This document shows positions 1 to 64,000 of a DNA stretch of 64,000 bases, one piece after another. Positions within the stretch are counted from its first letter, which is position 1, and every line of letters starts with the position of its first letter. A model generated the notes under the pieces. It had not been told where the DNA came from and ran no database searches. It saw nothing but the letters and a program-made list of their open reading frames with translations. Origin of the DNA: a virus; the IMG/VR virus record IMGVR_UViG_3300032893_000735, positions 41,826-105,825 of that record. One strand, given 5' to 3'. Both the position numbers and the translations under genes were made by a program.

Positions 1-954
1 CCAGCCTTGACCGGTTGTTGTGGTGATGTCGCCTACGTTTTTGTCGAGTAGGACACCGTAGTGGTCTTCGTCGGCATACCTAGTCCCGATCAGGTCGATA
101 TATGAGCCCCCGAGCGCCAGTAGCTTTTCTGACAAGAAGAGGTGGTTAGATACCTTCTCGCAAAGCAGGGTAGTCTCCGAGTTGGTATCGGACACCGCGT
201 CATCAGCTTTGATTAATTCGTAACGCCATCCTGCCTTACTCTTGCCGACAGATGAAGCGTAAACAGTAGGTTCTTTTCGACCAGTTTTCTTTGCCGCGTA
301 AACTGGACAAGTAAACTCGTTCGCTGCGCCTGCCTTACCTTCCTCCACACAAAAGCTGGGCCAGAAGACGTTCATCCATGTGGGGTCTTCCTTGATGTAG
401 AAGTGGCCGCGAATCTCGTTTAAAAAACCCTCTGCGAGACTCTTTTCTGCGGTGAGGTACAGAATTCTAATATTCGGAAAGCAAAGAATCCAATTTACAG
501 TATCTATATGGTCGAAACTTGATTTTGCCGCGCCGCGAGGGTACAGAAGAAGTCTAGTCTTGACATCGCTTTGTTTATTTATCGGCTTCGTAGGATCTTT
601 CTTAATAAACAACTTAGTGAAAGGCCCGTAATACTCGTCACAGAAAATGTTCTCTTCGATTGGACGCGTTCCGTTGTCGGAGGCTGGGTTCGTCATCCAG
701 CAGAAGAATTGAGCCAGCCACATCAAATCAGTTTGGCAACGGTGCCGAACTTCTTTGCCAAGTCGAGTGTTTGGTATATGATCGGTGCCAAGTTGCATCA
801 TGTTTAGCAAATCTTGGCGGATACTAACTAGAAAGTCATACAAGGCCCTGTTGGGAATTTTCTCGGCATCTTTGTAGAACTCGTCGGGGGAATCCTCCAA
901 AAGAGAAGGATTCCCTCCATACTCAATTATCAATTCATCAAAATTCGACGCCAA
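1..954 (-). CDS. terL: Terminase large subunit, N-terminal ATPase part (runs off the window start)
   Basis: Not in the ORF track. Manual translation from TTG at 954 (RBS AGAGGA) gives Walker A LLLYPRGAAKS, Walker B ELIKADD and coupling motif LIGTRY. Confidence 0.85.
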   Translation of the reverse strand, partial: MASNFDELIIEYGGNPSLLEDSPDEFYKDAEKIPNRALYDFLVSIRQDLLNMMQLGTDHIPNTRLGKEVRHRCQTDLMWLAQFFCWMTNPASDNGTRPIEENIFCDEYYGPFTKLFIKKDPTKPINKQSDVKTRLLLYPRGAAKSSFDHIDTVNWILCFPNIRILYLTAEKSLAEGFLNEIRGHFYIKEDPTWMNVFWPSFCVEEGKAGAANEFTCPVYAAKKTGRKEPTVYASSVGKSKAGWRYELIKADDAVSDTNSETTLLCEKVSNHLFLSEKLLALGGSYIDLIGTRYADEDHYGVLLDKNVGDITTTTGQGW

Positions 955-979
955 GATATATCCTCTAATCTATAACTCT

Positions 980-999
980 ATTATACCACACTCTGTCAA
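980..999 (-). promoter_or_regulatory. Short-spacer promoter-like element TTGACA-N8-TATAAT upstream of terL
   Basis: Minus strand TTGACAgagtgTGgTATAAT; same architecture at 13882 and 14261. Confidence 0.6.
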
Positions 1000-1000
1000 G

Positions 1001-1150
1001 TTACTTCTTCTTTGTGGCCTTCTTTGCCTGTTTAGCGGTCATGACTTTTTCGCCCTTTTCAACCTTAGCCATTCCGCCCTTCTTGACTTTGCCGCCCTTC
1101 TTATATGTAGAGGGAGACGCCATACTGCCCGTCTGTTTCATTCCAGTCAT
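1001..1150 (-). CDS. Small Lys-rich hypothetical protein (49 aa)
   Basis: Manual translation MTGMKQ...YKKGGKVKKGGMAKVEKGEKV...KKK; start abuts the upstream stop. Confidence 0.6.
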   Translation of the reverse strand: MTGMKQTGSMASPSTYKKGGKVKKGGMAKVEKGEKVMTAKQAKKATKKK

Positions 1151-1151
1151 A

Positions 1152-1337
1152 TTACCTTCCTTTTGATTTCTTTTTCTTGCTCACCCCGGCTTCACTGAGG
1201 GCGATTGCGATCCCTTGTTTAGGGTTGGTTACTTTCTGGCCAGAGCTAGACTTCAGCTTTCCCGACTTAAACTCGTGCATCACATCCGATACCGCTTTAC
1301 GCTTACCGGCTTTGGTGGTTGGTTTTCTTGCTGGCAT
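1152..1337 (-). CDS. Small basic DUF6496-like protein
   Basis: VMHEFKSGKLKSSSGQKVTNPKQGIAIALSEAG motif; likely start is MPARK. Confidence 0.7.
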   Translation of the reverse strand: MPARKPTTKAGKRKAVSDVMHEFKSGKLKSSSGQKVTNPKQGIAIALSEAGVSKKKKSKGR

Positions 1338-1422
1338 ATTTCGTCCATTTTCTGGATTGCTTCGTCCTGTTCTCTCAGTTGATCTGGCTAGGCCGGGTAT
1401 CGTCGTGCTCACAGCGTCAGCG

Positions 1423-4128
1423 CTACTGGAAGCAGCGCACATTGTACGTTTTTGCTGTAGGCGTGGCGCTTGTTCCGCCGTAATTCCAAACGAGCACTGC
1501 CACTGTGTTTGTGCCGTTTCCATAAGCCTGAACGACGAATGGATAGCCAGGGCCGGCGGATCCATCTGTGGCGGTCGCAACACAATTCATGCCGGACGTT
1601 GCTCCAGTCACTGTGACAGCCGCGCTGGTATTGCTACCCGATGGAACGCTCGATCCGCCGATGCTTGAGCTGGTCCCCGTAAGAGGGGCGATGTAGTTAT
1701 TCACGGCCACCCACGAGGATCCGTTGTAAATCCATCCGTAGGTTGTTCCCGCGCTCAAAGCGTCGCGAACAAAGTCGCCCTGTTGGTATCCGGTTCCCGA
1801 ACTCGGAATAGATTGCCTAGTCTCAGTGCTGGAGAAAAAGACGCCTGTTCCTCCGCTCACGGTTTGCGCATAGGTACGACCGGATATTGGATCAAAAATC
1901 GAGGACCCATGCGGAGGATAATTTGGCGATGACATGCTGAGCGTAATCGGGTTGGAGTAGCTGAAATTCGGAACCTTAACGCTAAAGAACGGCGAGGATG
2001 TGGAGAAAACAACATACGGGGTCAAAGATGAAGGGCTTCCCGTATAGCTAATATCATCACCATTGAATCGAAGGCCGCTCCCTGCGTTGTCTCCACTTGC
2101 TCCAAGAAAATATGTTCCATAAACCATCGTCGGCGTCGTTTGTGTGTCCGAAATTACGTTGTTCTCTGCTACCGAACCAGACCATGCTGTCACGGTGCTG
2201 ATCGTAATTCCAGACTGCCAAAGGGAAAAACAAAAGCTGGACGCGCTTCCGTTTCGCTGGCCGGGATTATGAATATGGTTCCCCGAGATATCCAAATCAG
2301 TGACCGTCGAGAGTGGCTGAATCGTGATGCCTGAACACAGTGGGCTTTCGATGGTGTTTCCGATAATAGACACGTTCGCCAGCGGGGTCGCATTCGATCC
2401 CGACAGAGCGATGCCCGCAGAAAAGCTATTGGTCGCCAGCGTGTCTGCGACGAATCGAATGTTGTTGTTCTCGATGTGGACATTCGTCAAACCGTAGGTG
2501 CTTGCCGGAAAGAGAGCAACTCCCGATTCGTCATTGGAAACCGACCAGGGATTGGCACCTCGGTTCACGCTGATGATGTTTCCGGTTATGTTCAACCCGT
2601 CATAACTCCCGTCCGTAGCCCAGATCGAAACTCCTCGATTCACATTCGAGCAGGTGTTTCCGATCACATTGAGGTCATGAACGACGGATTCATTTGCACT
2701 CGTGGCAACGCATGCCCTGTAGTTTTGGATAACATTGCCGCTGACGATCTTCGAATCCTGGTGCACCTCGATTGCGGTTCGCACCCCAATTCCCGCGGCT
2801 TGAAACGTGTTTCCCTCCACGATCCCGCCTGTCCCCGTCAGATAAATCTCCGAGGAGTCATGGTCGTAGGTTCCACCGATCCCCATGTTGGACCAATGAT
2901 TGTTGATGATCGAACAGTTATTGCACAAGTTGAGCGAAACCGTCTGAACGTCGTTCCCATTGATGAACTTTACGTTTTGAACCGTGACATTATGCGCCGT
3001 CCCGCCATTTATCTGAAAGGCGATGTGCTCATTTGCGCCGATTGGGTTGCTGTTCACTGCGTTGTTCGCGGCGTTCCCATCGATGGTCAGGTTTTCGATG
3101 GTCACGTTTGCGGGCGAACCGCTGAAATCGAACAACGCCCGATAGTTGCCGAGTGAATTTCCAATCTTGATTGTTCCGCTTCCGGTGAAGCCGATATTGT
3201 TGTAAGGGATCGTGTAAATATAGCCGCCCGGTGAGGGATTTGAGCCGATGACACACACAGTGGAATCGGGTATGTAAATTCGCACCGGGACAGTATAGGC
3301 TCCCCCCGCCGTGATCGCTGCCCCAATCGCCGCGCGGTCGTCCGTTGAGCCGTCGCACTTCGCTCCATAAGCCGCGTTGCGAATGTCGATTACCGGCGTC
3401 ACGGCAGAGATCGCATTCGCAGCCGCGACGGTACTAAAGTTGGCAGGTCCAGGAGTTCCCGTCTGCCCGATGCTGGAGGGGTTAATCGCGTTTCCATCTA
3501 CGACGGCGGTAGCCGCGCCTTGAGCATTATTCTGCCCAGTCCCGCCTAAAGGAATCGAAATAGGGTAAGACGGGGCGGTTGAAGAATTGGCGCAAACATT
3601 CGGAATGACCTGGGACCCTTGCCCAGGCGCGGATATAGTCTCAGTTACACAATAGTTCAGAGGGATATAGTACCCGTAGTTCCCGTTCGAGTCAGTTGTC
3701 ACTGAGCTAGAGGCGATAGGAACAGACAAAGCTGGGTCAGAATAAATAGTCGCCCCAGACCCCGTACCCGTAACCGTAACCCTAACCGTAGCATAAGGAG
3801 CCACCTGAGCGGTGATAGTATTCGTCCCGCGCATCAGGACTTGGTTAGTCCGATGGTAACCTCCTGTCGCTTGCTGGGCCAGTCCGAAAAATGGACAAAG
3901 TAAAATAAGTAGTAGTAAAAGTTTCTTCACAATCCCTCTGTCTAGTTCCGGAGTTACTTGTTCTGTGGACAAATCTCGGAGGATAATCTCCGCCAGTCTC
4001 GCTTCGTTCTCATGTTCAGCAGCTATTGCTTTGTACCCATTGTGTCGAGCCATCCCAGCTTCCCGTATTGATTTCTGGCGATGGCCCGAAACGAACAACC
4101 TGACTCGCTCCAAAACTTCGAACGTCAT
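1423..4128 (-). CDS. Tailspike/depolymerase-like right-handed beta-helix protein (pectate-lyase-3-like); probable start GTG 3930 with signal-peptide-like N-terminus
   Basis: YGAKCDGSTDDRAAIGAAI motif followed by repeated IxGNxI beta-helix turns; GAGGG RBS before GTG at 3930. Confidence 0.8.
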   Translation of the reverse strand: MTFEVLERVRLFVSGHRQKSIREAGMARHNGYKAIAAEHENEARLAEIILRDLSTEQVTPELDRGIVKKLLLLLILLCPFFGLAQQATGGYHRTNQVLMRGTNTITAQVAPYATVRVTVTGTGSGATIYSDPALSVPIASSSVTTDSNGNYGYYIPLNYCVTETISAPGQGSQVIPNVCANSSTAPSYPISIPLGGTGQNNAQGAATAVVDGNAINPSSIGQTGTPGPANFSTVAAANAISAVTPVIDIRNAAYGAKCDGSTDDRAAIGAAITAGGAYTVPVRIYIPDSTVCVIGSNPSPGGYIYTIPYNNIGFTGSGTIKIGNSLGNYRALFDFSGSPANVTIENLTIDGNAANNAVNSNPIGANEHIAFQINGGTAHNVTVQNVKFINGNDVQTVSLNLCNNCSIINNHWSNMGIGGTYDHDSSEIYLTGTGGIVEGNTFQAAGIGVRTAIEVHQDSKIVSGNVIQNYRACVATSANESVVHDLNVIGNTCSNVNRGVSIWATDGSYDGLNITGNIISVNRGANPWSVSNDESGVALFPASTYGLTNVHIENNNIRFVADTLATNSFSAGIALSGSNATPLANVSIIGNTIESPLCSGITIQPLSTVTDLDISGNHIHNPGQRNGSASSFCFSLWQSGITISTVTAWSGSVAENNVISDTQTTPTMVYGTYFLGASGDNAGSGLRFNGDDISYTGSPSSLTPYVVFSTSSPFFSVKVPNFSYSNPITLSMSSPNYPPHGSSIFDPISGRTYAQTVSGGTGVFFSSTETRQSIPSSGTGYQQGDFVRDALSAGTTYGWIYNGSSWVAVNNYIAPLTGTSSSIGGSSVPSGSNTSAAVTVTGATSGMNCVATATDGSAGPGYPFVVQAYGNGTNTVAVLVWNYGGTSATPTAKTYNVRCFQ

Positions 4129-4140
4129 GCGGCCTCTAAT

Positions 4141-4860
4141 CTAGTGAGTATTATGGTAGAGTTCAGATCCCCATACGGCAGGTTCTATAAGCCGAGTTCC
4201 CATGCTAACTCCGTTCCAGGTTTTCTTCAGGGCACAGATAGTTCCTGAACAAGGGGCTGGGAACAGATAAGAATGGAACTTGGTTTGGAAATCCCCAGTG
4301 GTCTTCCCGAGATTATATGTAACGGTATTAGTGTTGTGTAGGGTTTGGGTTATGTCAGGCGAGGAGACTAATTTATCGAAATCGTATATGGACTTGTGTA
4401 GCATGTCCAGGTTGTCGTCTAATCTATTTTCAGTTTGAGGCAGGTTAACCAGAGCCCGGTGGGCATCCCCGCCGATAGTATTCATCTGGGTTTGGGTATC
4501 TTGGATCAGGCCAGTTGCGGTTTGAATGGTGCTTCGAAGGTCAACTACTCCGCCGTTCAGGTTGTCGAACAAAACTTGGCCGTGACCGTCCCAAGTAGAC
4601 ATCTGCTGCTGTTCGTGTCGTGCGACCAAATCGGTATGGACGACCAAAGACCGAGACTCATTAATCAGTTTGTCCGCGAGAACAATCGTCTCGTCGGCCT
4701 TGCTGATCGTCGTGTCCATTTTCTGGACGACAGGCGCGGCTTCGGATACGATAGCCTTGGACCGCTGTCCGACTCCACCCCACTCCCAAGTGGCCCAGGT
4801 AGCCATCGCTACCAAGGCCAGCAAGAAGATTCCAATCGAATTTAAGATATATTTGTTCAT
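4141..4860 (-). CDS. Membrane-anchored coiled-coil protein (spanin-like or MCE-like)
   Basis: N-terminal TM helix followed by a long heptad-rich region. Confidence 0.45.
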   Translation of the reverse strand: MNKYILNSIGIFLLALVAMATWATWEWGGVGQRSKAIVSEAAPVVQKMDTTISKADETIVLADKLINESRSLVVHTDLVARHEQQQMSTWDGHGQVLFDNLNGGVVDLRSTIQTATGLIQDTQTQMNTIGGDAHRALVNLPQTENRLDDNLDMLHKSIYDFDKLVSSPDITQTLHNTNTVTYNLGKTTGDFQTKFHSYLFPAPCSGTICALKKTWNGVSMGTRLIEPAVWGSELYHNTH

Positions 4861-5198
4861 TACTTCTTAATGAGAGCCGTATACTGCGGGATGTCCTTAA
4901 TCAAGGCTTCGACGGCCTGAATAACATTGATATCGAATCCAGTATTTTGCAGTTTGGCGGACGCAGCCGAGTCCCCAGCGTGCATAATAGCAGCTACATC
5001 GCCGAGAATAGCATACGCCAGTTTCTCAATAGGAAGTGCAATCGCACCATACGTAGGCACGGCTGCGGTCACTGCTTCAACCGTAGACTCAGTGGCCTGA
5101 ACTTTCTGGATACCAGCCTCGACCTTGGGTTCGTCAGCCTTAACCTTCTCGAAAACTGTTGCGAAAAAATGTCCTACTGTTTTAAACGGATTAGTCAC
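4860..5198 (-). CDS. Hypothetical protein
   Basis: GAGGAG RBS; translationally coupled to the next gene. Confidence 0.65.
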   Translation of the reverse strand: MTNPFKTVGHFFATVFEKVKADEPKVEAGIQKVQATESTVEAVTAAVPTYGAIALPIEKLAYAILGDVAAIMHAGDSAASAKLQNTGFDINVIQAVEALIKDIPQYTALIKK

Positions 5199-5212
5199 TT
5201 GTATCTCCTCTG

Positions 5213-5437
5213 TTACTTTTGTGTAGGGTCCGCTGTAGTCTGGACCTCGTTAGATTTGTTCCCGATAGCTTTGCCTGTCAATAGCCCGATGCCCGCTCCG
5301 ATTACTCCAGAGGCGGTTTCCTGCCCGAGACCAAACTGCTTGGACATAAGAGAGAAGGCAATCCCGATAATCAGAACGGTAATCGCCACCCAGGCGGTGT
5401 CCATCGTATTTAGAGCGTTAATTATTTTCTGTAGCAT
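5213..5437 (-). CDS. Putative holin (2 TM segments)
   Basis: 74 aa with two hydrophobic segments and a charged C-terminus. Confidence 0.5.
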   Translation of the reverse strand: MLQKIINALNTMDTAWVAITVLIIGIAFSLMSKQFGLGQETASGVIGAGIGLLTGKAIGNKSNEVQTTADPTQK

Positions 5438-5446
5438 TTGTTTTCC

Positions 5447-5767
5447 TTACATTCCAGGAGCAGCCGTCGGAGTCGCGGGGGCAGATTGAGGCACGGCGGC
5501 TGCGGCGGGAGGACCGGCTGGAGCGGCTTGTGCGGATTGGTCGGGAACATTCTGGTCTATATGAGCCAAAAGAGCTGCCTTATCTGGTAGAACATGTTCC
5601 TCATCTTCAGGAGTAGTACCGTCGTCAGCAGGGGCGAACTTGTGGCGGACAATGTGCCCGCCTGACTTGCCATGCCTAATGTGGATCTCGTGTGGGTGCT
5701 TACCCTTGCTGGACGACTTCTTACCCCCGCCCATTCCCGCCTTGCTGCGGCTTGATTCGTTCTTCAT
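5447..5767 (-). CDS. Hypothetical protein (basic N-terminus, Ala/Pro-rich C-terminus)
   Basis: AAGGA RBS; fits the operon. Confidence 0.65.
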   Translation of the reverse strand: MKNESSRSKAGMGGGKKSSSKGKHPHEIHIRHGKSGGHIVRHKFAPADDGTTPEDEEHVLPDKAALLAHIDQNVPDQSAQAAPAGPPAAAAVPQSAPATPTAAPGM

Positions 5768-5797
5768 TGGTTATCCTTTGTCCAGAAAATGGACGGG

Positions 5798-5989
5798 TTA
5801 CTTGATGGCCTTCTTCAGCATGTTTTTCGCAGATTCCGGAGTCGATCCCTTAACTTTGATCTTGATCTTCGTCTCCCCGAGTTTCTTGGCCTGCTTCTTA
5901 TCCGACTTAGCATCGGCCTTCATGATCTTCTTTTCCAACTTCTTGTCAGACTTCGCGTCTTTCTTTGCTGCCTTCATATCTTTTGCCAT
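5798..5989 (-). CDS. Small Lys-rich (histone-like) protein
   Basis: Roughly one third Lys, DAKSDKK repeat, AAGGA RBS. Confidence 0.65.
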   Translation of the reverse strand: MAKDMKAAKKDAKSDKKLEKKIMKADAKSDKKQAKKLGETKIKIKVKGSTPESAKNMLKKAIK

Positions 5990-6007
5990 GATAAAATCCT
6001 TTGATAG

Positions 6008-7102
6008 TTAGTTACATGTTGAGCAATTCGGCCAAGTTCCGGAAGTACAATCCCCGAGTTGACCCGATGTTTTCCAACATACTCCGTGTCCAGCCGTGGG
6101 TGTTCCAGAGATCCCTGGGACTCCTAAATTCGTCCTCGCACCTGCCGCCGTAGTTGCTCCTGTGCCGCCGTTGTAAACTGCCGCAGATGTATTGACATTG
6201 GAACCTGACACATTAGGGGTGATCGAATCGGGCGAGATGTACGTGTAAGCGGCCCCCGCCGAGAGACCGTAGTTCATATCCACGCCATTCAGAAGGTTTG
6301 GCGTGCCCGCTGTGTTCGTGTTCGTGAAGGCCACGTTTGCTGTGCCTCCGCCATTCGTCAACAAAGCTCCGGATATAATCATCTGGCCGCTTTGATTCGT
6401 AAGGTTAGCCGTTGCCGATGCCGTGCTCAGTTCGGTGTTGATAAATACAGCCACGGAGCTAGCACCGTTCTGCGTGACAAGCGCCGTACCGGTTAGCCCG
6501 TTGAAATACGGCTGTCCTCCGGTGATCGTAATCGTGCCCGCTGCTTGAACGCTGATGAACTGCGGCGATCCTCCCTGGATCGTAAGATTCGTGTTCAGAG
6601 CCCCGCCAATCCTCGCCGATTGAACCGCACCGGTGTAGGCGTAAGTAACATTCGTGGCCGTGGTGGTGAAGTTGAATAGCGTTGTCGGGCCATTTAGCGT
6701 GATGTTCCCTGTTACCGTTACCGCGCACCCATTCCCGTTGATCGTGGCCGCATAAGCAGGAAATGAAATGTTTCCCGTATACGTGTACGGAGTAGACGTG
6801 GGAGTGCAATTTATCACGAATGGTTCTGTCAGTGCCGATACGGCAGGAAGGAGAGTTGTCAGTGACTTGAACGGATAGGAGATCGATCCATTTTCAGTGT
6901 AACTATCTGCCCTCGTGCCGTCAAGATAAAATGTCGCTACCGGAGTCGTACCAGTCCCTATTCCAGCTCCGTATATAACACCACCCACATAAACATTCCC
7001 GACAACTCCGAGATTTGTGTATGGATAGTTCGTTGTCTGTCCGAATAATGGACTAGCCGCGAGAATCAGCAAGAAAAGAATAGATGCGAGAGTCTTTTTC
7101 AT
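6008..7102 (-). CDS. Thr/Gly-rich beta-solenoid, tail-fibre-like protein with signal peptide
   Basis: N-terminus MKKTLASILFLLILAASPLFGQ; tail-fibre-type motif GGTGATTAAGARTNLG; Cys-rich end. Confidence 0.7.
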   Translation of the reverse strand: MKKTLASILFLLILAASPLFGQTTNYPYTNLGVVGNVYVGGVIYGAGIGTGTTPVATFYLDGTRADSYTENGSISYPFKSLTTLLPAVSALTEPFVINCTPTSTPYTYTGNISFPAYAATINGNGCAVTVTGNITLNGPTTLFNFTTTATNVTYAYTGAVQSARIGGALNTNLTIQGGSPQFISVQAAGTITITGGQPYFNGLTGTALVTQNGASSVAVFINTELSTASATANLTNQSGQMIISGALLTNGGGTANVAFTNTNTAGTPNLLNGVDMNYGLSAGAAYTYISPDSITPNVSGSNVNTSAAVYNGGTGATTAAGARTNLGVPGISGTPTAGHGVCWKTSGQLGDCTSGTWPNCSTCN

Positions 7103-7106
7103 TCCT

Positions 7107-7733
7107 CTACAGCCTCGTAATAGCGAATTCTGTTACGGTGACTGTGTTGCTTCCGCCACCTGAAAAAGTAAATGATGGGATGAAGTTAAGGTCAGAGATA
7201 GACAAACCGGAAACACTAGCCGTGTTGCTGACGGCCACGACTGACCCGTTCATATACTGAGCAGCGGCTCCGAAACTCAGGATCTTGGTTGTCGAGTCCC
7301 ATAGGAATTGAGCCTTGAGCCAGAAGTTGATACTGGCTGACGACGTAATCCCAGAAGTTGCCGTACCTGTTACAATATTTGTGCATCCAGTTCCCAAAGT
7401 TCCGATGGTATAGTTCTTAGAGTACGGACCTTCGGACCAAGTTGACTTCTTTGCGTTGTAAAGATTAACCAGACAGTTTGTAGTAGTGGCCCCCGAGATT
7501 GTACCCGCCATCTGGACCTCAAACGGGTGACCGTCGAAAACATCAGGAGAAACATCAGGCGGTACGCTGATAAAAAGTCCAACAGGGTAGGTAGTTGTAG
7601 ACAGAGGGAACAATGGAGAAGGAAATCTAGAGTATACCCCGGATGCCGAAGGAGCGAGCAAAGGAGTCTCTGAAGTTCCCGAGACTACTTGCGTGTAGTT
7701 ACGAATTCCGTAGGAGGTATCCGAGCGGCTCAT
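7107..7733 (-). CDS. Beta-rich putative structural protein, paralog of 8902..9534
   Basis: Shared blocks FPLSTTTYPVG, FDGHPFEV, DLNFIPSFTF. Confidence 0.75.
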   Translation of the reverse strand: MSRSDTSYGIRNYTQVVSGTSETPLLAPSASGVYSRFPSPLFPLSTTTYPVGLFISVPPDVSPDVFDGHPFEVQMAGTISGATTTNCLVNLYNAKKSTWSEGPYSKNYTIGTLGTGCTNIVTGTATSGITSSASINFWLKAQFLWDSTTKILSFGAAAQYMNGSVVAVSNTASVSGLSISDLNFIPSFTFSGGGSNTVTVTEFAITRL

Positions 7734-7761
7734 TTATCCTTCAATCTGTCCACAAAATGGA

Positions 7762-8118
7762 CTAAACAGAATACCAAATAAACAATCTTGTTCCGGTTGC
7801 TGTAAGTCCCGTAACCGCAAAATCACGCCAGTTTACCCTGCCCATAACAGCAGGTTCCGAGTCTACAATAAGTTCCGTGTTGGCGGGGGAAGCAGAAGGA
7901 ACGACCAACGGAGGATACAAAGTTGAACTGTCAGAGGGGGCGGTGATAGTTACGGTACCTGCGGTAGACGCTCCGCCGGGACCGACGGCCAGAACGAGCT
8001 TGGATACTCGGATTCCACAACCCTGAGTACAGTTGGTCGAAGTCACCGCAGCGGCATTCCGAAATGTCGTTATATCTGTATCTATCACAATCGGTGAAGT
8101 ATTCAGAGAGTTCGCCAA
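7762..8118 (-). CDS. Putative structural protein
   Basis: AGGAG RBS, TTG start, beta-rich. Confidence 0.65.
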   Translation of the reverse strand: MANSLNTSPIVIDTDITTFRNAAAVTSTNCTQGCGIRVSKLVLAVGPGGASTAGTVTITAPSDSSTLYPPLVVPSASPANTELIVDSEPAVMGRVNWRDFAVTGLTATGTRLFIWYSV

Positions 8119-8127
8119 GGTGACTCC

Positions 8128-8346
8128 TTAGTCGTTTAATTTAAAGTGTTTACGAAGCAGAGTTTTGAGGCTGAAGACCTGGGCATCGAAGTGAACCTTG
8201 AGGTATGAGTCCGACACATCACGTGCGTCCATAACATCGCACAGGTATTTCTTTAGGTCAACTTCAATTTCTTTTACCAGCAGGTGCCGATCAGCTCCCC
8301 AGATTACTACGAGAACGAATACTATAGCGCAGATAATTGCGATCAT
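8128..8346 (-). CDS. Small membrane protein
   Basis: GAGGAG RBS; N-terminal TM helix. Confidence 0.6.
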   Translation of the reverse strand: MIAIICAIVFVLVVIWGADRHLLVKEIEVDLKKYLCDVMDARDVSDSYLKVHFDAQVFSLKTLLRKHFKLND

Positions 8347-8391
8347 TTCGTCTCCTCTGGGGGCCTTTCGGCCCCCGTGGGTTTAGTGATA

Positions 8392-8877
8392 TTACACGAG
8401 TTCTAGTTTAAACTCAGTAATGGTTAGAGTAGAAGTCGGGTCCCCTCCGCTTCCTTTCGCTCCGCCAACACAAAAAACCAAATCGGACTGCGAGGGGATG
8501 GAGTATAGAGTAGTGTTGTTCCCTGACTGGATAACTTGTTGAGAAACAGAGTCCCATACCAGATTCACTTCAGAAACAAAATTACTTACCAGCGAACCGC
8601 TCCCCGAAGTTGTCCCTAGAGCTACGCCGGGTAAGTTAACCAAGATAGGGGATGAAGTCGAGGTTCCCAAGTATATAGTAGCGTTCGGGTTCGCTCCTCC
8701 AGAAGAAATTTCAACCCGACCAGTTACGATCAGTCTTAAAAGTTTTCCAGAAAGAAGAGGCGCAGAAGGGGCGGACAATACAGCGGTTCCTCCCGAAGCC
8801 AGTTGTACCAAAGAAGTAGTTGTGGATGTCTCGGACAAAACTGACAGTTGAGAGGGCTCTATTTTTGCTAAGAACAA
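8392..8877 (-). CDS. Beta-rich protein, distant paralog of 7107 and 8902
   Basis: Shares WDS and terminal TITEFKL motifs. Confidence 0.65.
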   Translation of the reverse strand: MFLAKIEPSQLSVLSETSTTTSLVQLASGGTAVLSAPSAPLLSGKLLRLIVTGRVEISSGGANPNATIYLGTSTSSPILVNLPGVALGTTSGSGSLVSNFVSEVNLVWDSVSQQVIQSGNNTTLYSIPSQSDLVFCVGGAKGSGGDPTSTLTITEFKLELV

Positions 8878-8901
8878 TTTTATCTCCTGTTTTGTGGTGA
8901 T

Positions 8902-9534
8902 TTACAGCCGATTGATGCAGAATTCCTTGATGTTCACGGTTGTCGTTGCTGCCGATGCGAAGGTGAACGAAGGAATAAAGTTCAAGTCGGTAATAGCGAC
9001 CGACGTTGCGTTGGCATTGGCGGCATTGGCTACGACCGCGCCGTTGATGTACTGGGTGGTTCCGCACCACGATAGGATCTTGGTGAGGCTGTCCCACATG
9101 AACGTGGTCTTCAGCAAACAGTTGATGGTCACGCTCGAAGTCAAACCAGCGGTTGCGGTTCCAGTAAGAACCTTGGTACAACCTGTGCCGAGAGTAGCCA
9201 ATGTGTAGCTAGATGAAGCCGAACCACCAGAGAATGTTGAAGCCTTGGCATTGTACAGATTGACCAAAGTGTTCGTGGTTGCGGTGCTCGAAGCGGTGAA
9301 GGACAGGCTGACTTCGAAAGGATGCCCGTCAAACTGACTACCAGCAATATCTGCCGGAACGCCAATAAACACGCCAACAGGATAGGTGGTGGTTGAAAGC
9401 GGGAACTCCGGCGAAGGGAAATATGGAGAAACGCCAGAGGCGGTGGGAGCGAGCAGGGCGGTTTCAGAGGTTACGGATACGACCTGCGAATAGTTGAAAT
9501 TGGGGTAGCCAAAGCTAGAGTCTTGACGCGCCAT
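8902..9534 (-). CDS. Beta-rich putative structural protein, paralog of 7107..7733
   Basis: Shared blocks with 7107..7733; AAGGA RBS. Confidence 0.75.
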   Translation of the reverse strand: MARQDSSFGYPNFNYSQVVSVTSETALLAPTASGVSPYFPSPEFPLSTTTYPVGVFIGVPADIAGSQFDGHPFEVSLSFTASSTATTNTLVNLYNAKASTFSGGSASSSYTLATLGTGCTKVLTGTATAGLTSSVTINCLLKTTFMWDSLTKILSWCGTTQYINGAVVANAANANATSVAITDLNFIPSFTFASAATTTVNIKEFCINRL

Positions 9535-9642
9535 TTATTGATTCCTTTATAGTTGTGGGGTGATTTGTCTGGGGCCTAGAATCAGCCCCACGTTGCGCAG
9601 GCCCGAACCGGGTCTCGATTAGTGTCCAGAAAACGGACAAGA

Positions 9643-9724
9643 TGGAGCGGAAGACGAGATTCGAACTCGCATGTCTAAGACGGTTGCTTGGAAGGCAACG
9701 GCTCTACCACTGAGCGACTTCCGC
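9643..9724 (-). tRNA. tRNA-Gly(TCC) with 12-nt variable arm
   Basis: Anticodon arm GTTGC-CTTCCAA-GCAAC, T loop TTCGAAT, encoded CCA. Confidence 0.9.
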
Positions 9725-9729
9725 GAACT

Positions 9730-9807
9730 TGGTCCCCGAAGACGGACTTGAACCGCCCACCTAGCGGTTATCGACCGCTTGCTCTTGTCAAGATGAGCTA
9801 TTCGGGG
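9730..9807 (-). tRNA. tRNA-Ile(GAT)
   Basis: AGCGG-TCGATAA-CCGCT; CCA. Confidence 0.85.
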
Positions 9808-9808
9808 A

Positions 9809-9882
9809 TGGTGCCGAATAAGAGATTCGAACTCCTGTCTTCTGGGTGTAGACCAGAGGCCCTGCCTTTAGGCGAACTCGGC
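9809..9882 (-). tRNA. tRNA-Val(TAC)
   Basis: TCTGG-TCTACAC-CCAGA; CCA. Confidence 0.88.
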
Positions 9883-9887
9883 AAAAC

Positions 9888-9962
9888 TGGTGATCGCAGA
9901 CAGAATCAAACTGTCATATCAGGCTTCGGAGACCTGCGCTCTGTTCTTTGAGCTATGCGACC
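9888..9962 (-). tRNA. tRNA-Arg(CCG)
   Basis: CAGGT-CTCCGAA-GCCTG; CCA. Confidence 0.85.
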
Positions 9963-9966
9963 AAAC

Positions 9967-10042
9967 TGGAGATCCCGCCGAGACTCAAACTCGGGTCTGA
10001 AGTTTAGGAAACTACTGCTCTATTCTCCTGAGCTACGGGACC
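9967..10042 (-). tRNA. tRNA-Arg(CCT)
   Basis: Loop TTCCTAA; CCA. Confidence 0.85.
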
Positions 10043-10048
10043 GAAACT

Positions 10049-10124
10049 TGGAACTCCTGGAGGGAGTCGAACCCCCGACCTAGACTTTAGAAAAATCCCG
10101 CTCTTCCGTCTGAGCTACAGGAGC
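10049..10124 (-). tRNA. tRNA-Arg(TCT)
   Basis: Loop TTTCTAA; T loop TTCGACT; CCA. Confidence 0.88.
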
Positions 10125-10128
10125 AAAC

Positions 10129-10203
10129 TGGTAGACCGCCAGAGACTCGAACTCTGTCCAAGACGCGGTAAAAGCACGTTATGCACCCTCACACTCACGG
10201 TCC
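10129..10203 (-). tRNA. tRNA-Lys(TTT)
   Basis: ACGTG-CTTTTAC-CGCGT; divergent D arm; CCA. Confidence 0.75.
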
Positions 10204-10209
10204 AAAACT

Positions 10210-10285
10210 TGGTGCGTCCAGAGGGAAACGATCCCCCGACCTTCTCATTAAGAGTGAGTTGCTCTACCAACTGAGCTATGGACGC
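10210..10285 (-). tRNA. tRNA-Lys(CTT)
   Basis: Canonical D arm AGCTCAGTTGGTAGAGC; loop CTCTTAA; CCA. Confidence 0.9.
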
Positions 10286-10286
10286 A

Positions 10287-10379
10287 TGGTAGGCGATGAG
10301 TGAGTTGAACACTCCCGTTGCGCTAATCTGGCGCTTTCCCGAGTCTATAAGTCTCAGCCGCACACCGATGCTATCGCCC
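10287..10379 (-). tRNA. Long-variable-arm tRNA with TAT anticodon (nominally Ile)
   Basis: Acceptor GGGCGAT/ATCGCCT, loop CTTATAG, variable arm GCGC-CAGATTA-GCGC, CCA. Confidence 0.75.
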
Positions 10380-10386
10380 GTAAACT

Positions 10387-10457
10387 TGGTGCCAAAGCGG
10401 GGAATCAAACCCCTCATTCCGCTTTATGAGGGCAGATGCCGAATCATCGGCCTTGGC
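10387..10457 (-). tRNA. tRNA-CAT (Met or Ile2) with reduced D arm
   Basis: Loop CTCATAA; CCA. Confidence 0.7.
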
Positions 10458-10462
10458 AAAAC

Positions 10463-10537
10463 TGGCGGGAGATGTAGGATTTTAACCCACAAGTTCCGGG
10501 TTGGAGCCGGACAGTTTGACATTGAGCTTAATCTCCC
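10463..10537 (-). tRNA. tRNA-Trp(CCA)
   Basis: TCCGG-CTCCAAC-CCGGA; G73; CCA. Confidence 0.8.
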
Positions 10538-10538
10538 G

Positions 10539-10613
10539 TGGAACCCGGTAGCGGAGTTCAACCGCTGTTTCGAAGTTCGTAGCTTCGCGCCTTATGCGTT
10601 AGACGAACCGGGC
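10539..10613 (-). tRNA. tRNA-Arg(ACG)
   Basis: CGAAG-CTACGAA-CTTCG; CCA. Confidence 0.82.
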
Positions 10614-10622
10614 ATTTTAAAA

Positions 10623-10696
10623 TGGTCGGGGTAGAGGTAATCGAAACCTCGTCTTATGATCCCAAATCATAGGCTTGACCTTCCAGCTATACCCCG
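10623..10696 (-). tRNA. tRNA-Pro(TGG)
   Basis: CGGGG start; TATGA-TTTGGGA-TCATA; CCA. Confidence 0.88.
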
Positions 10697-10697
10697 A

Positions 10698-10773
10698 TGG
10701 TGGGCAGTCGCAGAATCGAACTGCGCCGTGAGGCTTTTCAGACCTCCGTTCCAACCATGCAAACTCACTACCC
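10698..10773 (-). tRNA. tRNA-Phe(GAA)
   Basis: GAGGT-CTGAAAA-GCCTC; CCA. Confidence 0.85.
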
Positions 10774-10781
10774 AAAACTTA

Positions 10782-10871
10782 TTCGGTTTTATCTGCATCA
10801 TCATTCTCGGGCATATAAGAGGTTAGTCAAGCTAACGTAGGATGCTTGCAATGGCAGAGCGGGAAACCGAA
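10782..10871 (-). ncRNA. Candidate structured RNA in the tRNA array
   Basis: Terminal pairing TTCGGTTT/AAACCGAA with nested TCTGC/GCAGA and GTTAG/CTAAC stems. Confidence 0.4.
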
Positions 10872-10885
10872 AAACACCTTTGTAT

Positions 10886-10961
10886 TGGTGGAGCATGTCG
10901 GATCTGCCCCGACTGCCTCCGCGTTGCAGGCGCGGCGCTCTCCTAATTGAGCTAATGCCCC
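10886..10961 (-). tRNA. tRNA-Ala(TGC)
   Basis: G3.U70 pair; CCGCG-CCTGCAA-CGCGG; CCA. Confidence 0.9.
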
Positions 10962-11542
10962 TACTCGGGGTGCCTCCATTTGTAAGGCCCGTCCCGATTA
11001 TTATAGTGGTCCAAATCATGACAATTAGGGCATAAGAGTTCCAAATTGTCTATCGTATTATTTGTTCGATCTCTATCCTTATGGTGAACTTGCAAAATTT
11101 CCGGATGAAGATCATACCCACATCTGTTACAAATCTTATCGTAAGTTCGAAGTGCTATCGCTCTGTAGCTGTATCTTCCATCGCCATAATGACTTGGTCT
11201 GAGAATTTCATTATGCTTTCCCATTCTTTGGGCGTCATCTTTGCAGATTCTAGAACAAAATCGGAGTCCGCTCTTCGATTTCTTGAGATTAGATTGACTT
11301 CTGTAAAAGATCAACCCACAGTTGTCACACTTTAGTTCATGTATTTTAGACGGATTGGATGCTCGGAAACATTCAGGGCTACAGTATCTCCTACCTGCAT
11401 GTTTTGGGGCATAGAAACTTTTTCCGCAAAAAGTACAGAACTGCAAAAACAACTTACGCTGCTTTCCATCATAGATAGTTGAAACAATTACCTCTTCCAC
11501 GTTTAGTCCTCTTCTGGGGGCGGGACCTACGCGAATCATCAA
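10961..11542 (-). CDS. HNH homing endonuclease with N-terminal zinc-finger repeats (likely start GTG near 11500)
   Basis: CxxC...YCSxxC repeats; VHHKDRDRTNNTIDNLELLCPNCH; AT-rich. Confidence 0.85.
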   Translation of the reverse strand: MMIRVGPAPRRGLNVEEVIVSTIYDGKQRKLFLQFCTFCGKSFYAPKHAGRRYCSPECFRASNPSKIHELKCDNCGLIFYRSQSNLKKSKSGLRFCSRICKDDAQRMGKHNEILRPSHYGDGRYSYRAIALRTYDKICNRCGYDLHPEILQVHHKDRDRTNNTIDNLELLCPNCHDLDHYNNRDGPYKWRHPE

Positions 11543-11615
11543 TCCACCACCTGTAGAATTTCTATGCTACAGGACATTTACCACGCTTGAGTTTAGCATC
11601 CTCAAACACTTATTT

Positions 11616-11695
11616 TGGGGTGGCCGGAGGAAGTTGAATCCTCAAGAAGCAAATTCCACAGACTTGTCCGACATACCCGTAGTCGGCACGGCCAC
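11616..11695 (-). tRNA. tRNA-His(GTG)
   Basis: Loop CTGTGGA; C73; CCA; extended D stem. Confidence 0.78.
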
Positions 11696-11722
11696 ACTTG
11701 TTGTCCATTATCTGGACGAAAC

Positions 11723-11804
11723 TGGAGCCTAGTGAGGGACTCGAACCCTCGCGTTGGAATGGCAGTTTACAAAACTGCTGCTGTCGCCGCTGAGCCAACT
11801 AGGC
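11723..11804 (-). tRNA. tRNA-Thr(TGT) with enlarged variable loop
   Basis: GCAGT-TTTGTAA-ACTGC; GCC acceptor; CCA. Confidence 0.85.
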
Positions 11805-11850
11805 ATTTCACGTCCGCACTTAGGGAGGCGGAACTCCAACTTACAAAGAA

Positions 11851-11879
11851 ATACTACCACAACATTTCTTAATTGTCAA
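11851..11879 (-). promoter_or_regulatory. Sigma70-type promoter inside the tRNA array
   Basis: TTGACA-17-TAGTAT with TG extension. Confidence 0.75.
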
Positions 11880-11887
11880 GCGAAATC

Positions 11888-11962
11888 TGGAGCCGAATAG
11901 CGGCCTCAAACCGCTGTCTCATGCGTACCAAGCATGTGCTCTTTCTGTTGAGCTAATTCGGC
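11888..11962 (-). tRNA. tRNA-Thr(GGT)
   Basis: CATGC-TTGGTAC-GCATG; CCA. Confidence 0.87.
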
Positions 11963-11963
11963 T

Positions 11964-12037
11964 TGGAGCCCAATTGGGGAATTCAACCCCAGTCTTCTCT
12001 GTACGAAGGAGATGTACTGGCACTGTACTAATCGGGC
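11964..12037 (-). tRNA. tRNA-Thr(CGT)
   Basis: Loop TTCGTAC; CCA. Confidence 0.83.
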
Positions 12038-12043
12038 ATTAGT

Positions 12044-12118
12044 TGGCTCCGCCGCGAGGTTACGATCCCCGTTTCCCGAGTTCAAAGCCCGGTGCCTTAC
12101 CGATTAGACGACGGCGGA
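12044..12118 (-). tRNA. tRNA-Gln(TTG)
   Basis: U1-A72; loop CTTTGAA; G73; CCA. Confidence 0.85.
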
Positions 12119-12124
12119 ATAACT

Positions 12125-12203
12125 TGGGGAGGTAGACGGGAATTGAACCCGCGTAACACGGTGTGAAAGACCGTGGACAAAAACCAGCGTTGTCGGCTAC
12201 CTC
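12125..12203 (-). tRNA. tRNA-Glu(TTC) with atypical D arm
   Basis: CACGGT-CTTTCAC-ACCGTG; T loop TTCAATT; CCA. Confidence 0.78.
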
Positions 12204-12220
12204 AAACTTTTTATCTAAAA

Positions 12221-12307
12221 TGGCGGAAGTCGGAGGTAACGATCCCCCATCCCTTTCGGGAGCCACGGTTTTCAAAACCGTTTGTCTCACCATCGACGGC
12301 GACTTCC
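12221..12307 (-). tRNA. tRNA-Ser(TGA)
   Basis: Loop TTTGAAA; long variable arm; G73; CCA. Confidence 0.85.
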
Positions 12308-12311
12308 AAAC

Positions 12312-12399
12312 TGGCGGTTGGTTGAGAAATCGAATCCCCGTGCCTTACGACACTCCGACTGCTTTCGAAACAGTTTGCGAACCTTTCGCGGAACCAACC
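12312..12399 (-). tRNA. tRNA-Ser(CGA)
   Basis: Loop TTCGAAA; long variable arm; G73; CCA. Confidence 0.82.
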
Positions 12400-12408
12400 T
12401 TAAACTAA

Positions 12409-12547
12409 TTCGCGGAGAGAATTTCGGCGTCAGTACAATGTTTCTTTCGCTGGGCAGTTTCTCTCTGCCTCGGATCGGGTTCTAGACCCCGTTAGCTAGT
12501 ACCTGAAAAGCATCCCTCGTCTGCACACGACCTATTTCTAGCGCGAA
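12409..12547 (-). ncRNA. Candidate multi-stem ncRNA between Ser tRNAs
   Basis: TTCGCG/CGCGAA closing stem with internal CGGG/CCCG and GGCAG/CTGCC hairpins; no cloverleaf. Confidence 0.5.
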
Positions 12548-12549
12548 AC

Positions 12550-12635
12550 TGGCGGAAAGCACAGGAGTTTAACCTGATACCTTTCAGTACGCATCCGCTT
12601 CCAACGGAGCCTCGGAACGTCCGAGTTTACTTTCC
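12550..12635 (-). tRNA. tRNA-Ser(GGA)
   Basis: Loop TTGGAAG; variable arm; G73; CCA. Confidence 0.78.
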
Positions 12636-12636
12636 A

Positions 12637-12725
12637 TGGCGGAGAAGGTGGGTGCTGACCCCACGCGGCTCTTTCAAGTCCACTGGTTTAGCAAACCAGC
12701 CCGTTTACCGTTCCGGCACTTCTCC
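12637..12725 (-). tRNA. tRNA-Ser(GCT)
   Basis: CTGGT-TTGCTAA-ACCAG; variable arm; CCA. Confidence 0.85.
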
Positions 12726-12733
12726 GTAAAACT

Positions 12734-12799
12734 TGGTTGAGAACGTGTGCTCTGGTCGGGTTGATTAAGCACGTTTACCGCAGCCGACCAGCGTTCTCA
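12734..12799 (-). ncRNA. Rod-shaped CCA-terminated RNA (tRNA-like minihelix)
   Basis: TGAGAACG/CGTTCTCA-ACCA plus CTGGTCGG/CCGACCAG; no D, anticodon or T arms. Confidence 0.55.
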
Positions 12800-12803
12800 A
12801 ACT

Positions 12804-12881
12804 TGGTGCGGATGGTCGGATTTGAGCCGACAGACCGAAAGGTTTGAGCTTTCGAGGTATTCCAATTCCCATCACATCCGC
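12804..12881 (-). tRNA. tRNA-Leu(CAA) with short variable loop
   Basis: GAAAG-CTCAAAC-CTTTC; A73; CCA. Confidence 0.82.
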
Positions 12882-12886
12882 AAACT

Positions 12887-12968
12887 TGGTACCCGCAGAG
12901 GGACTTGAACCCCCACCCCTAGAGAATGCATCCTAAGTGCATCGTGTCTGCCATTCCACCATGCGGGC
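12887..12968 (-). tRNA. tRNA-Leu(TAG)
   Basis: D arm GGTGGAATGGCAGACAC; loop CTTAGGA; CCA. Confidence 0.92.
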
Positions 12969-12978
12969 AAAATTAAAC

Positions 12979-13065
12979 TGGTACTCGGGAAGGGACTCGA
13001 ACCCTCATCCCCTTTCGAGGATTAGCACCTCAAGCTAACGCGGCTTCCAATTTCGCCACCCGAGT
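12979..13065 (-). tRNA. tRNA-Leu(GAG)
   Basis: TTAGC-TTGAGGT-GCTAA; variable arm; CCA. Confidence 0.9.
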
Positions 13066-13140
13066 AAAACTTTGTCGGATTTGTCCAGGCGGGGTCCGAC
13101 TGGCCTCGATACGTTTAAAGTGGTGTTTGTCATCCACTAA

Positions 13141-13215
13141 TGGAGTACCGTGCTGGACTTCAACCAGCTAAAGAGGTTTTGCAGACCTCTGATTCGAGCC
13201 TTTATCTTACGGTAC
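13141..13215 (-). tRNA. tRNA-Cys(GCA)
   Basis: GAGGT-CTGCAAA-ACCTC; U73; CCA. Confidence 0.82.
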
Positions 13216-13216
13216 A

Positions 13217-13292
13217 TGGTAGGCGGCCCGAGATTCGAACTCGGATATCAACGATCTTAAATCGTTTGCCTTTGCCGTTAGGCTAGCCGCCC
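13217..13292 (-). tRNA. tRNA-Leu(TAA) with short variable loop
   Basis: AACGA-TTTAAGA-TCGTT; T loop TTCGAAT; CCA. Confidence 0.82.
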
Positions 13293-13301
13293 ACTAAAAA
13301 C

Positions 13302-13330
13302 ATCCTACCACGGACAATTGGGTTTGTCAA
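13302..13330 (-). promoter_or_regulatory. Sigma70-type promoter of the tRNA array
   Basis: TTGACA-17-TAGGAT, 9 nt before the first tRNA. Confidence 0.8.
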
Positions 13331-13875
13331 GCGAAAAGATAGGGCCTCCACCGTTCATCTTCTTCCAACCCAACAAGTCTCAGCAAAGCACGAGACGTAT
13401 GAACAGTCAATCGACCAGGAGGATTTAGCAACTTCATGTCCGCCTCTTCGGGCGTCCTATCAGCCTTCTTGAGGTTGCAAAATTTGCAAGCGGAAGTCAG
13501 GTTCTCCCAAATAAATCCGCCGCCTCGACTCTCAGGCAGGATATGATCCAGCGTCAGTACAACCTTCTGTGGCTTCCCGTTAACGAGGATCGTCGAGCCT
13601 TCCTTAGCCCCGCAATACTGGCATCTATAACGATCCCTAGCGTAAATGTTCGACCGAGTAAGGATCGATATCCGAACAGGAATCCGCTTGTAGTTCCTCA
13701 GCCGGATAACGCAGGGGAGCATGATGCCGGGATAGACCTCAACACCGTAGTCTTCTTCCGCAACCGCTGAACCCTTGACTAGCAACTTCAGGGCGTTCTT
13801 AGCCCGCGTGATGCTGACGGGCTCATACGAGGCGTTAAGAACAAGAACTGCTTTATTTACGAGTGATCCGCTCAT
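13327..13875 (-). CDS. HNH endonuclease (VLVLNASYEP family)
   Basis: VLVLNASYEP...RDRYRCQYCG...TLDHILPESRGG...CKFCNLKK. Confidence 0.9.
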   Translation of the reverse strand: MSGSLVNKAVLVLNASYEPVSITRAKNALKLLVKGSAVAEEDYGVEVYPGIMLPCVIRLRNYKRIPVRISILTRSNIYARDRYRCQYCGAKEGSTILVNGKPQKVVLTLDHILPESRGGGFIWENLTSACKFCNLKKADRTPEEADMKLLNPPGRLTVHTSRALLRLVGLEEDERWRPYLFA

Positions 13876-13881
13876 GAGTCT

Positions 13882-13901
13882 ATTATAGCATACCCAGTCA
13901 A
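13882..13901 (-). promoter_or_regulatory. TTGACT-N8-TATAAT element, 6 nt before a leaderless-type ATG
   Basis: TTGACTgggtaTGcTATAATagactcATG. Confidence 0.6.
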
Positions 13902-13908
13902 ACCGTAC

Positions 13909-14253
13909 TCACCATAGCCCGTTGAACGCACCTTTGTTAGCAAGTTGCTTCATCCGTTTATTGAACAAACGACCGTGGCAGGACTTCTGTGTGACTCTAT
14001 CCCATGTTTCCACATGTACGCATTCATGAAGGACCGTAAGGATCGTGATCGCCTTGAATTTCTTTATCTCTTCCGAAATCCAGATTTCGAACTTCCGCTC
14101 GTCTTTAGGAACCTTTCCATGTTTGGACAAGGTGTTCCCGATGGAGTGCGGTGGCATCTTTGACTTCTTCTGCCACTTGATTTTCACATTCTTTAGTTTG
14201 TTCCGGAAGTACCGTGAGTTGGCCAGATGGAATATCTCTTCAAGTCTAGTCAT
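13909..14253 (-). CDS. SprT-like zinc metallopeptidase
   Basis: TVLHECVH...CHGRLF. Confidence 0.8.
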   Translation of the reverse strand: MTRLEEIFHLANSRYFRNKLKNVKIKWQKKSKMPPHSIGNTLSKHGKVPKDERKFEIWISEEIKKFKAITILTVLHECVHVETWDRVTQKSCHGRLFNKRMKQLANKGAFNGLW

Positions 14254-14260
14254 TTAATAT

Positions 14261-14280
14261 ATTATATCACGCAGAGTCAA
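14261..14280 (-). promoter_or_regulatory. TTGACT-N8-TATAAT element, 7 nt before a leaderless-type ATG
   Basis: TTGACTctgcgTGaTATAATatattaaATG. Confidence 0.6.
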
Positions 14281-14594
14281 CCATTAAGATAAGCCAACAG
14301 ATCTGGATTGTCCCTGAGAACCTGGAGCAGAACCGGAGCCACACAGTTCACGAAATCTTCCGCGTCCAGTTTTGGATCAGTTTCATACGCTCCGGTAAAC
14401 GACGGGTAAGTGCAACAATGCAGGGCCTCGTGCAATAAAACTTCTTTGGCTTTAGTCGCCCTGAGATTTTTCCGGATACGTATCTCCGTCAGATCGAAGT
14501 CCGTTGAACCGAGTTCGTCAGGAAGTTCTTCAAGTGTCTTCCGGACAATCTTGTACGTATGAGGTCCGATCTTGATTGTCCGTGGCATCTTCAT
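14277..14594 (-). CDS. Small HExxH zinc metallopeptidase-like phage protein
   Basis: EVLLHEALH; ATGA overlap with the lysozyme stop. Confidence 0.75.
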   Translation of the reverse strand: MKMPRTIKIGPHTYKIVRKTLEELPDELGSTDFDLTEIRIRKNLRATKAKEVLLHEALHCCTYPSFTGAYETDPKLDAEDFVNCVAPVLLQVLRDNPDLLAYLNG

Positions 14595-15052
14595 GTTCGC
14601 GCCTTGAATAATTCCGATTCCCACTGCCTACGTCTGGTCAGTCCATCAACCGGGGCCAGAACTCCCTTAACCCGAGACTTGTTATATTTCAGGATCTCAG
14701 AGGGAACAGCATCGTACTTCCCGTCATTAAGTCCAGTTTCGGACACTAGGGTTTTAAGGGTTCCGCAACCTAGATTGTAACAGAAGCTGGACAGCGCGTC
14801 GAACTGGTTCTGGTTCAGAGGGGTTTTAATGAAAGCTACAATATATTTTTCTGAGCGATTCTTCAAGTCCTCCGCAAAGTCGGACATGGCTTTGTCCATA
14901 GTCTCGGGAACCTTCTCATTGTCCAGCAGCGGACCCTTGTGCATCAAGTGCCCGACGCCTTCCGTGGCATTCCCTGACAGGTCATTATATGGAACAAGTT
15001 TGACGCCTTCAAATCCGGCGATCTTCTTGACAGCTTCTGGGGAGGTGTTCAT
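14591..15052 (-). CDS. Endolysin, GH24 phage lysozyme
   Basis: FEG..LVPYND..G..T.G.GH; LNQNQFDALSSFCYNLG; GLTRRRQWE. Confidence 0.92.
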   Translation of the reverse strand: MNTSPEAVKKIAGFEGVKLVPYNDLSGNATEGVGHLMHKGPLLDNEKVPETMDKAMSDFAEDLKNRSEKYIVAFIKTPLNQNQFDALSSFCYNLGCGTLKTLVSETGLNDGKYDAVPSEILKYNKSRVKGVLAPVDGLTRRRQWESELFKART

Positions 15053-15597
15053 AGGGGCCAGTGATAAACCTGGGGGTCAGTTTGTCTAGCAAATTTTCGC
15101 AAAAGATGGATAGGTACTTTATCTGCATCGGGGCGGAAGTCAATTATCTTGTAAGCACCCTTCCACAGATTGCACCTGACGCACAGAGGCTGAATGTTAT
15201 AGATCTGATTACTTCCTCCTAAAAAAAGAGAAAGGATGTGGTCTGGGACAAGACGATACTCGGATGATCCGCACCTCAGACATTCGTGATTATATTTTTC
15301 TTTAAGGGATTCCCATTCTTCGGGGAGAAATTTACCGTCAGCCTCTGCTTCTCTTTGAAGCCTGTGACGTTTCTTCCTCGCAGCGTAACTCTCTGTTCCG
15401 TCTTCGCTGTGTACTCTTCGAACTCTTTCTTTTCTGAAAGTCGAACGAGTCTCTCTAGGCTCTATTCTATCTGGGTCTTCGTCCCAGCGACTACTCCTAC
15501 ACCCAGCACATCTGACTGGAATCGAATAGGCAGACCATGCGTACCCACATAGGTTGCACTCACATTCATACATTGTTACTATGATTTTTTCAATCAT
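15049..15597 (-). CDS. HNH endonuclease
   Basis: CLRCG...DHILSL..GG.N...NIQPLCVRCN. Confidence 0.85.
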   Translation of the reverse strand: MIEKIIVTMYECECNLCGYAWSAYSIPVRCAGCRSSRWDEDPDRIEPRETRSTFRKERVRRVHSEDGTESYAARKKRHRLQREAEADGKFLPEEWESLKEKYNHECLRCGSSEYRLVPDHILSLFLGGSNQIYNIQPLCVRCNLWKGAYKIIDFRPDADKVPIHLLRKFARQTDPQVYHWPL

Positions 15598-15620
15598 TCG
15601 TTTCCTCTTCCGAACAGTAA

Positions 15621-15968
15621 CTACTGCTTCGGCGGTTTACAGATATAGCAAGTGCAGGTAGCAGAATGTTTAGGTCTTCCAAGTTTTAAGGCCATCTGCG
15701 CCAAAATAGATTCAGCTACAGAAGATCCAGGTGGCTTTGGTTTCTCTGTTTGAGTCTCGTTCTTCAAAACTTCTACACAGGAGAATTGGTCTAACTCCGA
15801 AGAGGAAAGTATTCGACTAACTTCTTGTTCTATCGGTACTGTTTTAGAATCCCTAGAATTCCAGTCTCGATGCTTCCCTTTTCCAGCACAACGCTTAGGA
15901 ATGCTTTCGGATAGCCAAGTATGCCCGCACCAGCAAATACATTCGTTTACTTCTTTTCGTCTTATCAT
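15621..15968 (-). CDS. Hypothetical Cys-rich protein
   Basis: Start MIRRKEVNECICWCG resembles the N-terminal zinc finger of the downstream HNH. Confidence 0.55.
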   Translation of the reverse strand: MIRRKEVNECICWCGHTWLSESIPKRCAGKGKHRDWNSRDSKTVPIEQEVSRILSSSELDQFSCVEVLKNETQTEKPKPPGSSVAESILAQMALKLGRPKHSATCTCYICKPPKQ

Positions 15969-16433
15969 CTGGTTCCATAGTACCAAGTTATTTGTCGTCC
16001 CATAGAACCCGATCTTTATCTTTTGGTTCCATAGTACCAAAACTTTTAAGGGAGGGTCGGGGTCGCTAGGTGAAGTCTCAGTCCTACGGCACAACGCGGG
16101 GGTCAGGCCCCCGGTGGGTGGGCCGCGTTTCGTAGGGTCCCCCGCAAGTCGCACATATCAAACGACTTAGCGCCACCGTAGACAAGTCTCTTGGAGAATC
16201 TCCGCCGGACCGATACTGCATCTATTGCCACACTGTAGTCACAGCTTACCTGTAACCTATTGATTCTAAAGGGGCGATGCAAAACTAATGTTATCGGTCG
16301 ATGGGTTTGGCCGATTCGGTGGCCGATGCCCGGTGAAAACTGTATGTTGATTCTAAACGACTTAGGCCATGTAACCCCGCCGCTGTGTCCTGTTCTATGG
16401 CCGATAGCCTAAGGTAAACGTCTCAGTACTGAG

Positions 16434-16637
16434 TCATTTAGATCCTAATACAGACGTGCTACTTGCCTTGGACACGTCTTTGCCTCTACCCTTGCGCTTT
16501 GCTCTAGTCTTTGGCTTAAGTCTTTTAAAGCCTTGCAGTTGCCTAGTCGCATCCAAGACTTGTTTAATGCTGGCCTTGGGGTCCTGGATAATACGGATTA
16601 GGGCTAGCTCTGCTATTTGAGATTGAGTCTTGGGCAT
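16434..16637 (-). CDS. Small basic hypothetical protein
   Basis: MPKTQSQ... with a very basic C-terminus. Confidence 0.45.
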   Translation of the reverse strand: MPKTQSQIAELALIRIIQDPKASIKQVLDATRQLQGFKRLKPKTRAKRKGRGKDVSKASSTSVLGSK

Positions 16638-16851
16638 TAGGTAAGCGATACTACGTAAGCGTATGGGTTGGTACGGGCCCGTGTGATCCATTGCGAATCT
16701 AGCAATAATTGACCGCGACTGAGGATAGCGCTTGCTGTGTGCGGGCCCGTCTATAGTGTATAGAGTGATTCGGGGCGCGAAAACGTGCATTCCGTCCGTA
16801 AAATGGATTTTCGCAATGTTTTTCGGCCTTCATTATCAATCGTTTAGGGTA

Positions 16852-16910
16852 GTTTTCCACATTTTCCACAGACAGGGGAGATTGACACAAATTCGGGATA
16901 GTGGGAATCT
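16852..16910 (+). promoter_or_regulatory. Early promoter 1 with two TTTTCCACA boxes
   Basis: GTTTTCCACATTTTCCACA...TTGACA-17-(TGg)GAATCT. Confidence 0.55.
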
Positions 16911-16939
16911 AGGAATGTCAACGCAACAAAGGAGACGAG

Positions 16940-17431
16940 ATGGCACAGCAACCAAATTGGAAGAGCATCGGCACGGTCGGAGATGTTAACCCGTTGGACT
17001 ATGACGGCGGATACGTATATGAGGATACGACTGGCGTCTATCCTGCCGAATTGGAATATGTCCGGAATGTATCGGGCACAGAAGACGAAAACGGACCGTG
17101 GGAAGTCTATCGCTGGCCATTGGACCGCTACGAAATGGTCGACGCGGGCGGTGATACGCTGCTAGTGCCGTTTGGGTTTGGCTCTCGTTCAGATCTTCCT
17201 CATCCGCTGGCCAATTACGACGCGTGGTTTAATGACGACATTTCGCAAGTAGCATCCTATGTTGGATCCAACGTTGCGGAGATGCGTGCTTCGCTGTGCT
17301 CCGACAATCCGATGGAGCGGGCCTGGGTATATTTGGACCTTGCGACCTGCCACGGTTTCGAGAATTTCGACTCTTACCCTCTTGACTACTCGGACCGCGA
17401 AGAACTGGAGAAGCGGTACGCAACGTTATAG
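16940..17431 (+). CDS. Acidic hypothetical early protein
   Basis: AAGGAG RBS; first gene of the right arm. Confidence 0.8.
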   Translation: MAQQPNWKSIGTVGDVNPLDYDGGYVYEDTTGVYPAELEYVRNVSGTEDENGPWEVYRWPLDRYEMVDAGGDTLLVPFGFGSRSDLPHPLANYDAWFNDDISQVASYVGSNVAEMRASLCSDNPMERAWVYLDLATCHGFENFDSYPLDYSDREELEKRYATL

Positions 17432-17690
17432 AATCCGTCCAGATAATGGACAACTTACAGCGTAACCCATCCGCTATATGATGGGCGGGGAGTTGAGACA
17501 ATGCCTGATTTTTCTATCGGATGTTTGCTGGTTATTCTCGGCGTAGTGTTGTGTTTAGTGGCGCAGTTTCTCGCCGAATGGATCAATGATTAGCGTCCAT
17601 TTTTCAGACAACACCCTAGGGTAAAATCGCCAGTACTGCGCTGTTTTGCCCTACTGATCTGTACTCACGGCGCAATGGAGGAGCTAGAAA

Positions 17691-17894
17691 ATGAATTCCT
17701 ATGTGGTAATCTGCGGAAACATTGGAATGGTGTATTCCGGCGGAGTGTATCAATCCGCATTGGACGCGTTCACAGTCTACAAAAACAAGTCTATTCGGGG
17801 CGAGGGGCGCGCAAGCGGCGAAAGTGTTACCATGTTCCGGAATGGCGAAGTAATCAAGGAATTCATCGGAAGCACGGACGAAAACGAAGACTAA
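17691..17894 (+). CDS. Hypothetical early protein
   Basis: GGAGGAG RBS. Confidence 0.75.
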   Translation: MNSYVVICGNIGMVYSGGVYQSALDAFTVYKNKSIRGEGRASGESVTMFRNGEVIKEFIGSTDENED

Positions 17895-17896
17895 TC

Positions 17897-17955
17897 GCAG
17901 AGTGGCCGTCCGGAAAATGGACGGTTAATGCGGCGGTCCCGTCACAAGCCGGGAC
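17897..17955 (+). ncRNA. Twister ribozyme (circularly permuted, P1 closed as a hairpin)
   Basis: GCAGAGTG-[P1 hairpin]-TAATGCGGC-g-GTCCCG-TCACAAGC-CGGGAC; loop CAC can pair with GTG (pseudoknot). Confidence 0.8.
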
Positions 17956-17997
17956 AATCCAAACCGTATTCCGTGAAACTCACGGCGAAAGGGAAAC

Positions 17998-18516
17998 ATG
18001 TACGTCCCGAAGAATCTCAAGCTATGGACATTGCCGGATTCATACTTCGGCGAGCGCTGGACGGATTATTACGTGGTAATCGGTGCTCACCGGGACAGCG
18101 ACACAATTTCTCGGTGCAACTTCGATTGCATCCTTGCCGACTTGGAAAAACTGGAATCTGAAACGTGCAAGGAATGGGACAATGGGACGGATGACGAATC
18201 CGCCTTGCAGCACGTCACAGAGAATCATTGGGCCGTTGGATGGGTCGAATGGATCGGAATTCACAAGAATGCGCCCGATGAATTGTTGCGGCGAGCCGAT
18301 GAAATAATTGGCGAGCTGGAAGATTATCCGGTGTACAACGATGACAAGCTGTCAGAATTCGAAGATGAACAGGCTTGTGAAGCTTGGAAGTCTTACAGCT
18401 TGCGGGACCGAATCGAACTATGTGCGGAGTATGGAGTCTCGATTTTCGCCGCGCGGCGCGACTATCCGCCGTATGACGATCAAGGCGGAATTCAGCAAAC
18501 CTTACTAGGCTACTAA
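17998..18516 (+). CDS. Acidic hypothetical early protein
   Basis: AAGGG RBS; HWAVGWVEW motif. Confidence 0.8.
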   Translation: MYVPKNLKLWTLPDSYFGERWTDYYVVIGAHRDSDTISRCNFDCILADLEKLESETCKEWDNGTDDESALQHVTENHWAVGWVEWIGIHKNAPDELLRRADEIIGELEDYPVYNDDKLSEFEDEQACEAWKSYSLRDRIELCAEYGVSIFAARRDYPPYDDQGGIQQTLLGY

Positions 18517-18956
18517 TCCCATTTTCCGGACAAAACAATGAAACCAAATAATTGGATCAATCCTCGGGACGATTACGCGATCTGTAGAGCAAAACAGGTC
18601 GTCGGGTACCGGACCGGCTCCGCCCTGCAATCACACATTAACACTTGTCACGGCGGGCAAGTTTCCGATACTTGCCCCGCGTGCAAAGAGATTCAGCGCA
18701 AGATGGAGGCAGCAAAGTGACCATTCAGCAAGCCGCATGGCAAAAAAGAAGCGACGTTGTCGATGTAGACTGGAAGGAATTGTGGGAGCGGTACGACTAC
18801 CCGCATGCTACGATTCTCGGAGGCTGCCAGAACGTCTCGCACCGCACGGCGCAACCGTTCTGGAGCACACTCAAACGGGCGGCGGTTTTGACCGTGCTGT
18901 TTACGGCAGTGTTCGCCATTTTCACCGCAATTGTGTTTTAGTCCATTTTCTGGAAA

Positions 18957-19005
18957 GTTTTCCACAATTTTCAGGCTTGACACGGAAAACAATAACAACT
19001 AATCT
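18957..19005 (+). promoter_or_regulatory. Early promoter 2
   Basis: GTTTTCCACA...TTGACA-17-TAATCT, preceded by palindrome copy 18941. Confidence 0.7.
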
Positions 19006-19026
19006 TGAATCATTGGAGGGCAAGAC

Positions 19027-19341
19027 ATGGTCCTCGACCCGCGTTACAAAGCAATGGAGAACCCTACTATCCTACTCATGCACGCTATTGGATGGCAGGG
19101 CGGAACGGTTCACCAAGTGGCGGAACATACAGGCTTGCCCGTGCCCGATATTCTTTCCTTACACAAGCATGAGCCGTATTCCGGCTTGAATTCTTCGGCG
19201 TGCTCCGGGTGGACCAGTGTAAGAACGTGTTCTCTCGAATGGAACCAGGAACGGATCTTCCCGAAGTACCACGGCAACATTGACTTTTGGTCCGGGGTTT
19301 TACAGGCTCAGTTCAGCATCGAGGTAATGGGCCTATCCTAA
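19027..19341 (+). CDS. Hypothetical protein
   Basis: GGAGG RBS after the promoter. Confidence 0.7.
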   Translation: MVLDPRYKAMENPTILLMHAIGWQGGTVHQVAEHTGLPVPDILSLHKHEPYSGLNSSACSGWTSVRTCSLEWNQERIFPKYHGNIDFWSGVLQAQFSIEVMGLS

Positions 19342-19535
19342 CGGCACAATCCGAAAAATGGACAACTCACGGGGGGAAGGTGTACCATGAAAACAATTTT
19401 CTGGGATGTGTTTCATAATGGGCGCAAGATTGACAGCGTACCATATTCGGCGGACTGTGATAAGGAATATGTGCGCCGCTCACTGATTGAACACGACGGG
19501 TATAACCCCGACATCCTTGTCCGCAAGGCGCGATA

Positions 19536-19871
19536 ATGCGAATGTGGATGGTCGAACCCCGGCTAATGTGTCGCAAGCATCTGTTAGGTGAGCACGTAGA
19601 GCTGCACATGCTAGTCGGGAGCCTTCAGCGCGGAAAGTCAATAGCAGGTTTCTTGTCTAGGGGCCTGCTAGAACCTCAACACATACGAGAGCGTCACGCG
19701 ATTTTAGTTGCGGAAATGGAACGGCGGGGATACTCTCATAACAGTGCACTCGCGGAATACGAAACCGATATAACCGGCAAGGTGGACAGACAAAAGTCAT
19801 TGCAGGATCTTTCGGGAAGGTGTATCGAGTGTGCGGAACGGATCAAAGAACAAGGAGGCGCGGAAAAATGA
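19536..19871 (+). CDS. denV: Pyrimidine-dimer DNA glycosylase (T4 endonuclease V family)
   Basis: MRMW....LMCRKHLLGEHVELH...RH..LVAEMERRGY.H. Confidence 0.8.
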   Translation: MRMWMVEPRLMCRKHLLGEHVELHMLVGSLQRGKSIAGFLSRGLLEPQHIRERHAILVAEMERRGYSHNSALAEYETDITGKVDRQKSLQDLSGRCIECAERIKEQGGAEK

Positions 19872-20062
19872 TTTTCAGGACAAGGAAAGACGCGAAGTCG
19901 TGGGCGAAAGCGAATCTCCGAGGAAAATACTATCGCCTTGTGACATCTTACGTAAACGCAGAGCGCGGCTATGAGACGAAAATCGCTCTCCAGTCCCGCC
20001 CATTTAGCCGAATGAATGATCCGAAAGTTTACGCCTAACCGCTTAGCCGGAGCGTTATCCGG

Positions 20063-20118
20063 CCCCTCTACCGGGTTTAACGGTCCCGGCACTGATGAGC
20101 GCGAAAGGCGCGAAAGGG
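20063..20118 (+). ncRNA. Hammerhead ribozyme, type III
   Basis: CCC-TC, stem I (CCGGG/CCCGG), CTGATGA, GCGC-GAAAG-GCGC, GAAA, GGG. Confidence 0.85.
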
Positions 20119-20133
20119 AGAATCCAAAAAAAA

Positions 20134-20961
20134 ATGGACAGAACGACGAATCGAGTGGACGTACCGAAACGGGTTTTAGATCGCGTCTACGCATCGAAAC
20201 CTGAAGACTGGAAACAGCACGAAAACGGCGGCGGATGGGTGCATAAAACCGCTTATGTTGAAAAATCGGCTTATTTGCATCCTACGTCGATTGTGTCCGG
20301 CGATGCTCGGGTGTACGGCAATGCTCGGGTGTACGGCGATGCTTGGGTGTCCGGCAATGCTTGGGTGTACGGCAATGCTCGGGTGTACGGCGATGCTTGG
20401 GTGTCCGGCAATGCTCGGGTGTCCGGCAATGCTTGGGTGTCCGGCGATGCTCGGGTGTCCGGCGATGCTCGGGTGTCCGGCGATGCTTGGGTGTCCGGCA
20501 ATGCTCGGGTGTCCGGCAATGCTCAGGTGTCCGGCGATGCTTGGGTGTCCGGCAATGCTCGGGTGTACGGCAATGCTCAGGTGTCCGGCAATGCTCAGGT
20601 GTCCGGCGATGCTTGGGTGTCCGGCAATGCTCGGGTGTACGGCAATGCTCAGGTGTCCGGCGATGCTCGGGTGTACGGCAATGCTCGGGTGTCCGGCGAT
20701 GCTCGGGTGTCCGGCGATGCTTGGGTATTTTCGCCCCTCTACATCCAAGGCACAATGCACTCGCTCACCTTGTGCAGTTTTACGCAAATTGCTGTAGGGT
20801 GCCACGTCCATGATATAACCTATTGGATGAAGCATTACAAGGCAATAGGGCGGACCGAGGGGTACACGAAAGAACAGGTAAGCGAGTACAAACGACATTT
20901 GGATTATTTGGCCGCAGAGTCTGAGCGGCTACTGGCTGCAAAAATCGAAACGAAGGAATAA
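20134..20961 (+). CDS. Hexapeptide-repeat (V[SY]G[ND]A[RWQ]) left-handed beta-helix protein
   Basis: About 24 tandem hexapeptides; likely start ATG 20134 after GGGAG. Confidence 0.8.
   Translation: MDRTTNRVDVPKRVLDRVYASKPEDWKQHENGGGWVHKTAYVEKSAYLHPTSIVSGDARVYGNARVYGDAWVSGNAWVYGNARVYGDAWVSGNARVSGNAWVSGDARVSGDARVSGDAWVSGNARVSGNAQVSGDAWVSGNARVYGNAQVSGNAQVSGDAWVSGNARVYGNAQVSGDARVYGNARVSGDARVSGDAWVFSPLYIQGTMHSLTLCSFTQIAVGCHVHDITYWMKHYKAIGRTEGYTKEQVSEYKRHLDYLAAESERLLAAKIETKE
20293..20727 (+). repeat. 18-bp coding tandem repeat, about 24 units
   Basis: GTGT[CA]CGGC[AG]ATGCT[CT][GA]G units. Confidence 0.95.
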
Positions 20962-20989
20962 CCAACCGCCCGCCGGAGCGTATCCGGTA

Positions 20990-21041
20990 GGCTCTACAGG
21001 CAAGCCGTCACGGGGCAGAGCTGAGCATCTACTAATTGCCT
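20990..21041 (+). ncRNA. Minimal HDV-like ribozyme
   Basis: P1 GGCTCT/AGAGCT (G.U at +1), P2 AGGCAA/TTGCCT, P3 GCC/GGC, 7-nt L3, P1.1 TC/GA, J4/2 CTAA. Confidence 0.8.
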
Positions 21042-21052
21042 AAAGGAGAACC

Positions 21053-21580
21053 ATGAGTAAGTACACGGAACAGGCGGAAAAGTTTCTCAAGGACCACGGC
21101 CTGACATTCACGGCGCAGCTTATCGGGTCTGATTGCCCGAAGTTTTGCGAAGATGCAGCCAAAATGCGGGAAATGGACAACCACGAATTCCTATCAGAAG
21201 TAAACGAAGCGGGCGAAAGTTTTGCAGAATCCGCCCAAGAAATGTTAGACGCACTCCGCGCGGCGCAAGAATCCGAGGACAATGAGGCTGAGGATGAAGC
21301 GCGGCGGACAATTGACGCGCACCCGCTTTCGGTCCAGGTTCGTGGCGGATGGCATACTCCGGGTTGCGGCGGCAGAGTGGCGGAGGAATTCGAGATTCTG
21401 CTAGGCACCGGTGGCCCCGCATCCAGGATCATCGGGGAACTGAACGAATACGCCGAACCCGATTCGGCGCGGTTTGAATATCAGGATTGGTTTAAGCCGT
21501 GGACTCCAGCGCTCAACTTGTCTGAAGATCAGAATGAAGCGATCCTAGAATTTGCCCGCCAGTTCTATTACGGCGAATAA
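21053..21580 (+). CDS. Acidic hypothetical early protein
   Basis: AAGGAG RBS; FEILLGTGGPA..I.G motif. Confidence 0.8.
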   Translation: MSKYTEQAEKFLKDHGLTFTAQLIGSDCPKFCEDAAKMREMDNHEFLSEVNEAGESFAESAQEMLDALRAAQESEDNEAEDEARRTIDAHPLSVQVRGGWHTPGCGGRVAEEFEILLGTGGPASRIIGELNEYAEPDSARFEYQDWFKPWTPALNLSEDQNEAILEFARQFYYGE

Positions 21581-21778
21581 CTCACGGCGCAACCGGCCCG
21601 CCCATCGGCCTAAAGGTGGGGCAGAGAATCAGGAAAGGGGAGTAAAAAAAAAGATGGCATACCCAACTCTTGAGCAATTTGAGCAAGCCCGCCGCGAACT
21701 AAGGCGTGCGGATAACACCGAACTGGAACAGAAAAAGCCAAAGAGCAACGAGTAACAGTCCAGAAAATGGACGACAGA

Positions 21779-21826
21779 GTTTTCCACAGCTTTCGGCTTG
21801 ACAAAAACAACCAAACGAAGTAGTTT
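21779..21826 (+). promoter_or_regulatory. Early promoter 3
   Basis: GTTTTCCACA...TTGACA-17-TAGTTT, preceded by palindrome copy 21758. Confidence 0.7.
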
Positions 21827-22077
21827 TGATTGAAAAGGAGAAACTATGTCACCAGCAACGAAAGGCCAGATCACCAAGGCGCGGAAGATCGAGGACAGCC
21901 GCGCACGTTTTAACGCCGTCCGGGCGGTGTTTGCCAAGTCGATGCCCGCCGAACAAGCAAAGCACGCGGCGCGAAAGGCACTCGTAACGTCCAAGTAATG
22001 GACACGGCAGACTTGCTCTGCCCAGATAGCTAACCCCGATTATCTGGAGAGGGCAAGAACCGAAATAGGGAGAATTT

Positions 22078-22269
22078 GTGATTGAAACCACAATCAAGTG
22101 TGACGTGTGCGGGGCTGTCAAGGGCCAAACCAACCATTGGTTCGACTTGTGGCGGAGCGACGAAGGTTGTATCATCGTGGCCCCATCAAAACCTGACGTA
22201 ACCGCCAGTCAAGTATGCGGGAAGAAATGCCTGCATGTTCTGATCGACAAATTACTGGAGGGGAAATGA
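22078..22269 (+). CDS. Small Cys-rich hypothetical protein
   Basis: GGGAG RBS; CDVC and CGKKC. Confidence 0.65.
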   Translation: MIETTIKCDVCGAVKGQTNHWFDLWRSDEGCIIVAPSKPDVTASQVCGKKCLHVLIDKLLEGK

Positions 22270-22829
22270 ACATCCTAGTCGAACCCCAAGGTGAGGGCGA
22301 CGTAGTGGCAGGAATGGTTAACGGTGTTATCCTGTCTGTCCCGTTTTGGGCAATTGTACTAGTCGTGATGTGGCTGAAGGGGTGCTTGTGAGGAAACCAA
22401 TTGCAACTTTGGAGATCACTGCGGGGTCCCTCCTTCGCGGAGAAATTCGCAGAGAACTTGACAAAATTGTCTATCGACACCCTGAGATTTCTTACCGTGA
22501 GTTTAAGGGATTTCTTTCTAGTGATTTCATCATACGTGGCCCTTTGGCGCATGTAGGCAGGATCAAGAGGTGGCTGGAGGAGGTAGGCAATTGACCGACC
22601 TCACGGCGAGATCAACCCGGCTACGATTCACAACCAGCTCCGAGGTTCGGGAGGCGGGCAAGCATCGGAGAGTAGTCTGCGAAGCGCGACCACAATACCT
22701 GATTGTCAAGGCATCCGGCCTGCATTCGTGTTATAGTATCCCTTGGGATGCTATCTGGAGCCTAGCAGTTAAACAAGATGTCGCGGCTAAGAAGGCCGCG
22801 AAGAAGGCGAAGAAGGAACCGTCCAAATA

Positions 22830-23993
22830 ATGGACGAGAAAGCAGGATCAATGAAAGGCTTCAAGGGTTTTGACAAGGATCTGAAGTGCCGAGGTTTCCA
22901 ATACGAACTTGGCAAAACATTCGCCCACGAAGGAACCGTAGACCTTTGTTCGCCCGGCTTCCATTTCTGCGAAAACCCGCTTGACGTGCTCTCTTATTAC
23001 GGGGTGGCAAACGGAAATCGTTTCGCGGAAGTAGAGGTCGATGGAGTAACTGACCAGAAGGAAAACGATTCAAAACGGGTCTGTTCTTCTCTTGCCATCG
23101 GTGCAGAAATTTCCCTCAAGAATCTAGTCGATCATTCGATTAAATTCATCTTCAACAAAACCACAAACCCCACCAGTGGCGACTACGCGCACTCGGCCAC
23201 CAGCGGCGACTACGCGCACTCGGCCACCAGCGGCAACAACGCGCACTCGGCCACCAGTGGCGACTGCGCGCCCTCGGCCACCAGTGGCGACTGCGCGCGC
23301 TCGGCCACCAGCGGCAACAACGCGCATTCGGCCACCAGCGGCGACTACGCGCACTCGGCCACCAGCGGCGTCTACGCGCACTCGGCCACCAGCGGCAACT
23401 ACGCGCACTCGGCCACCAGCGGCAACTACGCGCACTCGGCCACCAGCGGCGACTACGCGCACTCGGCCACCAGCGGCAACAACGCGCACTCGGCCACCAG
23501 CGGCGTCTACGCGCACTCGGCCACCAGCGGCATCTACGCGCGCTCGGCCACCAGCGGCAACTACGCGCACTCGGCCACCAGCGGCGACTACGCGCACTCG
23601 GCCACCAGCGGCAACAACGCGCATTCGGCCACCAGCGGCGACTACGCGCACTCGGCCACCAGCGGCAACAACGCGCACTCGGCCACCAGCGGCATCTACG
23701 CGCGCTCGGCCACCAGCGGCAACTACGCGCACTCGGCCACCAGCGGCGACTACGCGCATTCGGCCACCAGCGGCGACTACGCGCGCTCGTCTGCTATGGG
23801 GGGAAATTCAATAGCCGCCGCTATTGGTAGAAACGGCGCAGCAAAGGCATCCGTAGGAAACTGGATCGTTCTGGCGGAATACAAGGACAACGGAGAGATT
23901 GTATCCGTGAAAATGGCAAAAGTGGACGGCGAGAAGATCAAGGCCGACACTTTTTACCAACTCAAAAACGGGGAGTTTACGGAAGCTGAATGA
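22830..23993 (+). CDS. DUF7666-like protein with 9-residue (SATSGxYAH) repeats
   Basis: KGFDKDLKCRGFQYE...GFHFCENPLDV N-terminus; VDGEKIKADTFY C-terminus. Confidence 0.85.
   Translation: MDEKAGSMKGFKGFDKDLKCRGFQYELGKTFAHEGTVDLCSPGFHFCENPLDVLSYYGVANGNRFAEVEVDGVTDQKENDSKRVCSSLAIGAEISLKNLVDHSIKFIFNKTTNPTSGDYAHSATSGDYAHSATSGNNAHSATSGDCAPSATSGDCARSATSGNNAHSATSGDYAHSATSGVYAHSATSGNYAHSATSGNYAHSATSGDYAHSATSGNNAHSATSGVYAHSATSGIYARSATSGNYAHSATSGDYAHSATSGNNAHSATSGDYAHSATSGNNAHSATSGIYARSATSGNYAHSATSGDYAHSATSGDYARSSAMGGNSIAAAIGRNGAAKASVGNWIVLAEYKDNGEIVSVKMAKVDGEKIKADTFYQLKNGEFTEAE
23171..23789 (+). repeat. 27-bp coding tandem repeat, about 23 units
   Basis: CCACCAGCGGCxxCTACGCGCACTCGG units. Confidence 0.95.
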
Positions 23994-25081
23994 CCAATCT
24001 AACCAAACGCGGAAACGTGTACCATTATCAATCCACAGTCGGCGGGAATCGCCTTCGCTGTTCGTTGGGCGTCTCTGACCCGAAGTCCGCGTCTCGGCTG
24101 GAGAACCGCGTCACCTTTGCTCTGGCGGACGGGCCAAAGTCCGCTATCTGGCCCGAACTGAAAGCGGCGCTCCCGAAGACCGGTTTTGATATTTTAACCA
24201 AAAACTTGAACCTTCCGGCGGATTCTCCTGACCTGCTAGAGTTTGAGCAATCGTTTTTAAAGGATCTGTCCCGCCGAGCGGACCTAAGCGACATCGCCGC
24301 TTCCACGGCAGAAATGTATGGGCGGATTTGCGGTACTTTTTTTGATCGGATGGTCGAGATTGGCGTCCAGAAAATTGACGAACTCACGGCGCAAACGATG
24401 GCCGATTACTTTGTCTGGCGGAAGAAATCTATACTGGCCAAAAACCCGGACAAAGGTGCTAGGGGTCTCGAAACCGAAAGCCGCATCTTGAAAGAGATGT
24501 TCAACTTCGCGGAGAAATCCGGCCTACCAGCACCCCAGTTTGACCCGTACAAGTCGCCGGTCGCGGCGGACGAACCTGATCCGTTTTCGGCGGACGATCT
24601 GGAAAAAATGAATAGTGTAGCCGAAGAAACCGAACGACTTGTCTACTTGATTTTCCGATGGACAGGTCTTCGCCGGTCGGACGTAGCGGATCTAACCTGG
24701 GGCGCAATCGAATGGGGGAAGTCGGTTCTGTCCTGTGTTACCAAGAAGCGGAAAGTGATGGTTCATGTTCCGATGGCTCCAGTTTTGGTCGATGCGCTAA
24801 AGGATGTGTACTCGGGTCAACCCGCGTCCGAAAATATTTTGGTCGGACTCACCAAAAACATGCTATACTCAATCATCAAGGGTTTGGGGGAGAAGGCTGG
24901 AGTTGAGAACTGCCACCCCCATAGGTTCCGCCACACGTTCGCTATTAACATTTTGGAGCGCGGCGGATCGATCTATGACGTGGCTAAGATCCTGGGCAAC
25001 CAAACCAGCACCGTAGAGAAATACTACGGGAAATTCACTGATCAGGCGCAGGAACGAGTACGGACAATGTTGTCCAAATAA
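23990..25081 (+). CDS. int: Tyrosine recombinase/integrase
   Basis: TGLRRSD, TKK, HPHRFRHTFA, LGN...YY. Confidence 0.9.
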   Translation: MTNLTKRGNVYHYQSTVGGNRLRCSLGVSDPKSASRLENRVTFALADGPKSAIWPELKAALPKTGFDILTKNLNLPADSPDLLEFEQSFLKDLSRRADLSDIAASTAEMYGRICGTFFDRMVEIGVQKIDELTAQTMADYFVWRKKSILAKNPDKGARGLETESRILKEMFNFAEKSGLPAPQFDPYKSPVAADEPDPFSADDLEKMNSVAEETERLVYLIFRWTGLRRSDVADLTWGAIEWGKSVLSCVTKKRKVMVHVPMAPVLVDALKDVYSGQPASENILVGLTKNMLYSIIKGLGEKAGVENCHPHRFRHTFAINILERGGSIYDVAKILGNQTSTVEKYYGKFTDQAQERVRTMLSK

Positions 25082-25097
25082 TGGACGAGGAGGAACA

Positions 25098-25448
25098 ATG
25101 GCTGATTTATCTGGTTTGAAGGTCGGGGACCCTGTAGTAATCTGCACGGCTGGGTATGGAGATGCGCCCGACAAGATGGAACGTTCCGAGGTAGTCGAGG
25201 TCACAAAAGGCGGAAACTACAAACTCAAGGGAAGCACGGCAGTTTGGAATACTAAAGGAAACTATCGAGGTCAAGATCCTTACAGTAGGATGTATTTCGA
25301 CAGGTTCAACCAAGAGATCTGGGACGGAAACGTTAAACAATGGCGGGAAGTAAGAGACCGTTTTCGTCTCAAGAATCTCGATTTTGGAAAGCTACCCATT
25401 GAGACCGTTCGCAAAATGTTGAAGGTTCTCGGAGAGGAGAGTTTATGA
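25098..25448 (+). CDS. Hypothetical protein
   Basis: GAGGAGG RBS after a palindrome copy. Confidence 0.75.
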   Translation: MADLSGLKVGDPVVICTAGYGDAPDKMERSEVVEVTKGGNYKLKGSTAVWNTKGNYRGQDPYSRMYFDRFNQEIWDGNVKQWREVRDRFRLKNLDFGKLPIETVRKMLKVLGEESL

Positions 25449-26872
25449 GTGATTTGAACTGGAAGCAACGGCTCGGCTTAATCGCGGGCCTGATTATTTT
25501 CTTCCTGTTTTTCGCAACGGTATTCATCGACCTAACCTGCGGCGGGTTGTTTTAACAGAACGGGGGTAAAATGCACATCGAATTATCCAAAGCGTATTTG
25601 TGTCTGGACTGCGACTGTATTGGGGATAACTCACGGCAGTGCGCGGCCTGTGGGAGTCATTCGATTATCAGCATGAAGGTTGTGGCTAAGGCAGAGAAAG
25701 CATCCAAATGAAACACTACAGTCTGATTGACGAGATCGTCATTGTATTTGGAGTAGTCGGGCTGGTTCTGTACCTGACGAAGTAACGACAACGCTGGCAC
25801 AACGGTATCAGCCCAAGGAGGGCAAAAATGTACGACCCGATGAGTGAACCTAACTGTCAGGACTACCAACGCGCCTACGGAGACGAGACGGTTCGCGTTG
25901 AGTGCTCCCAGTGTTGCTACGCGGTTTCCGGCACGGACATCATGTCCCTCGAAGCCAAGGTTGATAGACATGAGCGAGAGCAACACCCGCCGCACGTTGA
26001 GCGGTAACGTCGCGATGTCCACAACGAACATGAGCGTAAAAGATAAAAGGAGTCCAAAAAATGGACAACGAATCCGTGTTTGTAAGCATGGTCTGCGATC
26101 AAGTAGCCAAGATCGAGAAGAATATGAGGGAGATGCGGGCCTTCTATATCTTCTCAGACACCCGACCCGGAACCGACACCGAACGTCTGACTAAAGACGC
26201 CGATGATTGGGTAGCGTATCAGAAACTATTCCAGTTTTAGGAGGAGAGATGACTGTAAACAACAAGAAATTCCCGACAAGATGGGAACCGACCGGCTACG
26301 TCTTTGAAGACCCGCCAAAGAAGGATCTCAGTGGGCAGAGGTTCATCCTCGCCACTTTCATCGGGTTCTTCGTGGGGTTGTTTTTGGCGATTGTTGCCGA
26401 CCCTGCGGCTTTTCTGCTTGGGTGGGTGATTTCTACGGGAGTAGTTTACGCGGCGCTCAGTTCGTAGGAGGATGAAGGATGATCTACGAGGAGACATTCT
26501 TCGACTTACTCAAAAGTCCGGGGCATTGGCTGTTTGAATTGTTTTTGATGGCCGTGTTTGATGGTATAATCGGAGCGTTGCTCTGGCCGTTTGTTCGGAA
26601 ACACTGGGCGCATCATTTGGACAGAGACAGAAAAGAAGGGTTGTCCAAATAATGGACGAGGAGGTGTCATGAGTATTACTCACATTTTAGCTAGGATCGC
26701 GCTCTACAGTGCGGGATGGTTCCTGACCGCCACGACTTTCATTAACCTCTTCCGTTGGGCCGAAAAACAACGAACGAATCAGAAAGTGGACTGCCGGTTT
26801 GAAGGGGTTGTAGTGGCTACTTTCATCTGGGCGGTTTTGCTCGGGATTATTTACTGGTAGATAAGGCGGGGT

Positions 26873-29071
26873 ATGGACGACGTATTATGGCTTGACTATG
26901 AAATCGTAAGCGAATGTGACCTCTCAGTTCGGGGGCTCGACAACTACGCAAAACATCCGTCTACCCGTGTAGCGATTGCGGCTTATGCGCACGGAGACCG
27001 GGCCACCAGAGCTTGGGAATCCCATAAATCCCCAATGCCGTCCGACCTGCGAGACGCGCTCGAAAATCCTTTCGTAACTGTCTACGCTTGGAACGCACAA
27101 TTCGAGCAAGCGATTACTTGGGAGGTCTTGGGGATTCATAAGCCAATCGAAGAGTACCGTGACCCAATGGCGGCGGCGCGGTACTTGTCCCTTCCTGGTT
27201 CTCTGGAAGATGCGGGCGAAATCCTTGGACTCGGGGCAGATCAGGCCAAAATGGCGGCAGAAGGAAGGCGACTTGTCCGGTTATTCTGCGAACCGGAAGA
27301 ATCGGGCGGCGCAGATACTTTATTCGGAAAGAGCAGTGCGTCCTTCCGCGACGGGCAGACCGACCCGGAGGACTGGAAAAAATTTGTAGGGTATTGCAAA
27401 CGAGACGTTGACGCGATGCGCACGATCTACAAGAAGCTAATGAAATTCCCCATGCCGGATTTTGAATGGGAGACTTGGCTTCTAGACCAGAAGATCAACG
27501 CTCGCGGCTTGCCTGTTTCGATGGATCTGGTTTCCGGCGCACAGAGGATCGTGGATAAGGAGATCGACCGGCTTACTATCCGGTTGAGGGAAATAACCAG
27601 CCTCGAAAACCCAAACTCGACTGTCCAGTTTCTGGACTGGGTTAAGTCACAAGGGTATGGATTCTCCAGCATCGGTAAAAATTTCGTTGCTCGTGCTCTG
27701 GCAGGCGAGTGCCCACTCACCGAAGAGGCTAAAGAAGCCCTTATCATCCGAGGGCAAACGGCCAAGTCGTCAATCAAGAAATACACCAACATTGCCGACA
27801 CGGTAAGCAGCGACGGGCGGTTGCGGTATCAATACACGTATTACGGAGCGTCACGCACCGGCAGATGGGCGGCGCATGGGGTCAACGTCGGAAACCTTTC
27901 AAAGCCGACCAAGCAGGTTGAAAAGAAAATGGACAGGGCTATTGAGCTTGTCCGTAAAGGCGACTATGAAACTGTTCTGTCCGAATTTGGCAAGCCGCTG
28001 GACGTTGTCACTTCCACGGTTCGGTCCAGCTTTGAGGCCCCCGAGGGCCAACAATTTGTTGTGTGCGACCTTGGCTCGATTGAAAACAGAGTCCTCGGGT
28101 GGGTTTCTCGATGCGACAAAATCCTGAACGTGTTCAGGTCCAAGTTTAAGTACGAAGGTCCGGACCATCCAGAAAAAGGCATCTTCAACGGTATGGAATT
28201 TCCGATGGACCCCTACTTGGATTTTGCAACCAAGATGTACGGTCAGAGCTACCATGACCTCTGGGTGGAATGGAAAATCGGTGGCAACTCAACCAAACGA
28301 AACAACAGTAAGGCTCCGGTTTTGGGCGCGGGTTTTCTTCTTGGCCCCGGTAAAGAAGAGTTAGACGAAAACGGGAATCTAATCCGCACAGGGTTACTCG
28401 GGTATGCCAAGGCGCTCGGGGTAGATATGACTCTAGAAGACGCAACTCAATCTATCAAGGTGTTCCGGGATACTTTTGTAGAGGTAACTTGGTACTGGAA
28501 GGACATCCACAATGCCGCGATTAGGGCTATACGAAACCCTGGACAGATCGTCGGGGTGGGTGTTCCGCATACAGACCGAGATCGGGAATACTACCTGAAG
28601 ATTGGGCATCCTCTAGATTGGGAACCTTTAATCTTTTTCCGCTGCCACGGGACCAAAGTTCTGGAAATGAAACTGCCCAGCGGGCGAAGTCTTCATTACA
28701 TGTTCCCTGAGATTAGGGAAGAAGACGCTGAATATCAGGGACGGACCTACAAAAAGAGTTTCGTCTACTACAAAGGGAAAGAACAGGGTAGTCAGTCCTG
28801 GGGTGAGTGCATCGCTTCCCCAGGACGATTTACTGAGAACTCGGTGCAGGCGATTGCCAGGGATATTCTGGCAAGCGGGATGAAGGAAGCGGATCAAGCG
28901 GGTATGGACATAGTTTTGCATTGCTACGACGAAATCGGGGTGTTAGCCCCTATCGGGTCTCATCTGGACGAAAAGCTACTTGCCTCTTGCATGACCAAAA
29001 AACTTTCATGGGCACCTGACCTTCCACTAGTAGCTGAGGGTTTTTCGAGTCCGGCATATAAGAAGGGATAA
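26873..29071 (+). CDS. polA: DNA polymerase, family A, with 3'-5' exonuclease
   Basis: Exonuclease LDYE, NAQFE, YCKRD; SRTGRW; motif A DLGSIENR; motif B KAPVLGAGF; motif C HCYDE. Confidence 0.93.
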   Translation: MDDVLWLDYEIVSECDLSVRGLDNYAKHPSTRVAIAAYAHGDRATRAWESHKSPMPSDLRDALENPFVTVYAWNAQFEQAITWEVLGIHKPIEEYRDPMAAARYLSLPGSLEDAGEILGLGADQAKMAAEGRRLVRLFCEPEESGGADTLFGKSSASFRDGQTDPEDWKKFVGYCKRDVDAMRTIYKKLMKFPMPDFEWETWLLDQKINARGLPVSMDLVSGAQRIVDKEIDRLTIRLREITSLENPNSTVQFLDWVKSQGYGFSSIGKNFVARALAGECPLTEEAKEALIIRGQTAKSSIKKYTNIADTVSSDGRLRYQYTYYGASRTGRWAAHGVNVGNLSKPTKQVEKKMDRAIELVRKGDYETVLSEFGKPLDVVTSTVRSSFEAPEGQQFVVCDLGSIENRVLGWVSRCDKILNVFRSKFKYEGPDHPEKGIFNGMEFPMDPYLDFATKMYGQSYHDLWVEWKIGGNSTKRNNSKAPVLGAGFLLGPGKEELDENGNLIRTGLLGYAKALGVDMTLEDATQSIKVFRDTFVEVTWYWKDIHNAAIRAIRNPGQIVGVGVPHTDRDREYYLKIGHPLDWEPLIFFRCHGTKVLEMKLPSGRSLHYMFPEIREEDAEYQGRTYKKSFVYYKGKEQGSQSWGECIASPGRFTENSVQAIARDILASGMKEADQAGMDIVLHCYDEIGVLAPIGSHLDEKLLASCMTKKLSWAPDLPLVAEGFSSPAYKKG

Positions 29072-29499
29072 ATTTTCCGTTGACCACCCCTAGTTTGTGG
29101 TATACTTCTCGTGATGGAGGGAACATGACCCAGGAACAGCTAGTAGACAAAATCATTGAGGTATTTCTTCGACCGAAGATCTCAGACGACGAATTCGTAA
29201 ACAAGGTAGCCGTTCGGACGGATATTTGGGATCTGGTCGAAAGATACGAAAAGGAAATCATAGGCGAGGTGGAAGACGAAAACAACGAACTTCGGGAAAG
29301 AATACGGGAAATGGAGGGGATGAATGGCAGCGTTTGAAGCTAGGGTTTTGGCGTACATCTGCGTAGCTCTGGGAGTAGTCTCCTCGGTAGTAAACTCTCT
29401 GGGTCTGTCTTTATTGTTTTTCCTTGTAGGGTTGACCTTCTTCGGGGTTGTTTTCTACCTACAATACAAAAATAACGGAGGTGGGCCGCTGAGTCCAGC

Positions 29500-29706
29500 A
29501 TGACAGAAATTGCGGAAAGATCGGAAATTGAAATTATGAGGGAGCAACAGCAGGTTATCCAGAAACTTCAGCGTAAAATCTGGAGGCTGGAGAAGCGGTT
29601 GCAGGAAAAGATCAAGTACGAATATGGTCTCCTGCAAGGGGTAGGGATCGACCCGAATTTGTTAGCAAAGATTCAAGCCAAGGATCAGAAGGTTCTGAAT
29701 AGTTAG
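29500..29706 (+). CDS. Hypothetical coiled-coil protein
   Basis: ORF in operon. Confidence 0.55.
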   Translation: MTEIAERSEIEIMREQQQVIQKLQRKIWRLEKRLQEKIKYEYGLLQGVGIDPNLLAKIQAKDQKVLNS

Positions 29707-29997
29707 TCCAGAAAATGGCCGGAATTTGTCGGAACCGAAGACTGGATAGACAAAAACGGGGTTGTGTTTTGCTCGGAAGAGTGCTATTCTGAGCTTCACC
29801 AGAGGGAGGAAGACAATGGCTAATATTCAGCAGGCGGCGAAGTGGCTTCGAGAAGGGAAGAGGGTCCGAAGGCCCGATTGGTTTGACGGATTTTATCTTA
29901 TTGTAGGTGCCGATGGGTGCGTGCAAACCGCGTATGAAAACCCTTTTGAGGATTTGGAAGTAGAAGATCTTCTCGCCGAGGATTGGGAGGAACACAC

Positions 29998-30939
29998 GTG
30001 GGTCAACTAGCTTTGGATCTCAGGCCCGACCGTTTAGAGGACGTTCTGGGGAACGAGTCTACGAAAAAGGCTCTACAGTCCTTCATAGACAAGGATTCAT
30101 TCCCTAATGTCTTCTTGTTCATCGGACCCCCCGGCTGTGGCAAGACTACCTTAGCTCAGATCGTAGCTGAAACCGTTGCTGGGGAAGGCGGAAGCATCCA
30201 CGAGGTCAATGGGTCCGCTCAAAATAAAGTTGAGGACGCCAGAGAACTTTCCGAAATCGCCGCTAGCTGTCCGTTTAACGGACGGCGCAGGGTGTTCATT
30301 CTAAACGAGTTCCACCAATTTACCGGCCCAGCCCAGGAATGTCTGAAAGACCCGATGGAGAAAACGCCTTCGGTTTGGGTCATCACGACGGACATGCCTG
30401 AAAAAATCAGCCCAGCCATCAAGTCCAGGGCGTCGGCAGCTACCTTCGAGCTAAAGCCTCTCGCCCGAAAAGAAATCCGAACCCTAATCAACCGGGCAGC
30501 AGGAGAAGTTCTACCAGCCCTCCAGATCGACGAGATCATCAAGGTTCTGGAACAAAGAAACATCGGGGCACCTCGGGAAATCTTGGGGGTCGTGGATCAG
30601 ATTTTGGCGGGGGTTCCGCTCGAACAAGCCATCCACGGTTCCGAACACGAGCCGCTTTACCGAGACGTGGCTTCTGCCGTTTTGTCCGGAAACTGGACTA
30701 AGACTGCGAACCTGCTAAAGCAGATTCCGACTCCTGATTTTCAGGCGATGGTAAGTGTGGTTTCTGCTAAGCTAAGCTGGGCACTTTTGGACGAAGGATT
30801 CGGCACGAGGGCAGATGCTTTGTCGGCATGTCTGGTCGGAATGGCTGGGGCTACGTACCAAGCTGGAGTGGCTTACGGTAGCTTGAGAGCATTGCTATAC
30901 AAGGCTTGCCGAGCGATTCAGAAAGGAGAAAACCGATGA
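29998..30939 (+). CDS. Clamp loader subunit (DnaX/RFC-like AAA+)
   Basis: LRPDRLEDVLG, GPPGCGKTT, ILNEFH, IKSR. Confidence 0.88.
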   Translation: MGQLALDLRPDRLEDVLGNESTKKALQSFIDKDSFPNVFLFIGPPGCGKTTLAQIVAETVAGEGGSIHEVNGSAQNKVEDARELSEIAASCPFNGRRRVFILNEFHQFTGPAQECLKDPMEKTPSVWVITTDMPEKISPAIKSRASAATFELKPLARKEIRTLINRAAGEVLPALQIDEIIKVLEQRNIGAPREILGVVDQILAGVPLEQAIHGSEHEPLYRDVASAVLSGNWTKTANLLKQIPTPDFQAMVSVVSAKLSWALLDEGFGTRADALSACLVGMAGATYQAGVAYGSLRALLYKACRAIQKGENR

Positions 30940-31155
30940 TCAAACTGAAAAATAGCAGCGGGGTTTTGGTCTGGGCTAACCCCGACCAAGTAGCTATGTT
31001 GTTCCAGCGGCCAGTAGATATCTCGGAGAGCACTTTGGTTTTCGCAAACGGAATGGTAGAGAAGTTCAACTACTCCGGGCAGTATCTGGCGGACCTGTTG
31101 GATGGGAAAGAAGTTCTAACCGATTAACCGTCCAGAAAATGGACAAGGAGACGTT

Positions 31156-31959
31156 ATGTTTGAAGTATCGGGAGTGGTAGCCGGAAATATTCCGTATTCC
31201 CTTCTAAAGTTTTCGGGAGGAGAGTTGCATCCTAAACTTCTGAAGAACATAAATGGCAGGGAAACCGCAATTCACATCCACGGAAATATCACATCATCCG
31301 ATGACCTAATGGAACTTGCTCTTTTGGTGGATGCCCTCCGCCGGAGCGCTGTTCCTTGTCCGCCAATCACGGCGTCGATTCCTTACTTTCCTTACGCTCG
31401 CCAAGATCGAGCTTGCGCACAAGGGGAATCTCTAGCCGTCAAGGTGGCTTGTGATTTCATCAATAGCCTTAATTTTGTTTCCGTGGAAGTATGGGACGCC
31501 CACAGTGATGTGACTACGGCTCTTTTGAACAGATCTATCAATCGGCATCAGAAAGAATTTGTCTCCCGAATTAAGTGGCAGAATACCGTTCTGGTGGCCC
31601 CAGACGCCGGGGCTATTAAGAAAATTCTGGAGATTGCCAAACTCACGAGTATGTCAGTGGTACGCGCCGATAAAATTCGTAGCGTAGAAGACGGAAGCAT
31701 TACCGGAACCGTGGTATACTCGGAACACATCGGAAACAAGGATTTCCTGATTGCTGATGATATTTGTGATGGAGGACGAACTTTCATTGAACTGGCTAAG
31801 GTTCTTAGACCGCTGACAACTGGAAAAATCTATCTGTATGTCACGCATGGAATTTTCAGCAAGGGATTGGATGTGTTTAACGGACTTATTGACGGAGTTT
31901 ACACGGCCAATCCGTTCCCAGACGTGGACATCTCCCACAAACTTCTGACAATCATTTAG
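31156..31959 (+). CDS. prs: PRPP synthetase-like protein (Adps candidate)
   Basis: FSGGE, PYFPYARQDR, DAHS, APDAGA, DDICDGGRTF, VTHGIFSKG. Confidence 0.92.
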   Translation: MFEVSGVVAGNIPYSLLKFSGGELHPKLLKNINGRETAIHIHGNITSSDDLMELALLVDALRRSAVPCPPITASIPYFPYARQDRACAQGESLAVKVACDFINSLNFVSVEVWDAHSDVTTALLNRSINRHQKEFVSRIKWQNTVLVAPDAGAIKKILEIAKLTSMSVVRADKIRSVEDGSITGTVVYSEHIGNKDFLIADDICDGGRTFIELAKVLRPLTTGKIYLYVTHGIFSKGLDVFNGLIDGVYTANPFPDVDISHKLLTII

Positions 31960-31967
31960 GAGGCAAT

Positions 31968-33437
31968 GTGAACATCTTCCCGCCGCACGCGACGGACTTT
32001 TACAAAACCGGACATATTCGCCAGTACCCCGAAGGTACCGAATACGTCTACTCTAATTGGACTTGCCGAAGCGACAAATGGGCGCAAGTTCTCCCAGATT
32101 TTGACCATAAGATAGTATTCTTTGGCCTGCAAGGAGTATGCAAGTGGCTGCTGATTGACTTGTGGAACGACAACTTTTTCCATCAGCCGAAAGAAGTTGT
32201 TCTTGACAAGTACAAACGGAGGATGGACGCGGCGTTGGGTTCCGGGGCGGTCGGTACGGAGCACATCTCGGCACTTCATGATCTCGGATACCTTCCTGTG
32301 CGCATTAAGGCGCTTCCAGAGGGGAGTAGGGTCGATGTTCGAGTTCCCATGTGGACCATCGTAAACACGAAGCCGGAGTTCTTCTGGGTGACTAATTACC
32401 TAGAGACACAGCTTAGTGCGGAATTGTGGCAAGCCATGACCAGTGCAACGACGGCGTATGAATACCGTCGTTTGTTTGAAAAGTACGCAGAGACGACAGG
32501 AGCTAACAAGGATTTCATTCCTTGGCAGGGGCATGATTTCAGCTTCAGAGGAATGAGCAGCATCGGTAGCGCCGTTCAAAGCGGGGCAGGCCACTTGCTC
32601 AGCTTTAAGGGAACAGACACCATCTCGGCTATTGACTATCTGGATGAATACTACGAATCAAAGTGGTCTTTGATAGGCGGGAGTGTCCCTGCTACGGAAC
32701 ATTCTGTAATGTGCATGGGTGGGTTTTTGGGAGAGGAAGATACCTACCGTCGTTTGATCGAGGAGGTGTATCCTTATGGCGTCGTCAGTATCGTAAGCGA
32801 CACGTGGGATTTCTGGCATATAATGACCGATACAGTCCCTCGTCTGAAGCCGTCGATTATGGCACGAAACGGAAAAGTAGTTTTCCGCCCAGACAGCGGT
32901 GATCCAGTTAAGATAATCTGCGGAGACCCTAGTGCCGACCTTGGAACACCGGAGCGCCGAGGAGCAGTAAGTATTTTGTGGGACGAATTCGGGGGAACCA
33001 CCACCGACAAGGGGTACAAAACCCTAGACAGCCACGTCGGTTTGATTTACGGAGACAGTATCAGTCTGGATCGGGCGGGGCAAATATTCGAACAGCTAAA
33101 AGCGAAGGGATTCTCTAGTGACAATATCGTGTTCGGTATAGGAAGCTTCACCTACCAGCACGTCACGCGGGATACTTTTGGAACGGCCATTAAGGCTACT
33201 TGGGGAGTAGTGAACGGGCAAGAACGTGATCTATTCAAAGATCCGAAGACTGACAATGGCGTGAAGAAATCGGCTTGCGGATTGATTCGGGTGGAGTTTG
33301 AGAACGGTCATTACGTCCTCTACGACCATCAAACAAAAGAACAAGAAGAAGGTGGTCTACTTGAAACTGTATTCTTGGACGGAAAGATAGTCAAGAATCA
33401 GACTTTACAGGAGATCAGAACTAGGATGGCAGAATAA
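31968..33437 (+). CDS. nadV: Nicotinamide phosphoribosyltransferase-like protein (Namat candidate)
   Basis: TDFYKTGH, HDFSFRG, PATEHSVMC, SIVSDTWD, RPDSGDP, IYGDSI, KDPKTD. Confidence 0.92.
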   Translation: MNIFPPHATDFYKTGHIRQYPEGTEYVYSNWTCRSDKWAQVLPDFDHKIVFFGLQGVCKWLLIDLWNDNFFHQPKEVVLDKYKRRMDAALGSGAVGTEHISALHDLGYLPVRIKALPEGSRVDVRVPMWTIVNTKPEFFWVTNYLETQLSAELWQAMTSATTAYEYRRLFEKYAETTGANKDFIPWQGHDFSFRGMSSIGSAVQSGAGHLLSFKGTDTISAIDYLDEYYESKWSLIGGSVPATEHSVMCMGGFLGEEDTYRRLIEEVYPYGVVSIVSDTWDFWHIMTDTVPRLKPSIMARNGKVVFRPDSGDPVKIICGDPSADLGTPERRGAVSILWDEFGGTTTDKGYKTLDSHVGLIYGDSISLDRAGQIFEQLKAKGFSSDNIVFGIGSFTYQHVTRDTFGTAIKATWGVVNGQERDLFKDPKTDNGVKKSACGLIRVEFENGHYVLYDHQTKEQEEGGLLETVFLDGKIVKNQTLQEIRTRMAE

Positions 33438-33466
33438 CCGTCCAGAAAATGGACAAAGGAGAAGGT

Positions 33467-33811
33467 ATGAAGCTGGTAATCTCACTCGACTACAGTACGT
33501 TTCTGGCAATTCCTGCGGAGCAAGCCGGTATTGTTGTCCCCGCATTGAGCCAAGCGACGTATGTTTCCAAGAACTATAACGAAAAAACCTACAAACCCGA
33601 CGAGGCGCGTACTCTTGACTTTAAGTTCGAGCCGGACAGCATGTTCGAGGAGGCCCCCGACGCGATCACGGCAATTCAGAAGTCCAGGGACGAGAGCGAA
33701 CAGAAGTACCTGAAGGAATGGACCAAGGGACAGGAACTCCAGAAGGAAATCGTAGAGTTGAAGAAGAAGTTGGAGGCTCTGAAAACCGCCGTAACTGAGG
33801 AGGCTTTGTGA
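33467..33811 (+). CDS. Hypothetical protein
   Basis: GGAG RBS after a palindrome copy; C-terminal coiled coil. Confidence 0.65.
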   Translation: MKLVISLDYSTFLAIPAEQAGIVVPALSQATYVSKNYNEKTYKPDEARTLDFKFEPDSMFEEAPDAITAIQKSRDESEQKYLKEWTKGQELQKEIVELKKKLEALKTAVTEEAL

Positions 33812-34083
33812 CAGAATATGAACCTTACGATCCAGAAGAAGGTGAAGACCTATACATGAAAGATCCCGAATCCCAATCGATTAAGGGGTTCAAAGAGGCT
33901 CTAGACATCTTCGCTAAGTATGCCAAAAAAGGCGACTTAGAAAGATTCTTCTGTGGCGCGGAGCATGATATTATCTACATGTACACGGACACCGATACCC
34001 TACACCCGAATTCTCCAGACGGAAAGAGACTTCGGGAACTAGGCTTCCACGTATCGGATGATGCCTGGGCGTACTTCACTTAA
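33808..34083 (+). CDS. Hypothetical protein
   Basis: GAGGAGG RBS; AEHDIIY motif. Confidence 0.7.
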   Translation: MTEYEPYDPEEGEDLYMKDPESQSIKGFKEALDIFAKYAKKGDLERFFCGAEHDIIYMYTDTDTLHPNSPDGKRLRELGFHVSDDAWAYFT

Positions 34084-34088
34084 CCCAA

Positions 34089-34118
34089 AGGCCCCAAAAT
34101 ATCGGGGCCTAATTTTTT
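34089..34118 (+). terminator. Intrinsic terminator
   Basis: AGGCCCC-loop-GGGGCCT followed by a T run. Confidence 0.7.
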
Positions 34119-34126
34119 GAAATATG

Positions 34127-34154
34127 TTGACAAATCTCGGAAGCGTGATAGTAT
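34127..34154 (+). promoter_or_regulatory. Sigma70-type promoter
   Basis: TTGACA-16-(TGa)TAGTAT. Confidence 0.7.
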
Positions 34155-34160
34155 TGTTCT

Positions 34161-34313
34161 AGGTGGTTCTGATTTGTTTCGTTGGGACTGGCCAGTCCCC
34201 TGCTCTGCGGGTCTCGAATCCCGCCCGGTATGCATGTAGTCGGTCCTAGGAAACCGCTATACACCGCAGAGACGCGAAAGCGTTAGGTAGGCCGAAACAA
34301 ACCGGAACCATCT
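34161..34313 (+). ncRNA. Candidate structured ncRNA of about 150 nt
   Basis: 5' AGGTGGTTC..TTTGTTTCG pairs with 3' CGAAACAAA..GAACCATCT; internal stems GGGACT/AGTCCC, CTCTGCGG/CCGCAGAG, ACGC-GAAA-GCGT; starts at the predicted +1. Confidence 0.7.
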
Positions 34314-34344
34314 GTTTCATCCATTTTATGGAAAAGGAGGCATC

Positions 34345-34611
34345 ATGAAACAAATCGTAACAGTCACCGAAGTCGAAGGAGAGGGTCTTGAGGCTCTCTT
34401 GGGGCAGAATGTTTTGCTGTTCTGCATGAACTACATATACGCCGGAAAGCTGGTAGGCGTGAATACAACCTTTGTCAAGATTGAAGGGGCTAAGATCGTG
34501 TTTGAAACTGGTCCTTTCTCGGATAAATCGTACAAGGACGCACAGAATCTTCCGGCGTCGGAGTGGTATGTCCAAACCTCCGCTATCGAGTCTTTCGGAC
34601 TCGGAAAGTAG
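34345..34611 (+). CDS. Hypothetical protein (small Sm/DUF6948-like fold possible)
   Basis: AGGAGG RBS; YIYAGKLVGVN. Confidence 0.75.
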   Translation: MKQIVTVTEVEGEGLEALLGQNVLLFCMNYIYAGKLVGVNTTFVKIEGAKIVFETGPFSDKSYKDAQNLPASEWYVQTSAIESFGLGK

Positions 34612-34616
34612 GTTTT

Positions 34617-34844
34617 ATGCGGGCAGTTAAACAAAAGTATCGGTCAGGGTCAGGGTCACGGTCACGGTCAGGGGCACGGTCAGGGTCAGGGTCAGGGTCA
34701 GGGTCAGGGGCACGGTCAGGGTCAGGGTCAGGGGCACGGTCACGGTCAGGGTCACGGTCAGGGGCAGGGTCAGGGTCAGGGTCAGGGTCATGGTCATGGT
34801 CACGGTCATGGCCATGGTCACGGTCAGGGTCATGGTCGTATTGA
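34617..34844 (+). CDS. Ser-Gly/Arg/Trp dipeptide repeat protein
   Basis: 6-bp GGTCA[GCT] repeat from 34642 to 34836. Confidence 0.55.
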   Translation: MRAVKQKYRSGSGSRSRSGARSGSGSGSGSGARSGSGSGARSRSGSRSGAGSGSGSGSWSWSRSWPWSRSGSWSY

Positions 34845-35468
34845 CGAATGAAGGGTCTATTAAAGTAGGCCCTTTGTCCATTCTGGACGGAGGCGACATG
34901 AAAGTTTGGGTAGCTACTGCACATGAACATTACGAAGCAGGTTGGACGTTCGCCGTCTACCGCAACGAACCCACCGACGAAGAAATGAAACTGGACGCAG
35001 AAGATACCGATCCAGATGAACCGCTGTTTGATTGGTACTCAGCAAAAGAATTTGAGGTTAAGGAGAACTGATGAAAGTGGAATACAAAGTAACACCGAGA
35101 GAAGTTGAAGAGTTGATGGACAAGATTGATGATCTTGGCCCGAGCAAATATCCTGGAATGACCTATGAGCAGGGTATCTACGAGGCCCTGAGTTGGGTAC
35201 TTTACGGGGAAGACAAACCGGAAGTTTAAGGAGAACTGATGAGCGTTTCACAGCAACAAATCGACGAAAATGTAGAGTTAGCCAAGGCGTGTATACCGTC
35301 CCTGTTGGAAGACCCTTCTTACCTGAGGATGGTCCGCAACCAATTTGCAGCAGCGGCTTTGACTGGACTGCTTTCAAAAGAGGGTTCCGGTACTTGCAGG
35401 CGGTTCGCAGAGACTGCTTTTAGGTTCGCAGACGCTATGCTCGAAGAAATGAAGAAGGAGTCCATTTA

Positions 35469-36710
35469 ATGGAATTCACAGAACAAGAACTAAAAGCAAT
35501 ACGATCCGAATTTTGCCGTGGGTTTACGGACGACCAATTCAACGTTTTTATGACTTTCTGCCGAGTACGTAACCTGATGCCCGGAAAGCATGTTGTCGGG
35601 CAGATCCGCAAGTCTAGCGAGTGGGACGAAGTAGCCAACGCTAAGGTGAAGACGGAGAAGGTCATCTTTATCACCACAATTGACGCCGCTCGATTGATTG
35701 CCCAGCGGTCAGGGGAATACACGGGGCAAGCCCCAGAACAGTATATCTATTTGGACGATAGCGGACTTCCGAATTTGATCTCGGAAATTCCCCTGCCTGA
35801 CCCGAAAAACAAGCAACTACCTCGGGAACCTTGGGCCGTGCGCACATCCATCTATCGCAAGGGATTTGACCATCCGATTACCAGTGTAGCTCGGTTTGAT
35901 GCCTACGCGGTTACTCGTCGCGTACAAGGGGGAGGTCTAGTTTTAACGGACATGTGGCAACGTAGGGCTCCGGAGATGCTCGCAAAATGCTGCGAAATGC
36001 TAGGACTGAGGAAGGCATTTCCTGAAGAGTTGGCAGGCATCTTTGTTGAGTCAGAATTTAAGCCTGATCCTGAGGATGTAACGTCGCCTGTAACTCCCGC
36101 TGCGGTGCTCTCTGCACAAAACATTCCCCTTCCCCCGACCGTACCTGTCGTGAACCAAGCACCAGCCGAACCGACGAACAACCCGAGGCTGACAGATCCT
36201 GAAGTGAAGCAAACTCCACCTGAACCAAAGGCTTCCGCTTCGGAAAAGGCGGAAAAAGCAGCCTTCAAGCCAGTGAAGAAGTCGACAAAGAAGGGAGCCG
36301 AACCGGCTAGTCCAGTTTCTGGAAAAAATGAGTGGGAGATCACCGACGAGGATATCGAAAACGCCTGCAAGCCCCGACCCGAGTTCGACGAAGCCGCCAA
36401 CAAAAGGGAGGCGCAAGAATTCGTAGAGGCGGTAACCAGCTTTACCCCAGAAGAGGCAGTTGCCCAAGGTCTGCCGGTCCCTCCTGATCCGCTCCCGACT
36501 AAGGAGGAGATGAAGAAGAACACAGATCATGTCCGCGAACTTACAGCAGCCGGGGCGATGAACGGAGACTTGAAAAACTACTTCCTGAAGATCAGCGGAA
36601 AGACCGATCCAAAGTTTTTGACAGTCGGGGATTGGAAGAGGGCTTTTGACGAGTTGGACAAGGCTAAGGCTGACGGTCGGCTCAAAGAATTCTTGAAGGA
36701 GAATAAGTAA
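35469..36710 (+). CDS. bet: Single-strand annealing recombinase (Red-beta/RecT-like)
   Basis: TTIDAARLIAQRSGEY.G...MLAKCCE..GLRKAFPEEL.G; Pro-rich linker. Confidence 0.85.
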   Translation: MEFTEQELKAIRSEFCRGFTDDQFNVFMTFCRVRNLMPGKHVVGQIRKSSEWDEVANAKVKTEKVIFITTIDAARLIAQRSGEYTGQAPEQYIYLDDSGLPNLISEIPLPDPKNKQLPREPWAVRTSIYRKGFDHPITSVARFDAYAVTRRVQGGGLVLTDMWQRRAPEMLAKCCEMLGLRKAFPEELAGIFVESEFKPDPEDVTSPVTPAAVLSAQNIPLPPTVPVVNQAPAEPTNNPRLTDPEVKQTPPEPKASASEKAEKAAFKPVKKSTKKGAEPASPVSGKNEWEITDEDIENACKPRPEFDEAANKREAQEFVEAVTSFTPEEAVAQGLPVPPDPLPTKEEMKKNTDHVRELTAAGAMNGDLKNYFLKISGKTDPKFLTVGDWKRAFDELDKAKADGRLKEFLKENK

Positions 36711-37327
36711 TGCGCAACCACCTGCCTGCTAAACTTCAGATGTGGAGCCGCCCTCCTGACCACGAGGGGAGGATATATCTTAGCGCGATGTGCGGTTCTT
36801 GCGGATTAAAAGGACCGCCTGCTTTGTATATCAAGGATGCGGACAGATTGTTTTGGGAAATGGTTAAGGAGGAACCAAAAATGAAATGTGACCACAGATT
36901 CGCCAGAGCCATGGAACTTTATCCTGGAAACGTAAAGGTTATCTGCGGACCCTGCGGGAAAACAGGACCATCGGGAGGGGCAAGTGTGGCTTTCGCCTAC
37001 AAACTGTTCTGGGAATCTGTTAAACTGAAAGAGGAAGGAAAGACAATGAATGAAGACTATGAGCGGGGAGTTATGGACGCGACTAAGCCTTTTAGTTCGG
37101 ACCCCGAAGAATGGGGTAACATACGTTTGGCCGAACGCCGCAAGTCACTTCTCGCCAAGAAGGTAACGAAGTGGGTAATTGTTATGAGGCGCGGGTTTGG
37201 CTTAGAGGAATCAATATTCCAAGGTCGTCTTTTTGATTCAAAAGAACGTGCAGATGAACATGCTAGGTCTACCATCGGAGATCAAACGCTAGGTGTATTC
37301 CCCCTCGAAATCGAGGTCCCAGCTTGA
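36710..37327 (+). CDS. Hypothetical protein with CxxC repeats
   Basis: Coupled ORF; internal RBS-ATG pairs suggest possible fusion. Confidence 0.5.
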   Translation: MRNHLPAKLQMWSRPPDHEGRIYLSAMCGSCGLKGPPALYIKDADRLFWEMVKEEPKMKCDHRFARAMELYPGNVKVICGPCGKTGPSGGASVAFAYKLFWESVKLKEEGKTMNEDYERGVMDATKPFSSDPEEWGNIRLAERRKSLLAKKVTKWVIVMRRGFGLEESIFQGRLFDSKERADEHARSTIGDQTLGVFPLEIEVPA

Positions 37328-37531
37328 CTCACTACGAGACCCAGCTAAAACCGAGCCTAGAAACTGTCAAAATAGACGCCGATAAATTCCTGTGCGACGA
37401 GCCGGGATTTGTGGTATTCTATAAGCGAAATCCAGAGACTTTGAAAGCCGAGGAAGTCGCACGATTCAAATCTTCGAACGTGAAGAACGTTTCGGAGACC
37501 TAACCCGTCCATTTTGCGGACAAGGAGATTT

Positions 37532-38344
37532 ATGGCTACTTATTATGTTCGAGACACATTCGGATTTGTGACCGTGGTAGAGGCTGATTCTTTCTACACG
37601 AACGCGGGGGCGTATGTTTTCTACAATACTACAACAGAAGGACCCGTCAACAGTACGGCGGTAGGCAACTTCCGCACCGAACACGTTGTGTCCGTCATCG
37701 AGGACGAGGCTTTCGAGACACACTTCCCCGCTCATGAAGACGAAGAAGATCCAGAAGAAACGGGCGAGGAAGAGGAATGTGGCGAGTGCGACGGCGTTTG
37801 CCTTGACTGCCGGTTCAAGGAACTCTTGGATTCCGATGAGTTCTTCGAAGCTGTTTACGACGTAATCGAGGCGCGGGAGCAAGCGACTTCTGAGATGGAG
37901 GCAGAAGACGCCGAAGCGGAGGCGACTGCCCCCGAAGTTGGACCTGTTGAAATCCGATGGAACTCCGATCGCGAATATTTTGAATACGGATTCACTACCC
38001 CGAAGGGGTGGGTTGGGTTCAACAGAGCAGACAAGGACGACAAGGAAACCGCAGAAGAATCTCGTGCAGAGTATTTGGGCGGGGGTGAAGAATCGTGGTT
38101 CTTTGAAGATATTGGGGTAACAGTCCCTCTTCTCAAGGTAGTCAAGTGTACTCCAAAGGACGGAGATTCGGTTCAACTCGGATTCTTGACTACTGACGGG
38201 TTTGTTAACTTCTACGAGGGAGTGGGCGAAGAGGGTGCATTTAGTTCAGCCAGCTACGGGCTAAAGCAATACAATGAAGGATTTCGTAAATGGAGGTATA
38301 CGGACCCCTCCAAGTATACCTTCTCGGAGGTGGAGAATGGCTAA
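37532..38344 (+). CDS. Acidic hypothetical protein
   Basis: AAGGAG RBS after a palindrome copy; likely start MATYY. Confidence 0.7.
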   Translation: MATYYVRDTFGFVTVVEADSFYTNAGAYVFYNTTTEGPVNSTAVGNFRTEHVVSVIEDEAFETHFPAHEDEEDPEETGEEEECGECDGVCLDCRFKELLDSDEFFEAVYDVIEAREQATSEMEAEDAEAEATAPEVGPVEIRWNSDREYFEYGFTTPKGWVGFNRADKDDKETAEESRAEYLGGGEESWFFEDIGVTVPLLKVVKCTPKDGDSVQLGFLTTDGFVNFYEGVGEEGAFSSASYGLKQYNEGFRKWRYTDPSKYTFSEVENG

Positions 38345-38777
38345 GGGTTATTCGTTTGCAATTGTAGAGGGGAACATTGGTCGCGATCCGGAAGTGAAAG
38401 CTCTCCCCTCGGGGGCTAAGGTAGTCAACTTCAGCCTTGGATACGAACGAGGTTTCGGAGATAAGACTCACACCTGCTGGGTCGATGTTGTTTGCTTCAA
38501 GGATCAGGCCGACTTTGCTGAGCGGTATTTGAAAAAGAGCAAGGCTGTCCGAGTAGTCGGTGAGATTGATGTCAGGTCTTGGGAAGACAAAAACACAGGC
38601 CAAAAGCGGTACAAGACGGAGATTATCGCCGACAAAATCCAGTTTGTGGACAGTGGTTCTCGTTCAGAAGCTCCTGCTCGACAGCAATCAGCTCCACAGA
38701 CCCGCCAGCAAGCGGCACCTGCGGCTAGGGAAGAGTCTAACCCGTTCGATGACGACAGTTTGGATATACCGTTCTGA
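38337..38777 (+). CDS. ssb: Single-stranded DNA-binding protein
   Basis: GNIGRDPEV, RSWEDK, KTEIIAD, C-terminal DIPF. Confidence 0.93.
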   Translation: MAKGYSFAIVEGNIGRDPEVKALPSGAKVVNFSLGYERGFGDKTHTCWVDVVCFKDQADFAERYLKKSKAVRVVGEIDVRSWEDKNTGQKRYKTEIIADKIQFVDSGSRSEAPARQQSAPQTRQQAAPAAREESNPFDDDSLDIPF

Positions 38778-38783
38778 GGTGAA

Positions 38784-39044
38784 ATGAAAATCCAAGTAAC
38801 TCAACAGCACATCAACCAGGGCCACCGAGGATCTTGCACCAAAGATCCGGTGGCCTTAGCTTTGTCTGACGCTGGGTATATTATGCCTTGGGCGTCCCCC
38901 TCTTATATCAAGTGGATGGATATACACGGGTATTGGAGAGAAACAGAAACTCCGTCGGATGTTTACTACTTCATGAGTTCATTTGACAATAATGGGCCTG
39001 TGGAGCCTTTTGAGTTTGAAATTGGCGAGGGAAACGTAGTATAG
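38784..39044 (+). CDS. Hypothetical phage protein
   Basis: GAGG RBS; MKIQVTQQHI...PVALAL...PFEFE. Confidence 0.7.
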   Translation: MKIQVTQQHINQGHRGSCTKDPVALALSDAGYIMPWASPSYIKWMDIHGYWRETETPSDVYYFMSSFDNNGPVEPFEFEIGEGNVV

Positions 39045-39061
39045 TTACGACAGGAGTAAAA

Positions 39062-40081
39062 ATGCCGCGTAAGAAACCAGAACCGAAGAAGATTGAACTC
39101 AACGAAGAGCAGAAAGAAGTAGTTGAATTCAGGGAGGGATTTGCTTGCTGCCTAGCAGGCCCCGGCGCGGGAAAAACCAGTGTTTTAGTTGAGAGGCTTG
39201 TCTCTCTGATTGAGGAGGGAGTACCCGCCTCTGATCTGATATCCCTCAGCTTCACATCTACCGCCGCGAAGAATCTTCGAGACAGAGTCGAAGCTAGAGT
39301 CGGAAAACTGTCCACTAATCGGACAGCGGGTTGTGTCACCTTCCACTCAATGGCCCTGAGTTTTGCGCAAGAAGAACGAAACGAATTCAGCTATAATTTG
39401 TCCGAGTTTCCCTTAGCCACAGAGCCGGTAGCTAATAAACTGTCCGCCGAAGCCGCTAAAAAATACGAAATTGACCCGAGGTCTCTACGGTCGTCGGTCA
39501 GCCTGTTCAAGAGGCGCAGGATTTCCCCGCGTAAGGCGGTTCGGGATTCCGAGAATTCACTAAAAGCCTCTGAGCTAAAGATGGCGCTGGCGTACCAGGA
39601 CTATGAAAAGCGTTGCGCGGAACAAGGTATTCTGGATTTTGATTCTCTGATTTTTCAGATGGTGGAGATTCTGGACAAGAAACCGAAAGTCAGGGGACGC
39701 TGGGTTCGGGATTGGCTGCAACTCGATGAATCCCAGGACATGTCCAAAATTGAATGGGACCTGGCCAAACTTATCTCCGGCAAGAGCGTTCTCGCCGTAG
39801 GGGATATCTCGCAGGGAATCTATGGATTCCGGGGAAGCGACCCCCGACTGTTTCGTGACATGTCCGAGATTTTCCCAGGCACAAAAACTCTATATCTGAG
39901 TTGCAATTTTCGTAGTTCGCCCCAGATTATCGACTTCATACGACCAGTTGCGGCCAGTCAGGATCTGGCGGCTAAGTTTCACACTCAAAATCCATCCGGT
40001 CCTCCTCCTCTAGTGAAGGGCTTTTCTTCCGCCGTGGAAGAAGCGAACTGGGTGGTTAGTAGGATCAAGGAGAATCTATGA
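39062..40081 (+). CDS. uvrD: UvrD/PcrA-like helicase, N-terminal part
   Basis: LNEEQ, AGPGAGKT, FT..AA, TFHS, LDESQD, VGD..QGIYGFRG, NFRS. Confidence 0.9.
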   Translation: MPRKKPEPKKIELNEEQKEVVEFREGFACCLAGPGAGKTSVLVERLVSLIEEGVPASDLISLSFTSTAAKNLRDRVEARVGKLSTNRTAGCVTFHSMALSFAQEERNEFSYNLSEFPLATEPVANKLSAEAAKKYEIDPRSLRSSVSLFKRRRISPRKAVRDSENSLKASELKMALAYQDYEKRCAEQGILDFDSLIFQMVEILDKKPKVRGRWVRDWLQLDESQDMSKIEWDLAKLISGKSVLAVGDISQGIYGFRGSDPRLFRDMSEIFPGTKTLYLSCNFRSSPQIIDFIRPVAASQDLAAKFHTQNPSGPPPLVKGFSSAVEEANWVVSRIKENL

Positions 40082-40263
40082 GAATCATCAGGTGGTTTAG
40101 GCAGTTTCGAGCTTGGATTGAGTCGGTAGAGGCGGAACGAGAGGAACAGCTTATAAAGGACGTTATGTACGAGATGACTGGGGTGTACGAGGACAACAGA
40201 CGAACTCGGGCGGAGGCTATCATACGGATAGTAAGGTACCGCGACCCAAAAAGGTCTTGGTGA
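40078..40263 (+). CDS. Small hypothetical protein inserted in the split helicase
   Basis: AGGAG RBS; ATGA overlap. Confidence 0.55.
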   Translation: MRIIRWFRQFRAWIESVEAEREEQLIKDVMYEMTGVYEDNRRTRAEAIIRIVRYRDPKRSW

Positions 40264-40277
40264 GGAGAATCCAGATA

Positions 40278-40466
40278 ATGGACAAGTGGATTAGCGTAGA
40301 GGAAGAACTGCCGAAATTCGTAGGCAAAAGTGCAGGAGACGGTCGAGACTTCGCCTACATCGGTTGGGACGGCGTAGACATCGCACCCCTTAACGAATAT
40401 TCAGGGTATTGGCCGCATCTTGTGACCCACTGGATGCCTCTTCCGGAACCGCCGAAGGAGAAGTGA
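40278..40466 (+). CDS. DUF551-like small protein
   Basis: WISVEEELP...VTHWMPLPEPP. Confidence 0.7.
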   Translation: MDKWISVEEELPKFVGKSAGDGRDFAYIGWDGVDIAPLNEYSGYWPHLVTHWMPLPEPPKEK

Positions 40467-41311
40467 TGGACAAAACTACTGCGATCATTTGCAGGACAAA
40501 TCTCGGACTTAGGCCGTTTGAGCAGGCTCTGGCCGATGCTAGCATACCTTACAGGCTCGTGGGCCGTAGCGGGTTTTGGCAACAGCCCGAGGTTCGCCTC
40601 CTTCTAGCCCACCTCCAATGCTGTATCTACCCTTCGGACTACGCCGTTCTATCCGCGCTTCGGGGGCCATTCTACGTCACAAAGTACCTCCCCAAATCCA
40701 AAATAGCGGCGCGAGTCAAGGAGTTGCAGACAGACGGGGAACCTTCTGCTTGGCACCTACTTACCAAGGAAAGCTACTCGCTGGTCGAGAACAAGAACCT
40801 AAAGGCACTTCAAGATTTTGTCCAGTTTATCCACCAACTCAGCCGGTACAAGGATCTCCGACCGGCGGACGTGGTTAAGCAGGTCATCGTGGCACTCCAC
40901 GCAGTTGACTACTACGACTGTGAAACAACGGAAGACAATGACCCAATCCAGAACTTAAACGAGCTTGTGAAAATCGCAGGTAAGCATTCTACTCTGAAGG
41001 AGTTTTTGGATTACGCCCGCCGAGTAACTGCGGCGTCTAAGAAGCGATCTGGGGTAGCGCTGAGCACAATCCACAGCGCCAAGGGGCTCGAATGGCAACG
41101 TGTCTTTATGGTCCAGTGCTCGGAAGGAATAATCCCGCACGCAAAATCCACGGACCTAGACGGAGAACGCAACGCTTTTTTTGTCGGCGCATCCAGAAGC
41201 GAGCGGGAGCTGATCCTGACGTATTCAGGACGACCGTCGCAATTCCTTGAGCCTTACCTAAAGACCGTGGTAGAATCTGAGACAAAGGAGGAGACAGATG
41301 TCCGCAATTGA
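40463..41311 (+). CDS. uvrD: UvrD/PcrA-like helicase, C-terminal part
   Basis: AIICRTN, IPY.LVG, TIHSAKGLEW, ERNAFFVGASR. Confidence 0.88.
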   Translation: MMDKTTAIICRTNLGLRPFEQALADASIPYRLVGRSGFWQQPEVRLLLAHLQCCIYPSDYAVLSALRGPFYVTKYLPKSKIAARVKELQTDGEPSAWHLLTKESYSLVENKNLKALQDFVQFIHQLSRYKDLRPADVVKQVIVALHAVDYYDCETTEDNDPIQNLNELVKIAGKHSTLKEFLDYARRVTAASKKRSGVALSTIHSAKGLEWQRVFMVQCSEGIIPHAKSTDLDGERNAFFVGASRSERELILTYSGRPSQFLEPYLKTVVESETKEETDVRN

Positions 41312-41885
41312 GTTGTACAAAAAACTAGAAGATGGAACGATGAAGGCGTGCGGGATCTTTTACTGTTCTGAATGCAGAATTGTGGCTAATACAAAAGAGG
41401 ATGCTGAATGGTGCCACGGACCACACCTTTGCGCTTGCGGGGAGAAAGTAACCCAAAGCTACCGTAGAATCTGCGACAGGTGCCAATCAAAAGAGTGGCG
41501 TGAAAAAGAGGAGGCGAGGGAAGCCGAACGATTCGAGAAAGCAGAAAAGATCACCGAGGACGAATACACAGGAGAACACGTCTACGCGGGCGATTCCTTC
41601 TACGAGTCGGTAGAATACGCACTTAATTCCTACGACGAAGGATGCGGACCTGAATATGTATGGGCCTGCAAACCACGTGGATTGCCGAAAGTTGGCATAG
41701 AGGACGTAGTGTGCAACCTTCTGGATAACATGTGGGAGGACGCGGATGAATCAGATTTAGAAGGTCTGCCCGAACTAGAAGCAGCGTTGGAAAAGTTTAA
41801 TGAGGCCAACGAGCACATACAAGTTTGGGAACCGGACTACAGCACGGCTATTTTAGTCCACAAAATGGACAAGGAGGAAGCATGA
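41298..41885 (+). CDS. Cys-rich hypothetical protein
   Basis: GGAGG RBS. Confidence 0.7.
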   Translation: MSAIELYKKLEDGTMKACGIFYCSECRIVANTKEDAEWCHGPHLCACGEKVTQSYRRICDRCQSKEWREKEEAREAERFEKAEKITEDEYTGEHVYAGDSFYESVEYALNSYDEGCGPEYVWACKPRGLPKVGIEDVVCNLLDNMWEDADESDLEGLPELEAALEKFNEANEHIQVWEPDYSTAILVHKMDKEEA

Positions 41886-42533
41886 CTAAGTGGCGTAAAT
41901 TCTTGGATTTTCTGATTTCACTGACCCCGAAATATTGGTTGATGAGTTACGGATACGATGAAATCTGGGACAAGAAGCTCAACTGTTTACTGGATAAATA
42001 CAATTTCACAAGGCATACCCAATACACGGCCTTTCTCGGCAAGTGTGAAGTTTGGGTGGCAAACCATCCGTATGCTTCTTTCACCCCTCCATACCTAGAC
42101 TCAGTTAGACCGTCTCGATTAACTATCATCCGTGCTCAGAGGAAACTGGTAGAGGATGTAATCAAGATGCAGGCGGACGAGGGGGTCGAATGATATTACC
42201 ATTCTACAAAGTAGCCTTATCGTTTCCCCTACCTGCGGGAATTTTTGAAACAGATACGAGCAGGATAGTAGACACGCCTTGTTTGATCTTCAAGTCAGAG
42301 GTTCCGAGATACGTAGACTTTGACTTACCTGACGACTGGATACCGATTCGTTGGATTTGTTTATCCTGCTTCGAGGCGTGCGGAGATGAAACTGATGTTT
42401 TCAAAACAGGAAGCGCACCACGGAGGGAACTGAAGAGAGTAACGGGACCTACTCAGAAGCAGCAAAATCAAATGCTCGACCACGCTCGGCAACACGAGAT
42501 CATGTGGGCTTGGGCGAGAGGATTGGAGAAGAA

Positions 42534-43697
42534 ATGAGCTTGTACACATCCGCGAATGGTCGAGTTGTGAGCCACGCCTCAAGTTCCGCAATTGATCTTT
42601 TTAAGGGATGCAGGCGAAGGTTCTATCTGGAAAAGATACAAGGCTGGAGAGAGAAGGACAAGAAAGGGTCCTTGGAATTTGGCAAGGCAATCGAAGCCGC
42701 CGTCCAGTTCTTCTATGAGAACGGATGCAAACCAGGAGGCGCAGTAGACCACTTCAAAATGATCTGGCTGAAGTTCGCCGAGATCCCGATGAAATACACC
42801 GACCAAGAAGGTGACTTCTGGAACCTGATGAAGATGGGGTCCGAACTCATGCGGTTGTTCGAGGCTACCTACCAGACAATCCCGATCAAGCACCCGAAAT
42901 TCCAACTCGAATACCGTAAGAAGATCTACCCTGGCTCTCAGTACGATGACCTGGAGTTCCTGGGGTACGTGGACATCCTGAGTACGGAGGACGACGGAGA
43001 ACGCCGGGTAGTTGATATGAAGACGGCGAAAAACCAGCTTGACCTAACCCCGAACATGCTGTCTATGGATGGACAGTTGAGAAAATACGCATGGCTCACC
43101 GGAATACCCCGAGTAGCCTTCTTGAACTTCGTCAAAACTTCCAACCCTGATTCTTTTAAGAAGGGGGTTTCGGTTACTCTTCTGGAGGACGAATACGGAT
43201 TTAAGGCCGGGGAATCGTTTGTTGTCTACAAGGCAGTGGTTCAGGAGGAAGAAGACGGAAGCGACTATACTATTCTGACTCTGGCCTCCCCTGAAACAAT
43301 CCAGAAAATGGACGAGGAACTCGAAGCTATCTCAGGTAAGGGTTCCACGGCCAGGAAGGAAGAGGTCGTAGCTCGGTATTTCACAGAGAAACTTCTTTTC
43401 AACGTAGATCGGCAGTCGGTAACGAAGACGCGAATCCAATACGTCGAAGCCTACATCTCCCCCGAAGACATCCAAGAAACTGGACAAGGTGTCGGGATAG
43501 ATGTATTATCGATTAAACAGGCAGGGGATATGAACTTCTTCGCGGCAGATGGTGGCGTGCGATTCCCAAATAATAGGTGCGTGTACTGCCAATTTAGCCC
43601 GATCTGCCTGAAGAACAAGGAACTGACCGAGCAGACTTTGGTTCAGATCAAAGCTGATTCGGACGACTGGTTGAAGGATTTGGAGGAAGCAGAATGA
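42534..43697 (+). CDS. PD-(D/E)XK exonuclease (Cas4/RecB-like)
   Basis: S.S......C...F, GYVD, VDMKT, QL..Y, C..C...C. Confidence 0.85.
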   Translation: MSLYTSANGRVVSHASSSAIDLFKGCRRRFYLEKIQGWREKDKKGSLEFGKAIEAAVQFFYENGCKPGGAVDHFKMIWLKFAEIPMKYTDQEGDFWNLMKMGSELMRLFEATYQTIPIKHPKFQLEYRKKIYPGSQYDDLEFLGYVDILSTEDDGERRVVDMKTAKNQLDLTPNMLSMDGQLRKYAWLTGIPRVAFLNFVKTSNPDSFKKGVSVTLLEDEYGFKAGESFVVYKAVVQEEEDGSDYTILTLASPETIQKMDEELEAISGKGSTARKEEVVARYFTEKLLFNVDRQSVTKTRIQYVEAYISPEDIQETGQGVGIDVLSIKQAGDMNFFAADGGVRFPNNRCVYCQFSPICLKNKELTEQTLVQIKADSDDWLKDLEEAE

Positions 43698-43927
43698 TCA
43701 TCACCACAAAGTCAGGAAGCAAGTACCGTATTGACCTGGATGCAAAAACCTGGTCGAGTGTCCATTTTTCGGACGAATCTGGCTACCTGCGAACCGCAGG
43801 CGGGGACTATGACTATATCCGATTTGAGATCGGAGCACCCCTGGAGATGCTATGCCCGCCGATCACCGAAGGGTCAGCGGCACGGTACATTGAAACCAGC
43901 GATATTGTTTCTGTGGAGGACGAATGA
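43694..43927 (+). CDS. Hypothetical protein
   Basis: TTKSGSKYRID motif. Confidence 0.65.
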   Translation: MIITTKSGSKYRIDLDAKTWSSVHFSDESGYLRTAGGDYDYIRFEIGAPLEMLCPPITEGSAARYIETSDIVSVEDE

Positions 43928-44217
43928 CCCAGTATAGTACGCCCGATAATACCCCCGTTGAACGCATTTTGCGTAATAAAATACGCTGTTTGCGTTGTAA
44001 CACTGAGATCGAAAGCAAGCACAGACATGACTTCAAATACTGCCCGTGCGGAGCCGCAGCGGTGGACGGAGGACTGGACTACCTGAAGAGGTGCGGGAAC
44101 ATGGAGGACATTGTGGAACTGTCCGAGTTCACAACTGAACCGGAGCCGCCACGCCGGAAAAGGACAGAGGCGGAGACTGAACAGCTACTTTTAGCCCTGT
44201 TTGGGAAGTCCAAATAA
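43924..44217 (+). CDS. DUF7695-like zinc-binding protein
   Basis: C..C...IES.HRHDF..C.CG...VDGG..YL.R. Confidence 0.8.
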   Translation: MTQYSTPDNTPVERILRNKIRCLRCNTEIESKHRHDFKYCPCGAAAVDGGLDYLKRCGNMEDIVELSEFTTEPEPPRRKRTEAETEQLLLALFGKSK

Positions 44218-44259
44218 TGGATTTCGGCCTGCACCACTGGAAAATGATGTTTTTCGACC

Positions 44260-45519
44260 GTGGATAATGTTTTTCGACGGAAAGGAGGATATGTGCCAAA
44301 AAGAGTAGTAGATGGGGAGGGGATATGGGGGTCCGACAAGATCCTCCGGCTAAGTACGGAATTCCAGCCTGAATACGCCAACCTTCTTCCGCTCGCGGAA
44401 GCTAACGGAGTTTTCGAAGTTAACCCGCATAAAGTGTGGTCAAGGGTCTATGCCTACAACAGACGGAACGTAACTGTCGAGTGGGTCCAAGAACTTCTCA
44501 ACGAACTCGTGGAGGTCGGTCTTCTCTTGATATGGGAGGACAACGGCAAAGTGTGGGGATTCTGGGACGGGAACGAAAAGGCCGGACGGTTGCCGAAAGA
44601 GTCAGAGCAAAAGAAGTATAAAAACCTCCCACCGAACCCTCCCAAAAATCTCAGCGAAGTCTCAGCGGAGACTCAGCGGAGACTCAGCGGATTCTCAGCG
44701 GAGCTTCCGCTGAATCTCCCCCCTAGGTTTGGTATGGTTAGTAATGTAATGGTTAGTATAGGAACGGACCCTGCGGGGCTCGGTTCTAATTTTTCAAATC
44801 CAGAAAACGGACAAGACTGCGAGGAAGATGTGAACCTGAAGAGATTCAAAGACGAGATGGCAACCATCGGAGTAAACCACGGATTTAAGGTGAAGGCATA
44901 TGACGACGCTTGGGCGGAGTTGAAGACTCTAACCACTGCCCACGGATCTCAGGCGGTCCTGAACGACTTCGACGAGTTCCTGTCCGAGAGTGAAGGTGAA
45001 GAATTCCCGAAGGGAGTTTTGCAGAAGTACCAGTACATCGCCGCCGACCGGCTTTTGGGGAACTCGCCCACGTCGGCAAAGGCGGAAATCAAGTCTCCCG
45101 CCGTGACTGACCTCTGCCGAGAACTCACCTACATGTCCGATGGGGTAATTTCCTTCATCGACAAGCAGAAGATCAAGCTGGCTGAGTTGCTGAAGGACTG
45201 GACGGTAGACGAAATCAAGGCCGTGTTCCGCGAGTGGCTGGACGCCCAAGACGTGAATGACGCCAAGAATGTCCAGTACCTCCCTGGCAAGTTCGTACAG
45301 ATTGCCGACTCCAAGTGCTATTCTTTGCGTAGGAGCCGTCAGGAGAAGGCTGCCGAGGCCGAGGCTAGGGCAGCTAAGGTCAAAGAGCTACAAGAGGCCG
45401 CAGAACGCGATCTAGAGGCATCCAGGAAGAAGAGGGAAGAGGAAGAACAGGTTCTGGACCCACTTGGGCTGTTCTCAGACGAAAATAATTCTACCAGTGT
45501 CGCGGAAGGTGTGGTATAA
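44260..45519 (+). CDS. Putative replication initiator (lambda-O-like architecture)
   Basis: Winged-helix-like N-terminal domain; linker carrying five 11-bp direct repeats. Confidence 0.65.
   Translation: MDNVFRRKGGYVPKRVVDGEGIWGSDKILRLSTEFQPEYANLLPLAEANGVFEVNPHKVWSRVYAYNRRNVTVEWVQELLNELVEVGLLLIWEDNGKVWGFWDGNEKAGRLPKESEQKKYKNLPPNPPKNLSEVSAETQRRLSGFSAELPLNLPPRFGMVSNVMVSIGTDPAGLGSNFSNPENGQDCEEDVNLKRFKDEMATIGVNHGFKVKAYDDAWAELKTLTTAHGSQAVLNDFDEFLSESEGEEFPKGVLQKYQYIAADRLLGNSPTSAKAEIKSPAVTDLCRELTYMSDGVISFIDKQKIKLAELLKDWTVDEIKAVFREWLDAQDVNDAKNVQYLPGKFVQIADSKCYSLRRSRQEKAAEAEARAAKVKELQEAAERDLEASRKKREEEEQVLDPLGLFSDENNSTSVAEGVV
44650..44704 (+). repeat. Five 11-bp iteron-like direct repeats (CTCAGCGGAGA); candidate origin
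   Basis: CTCAGCG at 44650, 44661, 44672, 44683, 44694, followed by two ATGGTTAGTA repeats. Confidence 0.8.
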
Positions 45520-45527
45520 TCCAGAAA

Positions 45528-47372
45528 ATGGACAAAGCACTTACAGTTGGGTCGCTATTCGCGGGTATAGGCGGCTTCGACCTTGGATTTGAGAGAGCGG
45601 GATTTGAGGTAAATTGGTGCGTCGAGATCGATCCGTTCTGCCGAAAGGTCTTAGCCAAGCATTTTCCGAACGCCAAACGGTATGAAGACGTTAGGGAAGT
45701 TGGAAAACACAATTTGGAACCAGTGGACGTGATTTGTGCTGGGTTCCCTTGCTTTCCGTCAGGGAGCCTAGTTCTTTCTTCTAAGGGGTATCAACCTATT
45801 GAAAACATACGGGTAGGCGATCTTGTGCTTACCCATAAAGGTAGGTGGAGAAAGGTCACAGGAACCGGTGGTAGAAATAATGCGCCACTTGTTACTCTTA
45901 AAGGACAAGGACATTGCGGATTAGAGGCTACTCCCGACCATCCATTTTGGAGCAGAAAAACTAAAGGATATTATCCTTCTGTCAACGGTAAAAGGAAGAA
46001 TTTACGTGTATTTGACGGAGAAGCCTCGTGGACTGATGCGAAGGATATGTCGGGTTTGAGATGGGCTTGTCCTACGTCGGTGGAACCTCTTCCCGTTCCT
46101 GTTATAGAGCCTCTGAACAACCGTTGCAAGACTCCCCCGGTTCAGGATGAAAAATTTTGGTGGATTGTCGGGCGGTGGTTAGGAGATGGTTGGTGTCAGC
46201 AGACTCAGAGGCCGGATCGCCCTGAAGGGGAATTGTGGGGTAAATTTGTAATATGCTGCGACCATGTTGAAGCTGATGAGTTGGAGTTGAAAATATCAGA
46301 AGTATTTGGTATTTCTCCTAGAAAAGAAGTATGCCGAACTGCTACCAAATTTTACATAGGAGATAAGTCAACTTGTACGTGGTTTGAATCTAACTTCGGA
46401 AAAGGAGCCTCCGAAAAAACATTACCGGCTTGGGTGTACGGGATGCCTGAAAGATTTCGAACTGCCCTTCTTGAAGGTTACAAGAGTGCCGATGGGTCTA
46501 CAAATAAGCCTGGAAATCATCGTTTTACGACGGTAAGCAAGTCTCTTGCAACCTCGATTCGTTTATTATCTGAAACTTTGGGTTTTAGTAGTTCTTTGCA
46601 CCACTATGAAATTCCCCCGACGACGGTTATTGAGGGGCGAGTTGTAAACCAAAAACCTCAGTATCAAGTAGTTATGAATCAAAATCCTCGTAGCAACGGG
46701 ATGCGAGATGAAAAACATAACTGGTATAAGGTACGAAGTTCTAAATCCTGTGGAAAATTTACTGATGTATTTAATATTGAGGTAGAAGAAGACAATACCT
46801 ACGTGGTAGAAAACATAGTAGTACACAACTGTCAAGATATTTCCGTAGCTGGAAAAGGTGTTGGAATTTCAGGAGAACGAAGTGGACTCTTCTTTGAAGC
46901 GGCAAGGATCATTAGCGAGATACGACCGCGATACGCAGTCTTGGAAAATGTACACGCCCTCCTTGTTCGGGGAATGGACCGAGTTCTCGGGACGCTTTCC
47001 GAAATCGGGTATGATGCGGAGTGGCATACTATTCGAGCTTCGGAATTCGGGTTGCCGCAAGAGAGAGAGAGAATCTGGATTGTTGCCTACCCTTCCGAAG
47101 AGCGAAACGAGAGATTCTTCGAAAGCCTCTATTCTAGCGAAGTTGGACAGAGGTGGTCGGGTGGCGAGACGGATTTGCAGTCGATCATCGATCTTGCGCT
47201 CGTCGGATCAAATAGTTTCCCTAAACCCTTGCTTTGCGGAGTGGATGACCGGCCTACCGGTTGGGTGGACAGAGTTGGATCTTGTGGAAACGCAGTAGTA
47301 CCGCAGATTCCAGAGTGGATAGCAAAACGGATACTTGAAGTTGAAGGCGTCCAGAAAATGGACAGGAGCTAA
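45528..47372 (+). CDS. dcm: C5 cytosine DNA methyltransferase with intein
   Basis: FAGIGG, GFP|CQD split by the intein, ENV, QERER, GNAVVP. Confidence 0.93.
   Translation: MDKALTVGSLFAGIGGFDLGFERAGFEVNWCVEIDPFCRKVLAKHFPNAKRYEDVREVGKHNLEPVDVICAGFPCFPSGSLVLSSKGYQPIENIRVGDLVLTHKGRWRKVTGTGGRNNAPLVTLKGQGHCGLEATPDHPFWSRKTKGYYPSVNGKRKNLRVFDGEASWTDAKDMSGLRWACPTSVEPLPVPVIEPLNNRCKTPPVQDEKFWWIVGRWLGDGWCQQTQRPDRPEGELWGKFVICCDHVEADELELKISEVFGISPRKEVCRTATKFYIGDKSTCTWFESNFGKGASEKTLPAWVYGMPERFRTALLEGYKSADGSTNKPGNHRFTTVSKSLATSIRLLSETLGFSSSLHHYEIPPTTVIEGRVVNQKPQYQVVMNQNPRSNGMRDEKHNWYKVRSSKSCGKFTDVFNIEVEEDNTYVVENIVVHNCQDISVAGKGVGISGERSGLFFEAARIISEIRPRYAVLENVHALLVRGMDRVLGTLSEIGYDAEWHTIRASEFGLPQERERIWIVAYPSEERNERFFESLYSSEVGQRWSGGETDLQSIIDLALVGSNSFPKPLLCGVDDRPTGWVDRVGSCGNAVVPQIPEWIAKRILEVEGVQKMDRS
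45750..46829 (+). mobile_element. Intein with LAGLIDADG endonuclease (360 aa)
   Basis: CFPSG...TPDHPF...VVHN|C; GRWLGDG and EGYKSADG motifs; lower GC than flanks. Confidence 0.93.
46858..47298 (+). CDS. Nested out-of-frame methyltransferase small (beta) subunit carrying motif IX
   Basis: LLPT...LNPCFAEWMTGLPVGWT in the +1 frame; the main frame lacks a recognisable motif IX. Confidence 0.7.
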   Translation: MLEFQENEVDSSLKRQGSLARYDRDTQSWKMYTPSLFGEWTEFSGRFPKSGMMRSGILFELRNSGCRKRERESGLLPTLPKSETRDSSKASILAKLDRGGRVARRICSRSSILRSSDQIVSLNPCFAEWMTGLPVGWTELDLVETQ

Positions 47373-47373
47373 A

Positions 47374-47814
47374 ATGGAAACTTCCACAAAATGGGATCTA
47401 CGATTTTTGAATCTAGCCAAAGAGGTTGCCTCATGGAGTAAAGATCCTCCGACTCAGGTGGGTGCGATTATCACCAGAGGAAAGAAGGTAGTCTCTTTGG
47501 GTTTCAACGGGTTTCCTTCTGGGATTGTGGATGATTCTAGGTTGGATGACCGGCCGACGCGACTCGGAATGACGATCCACGCTGAGCCCAACGCAATTCT
47601 CCAAGCCAAACAAGACCTGTCTGGATGTACGATTTACGTTTGGCCGTTTATGCCGTGTTCCGACTGCGCTCTTTTGGTGGTACAATCTGGAATCAAGCGA
47701 GTTGTTGCCCCTAGATCCGACAATCCGAGGTGGGCAGACAGCTTCACGCTGTCCGAAGAAATTTTCAACGAAGCAGGTGTATTTGTCCAGAAAATGGACA
47801 AGGAGATTTTATGA
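47374..47814 (+). CDS. dcd: dCMP deaminase
   Basis: SKDP.TQVGA, GFNGFP, HAE.NA, PCSDC. Confidence 0.9.
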   Translation: METSTKWDLRFLNLAKEVASWSKDPPTQVGAIITRGKKVVSLGFNGFPSGIVDDSRLDDRPTRLGMTIHAEPNAILQAKQDLSGCTIYVWPFMPCSDCALLVVQSGIKRVVAPRSDNPRWADSFTLSEEIFNEAGVFVQKMDKEIL

Positions 47815-48797
47815 AACACATTCCGTTTCCAGATATTCAGCAATTCCGAAACACCGTCAAGACCGTCCGAGAACGGGCGGAGTACAGTGGGGTTCCGCTC
47901 CCTACTCTGACATTTGTTGGGTCTGTTGAACTGCACGGAACAAACGCTTCTGTTGTCTTTCCAGAAAATGGACAGATTGTCGTGCAGAGTCGGACACGAA
48001 TCATTACCCCAGAGCACGATAACGCTGGGTTCGCTAAATGGGTTACAGAGAACGAGGAATGGTTCGTTACTCTTCGTCGTGTTTTGCGGGAAGAATTCAA
48101 ACTAGCAAACGGATTCGTTGTCTACGGAGAATGGTGCGGCCAAGGAATCCAGAAGGGTGTGGCTATTTCTCAGGTCTCCAAGAGATTTGTAGTATTTTCA
48201 ATCGCAGTTCTCAAAGGGGAAGATCGTGAATGGGTCCATCCTCTCTGCGTCAGGTCTTTGGTGTCCCCCATGTTTTACTGCATTTACGACTACCCGACTT
48301 GGACTTTGGATATTGATTTTAACAAGCCCGAAGAATCTCAAAACCGTCTGGTAGAATTGACTCAGGCGGTTGAGAATGAATGCCCAGTAGGGAAATCGTT
48401 TGGAGTTTCTGGAGTCGGTGAGGAGATTGTTTGGTGGCCGCTTCCCGCCCTTGACTTCAATACCAGAGATTTGGCTTTCAAGGTAAAAGGAGAAAAGCAC
48501 TCCGAGTCGAAAGTTAAGACTCTGGCGGCGGTTGATGTAGAAAAACTCAACTCCTTGAACGAACTTGTTGATACTATCTTGACAGAGCACCGTCTAGAAA
48601 AGAAAATCGAATCTCTTCTTGAGCAAGGAGGAAGTCTAGACATCAAGCAAACTGGCGCTTTTCTGAAGTTAGTCGGCCAGGATGTCTACAAGGAAGAAGC
48701 GGATACCATTTCCGAGGCAGGCTTCAAGGATAGCGAAGTCATGGGCGCGGTACAAAAGAAAGCAAAGAAATTCTGGATGGAAAAATTGTCCAGATAG
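47811..48797 (+). CDS. Rnl2-like RNA ligase (motif I Lys appears as Glu)
   Basis: ELHGTN, QSR, YGEWCG.GIQK, GEEIVW, FKVKGEKHS. Confidence 0.8.
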   Translation: MKHIPFPDIQQFRNTVKTVRERAEYSGVPLPTLTFVGSVELHGTNASVVFPENGQIVVQSRTRIITPEHDNAGFAKWVTENEEWFVTLRRVLREEFKLANGFVVYGEWCGQGIQKGVAISQVSKRFVVFSIAVLKGEDREWVHPLCVRSLVSPMFYCIYDYPTWTLDIDFNKPEESQNRLVELTQAVENECPVGKSFGVSGVGEEIVWWPLPALDFNTRDLAFKVKGEKHSESKVKTLAAVDVEKLNSLNELVDTILTEHRLEKKIESLLEQGGSLDIKQTGAFLKLVGQDVYKEEADTISEAGFKDSEVMGAVQKKAKKFWMEKLSR

Positions 48798-49418
48798 TGG
48801 ACAAGGAGGAACAATGAAATACCAGAACGTGAAGAATGCTATGGAAGAAGCCGAGCGGTTTATCCGGAAATCGGACGCCCTGCTCAAACTGACGGACGAA
48901 GCTGTGGGGAACGATCACCTTGACGGCGACTACGTTGTTCAAGGGCACGCATCGGCCTCTGTCCGCCGGTCGTCCTTGGAGCTTTCCCATCTTTTGTCTC
49001 AGATGCGCAAGTCAGATTGGGAGGAGTAATGAGGACTACCACGCGGCAAGACACAGAACTTACGGATCAGATTCTAGATTGGGTGGTTTCGTCGGTAGAT
49101 ATGGAAGACCTTTACGGTAGAGAATCCATTCTGGAATATGCTTCCGAAAATTTCGAATTGGAGGACTTATTTACCGAGAAGGAACTTTCCAGTTGGGCTT
49201 ATGACAACGGATTTAAGAAGTTTGAATAGGAGGTACGGTGGAAACTCCTGAGCAATATGCAATGCAGATCCTAGACCGCCTTGGATTTTTGTTCGGGCAC
49301 GACTACGTTCCTGGAAACGCAATCGACAAGGCGGTTAAATTCACTATCGAAGTCTTTGAAGATAAAGATTTCGAGGATCTTAACGGGTATAACCAAAGTG
49401 ATTCGGGGTGGACATAAC

Positions 49419-51290
49419 GTGGAAGATTTGGATGCGTTGAAGAGTAATCCAGGGGTAATCAGGGTATACTCACGATACGTAAAGTTGAAGAAGGCGGGGA
49501 ACAAATACGTAGGATGCTGCCCGCTTCCTGAGCACAATGACGGCAGTCCGAGTTTCACAGTGTTCCCAGACATGCGGGCTAGTTGCTTCGGGTGCGGGGC
49601 TAATCTGAACGTATTCCAACTTGTCCAGAAAATGGACGGATGCGATTTTAAGACTGCGGTAGAAAAGGTGAAGGAAGAAGTGGGCGAGACGAGCTGGGAA
49701 TCCGCGAAGCAGAAGGTAGAAAGCACGTTTAAGGCCGTCGCGGAGCCGAAGACCTACAAGACCATCTCCTTAGAGCAGTGGAAGAAGATGGAGGATAATC
49801 TCGCGCAATCAAAATCCGCCCAAGACTTTCTCCTGAACGAGCGCGGGATTACATTTGAAACCGCCCAGAGGTTGCGACTTGGGTTTGTCCAGAATCTAGG
49901 AGCTTTGGCGGGGGCAGATGGGGCAGACATTGCTAACCAAGGCTGGATTGCTCTTCCTTCGATTGAGGACGGCAAAGTCGTGTCCGTGAAATACAGGTCC
50001 ATTATTCGGAAAAAGCCGGGAGGGTTTAGCCGCCAACCCGGTATGGCTACGGCTTTGTTCAACGCGGAAACCATTGATCCGTTTGAACCAGTAATGGTGG
50101 TGGAGGGGGAGTTCGATTCGTGCGCGCTAGAACAAGCAGGATTCAAAGCTGTTTCTGTCCCAAATGCAGGGGCGAAATTAACCCCGGAGCAGAAGGACAA
50201 GCTGATGCAAGCATCGATGGTGATCCTGGCTGGGGATACCGACGCTGCTGGCGTGACTTCGATGGACCGGCTCTGGAAGGAACTCGGAGAACGGGTTTAC
50301 AAACTGACGTGGCCGGAGGGGATGAAGGACGCGAACCAGACGCTTCTTGAGAACTGCGGTCGGGACGTTTCAAAATTCAAGAATCTTGTAGATGAGTTGA
50401 CTAGAAAGGCGAAAAGCCAGCCTATGCCCTCCGTTTATTCACTGCAAGAAGCCATGATGAATGGGGAAGAGGGAACGCTGTCCGAGAGGACGGATCGTCT
50501 TCGGATGCCGTGGTCTTGCCTTGATGACTCTTTGATTATTCTACCGGGGCATGTCTTCGGGTTCGGCAGCTCCAATACTGGCATGGGCAAGACACTTTGG
50601 ACAGTTCAGGTTAGCTTGTATAACGCTCGTAAGTTCGGGAGAACCGTGCTGAATTTTCAAGCTGAGATGGACCCGTCTGAGATCGGTGATTTGGTCGCCG
50701 CACAGATGCTCAGGGTTGACCGGAACACGTTGACTAAGTCGGACAGGGTTAAGGCGGCGCAAATCCTAGGGTCCGAAGGTGTTAATTACTATATTGGCCG
50801 GGATTCTAACCTTACGGAACTGAACGAGGTTCTTGACCTTTTGGAAGCAGCCATCAAGAGGCTGTCCCCCGAAATCGTGATCCTGGACCACTTCCATCAT
50901 TTTTCGGCTGGAACTTCGAACGAAGTGAACGCACAATCCGCTGCGATGACCAGAATCAAGGCGCTAGCAGACGCCTACAAGGTAATTTTTATCAACGTAG
51001 GACAACCCCGCAAAAGTAACCAGCAATCTCGTGGACGCAAAATTACAGTGGATGATTTTAAAGGCTCAGGCGCGTGGAAAGACGCCGCTAACTCTGTAAT
51101 GATTATCCACCGTGACCTAAACAAAGATGACGCTCCGACATCTAAGGGGCCTTACGAGGACCGTACTCTGGTCCAGGTTCTTAAGGGAAGATCGTTGGGT
51201 AGAGGATCATCCTCTGCCGTTCTTACTTGTTTCGGAGAGTTCGGCTGCTTCGAAGAAATTGATTCCGTCCACGAAGATCCTGAAGAATAA
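49419..51290 (+). CDS. Primase-helicase (CHC2 zinc finger, TOPRIM, DnaB-like)
   Basis: CPLPEHNDGSPSF..CFGC; VEGEFD; DTDAAG; KDAN; GMGKT; ILDHFH; KGSG. Confidence 0.9.
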   Translation: MEDLDALKSNPGVIRVYSRYVKLKKAGNKYVGCCPLPEHNDGSPSFTVFPDMRASCFGCGANLNVFQLVQKMDGCDFKTAVEKVKEEVGETSWESAKQKVESTFKAVAEPKTYKTISLEQWKKMEDNLAQSKSAQDFLLNERGITFETAQRLRLGFVQNLGALAGADGADIANQGWIALPSIEDGKVVSVKYRSIIRKKPGGFSRQPGMATALFNAETIDPFEPVMVVEGEFDSCALEQAGFKAVSVPNAGAKLTPEQKDKLMQASMVILAGDTDAAGVTSMDRLWKELGERVYKLTWPEGMKDANQTLLENCGRDVSKFKNLVDELTRKAKSQPMPSVYSLQEAMMNGEEGTLSERTDRLRMPWSCLDDSLIILPGHVFGFGSSNTGMGKTLWTVQVSLYNARKFGRTVLNFQAEMDPSEIGDLVAAQMLRVDRNTLTKSDRVKAAQILGSEGVNYYIGRDSNLTELNEVLDLLEAAIKRLSPEIVILDHFHHFSAGTSNEVNAQSAAMTRIKALADAYKVIFINVGQPRKSNQQSRGRKITVDDFKGSGAWKDAANSVMIIHRDLNKDDAPTSKGPYEDRTLVQVLKGRSLGRGSSSAVLTCFGEFGCFEEIDSVHEDPEE

Positions 51291-51292
51291 TG

Positions 51293-51321
51293 TTGCAGTT
51301 TAACCTTTGGTATGCTACACT
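51293..51321 (+). promoter_or_regulatory. Sigma70-type promoter
   Basis: TTGCAG-17-(TGc)TACACT. Confidence 0.55.
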
Positions 51322-51338
51322 CAAAAGAAAGAGGAGAA

Positions 51339-52109
51339 ATGAGAGAACTTAACCCGCATGACCTTCTTTGGGCGGTTCGATTGCTGCCTCAAAGGGTTCG
51401 AAATCAAATGATTACCTACGGCTCCCGTCTGGTTCTTGGCGGTGGATTCGTTAGGTCAACCGTATCTGGCGAGAAGCCGAATGACATTGACCTTTTTACC
51501 CAGACGCCCGAAGACGCGAATTTGTTTGCTTCAGAACTGGCGAAGGAGGCGAAGAAGGGAGATCCTTACAAAACAGGGAATGCATTATCCGTTAAGCTGT
51601 CGCCCCGGCACTTTGTTCAATATGTCCACCGTTGGTCTTTCCCGACACCAGCGCATCTGATCGAGTCTTTTGATTTCACGATTGCGTGTTCTGCGTTGTG
51701 GTTTGACACCGAGTCCAGAAAATGGACAAGTTTGATCGACGATGAGTTCTATTCGGATTTGGCCGCGAAAAGGCTAGTGTATCGTTCTCCGCTTCGTAAT
51801 GAGGACGCTGGCGGTTCGATGCTCCGTGTTCTCAAGTTCTACCAGCGTGGGTTCCGAATCCCGATTGATTCGCTCGGGGCCGTTATTGCCCGTCTAGTAG
51901 ATGGAGTAGACTTGAACGGAGTAGCAACGGAGAGCTATAAAGATGGTCGTGTACTTGGTGGTACAAACATAGGAGATACCACTGAGAAACGGTGGGCAAG
52001 TATCATCACCGGCCTGCTTCACGAAGTAGATCCACAGATCGACCCCGACCACCTATCTCATTTGCCGAGGTCGGTACAAGAAGTAAAAGACGAGGAGGAA
52101 GTTCAGTGA
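51339..52109 (+). CDS. Pol-beta superfamily nucleotidyltransferase
   Basis: GGGFVRS....DIDLF; SFDFT; RVLKFYQRGF. Confidence 0.75.
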   Translation: MRELNPHDLLWAVRLLPQRVRNQMITYGSRLVLGGGFVRSTVSGEKPNDIDLFTQTPEDANLFASELAKEAKKGDPYKTGNALSVKLSPRHFVQYVHRWSFPTPAHLIESFDFTIACSALWFDTESRKWTSLIDDEFYSDLAAKRLVYRSPLRNEDAGGSMLRVLKFYQRGFRIPIDSLGAVIARLVDGVDLNGVATESYKDGRVLGGTNIGDTTEKRWASIITGLLHEVDPQIDPDHLSHLPRSVQEVKDEEEVQ

Positions 52110-52253
52110 AGCCAGTAAGATGTCCCAACTGCGGTAAAGGCTGGGACCGATTCGGAGACGGTGATTGCGACTACTGCACCCGTAAAGAATTCCGTCCAGA
52201 AAATGGGCAGGATGACGACTTGACTATGTGGCCAGCTTGGCAACGGAGGACCG

Positions 52254-53324
52254 ATGAAAATCCTAGCAAGTGAACTCAAGAAGACTCTTAAGGTACTCTC
52301 TCCGATCAAAACGGAGACCTACCAGATCGGAGAGAACGGTATCTCCGCTCAGGACCAGTCAGAGGCTCTAGTTATCCTGGAATCTCCGTTGTCGCAACTT
52401 GGCGGTCCTTTCAACTTCTCCGGCAAGAAGTTCTCGCAGGTCGTCGCCCGAATGTCCGGGGAGATTGACTTGACGGTAGAAGGTAACAAGATGACCATCA
52501 GGTCCTCCAAGGCAAAGATCGAACTTGAGATCCAACAGATCAAGAAGCAGAACATCCCGGAGACTCCAGACAAGTTCATCAAGTTCTCAGAAGAGGAGTT
52601 TAAGACAGCGCTGGCTTTGTCCGCTTCGTTCGCCTCGACCAAGAAGAGCGAAGACTTCGGTGGGAAGGTTTTGATCCAGAGTCTTCCAATTGGAATTGAG
52701 GATGAACACCCGTCTGGGTATCGAATCGTAGGTACGGACAGCTTCGTCCTGACAGTAGCCAGTCGTGACCAGTCGGTTCCGTTTGAGTTCAAGTATTCGT
52801 TGAACCTTCTCGCTGCCTCGATTGTCCAGTTTCTGGACGGAGACATTGAGATCGGAGAAACGATTAGCCATCTGGTCCTGAAGGCGAAGGGTGCGACAGT
52901 TTACGCAGCCAAGTCAACCAAGGTCTATCCTCCGTTCGACCGGACTTTGGCAGCTACTAGCCCCGTAACTATCTCATTCCAGACTCATAAGTGGATGTCT
53001 TGCTTGAAGACGGTAGAACCCCTGATAGACGAATCGGTTGACGACGGAAATATCTGTTTACATTTCTTGGATGGTGTGGTACAATTCAAGACAATAGGAG
53101 TTGGATCAACGGCTTCGGACGAGACAGAGTATGAGCAGACTCTGCCCGATCCAGTTTTTGATCCGAAGGAATTTGAGATGCGGATTAAGGCTGAGCGACT
53201 GGCTAGTTTTCTTTCCAAGGCTGGGGAGTTCTCCACGTTGGGGGTAGCCTCTAGCAAGCAGCCATACCGATTTGAATCAGACGGGATTATTTCCATTATC
53301 CTGCCGCCAGCGGAGAAGCGATGA
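52254..53324 (+). CDS. Sliding clamp (DnaN/beta-like)
   Basis: 356 aa; VGTDSFVL and YPPF motifs; clamp loader in the same arm. Confidence 0.7.
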   Translation: MKILASELKKTLKVLSPIKTETYQIGENGISAQDQSEALVILESPLSQLGGPFNFSGKKFSQVVARMSGEIDLTVEGNKMTIRSSKAKIELEIQQIKKQNIPETPDKFIKFSEEEFKTALALSASFASTKKSEDFGGKVLIQSLPIGIEDEHPSGYRIVGTDSFVLTVASRDQSVPFEFKYSLNLLAASIVQFLDGDIEIGETISHLVLKAKGATVYAAKSTKVYPPFDRTLAATSPVTISFQTHKWMSCLKTVEPLIDESVDDGNICLHFLDGVVQFKTIGVGSTASDETEYEQTLPDPVFDPKEFEMRIKAERLASFLSKAGEFSTLGVASSKQPYRFESDGIISIILPPAEKR

Positions 53325-53656
53325 AAAAGACAATCATGACCTTGACTCTAATTTTGATGGTCGGAGTAGCCTTAACCGCGCAAACAAACACTCCCTGCGA
53401 CAAGTCGGAAGTGAAAAAACCGAAGAATATTGATCCTACCTGGACTGAGTTTCTTGTTGCGCACCAAGTTCCCAGTTGCCCAGACGGGTACACCCTGCAA
53501 AAACGAACTTGGAGTGGTGGATATTATTTCCCCAATGTAGACCACGGTACGGTTGGTTCTTCAGAAATAGGTCATTATATTTGGGGAGATGTAAAGGACA
53601 ACCCATACAGTGATCCAGAATATCGGTGCCATCTTGATTCGTCAAAAGGTAAGTAA
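53321..53656 (+). CDS. Secreted hypothetical protein
   Basis: Signal peptide MKKTIMTLTLILMVGVALTA. Confidence 0.65.
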   Translation: MKKTIMTLTLILMVGVALTAQTNTPCDKSEVKKPKNIDPTWTEFLVAHQVPSCPDGYTLQKRTWSGGYYFPNVDHGTVGSSEIGHYIWGDVKDNPYSDPEYRCHLDSSKGK

Positions 53657-53658
53657 AA

Positions 53659-54081
53659 ATGAAAAATCCATCTTATGTTTACTTATGTGGGGGGATCAAC
53701 GGTTTAAATGATTCCCAATGTAAAGATTGGCGACAAGTAGCCAAGTCTCTGCTGGTTATCCCAACTCTTGACCCTATGCGTAGGGACTACAGAGGTATTG
53801 AGGGTGGTAACGTCAACGAAATAGTACACGGGGATATTCGGGATCTAGAATCTTCTGAATTTGTTCTGGTGAATGCTACGAGACCAAGCTGGGGTACTGC
53901 TATGGAAGTTAGGGCGGCTTGGTCCGAGTACGGCCTCACAGTTGTTTCTTTCGTTGAGGACTCGAAGGTGTCTCCTTGGTTGGCTTATCATTCCAGCCGA
54001 ATAGTAAAAACAGTTGAAGAGGGGGCTGAGGTGATAAATAATCTCTATTCGGAGAGGGCGAAGTATGATAGTTTTTGTTGA
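53659..54081 (+). CDS. Nucleoside 2-deoxyribosyltransferase-like protein
   Basis: VYLCGGI...WR...D......LVN...SWGTAME. Confidence 0.75.
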   Translation: MKNPSYVYLCGGINGLNDSQCKDWRQVAKSLLVIPTLDPMRRDYRGIEGGNVNEIVHGDIRDLESSEFVLVNATRPSWGTAMEVRAAWSEYGLTVVSFVEDSKVSPWLAYHSSRIVKTVEEGAEVINNLYSERAKYDSFC

Positions 54082-54424
54082 GGACAGTTTTGTTTCGGCT
54101 CATTGGCTCCCAAATGTCCCTGATGATCATAAGTGCAAGAAGTTGCACGGTCATACTTATCGAATCCGAATAGAGTTTGAGGGGAAAGTTGATAAACAAA
54201 CGGGCTGGGTGGTAGATTATTCGGAAATCAAGGAAAAATGGTCAGCCGTGAAGACCATCCTGGATCGTACCTGTTTAAATGAAATCAAAGGACTTGAAAA
54301 CTCTACTTGCGAGAACTTAGCGGATTGGATATGGGAAAGATTGGATGGCTTTAAGCACCGATACCCTTACCTGAAACGAATTGAGTTGCGAGAGACGGCA
54401 AATTGCGGAGTCGTTAAGGAATGA
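54065..54424 (+). CDS. queD: 6-carboxy-5,6,7,8-tetrahydropterin synthase
   Basis: SAH.L....HKCKKLHGHTY; STCENLA; ET. Confidence 0.9.
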   Translation: MIVFVEDSFVSAHWLPNVPDDHKCKKLHGHTYRIRIEFEGKVDKQTGWVVDYSEIKEKWSAVKTILDRTCLNEIKGLENSTCENLADWIWERLDGFKHRYPYLKRIELRETANCGVVKE

Positions 54425-55173
54425 TACACTATCATGGGTGTCCGATTACTCCAGAGGCGGACGGGGCCAGAATCCTGAAAGGAAAACATGCTATGGTTTC
54501 CTTCGCCCATCCGTCTCAGTTGCCAATGGTGGCGGAGGTTTGCCAGTCGTTTTGCTTGGACAATGGGGCTTTCTCCGCTTGGAGGTCGGGTGATCCTGTT
54601 ACTGATTGGTCAAAATTTTATGAATGGGTAGAATTTTGGTACCGTAATCCAGGATTTGATTTTGTACTCATACCAGACGTAATTGAAGGAAGTGAGGGAG
54701 ATAATGACAGATTGATCCAAGAATGGCCGTTCTCTAGAACAGTAGGGGTACCGGTTTGGCATCTTCATGAATCTCTGGATAGACTTGAAAAGTTAGTAAA
54801 TGAATGGCCTAGAATCTCTTTCGGAAGTTCGGGGAGATACGAAAGGGTAGGTGATCGTATTTGGTGGGGCCGTATGAGTGAGGCTATGCGAGTATGCTGC
54901 GACGATCTTGGAAGACCGAAATCTAAACTTCATGGTCTTAGGATGCTAGACCCTGCGGTGTTCACTAAACTTCCGTTTTCCAGTGCAGACAGCACGAATG
55001 TAGCAAGAAACGTAGGCATAGATAAGAACTGGGAAGGTTCGCGCTACGCGCCAAAAAGTAAGACAATTCGAGGTTTGATACTTGCTGACAGAGCCGAGCA
55101 ATTCAATTCAGCCTCAGTATTCACAAAATTCGAATTTCAACCGACTTCTATCTTCGATTTTGAGGAACAGTGA
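54421..55173 (+). CDS. DpdA/TGT-like base-exchange transglycosylase
   Basis: LDNGAFS, IPDVI, PVWH, LHGL, SADST motifs; coupled to queD. Confidence 0.65.
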   Translation: MIHYHGCPITPEADGARILKGKHAMVSFAHPSQLPMVAEVCQSFCLDNGAFSAWRSGDPVTDWSKFYEWVEFWYRNPGFDFVLIPDVIEGSEGDNDRLIQEWPFSRTVGVPVWHLHESLDRLEKLVNEWPRISFGSSGRYERVGDRIWWGRMSEAMRVCCDDLGRPKSKLHGLRMLDPAVFTKLPFSSADSTNVARNVGIDKNWEGSRYAPKSKTIRGLILADRAEQFNSASVFTKFEFQPTSIFDFEEQ

Positions 55174-55877
55174 TGAACGAACCTGAATACCTAGTACCAG
55201 TAAAAACTGATGCACTTCAGCTCGGGGAGGATATCAACGTCCTCCTCGGGCAAATTTCTAGCCACGAACTACGCCTCAGTCATTCTTACGCCCGTCTCGG
55301 GTCGCTACTTCTCCGCGCCAAAAACGAACAAGCCTGGACATTGCTGGGGTATGATCGGTTCTCCCTGATGATCGAAGATATTGGTAAGAAGATCGACCGG
55401 CGCAGGAGCCAGATGTACGCTATCCTGTCCGTTGCGGAAGTCCTGTCTCCGTATCTTTCCGAGCCACAGCTTGAGGCAATCGGGATCGCTAAGAGCCACG
55501 AATTGCGCAGGTTCGTTAAGCAATCAGGACGCAGGCCGGATGTTCACCTTCTGGACATGATTAAGACTCCTGAAGAAGACCCGATCACCTTGTCCGAACT
55601 CGCTGCTTCTTCTGAAATCACCGCCGCTCAACTCCGAGTCGAAGTGAACAAACTGCTCCATCAGGACGAACAACCGAAAGGTTTGTGGTACGATCTAGGA
55701 GGATGCTACTTCCTTCCTGACGAGAAGAAAGAAGTAGAACAGTTTTGGTCAGTAGGCCGGATGCTACTTGAAATCTCAGACGAGACTTCTGAGCACGAAG
55801 CCAAGAAACAAGTTATGTTGGCGGCAGTCCGCGAGTGCTTGGGTACTTGGCAGGCCGAGGTGGACAATGCGAATTGA
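55170..55877 (+). CDS. Hypothetical protein (possible HTH DNA-binding)
   Basis: GAGG RBS; helical LGY..F...RRRSQMY segment. Confidence 0.6.
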   Translation: MMNEPEYLVPVKTDALQLGEDINVLLGQISSHELRLSHSYARLGSLLLRAKNEQAWTLLGYDRFSLMIEDIGKKIDRRRSQMYAILSVAEVLSPYLSEPQLEAIGIAKSHELRRFVKQSGRRPDVHLLDMIKTPEEDPITLSELAASSEITAAQLRVEVNKLLHQDEQPKGLWYDLGGCYFLPDEKKEVEQFWSVGRMLLEISDETSEHEAKKQVMLAAVRECLGTWQAEVDNAN

Positions 55878-56068
55878 GTGGATCGAACATCTTTGGGCTA
55901 AAGTATTCGGATATTTCTGGATGCCTTGTCCAAATTGTGGTCGCATGTACGGCGGGCATGAAGATGGCGGTGGCCTATACAAGTCAGTCTGGTCTGATTA
56001 CGCCGTTCCTACTTGCGCTGATCCTAAGTGCAAGGAAGAAGTTCACGAGAAGAACAAAAGGCTTTTTG

Positions 56069-56461
56069 ATGAGTATTAAGTGGGTTCGGGTACTAATAGG
56101 CCCAGAAGGCCGACCAATTCGGATTTTTCGTAACAAGGACTGGCTGGATTTTCCAGTAGAGCAAGTCCCACTTATGACCAAAGCCGAGGCCGTAGGTTCT
56201 ATCCGAGAGCAAGTTTTTGAGCGGGCAAGAAATCCAGAAACTAGACAGTTCGAGTGCGAGAACTGCGGGAGAGTTATTACTCGGGCGAACGGAGAGATGA
56301 ATGAACGCCGACCGAAAGGTGCTCGCGGAGGATTTACCGGAGGCGAGGTGTCGCTAGACAACTGCGAGGCGCTATGCCACTCTTGCCACCAGTCAGGCCC
56401 TGACTCCCGACATGGAGATCGACGCTGGCAAACAGCAAAACTAAGGACAACCAATGATTGA
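56069..56461 (+). CDS. HNH-like nuclease
   Basis: CENCG...GG...NCEALCHSCH. Confidence 0.65.
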   Translation: MSIKWVRVLIGPEGRPIRIFRNKDWLDFPVEQVPLMTKAEAVGSIREQVFERARNPETRQFECENCGRVITRANGEMNERRPKGARGGFTGGEVSLDNCEALCHSCHQSGPDSRHGDRRWQTAKLRTTND

Positions 56462-56972
56462 TGTACTGAAATTCCAACACGTAATCAAAGACGTAATCAC
56501 CAAGACCAAGGTTCCTCCGAACAAGGTCGAGGATCTTACTCAAGAATGTTACTTGTCTTTGATCGAACAACAAGACCTTATTGAAAAGGCTAGGAGTCCT
56601 GAGGATTATGCTGCCTCCGTCTGCCGAAGCAAGATTTATCAGGTTTGGAAGCAAGAAAACGATATTAGCCGGGTAGACGGAAAGAACTACAAACCGGACA
56701 TCTGGTTCTTATCCTTGTCCGACCCTAAGATATACCAGAAGGTAGCTAAGATCGCTTGCCAGAGAACAGACATAACCGACGAAGAACTTTATTCTGGTAT
56801 TTTGCAATTACCTCTTGACGAAGCCCAGGTTATCTATGGTATATTTGTCGAAGGGTTGAAGAAGAAGGATTTAGCCGAGCAGCTTGGGATTGGAATACGG
56901 AGGCTTAATACTCGGCTGAGACGTGGAATTAAAAATCTGAAGGAATACTTCGAGGTGGTGGATGGGGATTAG
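56454..56972 (+). CDS. ECF-like sigma factor
   Basis: Region 2 EDLTQECYL; region 4 LP....VI.....EG....DLAEQLGI.......LRR. Confidence 0.78.
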   Translation: MIDVLKFQHVIKDVITKTKVPPNKVEDLTQECYLSLIEQQDLIEKARSPEDYAASVCRSKIYQVWKQENDISRVDGKNYKPDIWFLSLSDPKIYQKVAKIACQRTDITDEELYSGILQLPLDEAQVIYGIFVEGLKKKDLAEQLGIGIRRLNTRLRRGIKNLKEYFEVVDGD

Positions 56973-57288
56973 AAACACAACCGAAGTTAGTTGTGATTTT
57001 AAAGGATGCAATCTCGGTCATGGCGGCGGGCCTGTTGTACTGTCTTGGTGCAACGAAGATGTTTCTTCTGGAAAGGTTCCGCCGCCTACTGGTTCGGAGA
57101 CTTTTGTGACTCTAACTCTTAACGGAGCACATCTTGCGTTTTGCTCCCGACTTCATGCAGCGGAATTCTTTCTGCCGGATATGTACGAAATTAAGCAGAA
57201 GGGGTTGGTGGAGTTCCCGAAAGACAAATGGACTGGACCAGAGGTTAGTCCAGAAAATGGACAGGAGGTCCCAAGTGCCGAAGTTTAG
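56962..57288 (+). CDS. Hypothetical Cys-containing protein
   Basis: GAGGTGG RBS. Confidence 0.6.
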   Translation: MGIRNTTEVSCDFKGCNLGHGGGPVVLSWCNEDVSSGKVPPPTGSETFVTLTLNGAHLAFCSRLHAAEFFLPDMYEIKQKGLVEFPKDKWTGPEVSPENGQEVPSAEV

Positions 57289-57541
57289 GAAGAAGCCAGT
57301 AGTTATTGAAGCGTATAAGTACCAATCTGAACTAGGGAATAACCGTTTGATGAATTGGTTAGCTCAACAGGAAGCAAACGTCAAAGGATGGCTTTTCCAC
57401 GATGGCGAGATTGTAATTCCTACCCTCGAAGGCAACATGAAAGCGTCAGACGGAGACTGGATTATTCGAGGGGTTAGCGGTGAATTCTATCCTTGTAAGC
57501 CAGACATTTTTGAAAAGACCTATGATCCAGTGGAGGGCTAA
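57275..57541 (+). CDS. Conserved phage protein (RKKPVVIEA...YPCKPDIF family)
   Basis: TLEG.M..GDWII.GV.GE.YPCKPDIFEKTY. Confidence 0.8.
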   Translation: MPKFRKKPVVIEAYKYQSELGNNRLMNWLAQQEANVKGWLFHDGEIVIPTLEGNMKASDGDWIIRGVSGEFYPCKPDIFEKTYDPVEG

Positions 57542-57903
57542 TGAACGTAACTGAATTTCGAAACGCACAAATCGCTCTGGCCTGCTGGCGGGCGGGAGAA
57601 GGTGAACTCCACCAGACACAGTTGGCCGTCTGCCAAGTGTTCATGAATCGTTCCAAGGCCGGGTGGTACGACGGCGACTTGTACGAAAACTGCTACCGTT
57701 GGATTATGGAAAACCCAGGCAATTTCCCAGATGTCCGAGACCCGCAGTTCGCCCAGTTGCTCAACAAACTGGAGGCAGTGACCTCTGGTTTGGTTGCGGA
57801 CAAAACTGGAGGGGCTATGTATTTCTGCCGTAAGGACGAATTGCCTGAGAAATTTGACGGCGAAATCACCACCACAATCGGAAGTATTGTTTTCATTCGA
57901 TAG
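57541..57903 (+). CDS. Cell-wall hydrolase (SleB/Hydrolase_2)-like protein, divergent
   Basis: GE....QLAV.QV.MNR; D.TGGA.YF; IG...F. Confidence 0.5.
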   Translation: MNVTEFRNAQIALACWRAGEGELHQTQLAVCQVFMNRSKAGWYDGDLYENCYRWIMENPGNFPDVRDPQFAQLLNKLEAVTSGLVADKTGGAMYFCRKDELPEKFDGEITTTIGSIVFIR

Positions 57904-58075
57904 GAGGGTAAGTGAGTCCGATTTACAACTACTCGTGTTTGGAATGCGGCAAGAAGATTGAAAAGCTGGTCAAGACTAGAGAGGAGCCTCCATACTGTCC
58001 AGATTGCGGACTTCCTACTGTTCAGGTTTGGAGTGCGCCAAGTCCAGCGCAATGGAAATGTTCTAAGGGGTCTTT

Positions 58076-58537
58076 ATGAGCAAGAAGCCGAAGACAAAAG
58101 CACAACTCGACCGAGCCGCCGATCTGAGACTCAAGAAGACGTATAACATTTCATTGGCGGACTACGATTATCTTCTGAATAAGAACGAGGGGAAGTGCTG
58201 GATCAGTGGGAAAGACCCAGGAACTCGGCGGCTACATGTTGATCACGACCACCGATGGAAGAAAGTTACGATCCGAGCAACTAAGTATGGAGACACTTGG
58301 GAGGCGACCGGAACCTATAACGGGGTCACATACAAAACCTTTGGAGCCAAGAAATCTCTCGCGGTTAGGGATCTGAAACGGAAGCTGCTACGGGCAAGTG
58401 TCCGTGGCTTACTCTCATACTCGTCAAATGCCGGTTTGCAAAAGTTCTCCGATGACCCAGAACAACTCCGGTCCGCCGCAGATTATCTCGAAAACTTTCA
58501 ACAAGGTAGTCCATTATCTGGACGGGAGGCAGAATGA
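58076..58537 (+). CDS. Endonuclease VII-like Holliday junction resolvase
   Basis: YNIS..DY; LHVDHDH; VRGLL...N.GL..F.DDP..L..A..YL. Confidence 0.8.
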   Translation: MSKKPKTKAQLDRAADLRLKKTYNISLADYDYLLNKNEGKCWISGKDPGTRRLHVDHDHRWKKVTIRATKYGDTWEATGTYNGVTYKTFGAKKSLAVRDLKRKLLRASVRGLLSYSSNAGLQKFSDDPEQLRSAADYLENFQQGSPLSGREAE

Positions 58538-58989
58538 ACTGGTTCTGGAAGAAGAAGAAAGAAGAGCAAGATAAACCAGAGGATGAAATTGAATACTATG
58601 CTTGCTTTTCATGCGAAAACGGACACTGCCAAGATTACAAAATAGAAACGGACTACGTTCCACTTCTCAATAAGATTGAAGTTTGTGAGAAGTGCGGTGA
58701 GAGTTCGTTCCCATCTGTTTGTAAAGTAACAAAAACACATGTTCTACGTCTTGGTAGGTGTTGGGTTCCGAGGCGATCTGAAGGAACATTTGTCCGTTTT
58801 CTGGACAACGAAGATGAAGTAACCCTTTCAGAAGAATCAGTCACCTATCTCAAGAAGTTGTCCGGCCGAGAGTTTGCCGATGCTGATAAAGACTCTTCGG
58901 CATCCTACAAGAACGGACTCACAGACGGATGCACTATGACGGCTCAATACGTGTTGAGAGAACTGAAGGACGAGGAGACTAATGCCTAA
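58534..58989 (+). CDS. Hypothetical protein
   Basis: GGAGG RBS after a palindrome copy. Confidence 0.65.
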   Translation: MNWFWKKKKEEQDKPEDEIEYYACFSCENGHCQDYKIETDYVPLLNKIEVCEKCGESSFPSVCKVTKTHVLRLGRCWVPRRSEGTFVRFLDNEDEVTLSEESVTYLKKLSGREFADADKDSSASYKNGLTDGCTMTAQYVLRELKDEETNA

Positions 58990-60127
58990 GACGGTTCCGG
59001 TACCCTATGACATTCGGAAGGAAATCCACAAGGTCCATAGTCTGGACCCAGGTCGAAGTGCGCGTAAAATCGCTAAGGAGTTCGGGCTGCACCATAAGAC
59101 TGTTAGTCGAATCCTGAGAAACGGAGATTCGTGCGAACCGGTTGTCGAAGTAGAAGAACCTATCCGTCACGAATCTATTCTTCGGCTTCTCAAGAAAGGG
59201 CCTCGTTCGACAGAGGAACTAGCAGCATCTTTGTCTAGTTCCGTTCAAAACGTGTCGAAAACTATCGGAGAGATGAAGGAACGCGGGGCTATGTTGATCC
59301 AGACCGCGAATGGACTCCACGACCTCGCCGATAGTATTCTTCTTGAACCAGGAAGCGGGCAGGTGGATGGAACAAGTGATTATTGGACGCACGTATTCGG
59401 GTTCACTTCTGATAATCATTTGTGCAATCGTAACTCTCGTCTGGATGTGCTGAACTCCGCCTACGACCACTTCGAACGCGAAGGTGTTCGAATCGCCTAT
59501 AACGCCGGAAATTGGATCGACGGAGAGGCGAGATTCAACAAGACAGAATTGGTTACCGCTCCGGGTATGGACCACCAACTTGACTATCTGATTGACAACT
59601 TTCCGGAACGTGACGGAATTGAAACACATTACATCGCGGGAGATGACCACGAGGGGTGGTATCAGCAAAGAGAGGGAATCGAGATAGGCAAGTACCTTCA
59701 GATGAGGGCGGAAGAACAAGGAAGAACCGACCTCAAATATCTTGGGTACGGAGAGGCCGATGTCAAGCTATCTTTCGGGACAGGCTCCGCCGTTATGCGT
59801 GTCGTTCACCCTGGCGGCGGTTCTGCTTACGCAATTTCCTACACCGATCAGAAACGTGTAGAATCTTACCAAGGCGGAGAGAAGCCGCAAATTGAACTTG
59901 TCGGGCACTACCATAAGTTTAACCATGGTTATCCCCGAGAAGTCCACACTGTCCAAGGGGGGACAACTTGCGATCAGAGTATGTTTATGCGAAAGAAGAG
60001 GTTGCAAGCTCACGTTGGATACTGTATCATCAAGATCAAGCAAGATGATACTGGAGTTGTTACCCGATTCTCTGTTGAATGGTTCCCTTTTTTCGACAGA
60101 GGGTTTTATGAGAAGAGGTTTGCATAG
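58982..60127 (+). CDS. Calcineurin-like metallophosphoesterase with N-terminal HTH domains
   Basis: SDNH, AGN..DG, GDDH, HP, GHYH. Confidence 0.85.
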   Translation: MPKTVPVPYDIRKEIHKVHSLDPGRSARKIAKEFGLHHKTVSRILRNGDSCEPVVEVEEPIRHESILRLLKKGPRSTEELAASLSSSVQNVSKTIGEMKERGAMLIQTANGLHDLADSILLEPGSGQVDGTSDYWTHVFGFTSDNHLCNRNSRLDVLNSAYDHFEREGVRIAYNAGNWIDGEARFNKTELVTAPGMDHQLDYLIDNFPERDGIETHYIAGDDHEGWYQQREGIEIGKYLQMRAEEQGRTDLKYLGYGEADVKLSFGTGSAVMRVVHPGGGSAYAISYTDQKRVESYQGGEKPQIELVGHYHKFNHGYPREVHTVQGGTTCDQSMFMRKKRLQAHVGYCIIKIKQDDTGVVTRFSVEWFPFFDRGFYEKRFA

Positions 60128-60153
60128 TCCAGAAAATGGACAGGAGGAAAAAG

Positions 60154-61011
60154 ATGGTTCCGATTGTAATTTATCACGGCAACTGTGCCGACGGATTTTC
60201 CGCAGCCTGGGCTGTTTGGAAGGCGCGTCCGTCATACGAGTTCTTTGCTGGTAAGTATCAGGAAGACCCTCCAGATGTGACTGGACGAGATGTGTATTTT
60301 GTAGACTTCTCGTACAAGAGGAATGTTATTCTTGAGATGTCGAAGAAGGCTCGGAGCATTATCGTACTCGACCACCACAAATCTTCGCAGGAAGACCTCG
60401 TTGATTTGCCCAGCAACGTGTCTGTGTATTTTGACATGAACCGTTCAGGGGCTCATATTGCCTGGGATCATTTCCATCCAGGAGAACCAGCACCTCCGCT
60501 GCTTCTTCGGGTCGAAGACAGAGATTTGTGGAAGTTCAGCTATCGAGATACGAAAGGAATTTCCGCTTATCTGTTTAGCCAGCCGTATGATTTTAAGCAA
60601 TGGGACTTCCTCATGAGGCTGTCCGAAGATGAGCATGATCTAGAGGAGATGGAGTCCTACGGAAATGTCATTTTGAAGAAGCAGGCCAAGGATATTGACG
60701 AAATCCTTCAGAACAAGTTTAGAATCAACCTTAATGGATCAGAAGTCTGGTGCGCAAACCTTCCTTATATGTGGCGCTCTGAGGCCGGACACATCTTGTC
60801 TAAGGACGAACCTTTTGCGGCTACGTTCTACACGGACGGAAAGTATGTAATCTTTAGCCTTCGATCTGCGGAGGATGGTTCGGATGTCTCAGAAGTGGCG
60901 AAGAAGTTTGGAGGCGGCGGGCATAAACACGCCGCTGGATTCAAAGTTACCTTCGAAGAGTTTGTCCGAATAATGGACGGGAGGAAAGATGAAAAAGCTA
61001 TTCAAGTTTAG
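60154..61011 (+). CDS. DHH/DHHA1 phosphoesterase (NrnB-like)
   Basis: YH.NCADG, VDFS, LDHH, DRDLW, SLRS, GGGGHKHAAG. Confidence 0.9.
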   Translation: MVPIVIYHGNCADGFSAAWAVWKARPSYEFFAGKYQEDPPDVTGRDVYFVDFSYKRNVILEMSKKARSIIVLDHHKSSQEDLVDLPSNVSVYFDMNRSGAHIAWDHFHPGEPAPPLLLRVEDRDLWKFSYRDTKGISAYLFSQPYDFKQWDFLMRLSEDEHDLEEMESYGNVILKKQAKDIDEILQNKFRINLNGSEVWCANLPYMWRSEAGHILSKDEPFAATFYTDGKYVIFSLRSAEDGSDVSEVAKKFGGGGHKHAAGFKVTFEEFVRIMDGRKDEKAIQV

Positions 61012-61291
61012 ATGGAACTGTGGTCGGATGGGCGAGGTAGAGGGCCTGTTCATCTCTACGACCGAAGAACTCGAATCCTTCTACGATAAGGAACTCTACT
61101 TCGGAGAGATCCTCGGAAAGCACAGCGAAATTTTCGGAACTCTTGAGCGAGAAGACATCACAGTTCTGTCCGAGGACCAAGAATTTCTGGGCAAGATGGA
61201 GGAGATTCTGGGGGATCGTATTTCAGGGTATTGTCCGATGGACTATCTTTGGGATTACGAGGACGAGGAAGAGGATGAGGAGGACGAATAG
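60989..61291 (+). CDS. Acidic hypothetical phage protein
   Basis: CGRMG.VEGLF; YFGEILGKHSE. Confidence 0.75.
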   Translation: MKKLFKFRWNCGRMGEVEGLFISTTEELESFYDKELYFGEILGKHSEIFGTLEREDITVLSEDQEFLGKMEEILGDRISGYCPMDYLWDYEDEEEDEEDE

Positions 61292-61566
61292 TGAGTGCCA
61301 ATGACAAACAAGTAGGCGGTGACCACTATAAGTCCCGAGCTATCCAACCATGGGATTACATTGCGGCAAACAAACTTGATTTCTTTTCGGCAAATGTTGT
61401 AAAATACGTGACTCGATTCTCCCAAAAAGGTGGTATAGTTGATCTTGAGAAGGCGAGACACTATCTCGACAAGCTGATCGAGTTGCAAGAGGAAGACATT
61501 ACCGATGAAATCGAAGTCAGCCAGTATACAACACCTTTGGAGGAATCATGCCCGCAAACCCACTGA
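61291..61566 (+). CDS. DUF3310 (SaV-like) protein
   Basis: QVGGDHYK..IQPWD...NVVKYV.R...KGG..DLEKA.HY. Confidence 0.85.
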   Translation: MSANDKQVGGDHYKSRAIQPWDYIAANKLDFFSANVVKYVTRFSQKGGIVDLEKARHYLDKLIELQEEDITDEIEVSQYTTPLEESCPQTH

Positions 61567-61943
61567 TGAACCGGCTAGGAAACTCAGGTAACATATTCCA
61601 GGGAAAGTACAAGCGCGTACTTTGCGTGTGCTCGGCTGGCCTTCTCCGGTCCCCGACTGTGGCTCTGGTTCTTTCCCAGGAGCCGTACAACTTCAATACC
61701 CGAGCGGCGGGAGTAAACGAAGAATTCGCATTGATTCCCGTGGACAAGGTTCTTCTGCGGTGGGCGGACCAGATTGTAACAATGGACGACCGACAGGCCG
61801 AACTGATTCGTAACATGATGGAGGAAGGCGACGATACTCCGATTGTGGTACTAAATATCCCGGACGTATTTGAATACCGAGACCCTGAATTGATTGAGTT
61901 GATTCGGGAGCGGTATGATGAGGCTGCAAGCGGAGTGATGTGA
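61548..61943 (+). CDS. Low-molecular-weight phosphatase-like protein
   Basis: VLCVCSAGLLRSPT (CX5R); WAD; LNIPD. Confidence 0.85.
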   Translation: MPANPLMNRLGNSGNIFQGKYKRVLCVCSAGLLRSPTVALVLSQEPYNFNTRAAGVNEEFALIPVDKVLLRWADQIVTMDDRQAELIRNMMEEGDDTPIVVLNIPDVFEYRDPELIELIRERYDEAASGVM

Positions 61944-61992
61944 GCAATTTTTAAGTTGTAATGACAACGCGGGCACGAGGGTACATGGAGGG

Positions 61993-62370
61993 ATGATGGG
62001 AACGTGTTCAGTTAGCTTCGGTACGGAAGCGGATGAGATTTGCGACTTTTGGGAAACCAAAATCAAAACCGCACGCAGGATTCATCGCTGCGGAGAGTGC
62101 GACAAAGACATCCAGCCTAAGCACAAGTACGAATCTCAGGCCTACGTCTTCGATGGTGCATTTCATCATGAAAAGAGATGCCTTATCTGTGCGGAAATTC
62201 GAGATGCGTTTCTTGAGGAAGGCTGCGCATATTGCCCCGGTGATATGTGGTCTGAAATACGCGATTACGTCTTTCCTGAGATGACGACCATCTGCTTTGA
62301 CCGACTGAAAACACCAGAAGCAAAGGATGAGTTACGGAGACGATGGATAGAATGGAAGTTTAACCGCTAG
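61993..62370 (+). CDS. Cys-rich hypothetical protein
   Basis: AR..H.C.EC...C..C. Confidence 0.7.
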   Translation: MMGTCSVSFGTEADEICDFWETKIKTARRIHRCGECDKDIQPKHKYESQAYVFDGAFHHEKRCLICAEIRDAFLEEGCAYCPGDMWSEIRDYVFPEMTTICFDRLKTPEAKDELRRRWIEWKFNR

Positions 62371-62827
62371 GCAACATCACGACTAAAACAGTGAGAGGTT
62401 GACATGACACAGAAACTGAATCCATATGATCCGGCTGCAATGAGGCGAGCTGCGCCAAAGCACACACCGAAACCTGTTCGCGGCCTGAGCCCCTATCAGG
62501 GACCAATCGGGAAAACCAAGTAGCGTCGCGATCAGCACTACAATACTGGAAGATGTAGAGCAGCAATAACCGTCCAGAAAATGGACGAGGAGGAAAGATG
62601 AAGCCAAGGCTTTTGACTGAGAAAGAACTGAACACTGTTCGCGGAAAGGCGATGGTCGGCCACGCGACAACAGACGAGATCATGTCCGTATTTACGCACT
62701 ACGATATGATCGAGATGATGTTAGACGAGGGCAGACGAAGACGATTGTCTCGGTACTGAAGGGTGGCGTCATTGGATGGGGTTACCTGACGCGGAATAAA
62801 TAGTCCATTTTCCAACAAGGAGGAAGT

Positions 62828-63163
62828 ATGAAGCAGTTTTTCATTGTGGCCGCAGTTGTGGTCCTATTCGTCGGCGTTACGGTGGGAGTTGATTTTGCCG
62901 GAAATGCCTACGGACTATGGAGTTATACTTTCTGGGCACCGAAGCAGGCTAACGCAGAGCGTAAGGTGTTCGTGAATACAAACAGTTACGTACAAGGAAA
63001 GACAGACTATCTGAATCGTCTTCGGTTTGAGTATGTAAAGTCTAAGGACCCCGACGAGAAAGCCGGATTGAAGACATTGATTCTTTCCGAAGCAGCTAAC
63101 GTGGACAACGACAAGTTGCCCGCCGATCTTCACAGCTTTATCAACACTCTAAAGGAGGAGTAA
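62828..63163 (+). CDS. Membrane-anchored hypothetical protein
   Basis: N-terminal TM; ER.VF.NT.SYVQGK. Confidence 0.75.
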   Translation: MKQFFIVAAVVVLFVGVTVGVDFAGNAYGLWSYTFWAPKQANAERKVFVNTNSYVQGKTDYLNRLRFEYVKSKDPDEKAGLKTLILSEAANVDNDKLPADLHSFINTLKEE

Positions 63164-63711
63164 TGAAGAGGATTCTTTCCGTAGTATTTTGCTTGGTGGT
63201 ATCTTTTGCGTTTGCTGGTTGCTCTACAGAAGAGCATAAATCCGCAGATCAGAAGATTTCGGAACAGCAAGAAAGTATGCAGACGCAAGCAATGTCCCAA
63301 ACTGGAATGCCCGGGATTACAAACTTTACCGAACTCAAGCTCGTAAAACATCTCTATGAGTTGAGGGACCAGAAGATTGTCACTTATTCGTATGTTCCCG
63401 ACATGAACGGCAAACTGTGGCATCTCTGCGACTCTATTGGCTACGGCATACCCTACGCCGCGCAATTTTCAAACTCTGAAAAGTTTGCGGGTGGATACGT
63501 TACAGATTCAGCAGGGCATCAATGGAGTGTTTCTGGTACTCTGCCGCAATCGGAACCAAATGGCTTGTTCATGCCCGCAGCAGCGGAGGGTACTTGGATT
63601 ACATGTGTCGATCCGAGTGGAAATGGACAGATTCAACCGGTGTACGTCGAACCTCGCGTGATCGTCAGTCCGTTTAAGTTGCGTGCAGAAGGTGAATACG
63701 CTTTGAAGTAG
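63163..63711 (+). CDS. Lipoprotein
   Basis: Lipobox FAGC; SIGYGIPY; QSEPNGLF.P...EGTW; YVEP. Confidence 0.8.
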   Translation: MKRILSVVFCLVVSFAFAGCSTEEHKSADQKISEQQESMQTQAMSQTGMPGITNFTELKLVKHLYELRDQKIVTYSYVPDMNGKLWHLCDSIGYGIPYAAQFSNSEKFAGGYVTDSAGHQWSVSGTLPQSEPNGLFMPAAAEGTWITCVDPSGNGQIQPVYVEPRVIVSPFKLRAEGEYALK

Positions 63712-63730
63712 TCCATTTTTCGGACATAGA

Positions 63731-63773
63731 AAAGCCCCGGCTCTCAAGAACTTCGAGGGTCGGGGCTTTGTTT
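63731..63773. terminator. Bidirectional intrinsic terminator between convergent genes
   Basis: AAAGCCCCG.CTCTC-loop-GAGGG.CGGGGCTTT. Confidence 0.75.
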
Positions 63774-63776
63774 GTG

Positions 63777-64000
63777 TCAATCGGAGTACAAATCGTAGGC
63801 TTCGACCACCTTCTTAACAACCGGGTGCCTGACCACATCCTTGTCCGTAAAATGGACAACCGCTACTTCTGGGACGTTGCGCTTTAGTCTCTTGGACAAG
63901 TGGGCTCCGTTTGTTAAAGTTTGGTTAATGAGGGTTGTTTTGGGCGACGGTATCACTCTATACAGTATAGGAACCTTGAAATAATCCAACAGGATACTTG
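63777..64000 (-). CDS. phoH: PhoH-like protein, C-terminal fragment
   Basis: VHFTDKDVVRHPVVKKVVEAY is a typical PhoH C-terminus; the upstream part is uncertain. Confidence 0.6.
   Translation of the reverse strand, partial: SILLDYFKVPILYRVIPSPKTTLINQTLTNGAHLSKRLKRNVPEVAVVHFTDKDVVRHPVVKKVVEAYDLYSD

Follow-up and report, generated by a model that had tools for sequence, protein, structure and literature searches.

The locus examined here raises the question of what a hammerhead ribozyme candidate does in the short gap ahead of a phage gene. The initial annotation had described a type III hammerhead whose stem III sequesters the ribosome-binding site of the downstream gene, and had proposed that cleavage releases this site, giving a self-activating translation switch. 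We examined the structure, the relatives and the surroundings of the candidate, and we suggest a different reading, in which the ribozyme processes a multi-gene RNA next to a pseudoknot-hairpin module.

Genomic setting

The window, that is, the whole stretch of DNA analysed, comprises 64,000 nt and corresponds to bases 41826-105825 of one 105.8-kb viral contig from a wetland metagenome. The contig has a completeness of 98% (CheckV) and represents an uncultured phage of about 106 kb carrying 22 tRNA genes, all of them on the minus strand. A run of small genes, every one on the plus strand, extends from 16940 to 21580, and the hammerhead candidate occupies a 95-nt intergenic gap on the coding strand, 25 nt past the stop of a 56-codon ORF and 15 nt ahead of ATG 20134.

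19868..20038, plus strand: 56-codon ORF, with AAGGAGG 9 nt before its ATG
20064..20118, plus strand: type III hammerhead ribozyme candidate, identified from the sequence, the minimum-energy fold, a descriptor compared with shuffles and a stem I/core pattern
20134..20961, plus strand: gene for a YdcK-type beta-solenoid repeat protein of 275 aa (Pfam PF18836 and PF04519; phrog_7964)

The start of the 56-codon ORF overlaps the stop of a Pyr_excise (denV-like) gene at 19536-19871. Another ATG in frame with the YdcK gene, at 20095, falls within the core of the ribozyme and is without a ribosome site. Promoter-like and terminator-like matches across the region were at the level expected by chance, and none of them was found on the plus strand within 19540-21100. 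In a low-depth relative from the source metagenome, 19842 is connected straight to 20046 and the 56-codon ORF is left out, and the YdcK 3' region (20712-20981) is involved in loose-end joins. Shortly past the ribozyme-punctuated block, a DUF7666 protein gene (22830-23993) is followed by a tyrosine-integrase-family gene (23990-25081). Upstream of the window, the contig also contains a group I intron on the minus strand (L002:9869-10050, genome bases 29869-30050; Rfam RF00028, 61 bits).

Structure of the hammerhead candidate

The structural features listed by the initial annotation were all found in the sequence. The core is intact, with CUGAUGA at 20092-20098 and GAAA at 20112-20115, and it agrees with the consensus C3 U4 G5 A6 N7 G8 A9, G12 A13 A14 and the A15.1-U16.1 pair (A20115-U20067). 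The CUC cleavage triplet is C20066-U20067-C20068, with the predicted cut between C20068 and U20069, and it follows the N-U-H rule, in which H17 is not G (C17 is C20068). Stem I is formed by U20069-G20075 and C20085-A20091, so that its hairpin spans 20069-20091 with a 9-nt loop, UUUAACGGU, and it contains the one reported A.C mismatch (A20070.C20090) beside six pairs. Stem II consists of four G-C pairs between G20099-C20102 and G20108-C20111, including G10.1-C11.1, and carries the loop GAAAG; its hairpin spans 20099-20111, and the G-C helix abuts A9 and G12 exactly. Stem III had been given as 3-4 bp, and we counted four pairs between C20064-U20067 and A20115-G20118, including A15.1-U16.1. Stems I and II are capped by loops and stem III is left open, which is the layout of a type III hammerhead.

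The three-way junction is the minimum-energy fold of 20055-20140 in ViennaRNA, and the stability of this fold does not exceed that of shuffled sequences (z = -0.05). When we searched with a loose type III descriptor, the 105.8-kb genome gave one match compared with 0.1 per dinucleotide shuffle, and the same descriptor applied to 2.26 Mb of other loci yielded about four distinct matches of a chance-like kind. A strict descriptor, requiring compact loops, at least six pairs in stem I and at least four in stems II and III, gave one match in the genome and none in 600 shuffles, a figure that is optimistic because the thresholds were fixed post hoc at the candidate's own values. A tertiary contact between stems I and II is needed for fast hammerhead cleavage at cellular Mg2+. 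No clear contact between loop I and loop II is visible in the candidate, the best one being UUU (20076-78) with AAA (20104-06).

Relatives of the hammerhead candidate

The Rfam model Hammerhead_3 (RF00008) gave no match at E<=10 genome-wide, and Hammerhead_II (RF02276) scored 20.3 bits against a threshold of 37 bits, with E = 0.2 (4227 families, 801 nt); these thresholds are curated limits for detection and do not define the structure. The Hammerhead_II score stems from stem I and the core, aligned in type II order, and in this alignment the upstream CCGAAA, inside the preceding ORF, is taken as GAAA. We rejected this type II reading because stem II would then have one pair and stem III two; closure in the type III form is far better.

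To find relatives we used a stem I and core pattern (CTACCGGG, 4-16 nt, CCCGGNACTGATGAG) in IMG/VR. The pattern retrieved 25 loci, and 25 of 25 were clean type II hammerheads with a pseudoknot between loop I and the 3' tail; in all of them GAAAGGAG and an ATG come about 10-20 nt downstream. These results indicate that the stem I and core half of the candidate is homologous to real phage hammerheads. The position of A20070.C20090 is an A-U pair in the type II relatives (stem form U-A/A-U) and a G-C pair in the Rfam consensus (U-A/G-C), and the mismatch is what a one-step intermediate between these two forms would resemble. A pseudo-closure into the type III shape was absent from all 25 type II loci. 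Contigs L084-L108 of IMG/VR, mostly of about 13 kb, hold type II hammerheads that are nearly identical to one another and form a family with the loop-I/3'-tail pseudoknot, each near a contig end and 10-20 nt ahead of GAAAGGAG and ATG. In addition, two related viral contigs carry a tandem arrangement of two hammerhead cores about 60 nt apart (L110:4200-4301 and L126:5560-5656).

A homologue in the type III form was found neither in IMG/VR, nor in the metagenome and genome scans, nor upstream of YdcK relatives, and stems II and III are therefore without support from covariation. There was no upstream hammerhead at 80 YdcK-gene loci, and a type III descriptor scan gave no hammerhead at 12 denV-gene loci. 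The hammerheads matched by a stem II and core pattern were all of type I or type III and belonged to other lineages, and a search with the 175-aa downstream protein gave no relatives. The motif, its non-random occurrence and its context are established by these observations, and we consider it highly probable from the sequence features that the gap element is a genuine, active hammerhead.

Neighbouring ribozymes

The hammerhead candidate is one of three ribozymes in the run of plus-strand genes, and the other two are listed below.

17896..17953, plus strand: twister-P5 ribozyme (Rfam RF02684, 57.3 bits against a threshold of 37.6 bits)
20990..21041, plus strand: minimal HDV-like ribozyme candidate without P4, identified with our own descriptor and by a homologue in contig L205

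The twister-P5 ribozyme lies in a gene gap two junctions (2.1 kb) upstream of the hammerhead, 1 nt past a stop and 44 nt before the next start. The HDV-like candidate lies 870 nt downstream of the hammerhead, in the gap after the YdcK gene. It is composed of P1 (GGCUCU/AGAGCU, with a G1.U pair), P2 (AGGCAA/UUGCCU) and P3 (GCC/GGC), its J4/2 is C21032-UAA (C-U-A-A before P2'), and the predicted cut is 5' of G20990. It matches none of the Rfam HDV models, and our descriptor gave two further chance-like matches elsewhere in the genome. Contig L205 holds two copies of the homologue (L205:5105-5215:- and L205:1529-1639:-), in which P1 changes from GGCUCU to GGCCAC, P2 from AGGCAA to GGGUAU and P3 from GCC to CCC, each with a matching change in the partner strand. 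The nested P1/P2/P3, the G1.U pair, the C-N-A-A and the covarying helices are thus those of an HDV-like ribozyme, as judged from just two distinct sequences. AAGGAG starts 1 nt after P2' in the window, and GAGGAG directly follows the homologue in L205. Three ribozyme classes lie within 3.2 kb beside small genes whose function is not known. Each of the three takes up a single gap between a stop and the next start, and its 3' end reaches, or stops just short of, the ribosome site that follows.

Overlap with the ribosome-binding site

The translation switch proposed by the initial annotation depends on one short motif.

20116..20120, plus strand: Shine-Dalgarno-like GGGAG, the only such motif before ATG 20134

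G20116-G20118 of this sole motif do form the 3' strand of stem III, so the sequestering described in the initial annotation is right as to position; a strong masking of the site is not supported. The stem III duplex has an energy of -5.6 kcal/mol, and the three Gs were predicted to be unpaired with a probability of about 0.3-0.5 in the uncleaved and 0.3-0.9 in the cleaved RNA, a value that varied more with the modelled length of the flanks than with cleavage. These predictions do not show a ribosome site that is stably masked until cleavage and accessible thereafter. The assignment of GGGAG as the Shine-Dalgarno sequence of ATG 20134 is favoured by the absence of any other such motif before this ATG, and is made less certain by its spacing: GGGAG ends 13 nt before the ATG, which is unusual in a genome where 54 of the 61 strong Shine-Dalgarno matches are located at 3-8 nt and the mode is 4-5 nt. 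Moreover, AUG 20134 is predicted to lie in a separate small hairpin, UCCA-A8-UGGA (20123-20138), which pairs the U and G of the start codon and is left unaffected by cleavage.

Related ribozymes have the ribosome site just outside their fold. This is the case for the 25 type II hammerheads, for a type III hammerhead in L117, which has AAGGGGA directly 3', and for the HDV-like ribozymes in the window and in L205, so that the 3-nt overlap seen here looks like compaction. We also found no sensor domain, and cleavage should therefore be constitutive. Because there is no hint of conditional cleavage, "switch" is the wrong word even if release of the site aids translation. Considering also the weak stem III, the near-constant predicted accessibility and the 13-nt spacing, we find the self-activating translation switch only partly supported. 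The overlap between stem III and GGGAG looks incidental, a by-product of packing that contributes little.

A pseudoknot-hairpin module next to the ribozymes

The sequence directly upstream of the hammerhead contains a second RNA element, of which the window has two copies.

20040..20063, plus strand: pseudoknot-hairpin module, copy 1 (covariance model R1, 30.6 bits)
20967..20988, plus strand: pseudoknot-hairpin module, copy 2 (covariance model R1, 40.2 bits)

The module is an H-type pseudoknot of 22-24 nt with the order CGC, 2-3 nt, GCCGG, AGCGU(U)AU and CCGGC, in which CGC pairs with GCG of the loop. In copy 1, C20040-U20043 pair with the loop A20051-G20054, and the stem is formed by G20046-G20050 with C20059-C20063; this copy abuts stem III of the hammerhead. 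Copy 2 is located 5 nt past the YdcK stop, and 1 nt separates it from the HDV-like cleavage site that follows. Both copies have the 5-bp stem GCCGG/CCGGC, a 7-8-nt loop and the CGC/GCG pairing, and the hairpin (20046-20063 and 20972-20988) occurs exactly twice in the phage genome.

When we searched IMG/VR with the exact hairpin sequence, more than 119 stretches were matched, about half of which are coding-sequence coincidences, and at least 34 distinct copies share flanks that were not forced by the search, chiefly the upstream CGC. At least 35 other, unrelated viral contigs carry the module in intergenic positions, often in arrays with copies 150-500 nt apart, and model R1 detected 1-5 clustered copies in 36 of 36 records searched, weaker divergent copies included. 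Among the divergent copies, one has CGU with ACG and one has AGC with GCU, which supports the CGC-GCG pairing, and others show a G-C stem pair changed to A-U or extra C-G or A-U pairs inserted. On the R1 alignment the pseudoknot helix is 99% paired, with double changes in two of its three pairs and one-sided changes in none; since R1 did not include the pseudoknot, the alignment was not fitted to it. Double changes are also present in two stem pairs, and none of 500 shuffles reached the observed values, with single sequences carrying the covariation. The structure of the module is likewise established here.

We also placed 43 distinct copies relative to genes. An ORF ends upstream of 30 of them, in most cases 0-10 nt away, an ORF starts downstream of 38, in most cases 12-60 nt away, and all 43 are co-oriented with the flanking ORFs. 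No family in Rfam 15 matches any copy of the module, and a literature search by its sequence returned primers only; the module is neither a promoter nor a terminator. In four cases, two in the window and two in L205, the module lies 1-5 nt upstream of a site cut by a ribozyme, two classes of ribozyme being represented, and most copies have no ribozyme downstream. Twister-P5 ribozymes above threshold were present in 5 of the 36 module-bearing records and in 0 of 41 control phage records. The five records, namely the present phage and G012, G016, G019 and G035, represent four lineages, and this association is suggestive only. The combination of module and hammerhead was also sought directly. A pattern for the junction between the module and stem I gave at least 120 chance matches in metagenomes, none with the core among the matches listed, and this pattern is too weak for a collection of that size; a pattern for the module and core gave only chance or unrelated matches in viral and genome contigs. 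Neither the module nor the hammerhead accompanies the YdcK relatives that are closest in N-terminal sequence (68-74% identity). The module is more unusual than the hammerhead itself, and both the module and its fusion to two classes of ribozyme deserve follow-up.

The module and the hammerhead may also interfere with each other. A competing 16-bp hairpin at 20046-20090 is predicted to be about 2 kcal/mol more stable than the module plus the hammerhead when the pseudoknot is ignored, and it would exclude both the module and stem I. It arises from complementarity between CGUUA of the module loop (20053-57) and UAACG of loop I (20078-82), together with the CCGG stems. The same complementarity could be read as a kissing contact that serves as the tertiary contact of the ribozyme. 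In the active fold, however, stem I is directed away from stem III, and the module loop bases concerned are occupied by the pseudoknot; for these two reasons we set the contact aside.

Proposed function and alternative explanations

Clustering of ribozymes has been described in bacteria and phages, and processing of multi-gene transcripts has been proposed (PMC3088659; PMC6765202). This proposal has been made for bacterial hammerheads and twisters, no function having been proven (PMC3088659; PMC6765202). Based on the observations above, we think it somewhat probable that the candidate is a genuine type III hammerhead which, as one of three gap ribozymes, processes a multi-gene plus-strand RNA constitutively and insulates the YdcK cistron. 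From the structure and the context we infer both cleavage and the fates of its two products. The hammerhead would fold co-transcriptionally and cut between C20068 and U20069 without a signal. The 5' fragment would leave because stem III has just 4 bp, and this release would make the cut effectively irreversible. The upstream RNA would then end with the module (20040-20063) and CCCUC carrying a 2',3'-cyclic phosphate, and the cut by the HDV-like ribozyme would leave a tail of about 1-2 nt after the module in the window and of 1 nt in L205. An upstream end capped by the module should resist 3' exonucleases and polyadenylation; this protective role is purely what we infer from established RNA decay biology. 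The YdcK mRNA, on the other side, would start with a 5'-OH, and its ribosome-binding region would come directly after stems I and II in their folded form. The ribozyme would thereby uncouple the YdcK cistron from its neighbours and insulate it in the manner of RiboJ, an element that raises the expression of insulated genes (PMC6206723).

More tentatively, we suggest that the module represents a widespread RNA element of phages, so far undescribed, which would mark and protect the 3' ends of cistron-sized RNAs, and that it possibly becomes a "cut-and-cap" device when fused to a ribozyme. In such a device, the ribozyme would make an end 1-5 nt after the pseudoknot, the pseudoknot and the cyclic phosphate would shield the upstream RNA, and the downstream gene would gain a clean, structured 5' leader. 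The hammerhead alone is one more case of a known class, and its value lies in the context. If cut-and-cap holds true, it would give the intergenic ribozymes of phages a concrete, testable function, which has been a question since 2011, and the arrangement recasts the purpose of these ribozymes as experiments on RNA ends and half-lives. The module is also a compact natural RNA part that may serve as an insulator or stabiliser.

Other explanations need to be weighed against constitutive processing. If stem III masked the Shine-Dalgarno sequence, translation of YdcK would be gated by cleavage, self-cleavage would be needed, and only processed RNA would be translated. Such a mechanism is possible, since engineered hammerhead aptazymes in which cleavage unmasks a Shine-Dalgarno sequence do work in bacteria (PMC5367253). 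It would also agree with the location of GGG of the sole Shine-Dalgarno-like motif in stem III and with a 5' fragment held by 4 bp, which should dissociate and leave GGG single-stranded. However, the helix is weak and the predicted accessibility is nearly unchanged on cleavage, the 13-nt spacing is atypical, the AUG is in a hairpin that cleavage does not touch, related ribozymes hold the ribosome site outside the fold, and without a sensor domain nothing is switched. We therefore regard gating of translation by cleavage as unlikely. It is also conceivable that the element is inactive, being either a chance look-alike or a type II remnant closed into the type III shape, or that its fold is too unstable or misfolded in vivo. 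Scores under the Rfam thresholds, no conservation evidence for the type III form, the A.C mismatch in stem I, the short stem III, the predicted competing hairpin and the z value near 0 all point in this direction, and inactive hammerhead-like RNAs, one of them from a Xanthomonas phage, were listed by Perreault et al. (PMC3088659). A relic or look-alike nevertheless appears quite unlikely to us, because the core is perfect with GAAA in place, the G-C stem II abuts A9 and G12, and the nucleotides immediately 5' of the UC site find complementary partners that make a 4-bp stem III. In addition, pseudo-closure was seen in 0 of 25 type II loci and strict matches in none of the 600 shuffles, and the element has a sense-strand gene-gap position between two other ribozymes.

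The remaining explanation concerns DNA. The module and the ribozyme could mark a gene-cassette boundary and act as a DNA homology patch for duplicating, inserting and exchanging small accessory genes, RNA cleavage being secondary or just making the cassette of hammerhead and YdcK self-contained. This cassette is bracketed by an imperfect direct repeat of about 38 nt (UAACC...module...CUCUAC), and the closest YdcK homologues are without the module and the hammerhead. In the source metagenome, the unitig 20046-20332 has a depth of 79 compared with 44-52 in the flanks (about 1.7x), and loose assembly ends join the YdcK 3' end to the module and hammerhead. The raised depth and the loose ends suggest that a tandem duplication or variant arrangement probably exists, which the assembly may have collapsed. 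Since sequence identity begins or ends at the module in contigs L160, L211, L194 and L239, the module may also act as a recombination patch. On the contrary, the module helices covary as RNA (or single-strand) structure, the module is always co-oriented with the flanking genes, and homology-driven shuffling leaves the intact catalytic cores unexplained. As the main account of the locus, a cassette boundary is unlikely in our view; it is compatible with an RNA-structure reading, and the two are not exclusive.

Comparison with known systems

The candidate shares with the intergenic hammerheads of phages and prophages (PMC3088659; RF02276, RF00008) the core, the three-helix junction and the NUH site, and likewise has a sense-strand intergenic position in a multi-gene unit near other ribozymes. 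Its stem I and core are nearly identical to those of type II phage hammerheads. In the candidate, however, stem II carries a loop and the open helix is stem III, while the 25 relatives are all type II with a loop-I/tail pseudoknot that the candidate lacks. Unlike known phage hammerheads, it scores below the Rfam thresholds, shares its 4-bp stem III with a Shine-Dalgarno-like motif and is fused at its 5' side to a pseudoknot module. Co-location of ribozyme classes was reportedly the basis on which pistol, hatchet and twister-sister were discovered in 2015. The twister, hammerhead and HDV-like ribozymes within 3.2 kb in the window resemble the co-located classes described in bacteria and phages (PMC6765202), but here each has a gap of its own, which it fills as far as the next ribosome site, and the module stands ahead of two of them.

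Engineered aptazymes (PMC5367253) and RiboJ (PMC6206723) likewise have their hammerhead within the 5' leader of a bacterial RNA, immediately upstream of the ribosome site. In these engineered devices, as in the candidate, cleavage removes the upstream context, and the ribosome site is partly in a ribozyme helix (PMC5367253; PMC6206723). The engineered masks have longer helices and a ligand-sensing domain, whereas the candidate has three G-C pairs and no sensor. RiboJ carries its extra hairpin 3' of the ribozyme, whereas the extra module of the candidate is 5'.

Minimal HDV-like ribozymes lacking P4 were reportedly described by Riccitelli, Delwart and Luptak in 2014. The element at 20990-21041 has the same nested double pseudoknot, G1.U pair, 3-bp P3 and C-N-A-A, again with no P4; it differs from them in matching no Rfam HDV model and in being preceded by the pseudoknot module. 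As for the module itself, REP hairpins protect upstream mRNA, and PeSL elements are cassette-flanking stem-loops of T4-type phages. Like these, the module is a short conserved intergenic structure found in arrays of small phage genes and at mosaic junctions. Unlike these, it is an H-type pseudoknot of 22-24 nt, is near-invariant across unrelated contigs, and is sometimes fused to a ribozyme.

Follow-up and report, generated by a model that had tools for sequence, protein, structure and literature searches.

A candidate minimal HDV-like ribozyme with a variant L3 loop in a phage gene spacer where self-cleaving ribozymes of different classes interchange

The window analysed here, a 64,000-nt stretch of a complete 105,825-bp genome of a wetland phage, contains on its plus strand a 91-nt spacer that extends from the TAA stop codon (20959-20961) of a gene encoding a beta-solenoid repeat protein (Pfam B_solenoid_ydck) to the ATG at 21053 of the following gene. 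From 5' to 3', this spacer comprises a hairpin CCGGAGCGTATCCGG (20973-20987, stem CCGGA/UCCGG), the dinucleotide UA, a 52-nt candidate ribozyme (20990-21041), a single base and the Shine-Dalgarno sequence AAGGAG (21043-21048), which together with the ATG forms the start of the downstream gene (21043-21055). The end of the candidate at 21041 agrees with the earlier note on this DNA, which had placed it just before the ribosome-binding site. The hairpin is the 3' part of a longer motif, AACCG-N4-CCGGAGCGTATCCGG (20964-20987), conserved in other phages as described below. Neither a consensus promoter nor an intrinsic terminator was found on the plus strand of the spacer, which is consistent with read-through transcription and would suit a polycistronic message in which ribozymes act as punctuation. 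Across the element, the DNA contigs from the probable source sample carry the identical sequence, a second wetland run having no coverage there.

The downstream gene (21053-21580, plus strand) encodes a protein of 175 aa without Pfam or PHROG family, which belongs to a large conserved phage family carrying the motifs ILLGTGGPA and QDWFKPW. Its N-terminus, encoded by window positions 21053-21172, consists of about 40 extra residues (MSKYTEQAEKFLKDHGLTFTAQLIGSDCPKFCEDAAKMRE) that are absent from all 39 of the 39 aligned homologues; these start near M41, and the additional segment could have arisen as an extension particular to this lineage or by fusion of a small ORF. The repeats of the upstream beta-solenoid gene (window 20200-20750) recur in thousands of contigs at 82-99% likeness, in lake, freshwater and wastewater runs, and this very widespread repeat accounts for the small shares of words held by many sequencing runs. 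The tRNA genes of the window are located elsewhere, between 9643 and 13292 on the minus strand, where ARAGORN detects 22 of them instead of the 30 counted in the earlier note. The absence of an HDV-like ribozyme beside the tRNAs, also reported there, was confirmed, the descriptor match adjoining none of them.

Divided into fields as in the theta-ribozyme supplement (Kienbeck et al. 2024, PMC10879173), with slashes as separators, the candidate reads GGCTCT/AC/AGGCAA/GCC/G/TC/ACGG/GGC/AGAGCT/GA/GCATCTA/CTAA/TTGCCT. This parse, which bears out the drawing described in the earlier note (full nested double pseudoknot, G.U first pair, no P4, C21032 in CUAA), corresponds to a complete P4-less HDV-like fold built from standard pairs throughout. 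P1 is formed by six base pairs between GGCUCU (20990-20995) and AGAGCU (21017-21022). It opens, as in the HDV-like ribozymes where a G in a G.U or G-C pair lies 3' of the scissile bond, with the pair G20990.U21022, and the predicted scissile bond lies between A20989 and G20990. The J1/2 linker, AC, has 2 nt and is within the limit of 3 nt known for theta ribozymes. The strand that follows P1 pairs with the very 3' end of the element to produce the P2 pseudoknot, with six Watson-Crick pairs between AGGCAA (20998-21003) and UUGCCU (21036-21041). The three pairs of P3, GCC/GGC (21004-21006 with 21014-21016), close the 7-nt L3 loop GUCACGG (21007-21013), whose size falls in the 7-8 nt of HDV-like folds and which provides the two pairs of P1.1, U21008-A21024 and C21009-G21023. 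In place of P4 there is a simple L4 loop, GCAUCUA, of 7 nt, theta ribozymes ranging here from 5 to 17 nt. Finally, J4/2 reads CUAA (21032-21035), which conforms to C-N-A-A(N) and, as CTAA, is the commonest J4/2 of the theta listing; its first base, C21032, is the candidate general-acid cytosine. None of the 17 pairs is therefore lost, the catalytic C is in place together with the AA of J4/2, and the only wobble is the canonical G.U. The fold is only partially recovered by energy minimization: the minimum free energy structure of the 52-mer displays P1 and P3, that of the 99-nt spacer P2 and P3, and the candidate is not more stable than shuffled sequences in a calculation where nested-only folding cannot credit the pseudoknot.

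The core of the candidate departs from the HDV consensus in L3. In the HDV ribozyme, U20 pairs with G25 as a reverse wobble beside the catalytic metal ion, and the U at this position of L3 is invariant in 508 natural HDV sequences (PMC3386971). The equivalent of G25 is present in the window (G21012), but the equivalent of U20 is a G (G21007). A U is the first base of L3 in all listed theta examples and in each of the other phage HDV-like ribozymes parsed in this work (7/7). The last base of the loop is also a G (G21013), where the theta motif has a pyrimidine. The earlier reading as a minimal HDV-like ribozyme is partly supported: by the fold, by its uniqueness in the genome and above all by the synteny presented below, but not by the theta L3 motif, which fails at the U20 equivalent and at the last base of the loop. 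When viral contigs were searched with a pattern for the same L3 (GCCGTCACGGGGC..GA..CNAA), 11 matches were obtained, none of them with an HDV-like fold, and these were discarded as chance occurrences rather than further natural examples. The consequences for activity can be approached through an engineered counterpart: in the trans-acting antigenomic HDV ribozyme, the G23/G28 mutant is one of only 4 of the 15 mutant combinations that still cleave, with a k2 of 0.0037 per min, 470-fold below wild type (PMC3386971). By analogy, the G at the U20 equivalent probably makes cleavage slower than in the canonical relatives, and the changed core base may leave the element slow or even dead. As the fastest minimal and theta ribozymes exceed 10 per min, a several-hundred-fold loss could still allow cleavage in minutes to tens of minutes.

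The rarity of this fold was evaluated with a relaxed HDV descriptor in which all the helices were demanded, L3 was left free except for the two P1.1 bases and J4/2 had to contain C-N-A-A. The candidate was the sole match when both strands of the 105,825-bp genome were scanned in full, and decoy descriptors with A, G or T(U) at the position of the catalytic C gave zero matches on the same two strands. In 56 first-order Markov random genomes generated from the dinucleotide frequencies of the phage, 2 sites were found, corresponding to about 0.04 per genome, in agreement with an analytical estimate; for the 91-nt spacer alone, the expectation calculated from base-pair probabilities is about 1e-5. 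In 568 kb of related phage loci, the decoys yielded one independent false match and the motif with C matched only canonical HDV-like ribozymes. The genome-wide value of about 0.04 is modest by itself, and it is the position of the candidate that makes the case.

The Rfam models RF00094 and RF02682 gave no match to the candidate at E<=10 in a 221-nt search (20900-21120), and no HDV match was obtained in the whole window at gathering scores. With the same HDV models, the minimal ribozyme of L081, the closest locus fetched, reaches 24-26 bits and the relatives bearing P4 reach 31-37 bits, for gathering scores of 44 and 50. Since these canonical syntenic relatives also score below gathering, the Rfam HDV models are insensitive to the phage forms, among which, in this Rfam comparison, the window copy is the least canonical. 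Searches by sequence similarity were equally silent: positions 20800-21600 had no blastn match in GenBank phages, the exact 35-nt ribozyme core had none in viral contigs, and a single-protein query against viral contigs returned nothing. Related loci were recovered by alignment-based searches.

The family of the downstream gene was represented by 160 fetched loci. The closest protein relatives of its product (P0002-P0007) share 56-66% identity with it. The closest of the loci fetched, L081, with 60% protein identity, carries a strict theta-type HDV-like ribozyme in the same slot. The layout is that of the window: a hairpin CCGGATCGTATACCGG, three bases, the ribozyme, then AAAGGAGAGAC-ATG of the homologous gene. 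Its parse is GCTTTGC/CAA/TAGTCCA/GCC/T/CC/ACGC/GGC/GCAGAGC/GG/ATTACG/CTAAT/GGGACTA. The P1 and P2 sequences of the two phages are wholly different and still paired, whereas both have the same P3, the same ACG in L3 and the same CUAA in J4/2. When the seven HDV-like sequences were aligned with MAFFT, the copies from the window and L081 were not matched correctly, and this covariation argument rests on the descriptor parses. The gene located upstream of the cassette is not the same in L081 and in the window phage, so that the conserved unit consists of the hairpin, the ribozyme, the ribosome-binding site and the downstream gene. A partial match to the tmRNA model (28.5 bits, E 3e-8, far below gathering) was noticed in L081 just after the family gene, at 1396-1450, where a tRNA-like structure may be present.

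In two other loci, L058 and L071, the start codon of the homologous gene lies about 28 nt beyond the 3' end of an HDV-like ribozyme that has a P4; this P4 is of unlike sequence in the two loci and is paired in each. As a separate observation, L058 (IMGVR_UViG_3300009854_000325), a high-GC phage contig, harbors a very dense ribozyme array over 3.8 kb (1196-4978), with four HDV-like ribozymes (2357-2430, 2859-2939, 4390-4462 and 4902-4978) and two twister-sister ribozymes (1196-1267 and 4027-4095). A different class is found in L001, from a relative's contig of 104,680 bp, close to this genome in size, in which the hairpin CCGGATCGTAACCGG is directly followed by a type-P1 twister and then by the homologous gene. 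The twister-P1 assignment by Rfam (52.2 bits, E 9e-10) includes matches at the conserved twister positions of the model consensus, and a reading of the same sequence as a degenerate HDV-like fold (P1 and P3 without P2) was ruled out on this basis. Elsewhere in this contig, at 3644-3718, lies a weak HDV-like match (RF02682, 21 bits) with recognizable P1, P1.1, P2, P4 and CUAA; with an L3 of about 17 nt, it may represent an HDV-like variant with an expanded L3. No ribozyme was detected by Rfam at E<=0.5 in 20 further loci of the gene family, which indicates that the slot is lineage-specific. The presence of an HDV-like ribozyme and of a twister in a single orthologous slot suggests that self-cleavage, and not one particular fold, is what this slot keeps. 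This interchange, seen in the comparison of the loci, argues more strongly than anything else that the window element works as a ribozyme or did so until recently.

The hairpin is the second constant of this arrangement. In the window, it ends 2 nt before the predicted cleavage site and forms in the minimum free energy fold of the spacer. The motif has only two copies in the genome, at 20964-20987 and 20038-20062 with the AACCG flank included. The same motif lies ahead of the ribozymes of L081 (872-899) and L001 (2397-2423), and ahead of a hammerhead-like sequence in a further locus, L082 (478-504). Hairpin and 5' AACCG flank are thus conserved in sequence across phages, upstream of HDV-like, twister and hammerhead elements, and, as far as the compared sequences indicate, a purely structural role does not explain this conservation ahead of three classes. 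The exact hairpin CCGGATCGTAACCGG was also searched in viral contigs; it has at least 119 matches there, and among those listed none precedes an HDV-like or hammerhead core, so that they were not retained as further cassettes and are regarded as mostly chance. The hammerhead-like sequence of L082 (505-570, following the hairpin) reads CCCCUC..GCGC-AAAA-GCGC-GAAA-GGGG, with a core CUGGCGAUGA that is not CUGANGA. It has no Rfam match, may be a decayed or variant hammerhead judging from its core, and is separated from the family gene by an extra small ORF.

The second copy of the motif in the window belongs to a sister cassette on the plus strand (20047-20118), one gene away from the candidate. 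It is composed of the hairpin CCGGAGCGTTATCCGG (20047-20062) and of a compact type III hammerhead (20064-20118) with a predicted cleavage after C20068, whose minimum free energy structure is a three-way junction that has CUGAUGA and GAAA at its center. Its Rfam match to Hammerhead_II, of 20.3 bits (E 0.05), does not reach the gathering score. The ATG at 20095, listed as the start of an ORF, is the AUG inside CUGAUGA, and the beta-solenoid gene more likely starts at the ATG at 20134, behind GGGAG. A third ribozyme, a type-P5 twister (17896-17953, plus strand; RF02684, 57.3 bits for a gathering score of 37.6), lies 3 kb upstream of the candidate in the same plus-strand gene block, where it immediately follows a small gene's stop codon and precedes a hairpin CCGUGAAACUCACGG and the next ribosome-binding site. 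The twister-P5, the hammerhead and the HDV-like element are all contained within 3.2 kb.

Taken together, the fold, its rarity and the conservation of its position with interchange of classes indicate that 20990-21041 very probably belongs to the lineage of HDV-like (delta) ribozymes, as a minimal form lacking P4. The reading preferred here, with moderate confidence, is that of a working ribozyme placed in a conserved slot of a polycistronic phage message. During transcription, P1, P3 and P1.1 would form first and P2 afterwards; C21032 would protonate the leaving group, and the RNA would be cut co-transcriptionally between A20989 and G20990. The upstream message would then end with the conserved hairpin followed by UA bearing a 2',3'-cyclic phosphate, while the downstream message would begin with a 5'-OH and a compact ribozyme fold located one base ahead of the Shine-Dalgarno sequence. 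Such a cut is expected to uncouple the two cistrons, with independent stability and translation, and to give the downstream gene a fixed structured leader, an insulator effect that would be a natural counterpart of the synthetic ribozyme insulators. The cut itself, its rate and its effects on RNA stability and translation are inferred. The gene content of the phage may be counted in favor of a ribozyme. An RNA ligase annotated as belonging to the DRB0094 family is 140-fold enriched in phages with theta ribozymes (PMC10879173), and the window encodes a PF09414 RNA ligase (47730-48797, 355 aa, 48 bits), a weak match to the Rnl2 family that may or may not belong to DRB0094. Neither RtcB (PF01139) nor the family of the CCA-adding enzyme (PF01743) was found in the genome.

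The main competitor, possible if rather unlikely, is that the element descends from a working HDV-like form in which the U-to-G change in L3 has effectively killed cleavage. It would then persist as a structured leader, and any processing of the junction would now depend on the hairpin and host RNases. The invariable U of natural HDV sequences and the 470-fold penalty of the G23/G28 mutant (PMC3386971) are compatible with such a decay, as are the U of the 7/7 other parsed phage ribozymes and the lack of any Rfam match at E<=10; the sequence of L082, hammerhead-like but without a canonical CUGANGA core, moreover suggests that ribozymes of these slots do decay. However, in a fast-evolving phage spacer, pairs should be lost once an element is dead, whereas all 17 pairs of the candidate are untouched, as are its catalytic C and the AA. 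The G/G pair is besides among the few combinations that keep measurable activity (PMC3386971), and starting rates above 10 per min leave room for a substantial loss.

An extension of the preferred reading of a working ribozyme can be proposed tentatively, and with some doubt. The motif AACCG..CCGGA(G/U)CGU..CCGG and the interchangeable ribozyme behind it would together make up, in these phages from wetland and soil, a modular "punctuation cassette" with the hairpin as a functional partner, and the G.G copy of the window would still cleave, at a tuned slower rate. The hairpin would serve as the capped 3' end of the upstream fragment or as a protein-recognition site, possibly tied to the RNA ligase.

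It appears improbable that the fold is a leader that never cleaves and that controls the downstream gene as a translational operator or by binding a protein or a ligand. A single base separates the fold from the Shine-Dalgarno sequence, the minimum free energy structure of the spacer pairs CUC of the 5' strand of P1 with the GAG of this sequence in a way that would allow a switch, and HDV-like folds promote translation initiation in some retrotransposons (PMC6765202). This alternative pairing nevertheless amounts to only 3 bp in a fold no more stable than shuffles, and the slot is filled in the relatives by unrelated ribozyme classes that share self-cleavage and not shape. Least probable of all, a fortuitous look-alike would take advantage of short helices (6+6+3+2 bp), of a descriptor relaxed after the fact for the odd L3, of the missing Rfam match and of a genome-wide expectation that is not negligible, but it would have to arise in the sense orientation, within a 91-nt spacer (expectation about 1e-5) and at the exact position, behind the same hairpin, where the relatives carry HDV-like or twister ribozymes, and to share with theta examples features not demanded by the descriptor, namely the ACG of L3, the U of CUAA in J4/2 and the GCC/GGC of P3.

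The biological role of most self-cleaving ribozymes of bacteria and phages is still open (PMC6765202). The idea that they act in mRNA processing or as insulators becomes directly testable in a compact setting here, at a slot immediately upstream of a conserved gene's ribosome-binding site. HDV-like ribozymes in two phages, a twister in a third and a hammerhead behind the same hairpin one gene away suggest that cleavage at this point is a selected trait. The natural occurrence of an HDV-like sequence with G at the U20 position is instructive in either case: if active, the element would inform the models of the catalytic metal site, and if dead, it would show how such ribozymes decay.

Among known systems, the closest are phage ribozymes of the theta and minimal HDV-like types (PMC10879173; drz-Mtgn-1). 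The candidate shares with them a length of about 52 nt, the absence of P4, the order and lengths of the strands, a P1 of 6 bp starting with G, a J1/2 of 1-2 nt, a P2 of 6-7 bp, the GCC/GGC of P3, a 7-nt L3 with a 2-bp P1.1 (TC/GA being also found among the listed theta examples), a short L4 and a J4/2 that reads CUAA. The genome is likewise of the tailed-phage type. The differences lie first in L3: theta search motif iv, inferred here from its listed examples (Kienbeck et al. 2024, PMC10879173), requires U, the two P1.1 bases and N-C-G-Y, and the G-UC-ACGG of the window fails at the first and last bases. With these two positions failing, the final theta search motif would not find the candidate, which is not a theta ribozyme by the family motif. 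The host is a wetland phage, whereas theta ribozymes come from gut phages, and the cleavage site follows a protein gene and a sequence-conserved hairpin, unlike that of the theta ribozymes linked to the 3' end of a tRNA. [quoted passage not shown] The candidate, intergenic and in sense with the next gene, resembles these 526, and its lack of a tRNA link, presented as a novelty in that note, is thus already on record for some 40% of theta occurrences.

The closest counterpart of its L3 is the HDV mutant G23/G28 (Levesque, Reymond and Perreault 2012, PMC3386971), with the same G/G as G21007/G21012. This mutant is engineered, trans-acting and endowed with a P4, whereas the candidate is cis-acting and minimal, so that the 470-fold penalty may not transfer. 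At the level of gene organization, clusters of twister, hammerhead and other self-cleaving ribozymes have been described near the same phage and prophage genes, and bacterial hammerhead and twister ribozymes have been suggested, without proof, to process polycistronic mRNA (PMC6765202). These clusters, like the locus analysed here, bring several unrelated classes close together between genes. The interchange can here be traced to one orthologous slot, which holds an HDV-like element in the window and in L081 and a twister-P1 in L001. In the synthetic insulators of the RiboJ type, a self-cleaving ribozyme placed immediately upstream of the ribosome-binding site removes variable upstream RNA and leaves a constant leader; RiboJ, an engineered hammerhead, is followed on the 3' side by its hairpin, whereas the candidate is natural, of the HDV type, and has its hairpin on the 5' side. 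Publications already describe minimal HDV-like ribozymes that lie in phage spacers at a distance from tRNAs, and the candidate is not a new kind; its noteworthy features are the G at the U20 position and the swap of classes at one orthologous slot behind a conserved hairpin.
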